Of a DNA stretch of 7,422 nt, positions 1-7,422 are shown piece by piece. The first letter of the stretch is position 1. Every line of letters starts with the position of its first letter. The translations under genes were made by a program, and so were the position numbers. Origin of the DNA: a bacterium (GTDB taxonomy: Bacteria > UBP7 > UBA6624 > JBBIMK01); contig JBBIMK010000028.1 in assembly GCA_037444445.1 (NCBI GenBank), forward strand, positions 1 through 7,422, in the 5' to 3' direction. The notes beneath the pieces are model-generated. The model was not told where the DNA came from. It did no database searches and saw only the letters and a program-made list of their open reading frames with translations.

Positions 1-35
1 CGTTATACGCCATGCCTGTGGGAGATGATGAATAA

Positions 36-494
36 ATGAGAAGAAAAATCAAGGTATATCTGGATACATCCGTAATATCAGCGTTGTTTGACCAGAGGAA
101 CCCAGAAAGAAGATGGTTTACCCAGTCATTTTTTGATGAGATACGCAATTTTGAGTCTTATATTTCTGATATTGTTAATATAGAGATTGATAGAACCCCA
201 AACCTTGTATTGAGAGATAAAATGAAAGAAGTTGCCTCGCAATTGCCTACTATTCCGCTGACCGATGATGTGGAATGGTTAGCAAATGAATATGTCCGCT
301 ACGGTGCTATACCTAAAGGATATCCTGAGGATGCATCTCATATCGCTATCGCTACTCTCTACGAAGTAGATTGTCTTGTTAGCTGGAATTTCAAGCATAT
401 TGTCCGGAGAAAGACAAAGAATATCGTAAGAATGGTAAATACCATTCATGGGCTACGAGAGATCGAAATATTAACACCAGCAGAACTGATGTAG
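36..494 (+). CDS. PIN-domain (VapC-like) putative ribonuclease, copy 1
   Basis: The 152-aa ORF has a PIN-like layout: KVYLDTSV (Asp10), IEID (Glu50), PEDASHIAIA (Asp99) and LVSWNFKHI near the C-terminus. A gap-free hand alignment with the 861-1319 paralog gives about 84/152 identities. The first 19 residues are identical despite several synonymous nucleotide differences, which indicates purifying selection. GGGAG lies upstream of the ATG. Confidence 0.8.
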   Translation: MRRKIKVYLDTSVISALFDQRNPERRWFTQSFFDEIRNFESYISDIVNIEIDRTPNLVLRDKMKEVASQLPTIPLTDDVEWLANEYVRYGAIPKGYPEDASHIAIATLYEVDCLVSWNFKHIVRRKTKNIVRMVNTIHGLREIEILTPAELM

Positions 495-505
495 GGGGTG
501 TGAAC

Positions 506-730
506 ATGCGCAAGAAGCTCCTGAAAAAGGAAATAAGCAAAATTACGAAAGAAATCCAAAAAGAATTTCCTGAGGATTCAGCATTACAAGAAGTTCATAT
601 TGCAAGAAAAATCATTGCAAAAGAAGCGGAAATGGCAGGAATGAGCTATATTAAATACATCCAATCATGGAAAGAAAAGCTTGAAAGGAAAGCCCGGGAT
701 AAAAACAATATCAGCGACAATGGAACATGA
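506..730 (+). CDS. Small charged protein of unrecognised family, putative cognate partner (antitoxin?) of the PIN protein, copy 1
   Basis: The ORF starts at ATG 506 (alternative GTG 500), 7 nt after GGGGG (494-498), which overlaps the PIN stop TAG (492-494). It shares FPxDxALQEVHxAR, GMS and KYI motifs with the small ORF at 1332-1517. It is Lys/Glu-rich and looks helical. I recognise no DNA-binding fold. Confidence 0.65.
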   Translation: MRKKLLKKEISKITKEIQKEFPEDSALQEVHIARKIIAKEAEMAGMSYIKYIQSWKEKLERKARDKNNISDNGT

Positions 731-739
731 ACATAGCAC

Positions 740-835
740 GGCGTATAACACAGCATAAAAGGTTCCCCCGATGTCCTTCGGGGTCACCCAAATTCCGCCT
801 TCGCCGGAACTTCTTTTATCCGCGAAACGTTAGGC
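740..835 (+). repeat. attC-like structured element A (3' end of unit 1)
   Basis: GTATAAC (743-749) is followed by a 5-nt spacer and ATAAAAG (755-761), which is the exact complement of CTTTTAT (813-819). The element ends in GTTAGGC (829-835), matching GTTRRRY. Internal hairpins are CCCCGA/TCGGGG (766-771/778-783) and TTCCG/CGGAA (793-797/805-809). It is homologous along its length to element B. Confidence 0.45.
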
Positions 836-860
836 GACATGCCTATAAGGAAAGAATTGA

Positions 861-1319
861 ATGAGAAGAAAGATTAAAGTATATTTAGATACATCAGTTA
901 TATCAGCACTGTTTGATGAAAGAAACCCTCGAAGGCAGTTCTTAACCCAACTTTTCTTTGAAAGGATAGAGGGTTTTGATGCCTGTGTGTCTGAAGTGGT
1001 CCTGGCAGAAATTGATGATACCAAAAACAAACGTTTGAGAGAGATGTTGAGGGAAACGGCGATTTCTTTTAAACTTTTGCCAATAGAGGAGGAAAGTAGA
1101 CAATTAGCTGAAGAATATGTAAGGCATAATGCTATCCCCTCAGATTACCCTGAAGATGCGTTACATATTTCTATTGCCACAGTAAATGCAATGGATTATT
1201 TGCTTAGCTGGAATTTTGAGCACATCGTTAAAGTTAAGACACGGAGGATTGTAAACATGGTAAATGCCTCTTCAGGCTATCCAGATTTAGAAATTATAAC
1301 GCCTGCGGAACTAATATAG
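861..1319 (+). CDS. PIN-domain (VapC-like) putative ribonuclease, copy 2 (paralog of 36-494)
   Basis: The 152-aa ORF aligns with copy 1 without gaps. The same residues are conserved: Asp10, Glu50, Asp99 and SWNFEH. AAGGAAAG lies 8-14 nt upstream of the ATG. Confidence 0.8.
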   Translation: MRRKIKVYLDTSVISALFDERNPRRQFLTQLFFERIEGFDACVSEVVLAEIDDTKNKRLREMLRETAISFKLLPIEEESRQLAEEYVRHNAIPSDYPEDALHISIATVNAMDYLLSWNFEHIVKVKTRRIVNMVNASSGYPDLEIITPAELI

Positions 1320-1331
1320 GAGGTGATAGCC

Positions 1332-1517
1332 ATGAAAAAAAAAGATAAGCTTTGGGAAAAAGTGAAAAAGGATTTTCCAAATGACCCCGCACTTCAGGAA
1401 GTTCATTATGCGCGCTTAAAAATTCATGAGGAAACAAAAGGAATGAGCCCGGATGAATTTGTGAAATATATCAAAAAAAAGGCAAATAATGTTCTGAAAC
1501 GAAGGAGGGGAATCTAA
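1332..1517 (+). CDS. Small charged protein, putative PIN partner, copy 2
   Basis: ATG 1332 sits 9 nt after GGAGG (1318-1322), which overlaps the PIN stop TAG (1317-1319). The ORF track's alternative start is GTG 1323. It contains FPNDPALQEVHYAR, GMS, KYI and a basic tail KRRRGI. Confidence 0.65.
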   Translation: MKKKDKLWEKVKKDFPNDPALQEVHYARLKIHEETKGMSPDEFVKYIKKKANNVLKRRRGI

Positions 1518-1534
1518 AATGGAACCGTCACTTC

Positions 1535-1655
1535 ATATAACGCCGCATCTGCCTGCATCCGCAGGACAGGCAGGGAAAAGTCTCGCCCCGATAACCATCG
1601 GGCTCACCCAGATTTTTGCTTTGCAAAACCTTCTGTTATGCCGGGAACGTTGGGC
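1535..1655 (+). repeat. attC-like structured element B (3' end of unit 2)
   Basis: It begins ATATAAC (1535-1541) and ends GTTGGGC (1649-1655). Hairpins are CCCGAT/ATCGGG (1587-1592/1597-1602) and TTTTGC/GCAAAA (1614-1619/1623-1628). It aligns with element A, with an extra hairpin inserted at ~1549-1569 (CCTGC-ATCC-GCAGG core). Confidence 0.45.
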
Positions 1656-1678
1656 GAAATTGTCGGTGGGGTGTGTAT

Positions 1679-2047
1679 ATGACACCTGAACTGAAGAAAC
1701 CTCGTGTCTTTCGTCTTCTCTGTGAAGATGCCCTGAAAATCCAACACACGCCTTTCGGCAAGGTCGGAAGGGTTTTCAAGGGCAAGGGGCTTGAAGCAGT
1801 CTGGGTGTCCAAACAGGAGGAAGCCATAGACCCTGAATGGTTCTCCCAGCCCATGGTGGACCTCATCGTTGTTCTGCAGGGTCAACTTCGCGTGGAATTT
1901 GAGCCCCGAACTGGTGTCGGAGGTCCTCTGGTGTTAGACCCTGGAGACCTTCTGGTTCTTCCTCCCAACACCCGTTGCCGGGCGTATCGTTGGCCACGGG
2001 ATAGGAAAGAGGCAACGGTATTTTTAGCCGTTTATCCTGCGGAATAA
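1679..2047 (+). CDS. Cupin-fold-like small protein (122 aa from ATG 1679)
   Basis: ATG 1679 is preceded by GGTGGGG (1666-1672). The segment VVLQGQLRVEF...GDLLVLPPNTRCRAYRW resembles the two beta-strand motifs of small cupins, but the usual metal-binding His residues are not evident. The TTG 1616 extension in the ORF track would run through element B. Confidence 0.55.
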   Translation: MTPELKKPRVFRLLCEDALKIQHTPFGKVGRVFKGKGLEAVWVSKQEEAIDPEWFSQPMVDLIVVLQGQLRVEFEPRTGVGGPLVLDPGDLLVLPPNTRCRAYRWPRDRKEATVFLAVYPAE

Positions 2048-2074
2048 TCTTGTGCTGGTGCCGGAGTATGACCA

Positions 2075-2296
2075 ATGGCTACTGAGGAAGAACTGATAAA
2101 GCAGGGGTGGACGAAAAGGTTCACTGCCAGTGGAGAACGCTTGAAAGAAATGATTCAAATGTATCAGGAATTGGGATTTGAAGTTCATCTGGAGCCTGTG
2201 GAAGCAGAAGAATTTCCTGAGGAATGCCAGCCCTGCTATGCCCTCCAGGATTGTATGACCCTTTACACCCGTAAACCTCCGCTGGAAACAGAATAG
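2075..2296 (+). CDS. Hypothetical 73-aa acidic protein with C-terminal Cys residues (ECQPC...DC)
   Basis: GGAG (2063-2066) lies 8 nt upstream of the ATG. The ORF is co-oriented with the cupin-like ORF and 27 nt downstream of it. I recognise no family. Confidence 0.5.
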   Translation: MATEEELIKQGWTKRFTASGERLKEMIQMYQELGFEVHLEPVEAEEFPEECQPCYALQDCMTLYTRKPPLETE

Positions 2297-2350
2297 AAAG
2301 CGGGGAAGCAGTGGAACGGGGAAGGTGCCCTCCATTCCTGATAAAACTTC

Positions 2351-2379
2351 TTTACAAAAATCTCTAAATGTTGTGGAAT
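2351..2379 (+). promoter_or_regulatory. Candidate sigma70-type promoter for the ADH gene
   Basis: TTTACA (2351-2356) is followed by a 17-nt spacer and TGGAAT (2374-2379), just upstream of the GGAGGGG RBS (2388-2394). This is a motif match only. Confidence 0.25.
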
Positions 2380-2402
2380 GAAATGATGGAGGGGATTAGA
2401 CT

Positions 2403-3422
2403 ATGAGGGCGGTTGTATTTTATGGTTTTGAAAAAGGTGTGAAGGTGGAAGAATACCCACGCCCTGAAATTGGGGCTGGTGAAATTCTGGTGCGGGTGAA
2501 AGCCTGCGGGCTCTGCCAGACGGATCTGCACTATATAGACCATGGCACTCCAACCTTCAAGACTCCCCCTCTTATCCTGGGTCATGAAACTTCGGGAATT
2601 GTGGAAGAAGTGGCGGAGGATGTGAAAGGATTTCAGATAGGCGACCGGGTTCTCATCCCTCCGGTGGTCACCTGCGGAGCCTGCGAATACTGCAGAACGG
2701 GCAGGGAGAATATCTGCCTGAACCTGCGGATGTTCGGGAATCACATGGATGGGGCTTTCGCTGAGTTCGTCAAAGCCCCTGCGAAGGATGTGTTCCACCT
2801 GTTAGAATCTCTGCCCCTGGAGGAATCCAGCATCATCTCTGATGCGGTTTCCACGCCCTTTCACGCCCTTGTGAATCGAGCCCGGGTGAAGCCGGGGGAG
2901 TGGGTGGTGATCATCGGCTGTGGAGGCGTGGGAATGAATGCGGTGCAAATTGCAGTCCTTCTCGGCGCCCGGGTGATTGCCGTGGACATCGACCCTGGAA
3001 AACTTCAGCTGGCGAAGCAATTCGGAGCCCGGGAAGCCCTGAATCCGAAAGAAGTGGATGTGGCGAAGACGGTGCGTAAAATCACTGCCGGTGGTGCCGA
3101 TGTAGCAGCAGAAGTCATCGGGAATCCTGCCACGATTGAAACCGCTCTCGCCTGCTTGAAGACCGGTGGAAGAGCACTTCTCATCGGCTATGCAGTCAAA
3201 GATGCGGTTCTACCTGCAGGTCGTGTGATGTTCCGGGAACTTCAGATTCTCGGCTCACTCGGATGCAGGCCAGTGGATTATCCGAGAATTATTGCTCTCG
3301 TCGCGGAAGGAAAACTACAGGTCAAACCCCTCGTTACTCATCGCTTCCCTTTAGAGCGGTTTGAGGACGCCCTGAACACCCTCCGTTCGGGTGCCTGCCT
3401 TCGCACCCTCCTCATCCCCTGA
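2403..3422 (+). CDS. Zn-dependent medium-chain alcohol dehydrogenase/reductase (MDR family)
   Basis: The 339-aa ORF has catalytic Zn ligand motifs CGLCQTD and GHE. A structural Zn Cys cluster is present (CGACEYCRTGRENIC). The Rossmann nucleotide-binding motif is GCGGVG. A strong RBS, GGAGGGG, lies upstream. Confidence 0.9.
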   Translation: MRAVVFYGFEKGVKVEEYPRPEIGAGEILVRVKACGLCQTDLHYIDHGTPTFKTPPLILGHETSGIVEEVAEDVKGFQIGDRVLIPPVVTCGACEYCRTGRENICLNLRMFGNHMDGAFAEFVKAPAKDVFHLLESLPLEESSIISDAVSTPFHALVNRARVKPGEWVVIIGCGGVGMNAVQIAVLLGARVIAVDIDPGKLQLAKQFGAREALNPKEVDVAKTVRKITAGGADVAAEVIGNPATIETALACLKTGGRALLIGYAVKDAVLPAGRVMFRELQILGSLGCRPVDYPRIIALVAEGKLQVKPLVTHRFPLERFEDALNTLRSGACLRTLLIP

Positions 3423-3458
3423 GGGGTTGCTGGAGGGATAAACCTTCGCAAAAGGGCA

Positions 3459-3567
3459 ATATAACTTTCTCTACCCCAGCCCGCTTTTGGCGGTCTTCGT
3501 CAACGAAGTTGTCAGGATACGGTTAATCCCGACGGTTCCATCGGGACTCTGCCGGTTGAGCTACCCC
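3459..3567. other. Hairpin-rich intergenic element of unknown function
   Basis: Hairpins are CCGC/GCGG (~3481-3493), CTTCG-TCAA-CGAAG (3496-3509) and TCCCGA-N8-TCGGGA (3527-3546). It begins ATATAAC (3459-3465) and contains GTTGAGC (3555-3561). CTACCCC is a direct repeat at 3471-3477 and 3561-3567. Confidence 0.25.
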
Positions 3568-3627
3568 GGAAGCCACCACATCTCATTATACCACATAATC
3601 ATGCTGTTTGGCTTCTAACCACCCTCC

Positions 3628-4905
3628 TTAAGAGCGAAAGGCTTGCAGGAGGGCTTTTAGACGCAATCGCTGCCCATACATCAGCGTATTGACTCGCAGA
3701 ACTTTCCAGGATAGCCAGAGGGCGGTCCCGCTGAAGATGGATAGCAGAAGGAGGCTGAGGGAAATTTCCAGAACGCTCACCGTCCCCACTCCCATCCTCA
3801 ACACCATAGTCATCGGAGCGGAGTAAGGGAAGTAAGAGAGAAAGCGATTGAATGTGCTATCTGGATTCATCAGAGTGAACTGCATCGTCATAAACGGAAG
3901 CGTCGTGGGCATCATTATCCAGACCAGATATTGATTCGTTTCTCGCTCCGTTTCACCGAAGGTTGCAATGGCAAGCATCTGACAACCGAGGAAGAGGAAG
4001 CCGAGAAGGTAATACAAAGCCGCGGCAAGGAGGAAGAGAGGCTTGAAAATCACCCCCGGAAAGAAGGCGGCAAAAAGAAGGAAAACAGGAGAAGCCAGAA
4101 CCCCCCAGGCCACAATCAGAGTGAACCCTACACCGCCATATCCTAACAGTTTACCCATCATCAGTTGGAACGGAGTGACGCTGGAGAGCAGAATTTCTAA
4201 AAGTCGGCTCGTTTTCTCCTGGGTAAACCCGTGAAACATAAAACTGCTGGTCATCAGGAGATTCATGAAGAAAAACAGGGCGAGGAAGAAGGAAACGACG
4301 AAGGAAGACGCTTGTTTCGTTATTTCACTCACTTCCTCTTGGCTGTTGCCGGGTGACTCCTCCACAGGCCGGGTGCGCAGGTTCATAGGCTCTAAAAGGC
4401 GTTTTCGGATGGACTCTTCCACCCGTCCTCGGGTGAGCCCGGCAATCAATGCTTTCTGAACCAGGGCTTCGCCCTGGCATCCGTACTCCACTTCAAATTC
4501 CAGCCTTCGTTTTTGTCCCGGTATGGGGCTGGGGCGGGTGTAACAATCCACACTCCCGGATTCCACATAATCTTTGGGGATAATATACAGGGTACTCAGG
4601 TAGCGAGATTTCAGTGCCTGCCGGGCTTTTTCTTCATCGGAGAAGAACTCCATCTCGGTTCGGGCGGAAGGAGTTTTTTCTATCTCTCCCCGCAGAAGAA
4701 TACCGGAATGGTCCACGATACCGATGATTCTCGGGCTCGTAATCTCTTGAATCAGGCGAGTCCCACCCCCAGCCAGGAAGGCAATGCCGCCGAAAACAGC
4801 CATAGATAGCCCAATCAATACTGGTGTGAGCAGGGCAAAAAAGAAACTCCAGGTTCTCACCAGCGCCCAGAACTCCCGAGAAGCCACCACAAAAATCTTC
4901 TTCAT
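3628..4905 (-). CDS. ABC-2 family transporter permease (NatB-like topology)
   Basis: The 425-aa ORF has an N-terminal TM segment, a hydrophilic loop of roughly 150 aa, then a C-terminal half with multiple hydrophobic segments. It starts 4 nt after the stop of the upstream ABC ATPase, consistent with translational coupling. Confidence 0.85.
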   Translation of the reverse strand: MKKIFVVASREFWALVRTWSFFFALLTPVLIGLSMAVFGGIAFLAGGGTRLIQEITSPRIIGIVDHSGILLRGEIEKTPSARTEMEFFSDEEKARQALKSRYLSTLYIIPKDYVESGSVDCYTRPSPIPGQKRRLEFEVEYGCQGEALVQKALIAGLTRGRVEESIRKRLLEPMNLRTRPVEESPGNSQEEVSEITKQASSFVVSFFLALFFFMNLLMTSSFMFHGFTQEKTSRLLEILLSSVTPFQLMMGKLLGYGGVGFTLIVAWGVLASPVFLLFAAFFPGVIFKPLFLLAAALYYLLGFLFLGCQMLAIATFGETERETNQYLVWIMMPTTLPFMTMQFTLMNPDSTFNRFLSYFPYSAPMTMVLRMGVGTVSVLEISLSLLLLSIFSGTALWLSWKVLRVNTLMYGQRLRLKALLQAFRS

Positions 4906-4909
4906 CTTT

Positions 4910-5809
4910 TCACCCTTTTCCCTGTTGAACTACACGCACAAAAATCTCATCCAGCGGTAAGTAACTCTTCTCAAAACTCTGGAAGTCCGCGCCTTTTTCT
5001 ATCAGGAGTTTCAGGAATTCCATGGGGTTAACCTCGGGCTGGAGTTCCACCCGAATTGCGTTTCCTTCCCGCTTCAGGCTCTTCACCTGCTCATTTCCTT
5101 CTATCGGAAAGTCCGTGCGTATCAGGAGCGTATTTCCAGCAAATTGATGGATGATTTCCTGGAGGTTTCCGTAGAGCACTGCTTTTCCTCTGTTAATCAT
5201 CAGAATCCGGTCGCATAATTCTTCTACGAGGTTCATCTGATGAGTGGACAGGATTATGGTTTTTTTCTTCTCCTTCAATTCCCGCATCACTTCTGAGAAA
5301 AGGCGGACATTCACCGGGTCCAGTCCCATAAAAGGCTCATCCAGGATTAAAAATTCCGGGTCGGAGATCAGGCAGGTGATGAACTGTATCTTTTGTTGCA
5401 TACCCTTGGAAAGGGCATCCACCCTTTTCTTTTTCGCCTCTGAGATTTCCAGACGGTTCAAATAATACTCCATATTTCTCTGAATGGTGGAAGGGGCGAG
5501 ACCTTTTAATCGGGCAAAATAGAACAACTGGTCCTGAACCCTTTGTTTTCGGTACAATCCCCTCTCTTCCGGAAGATAAGAAATTTTGTTCTTGATGTCA
5601 GGTGACAACCTGCTGCCGTTGTAATGGATGCTACCTTCGTCGGGGCGGATCAAGTCCAGTAAGAGGCGAATAGTAGTGGTTTTCCCAGCCCCATTAGGAC
5701 CCAAAAGCCCAAAAATCTCCCCCCTGTAAACCTCAAAAGAAATATCGGTTAGCACCTGACTTCCATCAAAACTTTTGTTCAGACGCTCAACCGTCAGGAA
5801 TGCATCCAC
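4910..5809 (-). CDS. ABC transporter ATP-binding protein (ABC-2/NatA-like, with extra C-terminal domain)
   Basis: Walker A is GPNGAGKTT, the signature variant is LSKGMQQK, Walker B is FLILDEP and the H-loop is STHQM. About 80 aa follow the nucleotide-binding domain. The start is GTG (5809-5807) with no obvious SD. Confidence 0.9.
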   Translation of the reverse strand: MDAFLTVERLNKSFDGSQVLTDISFEVYRGEIFGLLGPNGAGKTTTIRLLLDLIRPDEGSIHYNGSRLSPDIKNKISYLPEERGLYRKQRVQDQLFYFARLKGLAPSTIQRNMEYYLNRLEISEAKKKRVDALSKGMQQKIQFITCLISDPEFLILDEPFMGLDPVNVRLFSEVMRELKEKKKTIILSTHQMNLVEELCDRILMINRGKAVLYGNLQEIIHQFAGNTLLIRTDFPIEGNEQVKSLKREGNAIRVELQPEVNPMEFLKLLIEKGADFQSFEKSYLPLDEIFVRVVQQGKG

Positions 5810-5823
5810 TTTTGTATGTAATA

Positions 5824-6684
5824 CTACAATATTCGGGGGAGCAGTGAGGCGGTGAAATCCTTCAACGCCTCTTGCCAGGGGCGTAGGGGCGGAAACCTCA
5901 GTAGCCCCCAGTGAAAATTCTCTAAAACGGAGTTCTGCGGCCGCCGGGCAGGTAGCCTCACCGATTTATAGTCCACCTTCTCCAGCCGAGCCGTTACTCC
6001 GAATTCCCTCAATATAGCCTCTGCAAAAGTGAACGGCGTGCTTTCTCCTGAGTTGGTCAGATGAAAAATCCCCATGCAATCATTCAGGATAAGATGAGAG
6101 ATACCTTCCGCAATGTCAAGGGTGTAAGAGGGGGAAAAGAACTGGTTATGGATGAGCCGAAGAGTTTCGCCTGCTTTCGCCTTTCGGAGGATTTTTGAAG
6201 GGAAATTTTCACCTCCTTGCCCGTAAAGATAGGAAGTTCTCACAATCAGGAATCGTGAAGTATGCTCCAGAGTGGCTCGCTCGCCCCACCATTTGGATTC
6301 TCCATAAATGTTTACAGGATGAGGAGCATCATACTCCCGGTAAGGCGTATTTTTCTCACCGTCAAAAATGTAGTCTGTGGAAATATAAACGGTGATGGCG
6401 CCCACATTTTCCGATGTGATGGTGAGATTTTTTTGCCCGAGGAAATTGGTGCGGAATGCCTGAGAAGGCTGGGTCTCGCAGAGGTCCACATTCGTGAAGG
6501 CGGCGGCATTGATGACCACATCCGGATGGTAAGATTCTACAGCCTCCCATACTTGCTTGAAATCCGTGATGTCCAGCTGAGAGTGTGTTTGTGGGAAGAG
6601 TTCCACGCTTTTCGTGGAAAAGACCTTTAGCAGGGCTGTTCCCAGTTGTCCCCCCGCTCCAGTTATCATCAGCCTCATAGCCAT
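5824..6684 (-). CDS. rfbD: dTDP-4-dehydrorhamnose reductase
   Basis: Motifs are ITGAGGQLG (NAD(P) binding), PDVVINAAAFTNVD, STDYIFDG, the catalytic YGESK (YxxxK), VRTSYLYG and a C-terminal RRPQNSVL. This pattern matches RmlD/RfbD family proteins as I remember them. The true start may be the second Met (6678). Confidence 0.85.
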   Translation of the reverse strand: MAMRLMITGAGGQLGTALLKVFSTKSVELFPQTHSQLDITDFKQVWEAVESYHPDVVINAAAFTNVDLCETQPSQAFRTNFLGQKNLTITSENVGAITVYISTDYIFDGEKNTPYREYDAPHPVNIYGESKWWGERATLEHTSRFLIVRTSYLYGQGGENFPSKILRKAKAGETLRLIHNQFFSPSYTLDIAEGISHLILNDCMGIFHLTNSGESTPFTFAEAILREFGVTARLEKVDYKSVRLPARRPQNSVLENFHWGLLRFPPLRPWQEALKDFTASLLPRIL

Positions 6685-6727
6685 TCAGAATTGTAACATA
6701 AGTGGATAAGCCGGAAGTCTATGACAC

Positions 6728-7192
6728 TTATGGGTCATTCTGAGCCTGCCGGGCTTCTGCTTCAGCCAGCCAGCCTCTTCGCAATTGCTGTGGAGGGATG
6801 CTGGATAAATAAGGCTTGATGTCCAGAATCGGGGTGCCATCCATCATATCTACACCACGGACAAAGAGGCGACAGCCCTCCCGTCGTAGAAGCTCCACCA
6901 CAGTGAGCCCGATGGGGCTGGGACGACGAGGAGAGCGGGTGGCAAAAACCCCGTGTGGACGATTGTCGCTGGGTGGCATCGCCATTAAATCATATCCCTC
7001 CGACCGGTGAAATACCCATAACAGATATAGATGGGAGAATCCTTCAATATCTGTTAACCCCTGTTCCAGTTCCGGTAGAATTTTCAGAACTCCCTCTGCG
7101 TTGTGCTCCGCTCCTAACCCCTTTGGAATTTGTGAGGTATCCTGAAAGGGACTCTCCACATATCCAATGATTCTCATTTTTACTTCTTGCAT
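6728..7192 (-). CDS. trmO: TsaA/TrmO-family (YaeB-like) putative tRNA m6t6A37 methyltransferase, short single-domain form
   Basis: Motifs are IGYVESPF, GFSHLYLLWVFH, GVFATRSPRRPSPIG and DGTPILDIKPY, which are characteristic of the UPF0066/TsaA domain. GGAGG (7206-7202) lies 9 nt upstream of the ATG. Confidence 0.8.
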   Translation of the reverse strand: MQEVKMRIIGYVESPFQDTSQIPKGLGAEHNAEGVLKILPELEQGLTDIEGFSHLYLLWVFHRSEGYDLMAMPPSDNRPHGVFATRSPRRPSPIGLTVVELLRREGCRLFVRGVDMMDGTPILDIKPYLSSIPPQQLRRGWLAEAEARQAQNDP

Positions 7193-7250
7193 TTCATCTC
7201 GCCTCCTGCAAAGCCCTTTTTGCTATTGTATAGCGTTTTCCTGCACCGAT

Positions 7251-7259
7251 ATTCTATCA
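7251..7259 (-). promoter_or_regulatory. Candidate extended -10 element (TGATAGAAT) for the minus-strand trmO-rfbD-ABC run
   Basis: The reverse complement of 7251-7259 reads TGATAGAAT (TGn + TAGAAT), about 60 nt upstream of the trmO ATG. I see no good -35. This is a motif match only. Confidence 0.2.
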
Positions 7260-7350
7260 TATTCTTTTATCCTCCAGATGAATCCAGTGTTTGGTTTCAT
7301 TGTAGGTTGCCGATTTGATTTCTGTCAGACTCAAGATTCAAGAGAGGAAA

Positions 7351-7422
7351 ATGGGCAGTATTCATTTCTATATTCCCTGGAAACTGGTATATTCAGAGGA
7401 ATATCGGACCCGTGGGGAAGCC
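7351..7422 (+). CDS. Possible 5' end of a divergently transcribed gene (open to window end)
   Basis: ATG 7351 is preceded by AGAGGA and stays open for 24 codons (MGSIHFYIPWKLVYSEEYRTRGEA) to the window edge. It is too short to assess. Confidence 0.2.
   Translation, partial: MGSIHFYIPWKLVYSEEYRTRGEA

Follow-up and report, generated by a model that had tools for sequence, protein, structure and literature searches.

Integrons are known chiefly from Proteobacteria, their sites are recognised by structure, and how attC sites and cassettes arise is an old, unsolved problem of the field. Modules without an integrase also accrete in tandem at one attachment site, as cis-mobilisable elements do beside integrative elements. 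Clusters of attC sites lacking an integrase (CALIN) are described by the IntegronFinder definitions (PMC4889954, PMC9024848), in which a CALIN has at least two model-detected attC sites and no intI inside the cluster (PMC9024848). Cassettes with attC sites, and above all the CALIN found where sedentary chromosomal integrons end, are the closest known system for positions 1-1655 of the DNA analysed here, a stretch of 7,422 nucleotides (the window) from what is probably a deep-branching uncultured bacterium. We tentatively read this region as the distal end of an integron-type cassette array with atypical sites and no nearby integrase, a reading to which we give slightly less than an even chance; the array is probably not a textbook integron.

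Like integron cassettes, the two units of about 0.8 kb are co-oriented, promoterless and bounded at G|TT, and they behave as foreign modules that were acquired separately. The sequence details reported in the first-pass annotation were all found at the positions it gave, including the unit lengths (827 nt from G2 to G829 and 820 nt from G829 to G1649), the plan of each unit (a PIN-domain ORF, a small ORF and then a noncoding element) and the distance from each of the three GTT cores to the next ATG (34, 32, and 30 nt). The layout is as follows.

1-17, + strand: element 0, the 3' end of an upstream element together with the first bases of unit 1; R'-like GTTATAC at 2-8
3-829, + strand: putative cassette 1, whose ends are the TT of GTTATAC and the G of GTTAGGC
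36-494, + strand: PIN-domain protein 1, 152 aa, putative VapC-like nuclease (Pfam PIN, 22.9 bits)
500-730, + strand: partner ORF 1, 76 aa, GTG start at 500, with an ATG at 506
830-1649, + strand: putative cassette 2, same architecture as unit 1, starting with GTTAGGCGACATGCC
861-1319, + strand: PIN-domain protein 2, 152 aa (Pfam PIN, 30.2 bits)
1323-1517, + strand: partner ORF 2, 64 aa, GTG start at 1323, with an ATG at 1332
1656-2047, + strand: first DNA past the array, with a leader of 23 nt before a cupin gene (1679-2047)

The G+C content is 39.8% in each putative cassette and 46-55% in the flanking genes; within the units, the ORFs have 36-38% and the elements a host-like 53%. The leaders before the PIN ORFs and the cupin gene are 30-34 nt long, and a promoter scan revealed no promoter-like site within them. 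Since positions 1-17 repeat 828-844 at 82% identity (a direct repeat reported by the repeat finder), the window opens within the end of a third, upstream element, and the array extends upstream beyond position 1. At the other end, the junction between the array and the cupin gene is kept in a related strain (L014), positions 1-110 of which align with 1588-1700. The L014 contig, like the window, starts within the repeat, and assembly breaks at the repeat in both are the behaviour expected of a multi-copy site and a point of likeness to CALIN.

For the PIN domain, the Pfam cut-off is 23.6 bits, so that protein 1 lies just below it and protein 2 above. The best relatives of PIN protein 1 are found at 74-78% identity in Zixibacteria-labelled and other metagenome contigs, and those of PIN protein 2 at 76-84% in other organisms, while the two proteins share 55% identity with each other. 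With a mutual identity of 55%, against 78% and 84% to outside proteins, the pair is not the product of a local duplication; each represents a subfamily of its own and came in by a separate acquisition. Viral contigs and plasmids held PIN relatives at 31-37% identity only (44% over one partial match), or none. The relatives carry the source-database name VapC family toxins, and in them the small partner ORF always lies 3' of the PIN gene. In the type II toxin-antitoxin system VapBC, a small antitoxin is adjacent to the PIN-domain toxin and is normally encoded upstream. In the units described here, the PIN score exceeds the cut-off in unit 2 only, and the partner ORF lies downstream rather than upstream and is without a family match (Pfam and NCBIfam for partner ORF 1); partner ORFs 1 and 2 are 46% identical. 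As in integron arrays, the ORFs are foreign and toxin-like, and the sites resemble one another and have the base composition of the host.

The two noncoding elements are made up of the following parts.

736-766, + strand: module-specific 5' half of element A, the 31-nt GCACGGCGTATAACACAGCATAAAAGGTTC, identical in loci L051/L052
740-835, + strand: element A, attC-like, 96 nt
743-749, + strand: element A, R'' GTATAAC, one departure from RYYYAAC
750-754, + strand: element A, 5-nt spacer between R'' and L''
755-761, + strand: element A, L'' ATAAAAG
766-783, + strand: element A, hairpin 1
767-828, + strand: host-specific 3' half of element A, common to element B (1587-1648) and to the first 60 nt of L014
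784-794, + strand: element A, TCACCCAAATT
793-809, + strand: element A, hairpin 2
813-819, + strand: element A, L' CTTTTAT
820-828, + strand: element A, 9-nt spacer between L' and R'
829-835, + strand: element A, R' GTTAGGC, exact GTTRRRY
1518-1655, + strand: element B, including the 121-nt noncoding element 1535-1655
1518-1585, + strand: element B 5' half, with a local hairpin CTGCCTG...CAGGCAG
1586-1655, + strand: element B 3' half, homologous to element A
1587-1602, + strand: element B, hairpin 1
1614-1628, + strand: element B, hairpin 2
1633-1639, + strand: element B, L' CTGTTAT, followed by a 9-nt spacer
1649-1655, + strand: element B, R' GTTGGGC, exact GTTRRRY

The core motifs had been placed correctly (GTATAAC at 743-749, ATATAAC at 1535-1541, GTTAGGC at 829-835 and GTTGGGC at 1649-1655), and, as in attC sites, they lie within one step of RYYYAAC and GTTRRRY, with the AAC and GTT triplets present in element A. 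Also attC-like are the paired L boxes around a structured variable centre: the exact complementarity claimed between ATAAAAG (755-761) and CTTTTAT (813-819) was borne out at 7/7 positions. The start of unit 1, GTTATACGCC (2-11), matches the reverse complement of GGCGTATAAC (740-749) at 10/10 positions, again as claimed, and the repeat finder extended this inverted repeat to 14 nt (2-15 with 736-749; 13/14, 93%). The same complementarity between cassette start and R'' runs over 8-12 nt in the genuine class 1 cassettes aadA2, aadB, VIM-2, and arr-3. We estimate a chance probability of about 1e-6 for a perfect 4-nt core match with 7/8 matches beyond it, at positions fixed by the two cores. Moreover, the cores of elements 0 and A deviate in a complementary manner at paired positions (T in GTTATAC, A in GTATAAC). 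Cassette 1 is thus like an integron cassette in having a start that complements its own R''; cassette 2 is not, and the caveat raised earlier about the start of unit 2 is a real one, as GTTAGGCGACATGCC has no complement downstream.

Element B shares its 3' 75 nt with element A at 72% identity. The structure of hairpin 2 is kept despite sequence change (TTCCG/CGGAA in A, TTTTGC/GCAAAA in B), and one L pair is A-T in one element and C-G in the other. Its 5' half has no significant similarity to element A or to the cassette starts. The ATATAAC proposed as its R'' does contain the AAC triplet, but it pairs better as an L'' than it serves as an R'': the best L'' is ATAACGC (1537-1543), pairing with CTGTTAT at 1633-1639, and no AAC-bearing R'' was found at a fitting distance (1525-1531 reads CCGTCAC). 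Unlike an attC site, this last site therefore lacks a fitting R''; its folding is weak (z about -2), and it looks decayed.

To compare the elements with known sites, we built a covariance model (R1) from 11 class 1 attC sites, all 11 of which have the layout 7-5-8...7-(5-6)-7. The model found 8/8 attC sites outside the training set, on the correct strand, with 20.8-64.8 bits. In the window, its top match on either strand was 743-835 on the + strand, with 10.6 bits and an E value of 0.31 and with matches to the R boxes only, while the background in 79 kb of unrelated DNA reached 12.3 bits; element B had no match to this model of class 1 sites. The covariance-model test, which the first-pass annotation had named as decisive, thus went against it with a class 1 model, element A being at noise level and element B giving nothing. 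Three copies of the repeat (0, A, and B) are present and none is significant, which sets them apart from attC sites that a working class 1 model detects. An Rfam search of the whole window with E values up to 10 gave nothing in the elements and no match in 1-1700. With a relaxed structural finder, about one match per kb is expected by chance, so that it is too unspecific to count as evidence. Element A was the sole match of this finder with 7/7 L pairs and at least five Watson-Crick R pairs.

Folding gave a different picture for the circularised site of cassette 1, which reached -28.0 kcal/mol on the - (bottom) strand (z -6.46 relative to shuffles) and -21.3 kcal/mol on the + (top) strand (z -4.09). 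The canonical attC orientation predicts that the bottom strand folds better, as seen for cassette 1 (PMC5027507). In canonical attC sites, each arm has a spacer of 5-6 nt, and the arm with L'' carries extrahelical bases (PMC5027507). Element A departs from this geometry, with spacers of 5 and 9 nt (the long spacer between L' and R', noted earlier as a caveat, is real), with no bulged base in L'', and with its surplus unpaired bases on the GTT arm of the + strand, opposite to canonical top strands. The reverse orientation, with the - strand as the attC top strand, was considered because of the side of these surplus bases; it was rejected because the homology between genomes has a sharp edge at position 2 and extends beyond 749, and because the R1 score is also lower on the - strand (6.4 bits).

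In other genomes (L051/L052, L011, L006, and L053), homology to the module begins at GTTATA, and the sequences upstream are all unrelated. In L051/L052, it runs from the GTTATAC start through 766 and ends inside element A; 736-766 are identical over 31 nt, whereas identity is about 72% in the coding DNA next to them. The module-spanning inverted complementarity of 10-14 nt is also kept in L051, the arms showing a single difference from those of the window, which is uncompensated. A search for further copies of the host-specific half of element A across the remaining window, L014, and 595 kb of collected loci found none. Pattern scans for this half in 596 Gb of genomes and in JGI metagenomes gave chance matches only, all in coding DNA (five matches in genome contigs and four in metagenome contigs), and the 17 matches to the 31-nt block in viral contigs were likewise all due to chance.

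The proposal that these units are integron cassettes with attC sites therefore held in part. The foreign modules bounded at G|TT, the complementarity of the cassette start and R'', and the fold of the circular form stand in its favour; the attC model, the geometry, the R'' of element B, and the end of the homology do not. The last point weighs against an integron, since an attC site should travel whole and the L051 homology stops at 766, so that, unlike in attC cassettes, homology elsewhere covers just the 5' half of the site. A complete integron would have an intI tyrosine recombinase with the integron-specific insertion, along with attI and Pc, beside the array; no integrase or attI was seen in the window or in the 10 kb downstream in L014.

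If the integron-type reading is right, the array would hold two promoterless two-gene cassettes (a PIN-domain nuclease and a small partner), arranged head to tail and separately acquired, each with the TT of the GTT core at its start and an imperfect-palindrome recombination site at its end. A single strand would fold, pairing R'' with R' and L'' with L'; an IntI-type tyrosine recombinase, its gene lying elsewhere, would cleave between G and TT; and the cassette would leave as a circle with a perfectly paired site and later re-insert. The boundaries, the complementarity, the fold, the separate acquisition of foreign modules and the assembly breaks at the repeat are shown; that any recombination takes place, depends on IntI and proceeds through single-stranded DNA is what we infer. 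Once excised, cassette 1 would form a circle with the junction ...GCGAAACG|TTATACGCC..., joining ...CCGCGAAACG to TTATACGCCATGCC....

The main rival explanation is an insertion hot spot outside the integron systems, at which integrase-less modules pile up in tandem ahead of the cupin gene. A different site-specific recombinase, working on the AAC|GTT core, would bring them in, or else flanking repeats would recombine to form circles that integrate in the Campbell manner, and every insertion would leave a copy of about 65-85 nt of host sequence. The locus resembles known tandem accretion in that the modules have no recombinase of their own and stand head to tail with a host-derived copy after each. 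The canonical attC model fails, and the repeated part (767-828, 1587-1648, and L014 1-60) has a host-like G+C content, is the sole part common to the elements and starts where the module homology across genomes ends, at 766. Furthermore, PIN modules of the same cargo family occur elsewhere in arrays split by direct repeats of host DNA: in L011 the repeats are of the tldD 3' end and the pmbA 5' start, in L041-L049 the arrays carry an MGS-gene fragment with the 13-nt repeat ATGTCGTTGACCT, and in L053-55 the repeats are of 14 nt (TCCGGATGCATYGG). Unlike those arrays with target direct repeats, the locus studied here has a module-spanning inverted complementarity, and its repeat, which is short and structured, has an AAC|GTT core as its joint. 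A hot spot leaves unexplained why the module start is complementary over 10-14 nt to the sequence after the genes, why the L boxes pair 7/7 across the module-specific and host-specific halves, and why the whole site folds strongly. The copies, being only 72-85% identical, would be a poor substrate for homologous recombination, and no recombinase gene is in view for this route either. We consider it rather unlikely.

A further possibility, to which we give about one chance in five, is that the PIN operon carries the inverted repeat as a feature of its own, next to an ordinary intergenic signal in the host-specific part, with no cassette recombination involved. In that case, the 5' end of the transcript (from about position 2) would pair with 736-749, or both arms would bind a regulator, and the shared 3' half would be a promoter, a terminator or a REP-like repeat. 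Both arms are conserved with the module in another genome, and 736-766 are identical where the coding DNA is not, which hints at a function tied to the sequence itself; the partner ORF of L031 ends in the motif GGCGTATAA. A -10-like TTTTAT/TGTTAT lies 9 nt upstream of the G|TT boundary, which could accordingly be a transcription start, but the promoter scan was empty at both elements. The small G+C-rich intergenic hairpins downstream of operons resemble REP/BIME elements and intrinsic terminators, and one of them, hairpin 2 of element A, is followed by a T-rich run (CTTCTTTTAT) and was flagged as terminator-like; this hairpin is weak in element B and absent in L014. The lone arm difference between the window and L051 is uncompensated, unit 2 has no such inverted repeat, and the shared 3' half also precedes the unrelated cupin gene. 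Unlike REP/BIME, the shared half is found at the array only, with no further copy on either strand of the roughly 16 kb of chromosome beside it (the other 5.8 kb of the window and the 10.4 kb of L014), and is thus not a dispersed REP; the ends of the elements coincide with the boundaries of horizontally moved modules, and the end-to-end pairing needs the first bases of the cassette itself. An operon-intrinsic signal also leaves unexplained the side-by-side position of two separately acquired modules.

It is improbable, in our view, that the elements are hybrid sites, in which a travelling half-site (R'', spacer, and L'') is joined to a structured, host-specific half of about 65 nt with L' and the G|TT cut. 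If true, they would either capture attC sites and cassettes in the course of their formation or belong to a distinct hairpin-site cassette system whose recombinase is not a canonical IntI. The duplication in tandem of a single PIN operon, terminator or leader included, with later divergence, which the first-pass annotation had named as its alternative, would fit the shared architecture, the near-equal unit lengths and the 72% identity of the elements over 75 nt, but it is refuted by the PIN1/PIN2 identity of 55% set against those to outside relatives (74-78% and 76-84%), and with the unrelated 5' halves of A and B and, in L014, another variant of the last element at this junction, it is hardly credible.

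Should the integron-type reading hold, the array would point to a kind of site that current attC models overlook and, if it keeps the cassette logic without the canonical spacer and bulge rules, would give a measure of how far attC sites can drift. The module-specific and host-specific halves of the sites provide a testable handle on the question of attC origin. Even as a plain insertion hot spot, the locus would represent a family of PIN gene pairs that moves among very distant bacteria and archaea by several routes.

Several other candidates were set aside. Xer-dependent dif modules (pdif) of plasmids are similar in being small modules, often toxin-antitoxin, with short recombination sites, but there is no 11-6-11 site with inverted arms here, as a Xer/dif-type site requires, and the conserved 31 nt hold a direct ATAA...ATAA rather than an inverted ATAA...TTAT. 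Ends of the IS200/IS91 type were rejected because the required subterminal hairpins are missing. The Zixibacteria-type arrays L006/L010 have AAC|GTT junctions, but their intergenic folding is no better than that of shuffles, and no integrase domain was found in them; they were not taken as the same kind of array. A third element considered at 3455-3612 proved to be a shared hairpin in a truncated tRNA-Asn region, where the tRNA of L014 is intact. For the neighbouring GTPase, the nearest named relatives are from Bipolaricaulota, at about 52% identity.

At the left end of the window, 1.65 kb is made up of two units of the same build, two ORFs followed by a non-coding, attC-like element, and ORF coordinates and a domain search bore out this shared architecture:

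36-494, PIN-domain ORF of unit 1 (PIN1, 152 aa)
500-730, small partner ORF of unit 1
740-835, element A, non-coding
861-1319, PIN ORF of unit 2 (PIN2)
1323-1517, small partner ORF of unit 2
up to 1655, element B
past 1655, in order: cupin gene, 73-aa ORF, zinc alcohol dehydrogenase gene
after the dehydrogenase, convergent: ABC-2 transporter genes, rmlD, trmO

What the first-pass annotation had observed was confirmed, and its interpretation of the units as integron cassettes was partly supported. GTATAAC (743-749) and ATATAAC (1535-1541) were present as claimed, as were GTTAGGC (829-835) and GTTGGGC (1649-1655), and the next ATG lies 30-34 nt past every GTT. Within element A, ATAAAAG (755-761) is the complement of CTTTTAT (813-819); outside it, at the window start, GTTATACGCC (2-11) is complementary to GGCGTATAAC (740-749), a match reported by the repeat finder as 14 nt at 93%. 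The repeat finder also aligned window 1-17 with 828-844 (82% identity), so the window starts partway through the tail of another element lying upstream, and matched elements A and B over their 3' 75 nt (72% identity); their 5' parts were unrelated by sequence comparison. Our preferred reading, held tentatively and at a little short of an even chance, is that an integron-type cassette array has its distal end here, with sites that are atypical and have in part decayed.

For comparison, we used attC sites of class 1 integrons from plasmids, found with IntI1 as query. In these, complementarity between the cassette start and its own R'' box extends over 12 nt (aadA2 and aadB), 11 nt (VIM-2), or 8 nt (arr-3); such extended complementarity is a real cassette hallmark, and cassette 1 fits it with 10 perfect and 13/14 extended positions. 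The class 1 sites were uniform in geometry (R'', 7 nt; spacer, 5 nt; L'', 8 nt with one bulged base; on the other arm L', 7 nt; spacer, 5-6 nt; R', 7 nt), in agreement with the layout in PMC5027507. In contrast to the canonical site, the spacers of element A measure 5 and 9 nt, its L'' has no bulge, and its surplus bases fall on the + strand's GTT arm, opposite to their place in canonical top strands. The circularised cassette 1 site folds at -28.0 kcal/mol (z -6.46) on the - strand and at -21.3 (z -4.09) on the + strand, the better-folding strand being the equivalent of the canonical bottom strand, and the element B fold is weak (z about -2). We built an attC covariance model from 11 class 1 sites, narrower than IntegronFinder's own, and it scored eight attC sites outside its training set (qacL, psp-like, cmlA1, estX, aadA16, dfrA27, dfrA5, and a DUF1010 cassette) at 20.8-64.8 bits on the correct strand. 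Its top match in the window was element A (743-835, + strand; 10.6 bits, E 0.31), through the R boxes only, while element B was not matched and 79 kb of unrelated loci scored up to 12.3 bits. With this class 1-based model, the proposal that the elements are attC sites therefore fared negatively or at best inconclusively in the kind of test that the first-pass annotation had named.

Read with the geometry of element A, the 3' half of element B holds L' (CTGTTAT, 1633-1639), a 9-nt spacer, and R' (1649-1655). This L' pairs best with ATAACGC (1537-1543; five Watson-Crick pairs and one G-T), so the ATATAAC previously taken as R'' becomes part of an L'' box. One L pair changes from A-T in element A to C-G in element B, and hairpin 2 is kept despite sequence change (TTCCG/CGGAA in A, TTTTGC/GCAAAA in B). 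At the matching upstream distance for R'' stands CCGTCAC, which lacks AAC, and no complement to the start of unit 2 was found downstream. Element B resembles a terminal site that has decayed.

In other genomes carrying related PIN modules, homology starts at GTTATA and the upstream sequence is not shared. The left junctions (slash) are GCC/GTTATACACCATGCC in L051/L052, TAA/GTTATACGCCATGC in L011, AAC/GTTATATACTATGCC in L006/L010, and AAC/ATTATATACGATGCC in L053-55; such a boundary is what integron recombination between G and TT predicts. The Zixibacteria-type arrays (L006/L010) were rejected as the same family because, despite their AAC/GTT junctions, they have neither foldable elements nor an integrase domain. 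On the right arm, 31 nt (GGCACGGCGTATAACACAGCATAAAAGGTTC, window 736-766) are identical in L051 (2078-2108), whose coding DNA matches that of the window module at only about 72%; the block takes in the spacer, whose conservation an attC site would not need. Homology to L051 ends within element A, and the other 62 nt (767-828) are common only to element B and L014, a related-strain contig that begins inside a repeat variant mixing A-like and B-like stretches before the same cupin gene. Each element thus joins a module-specific 5' half to a host-specific 3' half. We found no further copy of the host-specific half in the window, L014, or 595 kb of fetched loci, nor did scanning public genomes and metagenomes for its pattern turn one up.

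A less likely alternative is an integron-free insertion hot spot, in which the host-specific half is possibly copied host DNA; it has parallels, as the same PIN modules in other hosts sit in arrays spaced by direct repeats of host DNA. In L011 the separators are copied from the 3' end of tldD (109-211 nt) and the 5' start of pmbA (300 nt); in L041-49 they consist of an MGS-gene fragment plus a 13-nt repeat, and in L053-55 of 14-nt repeats around a module cutting a parE gene. Such a hot spot leaves unexplained the inverted complementarity of the cassette start, the L pairing across both element halves, and the whole-site fold. The L011 array (9800-16900, between tldD and pmbA; PIN plus partner, AAA_15, HNH, and HicAB modules) marks the junction of two core genes as a hot spot of accretion, and no integrase was seen there. 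The L041-L049 loci encode an identical PIN protein (P0084) downstream of four different genes, and after the module come the repeat ATGTCGTTGACCT and the MGS-domain gene fragment. In L053-L055 (e.g. L054 650-1480), the module follows a parE-like gene cut at about 17 codons, is flanked by TCCGGATGCATYGG, and is followed by a perfect 11-bp hairpin (GCATCGGCATT...AATGCCGATGC).

We consider it rather improbable that the elements are intrinsic to the operon, through transcript 5'-3' pairing or a regulator site plus a host promoter or terminator. The perfect conservation of 736-766, a -10-like TTTTAT 9 nt before the boundary, and one terminator-like hairpin would suit this; however, a promoter scan called none at element A or B, the inverted repeat is absent from unit 2, and the shared half also sits ahead of the unrelated cupin gene.

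Tandem duplication is excluded, since PIN1 and PIN2 share 55% identity while relatives in other metagenomes and genomes reach 74-78% for PIN1 and 76-84% for PIN2 (about thirty), which indicates two subfamilies and separate arrival of the units. The labels of these relatives range from Zixibacteria through Methanosarcinales to Asgard archaea. Composition agrees with separate arrival (G+C 36-38% in the ORFs, 53% in the elements, 46-55% in neighbouring genes). The closest named relatives of a neighbouring GTPase are Bipolaricaulota (about 52% identity), which places the host as a deep-branching bacterium. The partner ORFs (46% identity) share the conserved core FP.D.ALQEVH.AR, matched no family in Pfam or NCBIfam, and lie downstream of the PIN genes (36-730, 861-1517), an order opposite to that usual for VapB-VapC pairs.

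If the region is a cassette array, any integrase would lie upstream of the window. A new array without a nearby integrase would be ordinary by itself; what is unusual is that the sites are hybrids and that they fail when scored with a working attC model. A search of a literature library returned no paper linking integrons with Bipolaricaulota, Acetothermia, or Zixibacteria.

Elsewhere in the window, a weak SAM-riboswitch-like match (3367-3459, - strand; 22.7 bits against a gathering score of 44.4, E 0.17) overlaps the dehydrogenase gene end and is probably due to chance. At 3530-3590 (- strand), where ARAGORN called no tRNA, only the 5' part of tRNA-Asn(GTT) (acceptor and D arm) is present, fused to unrelated sequence. 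L014 (1950-2301) has an intact tRNA-Asn and, between 13-nt direct repeats (CTCTGCCGGTTGA), a further 322 nt, so the window looks as though it had undergone a deletion between the two repeats. The extra 322 nt code for a small GIY-YIG/YhbQ-like protein (about 1990-2230, - strand). A partial copy of this gene (93% identical) lies after trmO at window 7368-7422 (+ strand, 7351-7422 region), where L014 has no GIY-YIG sequence at the matching place; the small gene thus occupies different sites in the two strains.

Follow-up and report, generated by a model that had tools for sequence, protein, structure and literature searches.

Gene content of the window

The DNA analysed here, which we call the window, is a stretch of 7,422 nucleotides (nt) that starts inside an array of integron gene cassettes. 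Two cassettes follow one another on the forward strand, and each carries a gene for a VapC-like PIN-domain protein together with a gene for a small partner protein.

2..8, forward strand: R' box GTTATAC of the preceding attC; cassette 1 starts at base 3 (G|TT crossover)
3..829, forward strand: integron gene cassette 1 (PIN1, partner 1 and attC)
36..494, forward strand: PIN1, VapC-like PIN-domain protein, 152 aa, with D10, E50, D99 and N118
506..730, forward strand: partner 1, 74 aa, pI 9.7; Shine-Dalgarno sequence GGGGG at 494-498 overlaps the PIN1 stop codon
743..835, forward strand: attC1, R'' GTATAAC ... R' GTTAGGC, 93 nt
830..1649, forward strand: integron gene cassette 2 (PIN2, partner 2 and attC), between two AACGTTRRRY boxes
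861..1319, forward strand: PIN2, VapC-like PIN-domain protein, 152 aa
1332..1517, forward strand: partner 2, 61 aa, pI 10.0; Shine-Dalgarno sequence GGAGG at 1319-1323 overlaps the PIN2 stop codon
1535..1655, forward strand: attC2, R'' ATATAAC ... R' GTTGGGC, 121 nt, the last attC of the array

The first-pass annotation had reported two PIN open reading frames (ORFs) with 84 of 152 residues identical by hand count. Its coordinates hold, and BLASTP returned the same figure in a gapless alignment (84/152, or 55% protein identity; E 7e-61). Against the Pfam PIN model (PF01850; gathering cut-off 23.6), PIN2 scores 30.2 bits and PIN1 22.9 bits, and no NCBIfam model reaches its cut-off for either protein. 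PIN2 has the PIN fold, a Rossmann-like alpha/beta/alpha arrangement with a five-stranded sheet, as judged from an AF2 model (pLDDT 96.5) and a Foldseek comparison. The top 31 Foldseek matches in the PDB are PIN-domain proteins only, mostly VapC toxins from toxin-antitoxin (TA) complexes (probability 1.00; TM 0.5-0.7), with the VapC toxins of the VapBC structures 5ecd, 6a7v, 3h87 and 2bsq as the best (TM 0.6-0.7). By sequence, the PIN clade has no relative in the PDB.

Across 84 sequences, residues D10, E50, D99 and N118, the last within an SWNF motif, are either invariant or conserved to at least 90%, and all four are present in both window PINs. The active site comprises three acidic residues, and its fourth position is Asn rather than an acidic residue, for which N117 of Haemophilus influenzae VapC1 is a precedent (PMC5499597). 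Judged by the fold and by these four residues, the PINs are probably VapC-like nucleases with a predicted ribonuclease activity. The clade occurs in at least 575 species-level genomes across many bacterial and archaeal phyla.

Both partner genes start at an ATG (506 and 1332) located 11-12 nt after the PIN stop codon, and the resulting lengths of 74 and 61 aa agree with entries in a public protein collection (P0121 and P0122). GTG 500 and GTG 1323 were rejected as starts, both lying within the Shine-Dalgarno sequence. That this ribosome-binding site overlaps the PIN stop codon (TAGGGGGTG at 492-500 and TAGGAGGTG at 1317-1325) had been recognised in the first pass, as had the motif FP(E/N)D(S/P)ALQEVH(I/Y)AR ... 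GMS ... KYI, which is present in both partners; across the motif region the two share 21/46 identities (E 4e-11). A profile made from the two proteins retrieved 232 proteins, falling into 184 clusters at 50% identity, which bears out the earlier view that the small ORFs are real and under selection. Comparison with the closest relatives gave dN/dS of 0.05-0.25, with purifying selection on both genes.

The nearest relatives of partner 1 are 52-61% identical to it. Partner 2 is 72-75% identical over the full ORF, and 79-89% over the HMM-aligned core, to the partners at three related loci (L001, L002 and L003). Within the PIN2 lineage the partner exceeds the PIN in conservation (89% vs 79% for L003, 89% vs 68% for L002), a figure that applies to the HMM-aligned core only, the gap being smaller or reversed over the full ORF. 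An AF2 model of partner 2 (pLDDT 88) predicts a three-helix bundle, with helices at residues 3-14, 19-34 and 40-58. The partners have a Lys/Arg-rich tail and a pI of about 10 (9.7-10.0, vs 5.3-6.3 for the window PINs).

Described from the outset as an unrecognised family, the partners indeed have no match in Pfam, NCBIfam, PADLOC or the PDB. In Pfam, neither window partner matched any family at E<=1, nor did the distant partners at E<=5; the known families without a match include AbrB/MazE, RHH/CopG, Phd/YefM, Xre-HTH, COG2886, DUF433, DUF2281 and HicB. The earlier statement that the partner has no DNA-binding domain likewise stands, RHH, AbrB, HTH and Phd domains being absent from window and distant partners alike in Pfam and NCBIfam. 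A PDB profile search with the partner gave nothing at E<0.4. Foldseek searches of the partner model in PDB and viral libraries gave nothing below E of about 1.5, and the weak top structural matches, to SANT/Myb-type three-helix domains (E>2), are not significant. One NCBIfam model, MXAN_5187_C_dom, recurred as a weak match and was set aside as not significant (E about 0.04). Distant partners are extended at the N-terminus by about 20-25 residues (YFDYQKVAKDMKMP...) and match HTH_25 faintly (E 0.056). Longer members of the partner family have no Pfam domains and hence offer no informative fusion.

The PIN and its partner are conserved as a pair

We surveyed 82 PINs, made up of 80 genome loci and the two window copies. 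Every one has an adjoining partner, downstream in 71 cases and upstream in 11. The partner HMM accounts for 65 of the downstream cases and all 11 upstream ones; at the remaining 6 loci, motif inspection revealed a downstream ORF that has diverged but retains the core motif ...MMxxLHEIR.... Among the 82 there is no intact PIN without a partner, and at two loci the PIN is disrupted while the partner is intact (L032, in which W117 has become a stop codon, and L074). The reversed gene order that had been pointed out in the window is typical of the family, at 71/82, but it is not fixed, given the 11 loci with the partner upstream.

Close spacing between the two genes also proved to be a property of the family and not of the window only: the median gap from PIN stop to partner start is 10 nt, and 52/55 gaps are at most 20 nt. 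The distance matrices of PIN and partner are correlated (Mantel r=0.774, with 0/2000 permutations as high). Several genomes have multiple copies of the module, and gene neighbours vary from locus to locus, with no conserved third gene. On a Leptospira plasmid, a distant relative with the same layout adjoins the rep gene. The pair has a wide distribution among bacteria and archaea.

Both modules are integron gene cassettes delimited by attC sites

Placement of the modules in a cassette array was confirmed by the attC sites that bound them, at 743-835 and 1535-1655. Both have R'' (RYYYAAC) and R' (GTTRRRY) boxes around an imperfect palindrome, and an L-stem is present. The sequence AACGTTRRRY occurs twice in the window, where 0.1 occurrences are expected. 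Bases 2-15 are complementary to bases 736-749 at 13/14 positions, and the start word GTTATACGCCATGCCT is common to L015, L017 and L032. In our test of cassette-end complementarity, which pairs the 5' end of a cassette, after G|TT, with the R'' region of the attC belonging to it, cassette 1 scored 13/16 (null mean 5.0; 0.4% of mismatched-pair null comparisons reach 13), and related loci scored 15 (L015), 14 (L001), 14 (L017) and 13 (L032). The ends of cassette 2 are complementary at only 9/16, which is not significant. Between hosts, cassette homology begins at G|TTATAC and breaks at the G|TT crossover points.

The attC hairpin was examined by a covariation test on nine attCs from six loci, in which attC1 and eight attCs of other loci align as one hairpin that shows compensatory changes. 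Of the hairpin cells, 91% are paired, vs 77% in shuffles and 31-47% when partners are slid, and 13 pairs have changed on both sides (0/500 shuffles as high). These two tests took the place of a simple attC finder, which across all loci was overall not above shuffled background. Four metagenome matches to the attC pattern CCGATNNCCNTCGGGNTCACCCNNATT were discarded; they lie within unrelated sequence and have no attC boxes nearby. At the far end of the array, the GC content rises from 40% to 50% after position 1655, and the related contig L081 breaks inside the repeat that matches attC2.

Extrahelical bases of attC sites are described for the R''-L'' arm, where on the bottom strand they face the AAC triplet (PMC5027507). 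In the present sites the extra unpaired bases are on the R' side; the coding-strand spacers are 1-5 nt after AAC and 4-9 nt before GTT. This asymmetry prompted us to consider inverted attCs, with the coding strand as bottom strand. We rejected that reading because the right-hand G|TT boxes mark the exact points at which homology between hosts breaks off and because an integrase/attI-like region lies upstream. The spacer asymmetry still departs from the published rule.

Within the window, which starts inside the array, there is no integrase. At L017 and L001/L088, integron-type tyrosine recombinases lie upstream of the cassette on the same strand as the cassette ORFs (matches to the integron-integrase models NF040815, 166 bits, and TIGR02249, 144 bits, both below their cut-offs), and integrase-homologous stretches lie upstream at L020, L032 and L080. 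The cassette is often close to the integrase in related loci. The same cassette type adjoins integron integrases in MAGs labelled ANME-1 archaea and in others labelled bacteria, these taxon labels being those of metagenome bins, which may be wrong.

A probable toxin-first addiction cassette

The account that we consider probable is that each module is a self-contained, toxin-first type II addiction cassette made of a VapC-type PIN and a new antitoxin. It starts from what the analysis shows, namely the ORFs, the PIN fold, the conserved pairing, the co-variation of PIN and partner and the cassette structure. Beyond these it supposes that the PIN would be toxic as an RNase, that the partner would neutralise it by binding, that the two proteins would differ in stability and that the module would have a stabilising role.

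In this scheme the first gene would encode a VapC-like PIN-domain protein acting as a metal-dependent ribonuclease, as the fold and the conserved D10/E50/D99/N118 site suggest. Translation of the second gene is probably coupled to that of the first via the Shine-Dalgarno sequence overlapping the PIN stop codon. The basic three-helix partner may then bind the acidic PIN and block its active site. FitA and VapB insert an Arg into their PIN partners, and by analogy the invariant residues E, H and R of helix 2 (E23, H25 and R28 in partner 2) are the candidate plug. The partner family is most likely a new antitoxin family, with a predicted neutralising role.

Only about 30 nt separate the 5' boundary of the cassette from the PIN start, so both genes must be transcribed from upstream. 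The source could be an integron promoter, read-through, or a promoter inside the preceding attC; promoter and terminator scans of the window gave nothing significant and found no promoter, and an Rfam scan was also without significant matches. The toxin:antitoxin ratio would be set at translation, not by a DNA-binding antitoxin. If the cassette were lost, the PIN, as the longer-lived protein, would be set free, so that deletion would be penalised and the array stabilised. The two copies would represent diverged cassette lineages, each with its own co-evolved partner. TA cassettes are common in bacterial and archaeal integrons and stabilise them (PMC9668308, PMC10661359).

Several observations count against this reading. 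The Asn at the fourth site position and the score of PIN1 just below the Pfam cut-off are among them, as are the ends of cassette 2 with their 9/16 complementarity and the negative promoter scan. The partner is compact, confidently folded, very conserved and strongly basic, unlike classical labile antitoxins, which as a rule are acidic, evolve fast and are disordered in part. No DNA-binding domain or operator is evident, and classical autoregulation is therefore unsupported; the missing domain weakens the case for a canonical vapBC system, not for a pair that works like a TA module.

A bolder extension, which we put forward only tentatively, is that the pair is the 'platform guard' of one integron class, promoterless and moving between Bacteria and Archaea, and that the partner founds a new PIN-controlling family that spans these two domains of life and is devoid of a DNA-binding module. 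Since the pair is promoterless and tends to lie near the integrase, its expression would report on the integrity of the array. In a more radical version, the basic partner might target the PIN to nucleic acid and not inhibit it.

A related but unlikely alternative is that the partner serves as a nucleic-acid-binding specificity or activating subunit, PIN and partner forming a two-subunit nuclease such as a defence or RNA-processing effector. The pI of about 10 and the Lys/Arg-rich tail would suit such a subunit, as would a compact protein that bears no antitoxin-family signature and is very conserved, in the PIN2 lineage no less so than the PIN; the SANT/Myb-type structural matches point the same way, at E values that are not significant. 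A TA module nevertheless accounts better for the variable gene order, the multiple copies, the occurrence on plasmids and in integrons, and the two loci where the PIN is broken and the partner intact. There is also no conserved third gene and no PADLOC match: in PADLOC-DB v2 no system was matched by both components, the partners matched nothing, and the sole match, a weak one (E 5.8e-5), was between PIN2 and the PIN part of a pAgo model. Among phage records, none carries the PIN.

We also doubt that the partner is a classical VapB-type antitoxin with a new fold, one that neutralises the PIN and autoregulates via operon promoter/operator DNA. A basic three-helix protein could play that part, distant members have the N-terminal extension with its faint HTH_25 match, and in 11 modules the partner lies upstream, as in canonical vapBC. 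However, the interval from crossover to PIN start leaves no room for a promoter/operator of the module's own, no HTH, RHH or AbrB domain was detected, and the helices are long for an HTH.

The addiction-cassette reading treats the two modules as separate lineages, and tandem duplication within the genome, with diverging paralogues and repeats derived from duplicated intergenic DNA, would explain their arrangement otherwise. The unit does recur at a spacing of 820-825 nt, including a 75-nt stretch of attC2 that is 72% identical to attC1, and the first 60 nt of the PIN1 and PIN2 genes are 80% identical. Each copy, however, has closer relatives in other organisms, which makes the earlier label 'duplicated' misleading: PIN2 is 79% identical to its counterpart at L003 and PIN1 68% to that at L004, against 55% between the window copies, and each partner is likewise closer to relatives elsewhere than to the other. 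Overall nucleotide identity between the PIN genes is 61%, and third codon positions are saturated (42%) while the intergenic repeat is at 72%. Moreover, the repeats carry attC boxes, show a covarying hairpin and have complementary cassette ends; in other genomes they recur beside unrelated genes and integrases. We therefore regard a tandem duplication as very improbable; on these sequence comparisons, the window copies are best described as members of one cassette family that belong to two diverged lineages.

The small ORFs, short (61 and 74 aa), Lys/Glu-rich and without database annotation, could be read as frames that are open by chance in the A/G-rich DNA following each PIN gene, but that explanation is already refuted by the 232 homologues in 184 clusters, the dN/dS values, the pLDDT of 88 and the conserved position, spacing and Shine-Dalgarno sequence.

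Comparison with known systems and significance

The closest known counterparts are the VapBC systems (Shigella VapBC, Mycobacterium tuberculosis VapBC11 and Neisseria FitAB), which share the toxin fold and catalytic residues with the window PINs. Like the window modules, VapBC systems are tightly coupled two-gene operons, multi-copy and horizontally mobile, found on plasmids and in integrons. They differ in that the partner of the window family is mostly downstream and, unlike VapB, is compact and basic, with no AbrB, RHH, Phd or HTH domain and no detectable similarity to VapB.

A toxin-first PIN order, which the first-pass annotation had set against canonical vapBC loci, is not new in itself; PIN3-HicB and slr1383-ssr2317 of Synechocystis have it, and some toxin-first modules combine a PIN toxin with a non-VapB or 'hypothetical' partner (PMC4963859). 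The same order of toxin and antitoxin is shared by HigBA, HicAB, MqsRA, PIN3-HicB and slr1383-ssr2317, the last of these being likened to the window modules by gene order and description. HigA, HicB and MqsA have recognisable DNA-binding domains, in contrast to the window partner.

As cassettes, the modules resemble the TA cassettes of the Vibrio cholerae superintegron (RelBE, ParDE, HigBA and Phd-Doc), which are attC-bounded two-gene units as well. VapC-AbrB and PIN-RHH cassettes are known from oral Treponema integrons (PMC6557892), and TA cassettes from archaeal integrons (PMC9668308). Integron TA cassettes share with the window modules an array of unrelated cassettes and a presumed array-stabilising role. 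Described TA cassettes, however, usually have their own promoter and a canonical antitoxin, whereas the window modules have a 5' leader of about 30 nt and a new partner family.

The partner, which accompanies the PIN clade constantly, is annotated as 'hypothetical protein' everywhere. A name and functional tests for the pair would bring a new antitoxin fold into the VapBC world, and they would show how a toxin-first module can keep its toxin:antitoxin ratio safe with neither an autoregulator nor its own promoter. As neighbours, the two diverged pairs offer a natural test bed for cognate specificity. MAGs labelled ANME-1 share these cassette ends with MAGs labelled bacterial, so the cassette is also a possible marker for gene flow between Bacteria and Archaea by way of integrons.

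In the 'inverted integrase' integrons reportedly described by Boucher et al. in 2007, the integrase is oriented as the cassettes are. The window has no integrase for comparison; the likeness lies with L017 and L001/L088, where integrase and cassette ORFs are on the same strand.

PIN genes and their small partners in the window

As the first-pass annotation had described, the window carries two PIN ORFs, each followed by a small ORF whose product we call the partner.

36-494, + strand: PIN1, 152 aa
506-730, + strand: partner 1, 74 aa (ATG 506 the most plausible start)
861-1319, + strand: PIN2, 152 aa
1332-1517, + strand: partner 2, 61 aa (ATG 1332 the most plausible start)

PIN1 and PIN2 align without gaps by BLASTP (84/152 identities). 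The partners are identical at 21 of 46 residues (E 4e-11) and have in common the motif FPxDxALQEVHxAR, in agreement with the shared motif reported for them; two entries in a public protein collection, P0121 and P0122, match the 74- and 61-aa lengths. Overlap of each partner's ribosome binding site with the PIN stop codon, also noted previously, is seen in TAGGGGGTG (492-500) and TAGGAGGTG (1317-1325), with ATG 506 and ATG 1332 lying 7 to 8 nt past the G-rich Shine-Dalgarno.

The window PINs are divergent VapC-like proteins that, judging from sequence and structural modeling, are probably catalytically competent. The Pfam PIN model matches them weakly (PIN2, 30.2 bits; PIN1, 22.9 bits; cut-off, 23.6), and no PDB sequence is detectably related to them. 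An AlphaFold2 model of PIN2 built on an alignment of 84 homologues (pLDDT 96.5) has as its closest structures the VapC toxins of solved VapBC/FitAB complexes (TM 0.6-0.7, 10-19% identity). Residues D10, E50, D99, and N118, the last within an SWNF motif, vary little or not at all within the family, and Haemophilus influenzae VapC1 provides a precedent for Asn at the fourth active-site position (PMC5499597).

An unannotated partner family

The partners match no described family. Searches of Pfam, NCBIfam, and PADLOC with the window partners and distant members, of PDB sequences, and of PDB and viral models with Foldseek (best E about 1.5-2.7) returned no match, in keeping with the earlier failure to recognize a domain. 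A profile of the two partners retrieved 232 proteins, none with a Pfam domain and the few named by their source called "hypothetical." When 1.84 billion cluster representatives were searched exhaustively with HMMER, 184 partner clusters emerged, nearly all stand-alone and 45 to 100 aa long; the few longer ones likewise have no Pfam domain. Because dN/dS against nearest relatives is 0.05-0.25, the partner is a real protein under selection, as had been proposed.

AlphaFold2 predicts partner 2 to be a compact three-helix bundle (helices 3-14, 19-34, and 40-58; pLDDT 88) in which FPxD makes the turn joining the first two helices, and helix 2 carries the invariant E, H, and R. Both partners have strongly basic pI values (9.7 for partner 1 and 10.0 for partner 2), and both PINs have acidic ones (6.3 for PIN1 and 5.3 for PIN2). 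The partner profile also weakly matches repeats (...YEQIQRDFPNNVVARNGYAEVLK...) of a 742-aa TPR-like repeat protein, P0257, which suggests a resemblance between one TPR-type helical hairpin and the first two partner helices with their FPxD turn.

Every PIN examined has an adjoining partner

Scanning a single genome for each species turned up at least 575 PIN relatives, and we fetched 80 loci, 23 of them archaeal by record title (ANME-1/2, Asgard, Thermoplasmata, and others), with the remainder from many bacterial phyla. A first partner HMM placed a same-strand partner directly downstream of the PIN in 54 loci. A second, seeded with more distant small ORFs (motif EFPxDxMMxELHxxRA), recovered every first-round member and brought the totals to 65 downstream and 11 upstream. 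The other six PINs are followed by a diverged ORF in which the same core is retained (...DDMMAGLHEIR... or ...FMKELHEIREKH...), so that a partner adjoins all 82 PINs (80 loci plus the two window copies). Its reversed, toxin-first order is the rule for the family (71/82 modules) yet is not fixed, given the 11 upstream partners.

Among 55 modules with an automatically assignable partner start, the median gap from the PIN stop is 10 nt (no more than 20 nt in 52), and 49 have a Shine-Dalgarno-like word. PIN and partner distances are strongly correlated (Mantel r=0.774; 0/2000 permutations as high). Distant relatives keep the layout on a Leptospira interrogans plasmid, beside a rep gene, and on a Thiodictyon plasmid, with the small ORF "hypothetical" or unannotated; no phage record carries the PIN.

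The window modules belong to two lineages

The two modules had been read as a duplication. We reject local duplication, since each copy is closer to a module from another genome than to its neighbor and third codon positions of the PIN genes are saturated (42% identical). PIN2 shares 79% identity with its counterpart in L003, a MAG labeled deltaproteobacterial, and the aligned cores of their partners match at 89%; for PIN1 and a Dehalococcoidia PIN (L004) the figure is 68%, with partners at 61%. Between the window copies these values are 55% and 42%, and the intergenic repeat is 72% identical. On sequence grounds, then, the modules are two separately acquired lineages of one module family.

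As a rule, antitoxins diverge more quickly than toxins. Over the HMM-aligned core of the PIN2 lineage, partner versus PIN identity is 89% versus 79% for L003 and 89% versus 68% for a second relative, L002; across full ORFs, partner 2 (1332-1517) is 74-75% identical to both, so the excess partner conservation is clear for L002 and not for L003. In the PIN1 lineage, the partner is less conserved than the PIN.

The modules are integron cassettes

The cassette array suggested earlier is supported by its repeats, end complementarity, and attC hairpins. Each module ends in a structured repeat closing with AACGTTRRRY (826-835 and 1646-1655; two boxes found versus 0.1 expected). The window opens with GTTATAC, and bases 2-15 are complementary to 736-749 at 13/14 positions, the pattern that marks a cassette with the remnant of its own attC at its 5' end.

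For all 76 HMM-paired modules, we scored complementarity between the upstream GTT-word and the downstream AAC-word out of 16; mismatched up/down pairs, the null, average 5.0, and 0.4% of these null comparisons reach 13.

Cassette-end complementarity scores
L015 (ANME-1-labeled MAG): 15/16
L001 (MAG labeled "uncultured bacterium"): 14/16
L017 (ANME-1-labeled MAG): 14/16
Window cassette 1 (3-829): 13/16
L032 (Myxococcota MAG): 13/16
L049 (ANME-1): 12/16
L080 (partner-first): 12/16
L035 (related locus): 11/16
Window cassette 2 (830-1649): 9/16, not significant

End words GTTATACGCCATGCCT and GGCACGGCGTATAAC are common to the window, the ANME-1-labeled MAGs (L015, L017, and L070), and the Myxococcota MAG, whose attCs are members of the window's attC family. 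The stretch homologous between hosts begins precisely at G|TTATAC and runs to the next G|TT, which makes the coding strand the cassette top strand. Nine attCs align as an R-box helix, an L-box helix, and an inner helix, with 91% of cells paired versus 77% in shuffles and 31-47% with pairing partners slid; 13 base pairs show compensatory change (0/500 shuffles as high). Most other homologous loci have no attC boxes, so integrons are one vehicle among others for this mobile two-gene module.

In the ANME-1-labeled locus L017, a tyrosine recombinase (Phage_int_SAM_4 plus Phage_integrase) is encoded on the same strand immediately upstream, followed by a repeat-rich attI-like region and the PIN cassette in first position. 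A recombinase 63-65% identical to it heads the array of L001/L088 (DUF454, catalase, PIN+partner, 86 aa+DUF6036, LVIVD) and matches integron-integrase models with scores below their cut-offs. L020, L032, and L080 also have stretches homologous to this integrase, no more than about 1.3 kb upstream of their PIN cassettes.

A proposed addiction cassette

Of the readings considered, a VapC-type toxin-antitoxin addiction cassette is the best supported. The PIN RNase would be translated first; the partner, translated by coupling, would neutralize it through direct binding. With only about 30 nt of leader before the PIN, the cassette has no room for its own promoter or operator, and Pfam and NCBIfam searches of the partners found no recognizable DNA-binding module; transcription would thus come from upstream, with toxin:partner stoichiometry fixed by translation. 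If the cassette were lost, the toxin would be released, which would stabilize the array; toxin-antitoxin cassettes are documented to play this role in Vibrio superintegrons and have been proposed to do so in archaeal ones (PMC9668308, PMC10661359).

The main rival casts the partner as a targeting or activating subunit rather than an antitoxin. A compact, basic, and unusually conserved partner is not typical of a labile antitoxin and counsels caution about the toxin-antitoxin reading. Two loci pair a disrupted PIN with an intact downstream partner ORF: in L032 (6001-6459), the invariant Trp codon of SWNF is a stop codon, and in L074 (5992-6800), the PIN is frameshifted at its C terminus. Among the 82 modules, there is no intact PIN without a partner.

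Toxin-antitoxin cassettes are a known integron feature. Oral integrons contain PIN-RHH and VapC-AbrB cassettes (PMC6557892), and Synechocystis, like the window, has toxin-first PIN toxins with "hypothetical" or non-VapB partners (PMC4963859). What appears to be new is the partner family, unannotated despite its breadth, its predicted fold and absence of a DNA-binding module, and its recurrence in an often integrase-proximal cassette common to bacteria- and archaea-labeled MAGs; this cross-domain sharing rests on metagenome-bin taxonomy labels, which may be wrong.

Additional observations

Several attCs have reversed asymmetry on the top strand, with an unpaired spacer of 1-5 nt after AAC and 4-9 nt before GTT (window 743-835 and 1535-1655; L001 5880-5968; L015 3396-3480; L017 6670-6751; L032 5869-5977; L035 5073-5158). 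The spacer before GTT usually ends in GAAC, giving an AACGTT palindrome at the crossover. In canonical attCs, the extrahelical bases lie on the opposite arm (PMC5027507).

GC content rises from 40% to 50% past 1655, where the array ends (boundary region 1649-1700). The chromosomal genes beyond encode a cupin-like protein (1679-2047; weak Cupin_3 and Cupin_6 matches), a 73-aa acidic product 27 nt away that matches no family (2075-2296), a Zn-alcohol dehydrogenase, an ABC-2 transporter pair, an RmlD-type (dTDP-4-dehydrorhamnose) reductase, and a TrmO-family (TsaA-like) protein. A related Logan contig, L081, has the same downstream genes, including the cupin-like/73-aa pair, and stops inside the last attC (L081 1-100), apparently because the assembly broke at a repeat.

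In four ANME-1 loci, the PIN cassette is preceded by a region of repeated GGATATA(A/C)-type words ending ...GGATATACCGAA|GTTAT.

L017: 5812-6000
L015: 2540-2730
L049: 5800-5990
L056: 5800-5980

This looks like a putative attI with integrase-binding direct repeats, in which case the PIN cassette would be the first of its array. The integron-type recombinases of L017 (4749-5812) and L088 (1242-2154, equivalent to L001 2242-3151) each read as two overlapping ORFs in different frames. The L088 split recurs in three separate metagenome assemblies (L088, L089, and L092) and so may be real (a pseudogene or recoding), not a sequencing error. The L088 array also includes an unusually large catalase cassette (504 aa) and, adjoining the PIN cassette, a unit with its own attC (5859-6688) in which an 86-aa ORF precedes a 189-aa protein with a faint DUF6036 match; this could be a second toxin-antitoxin-like pair.
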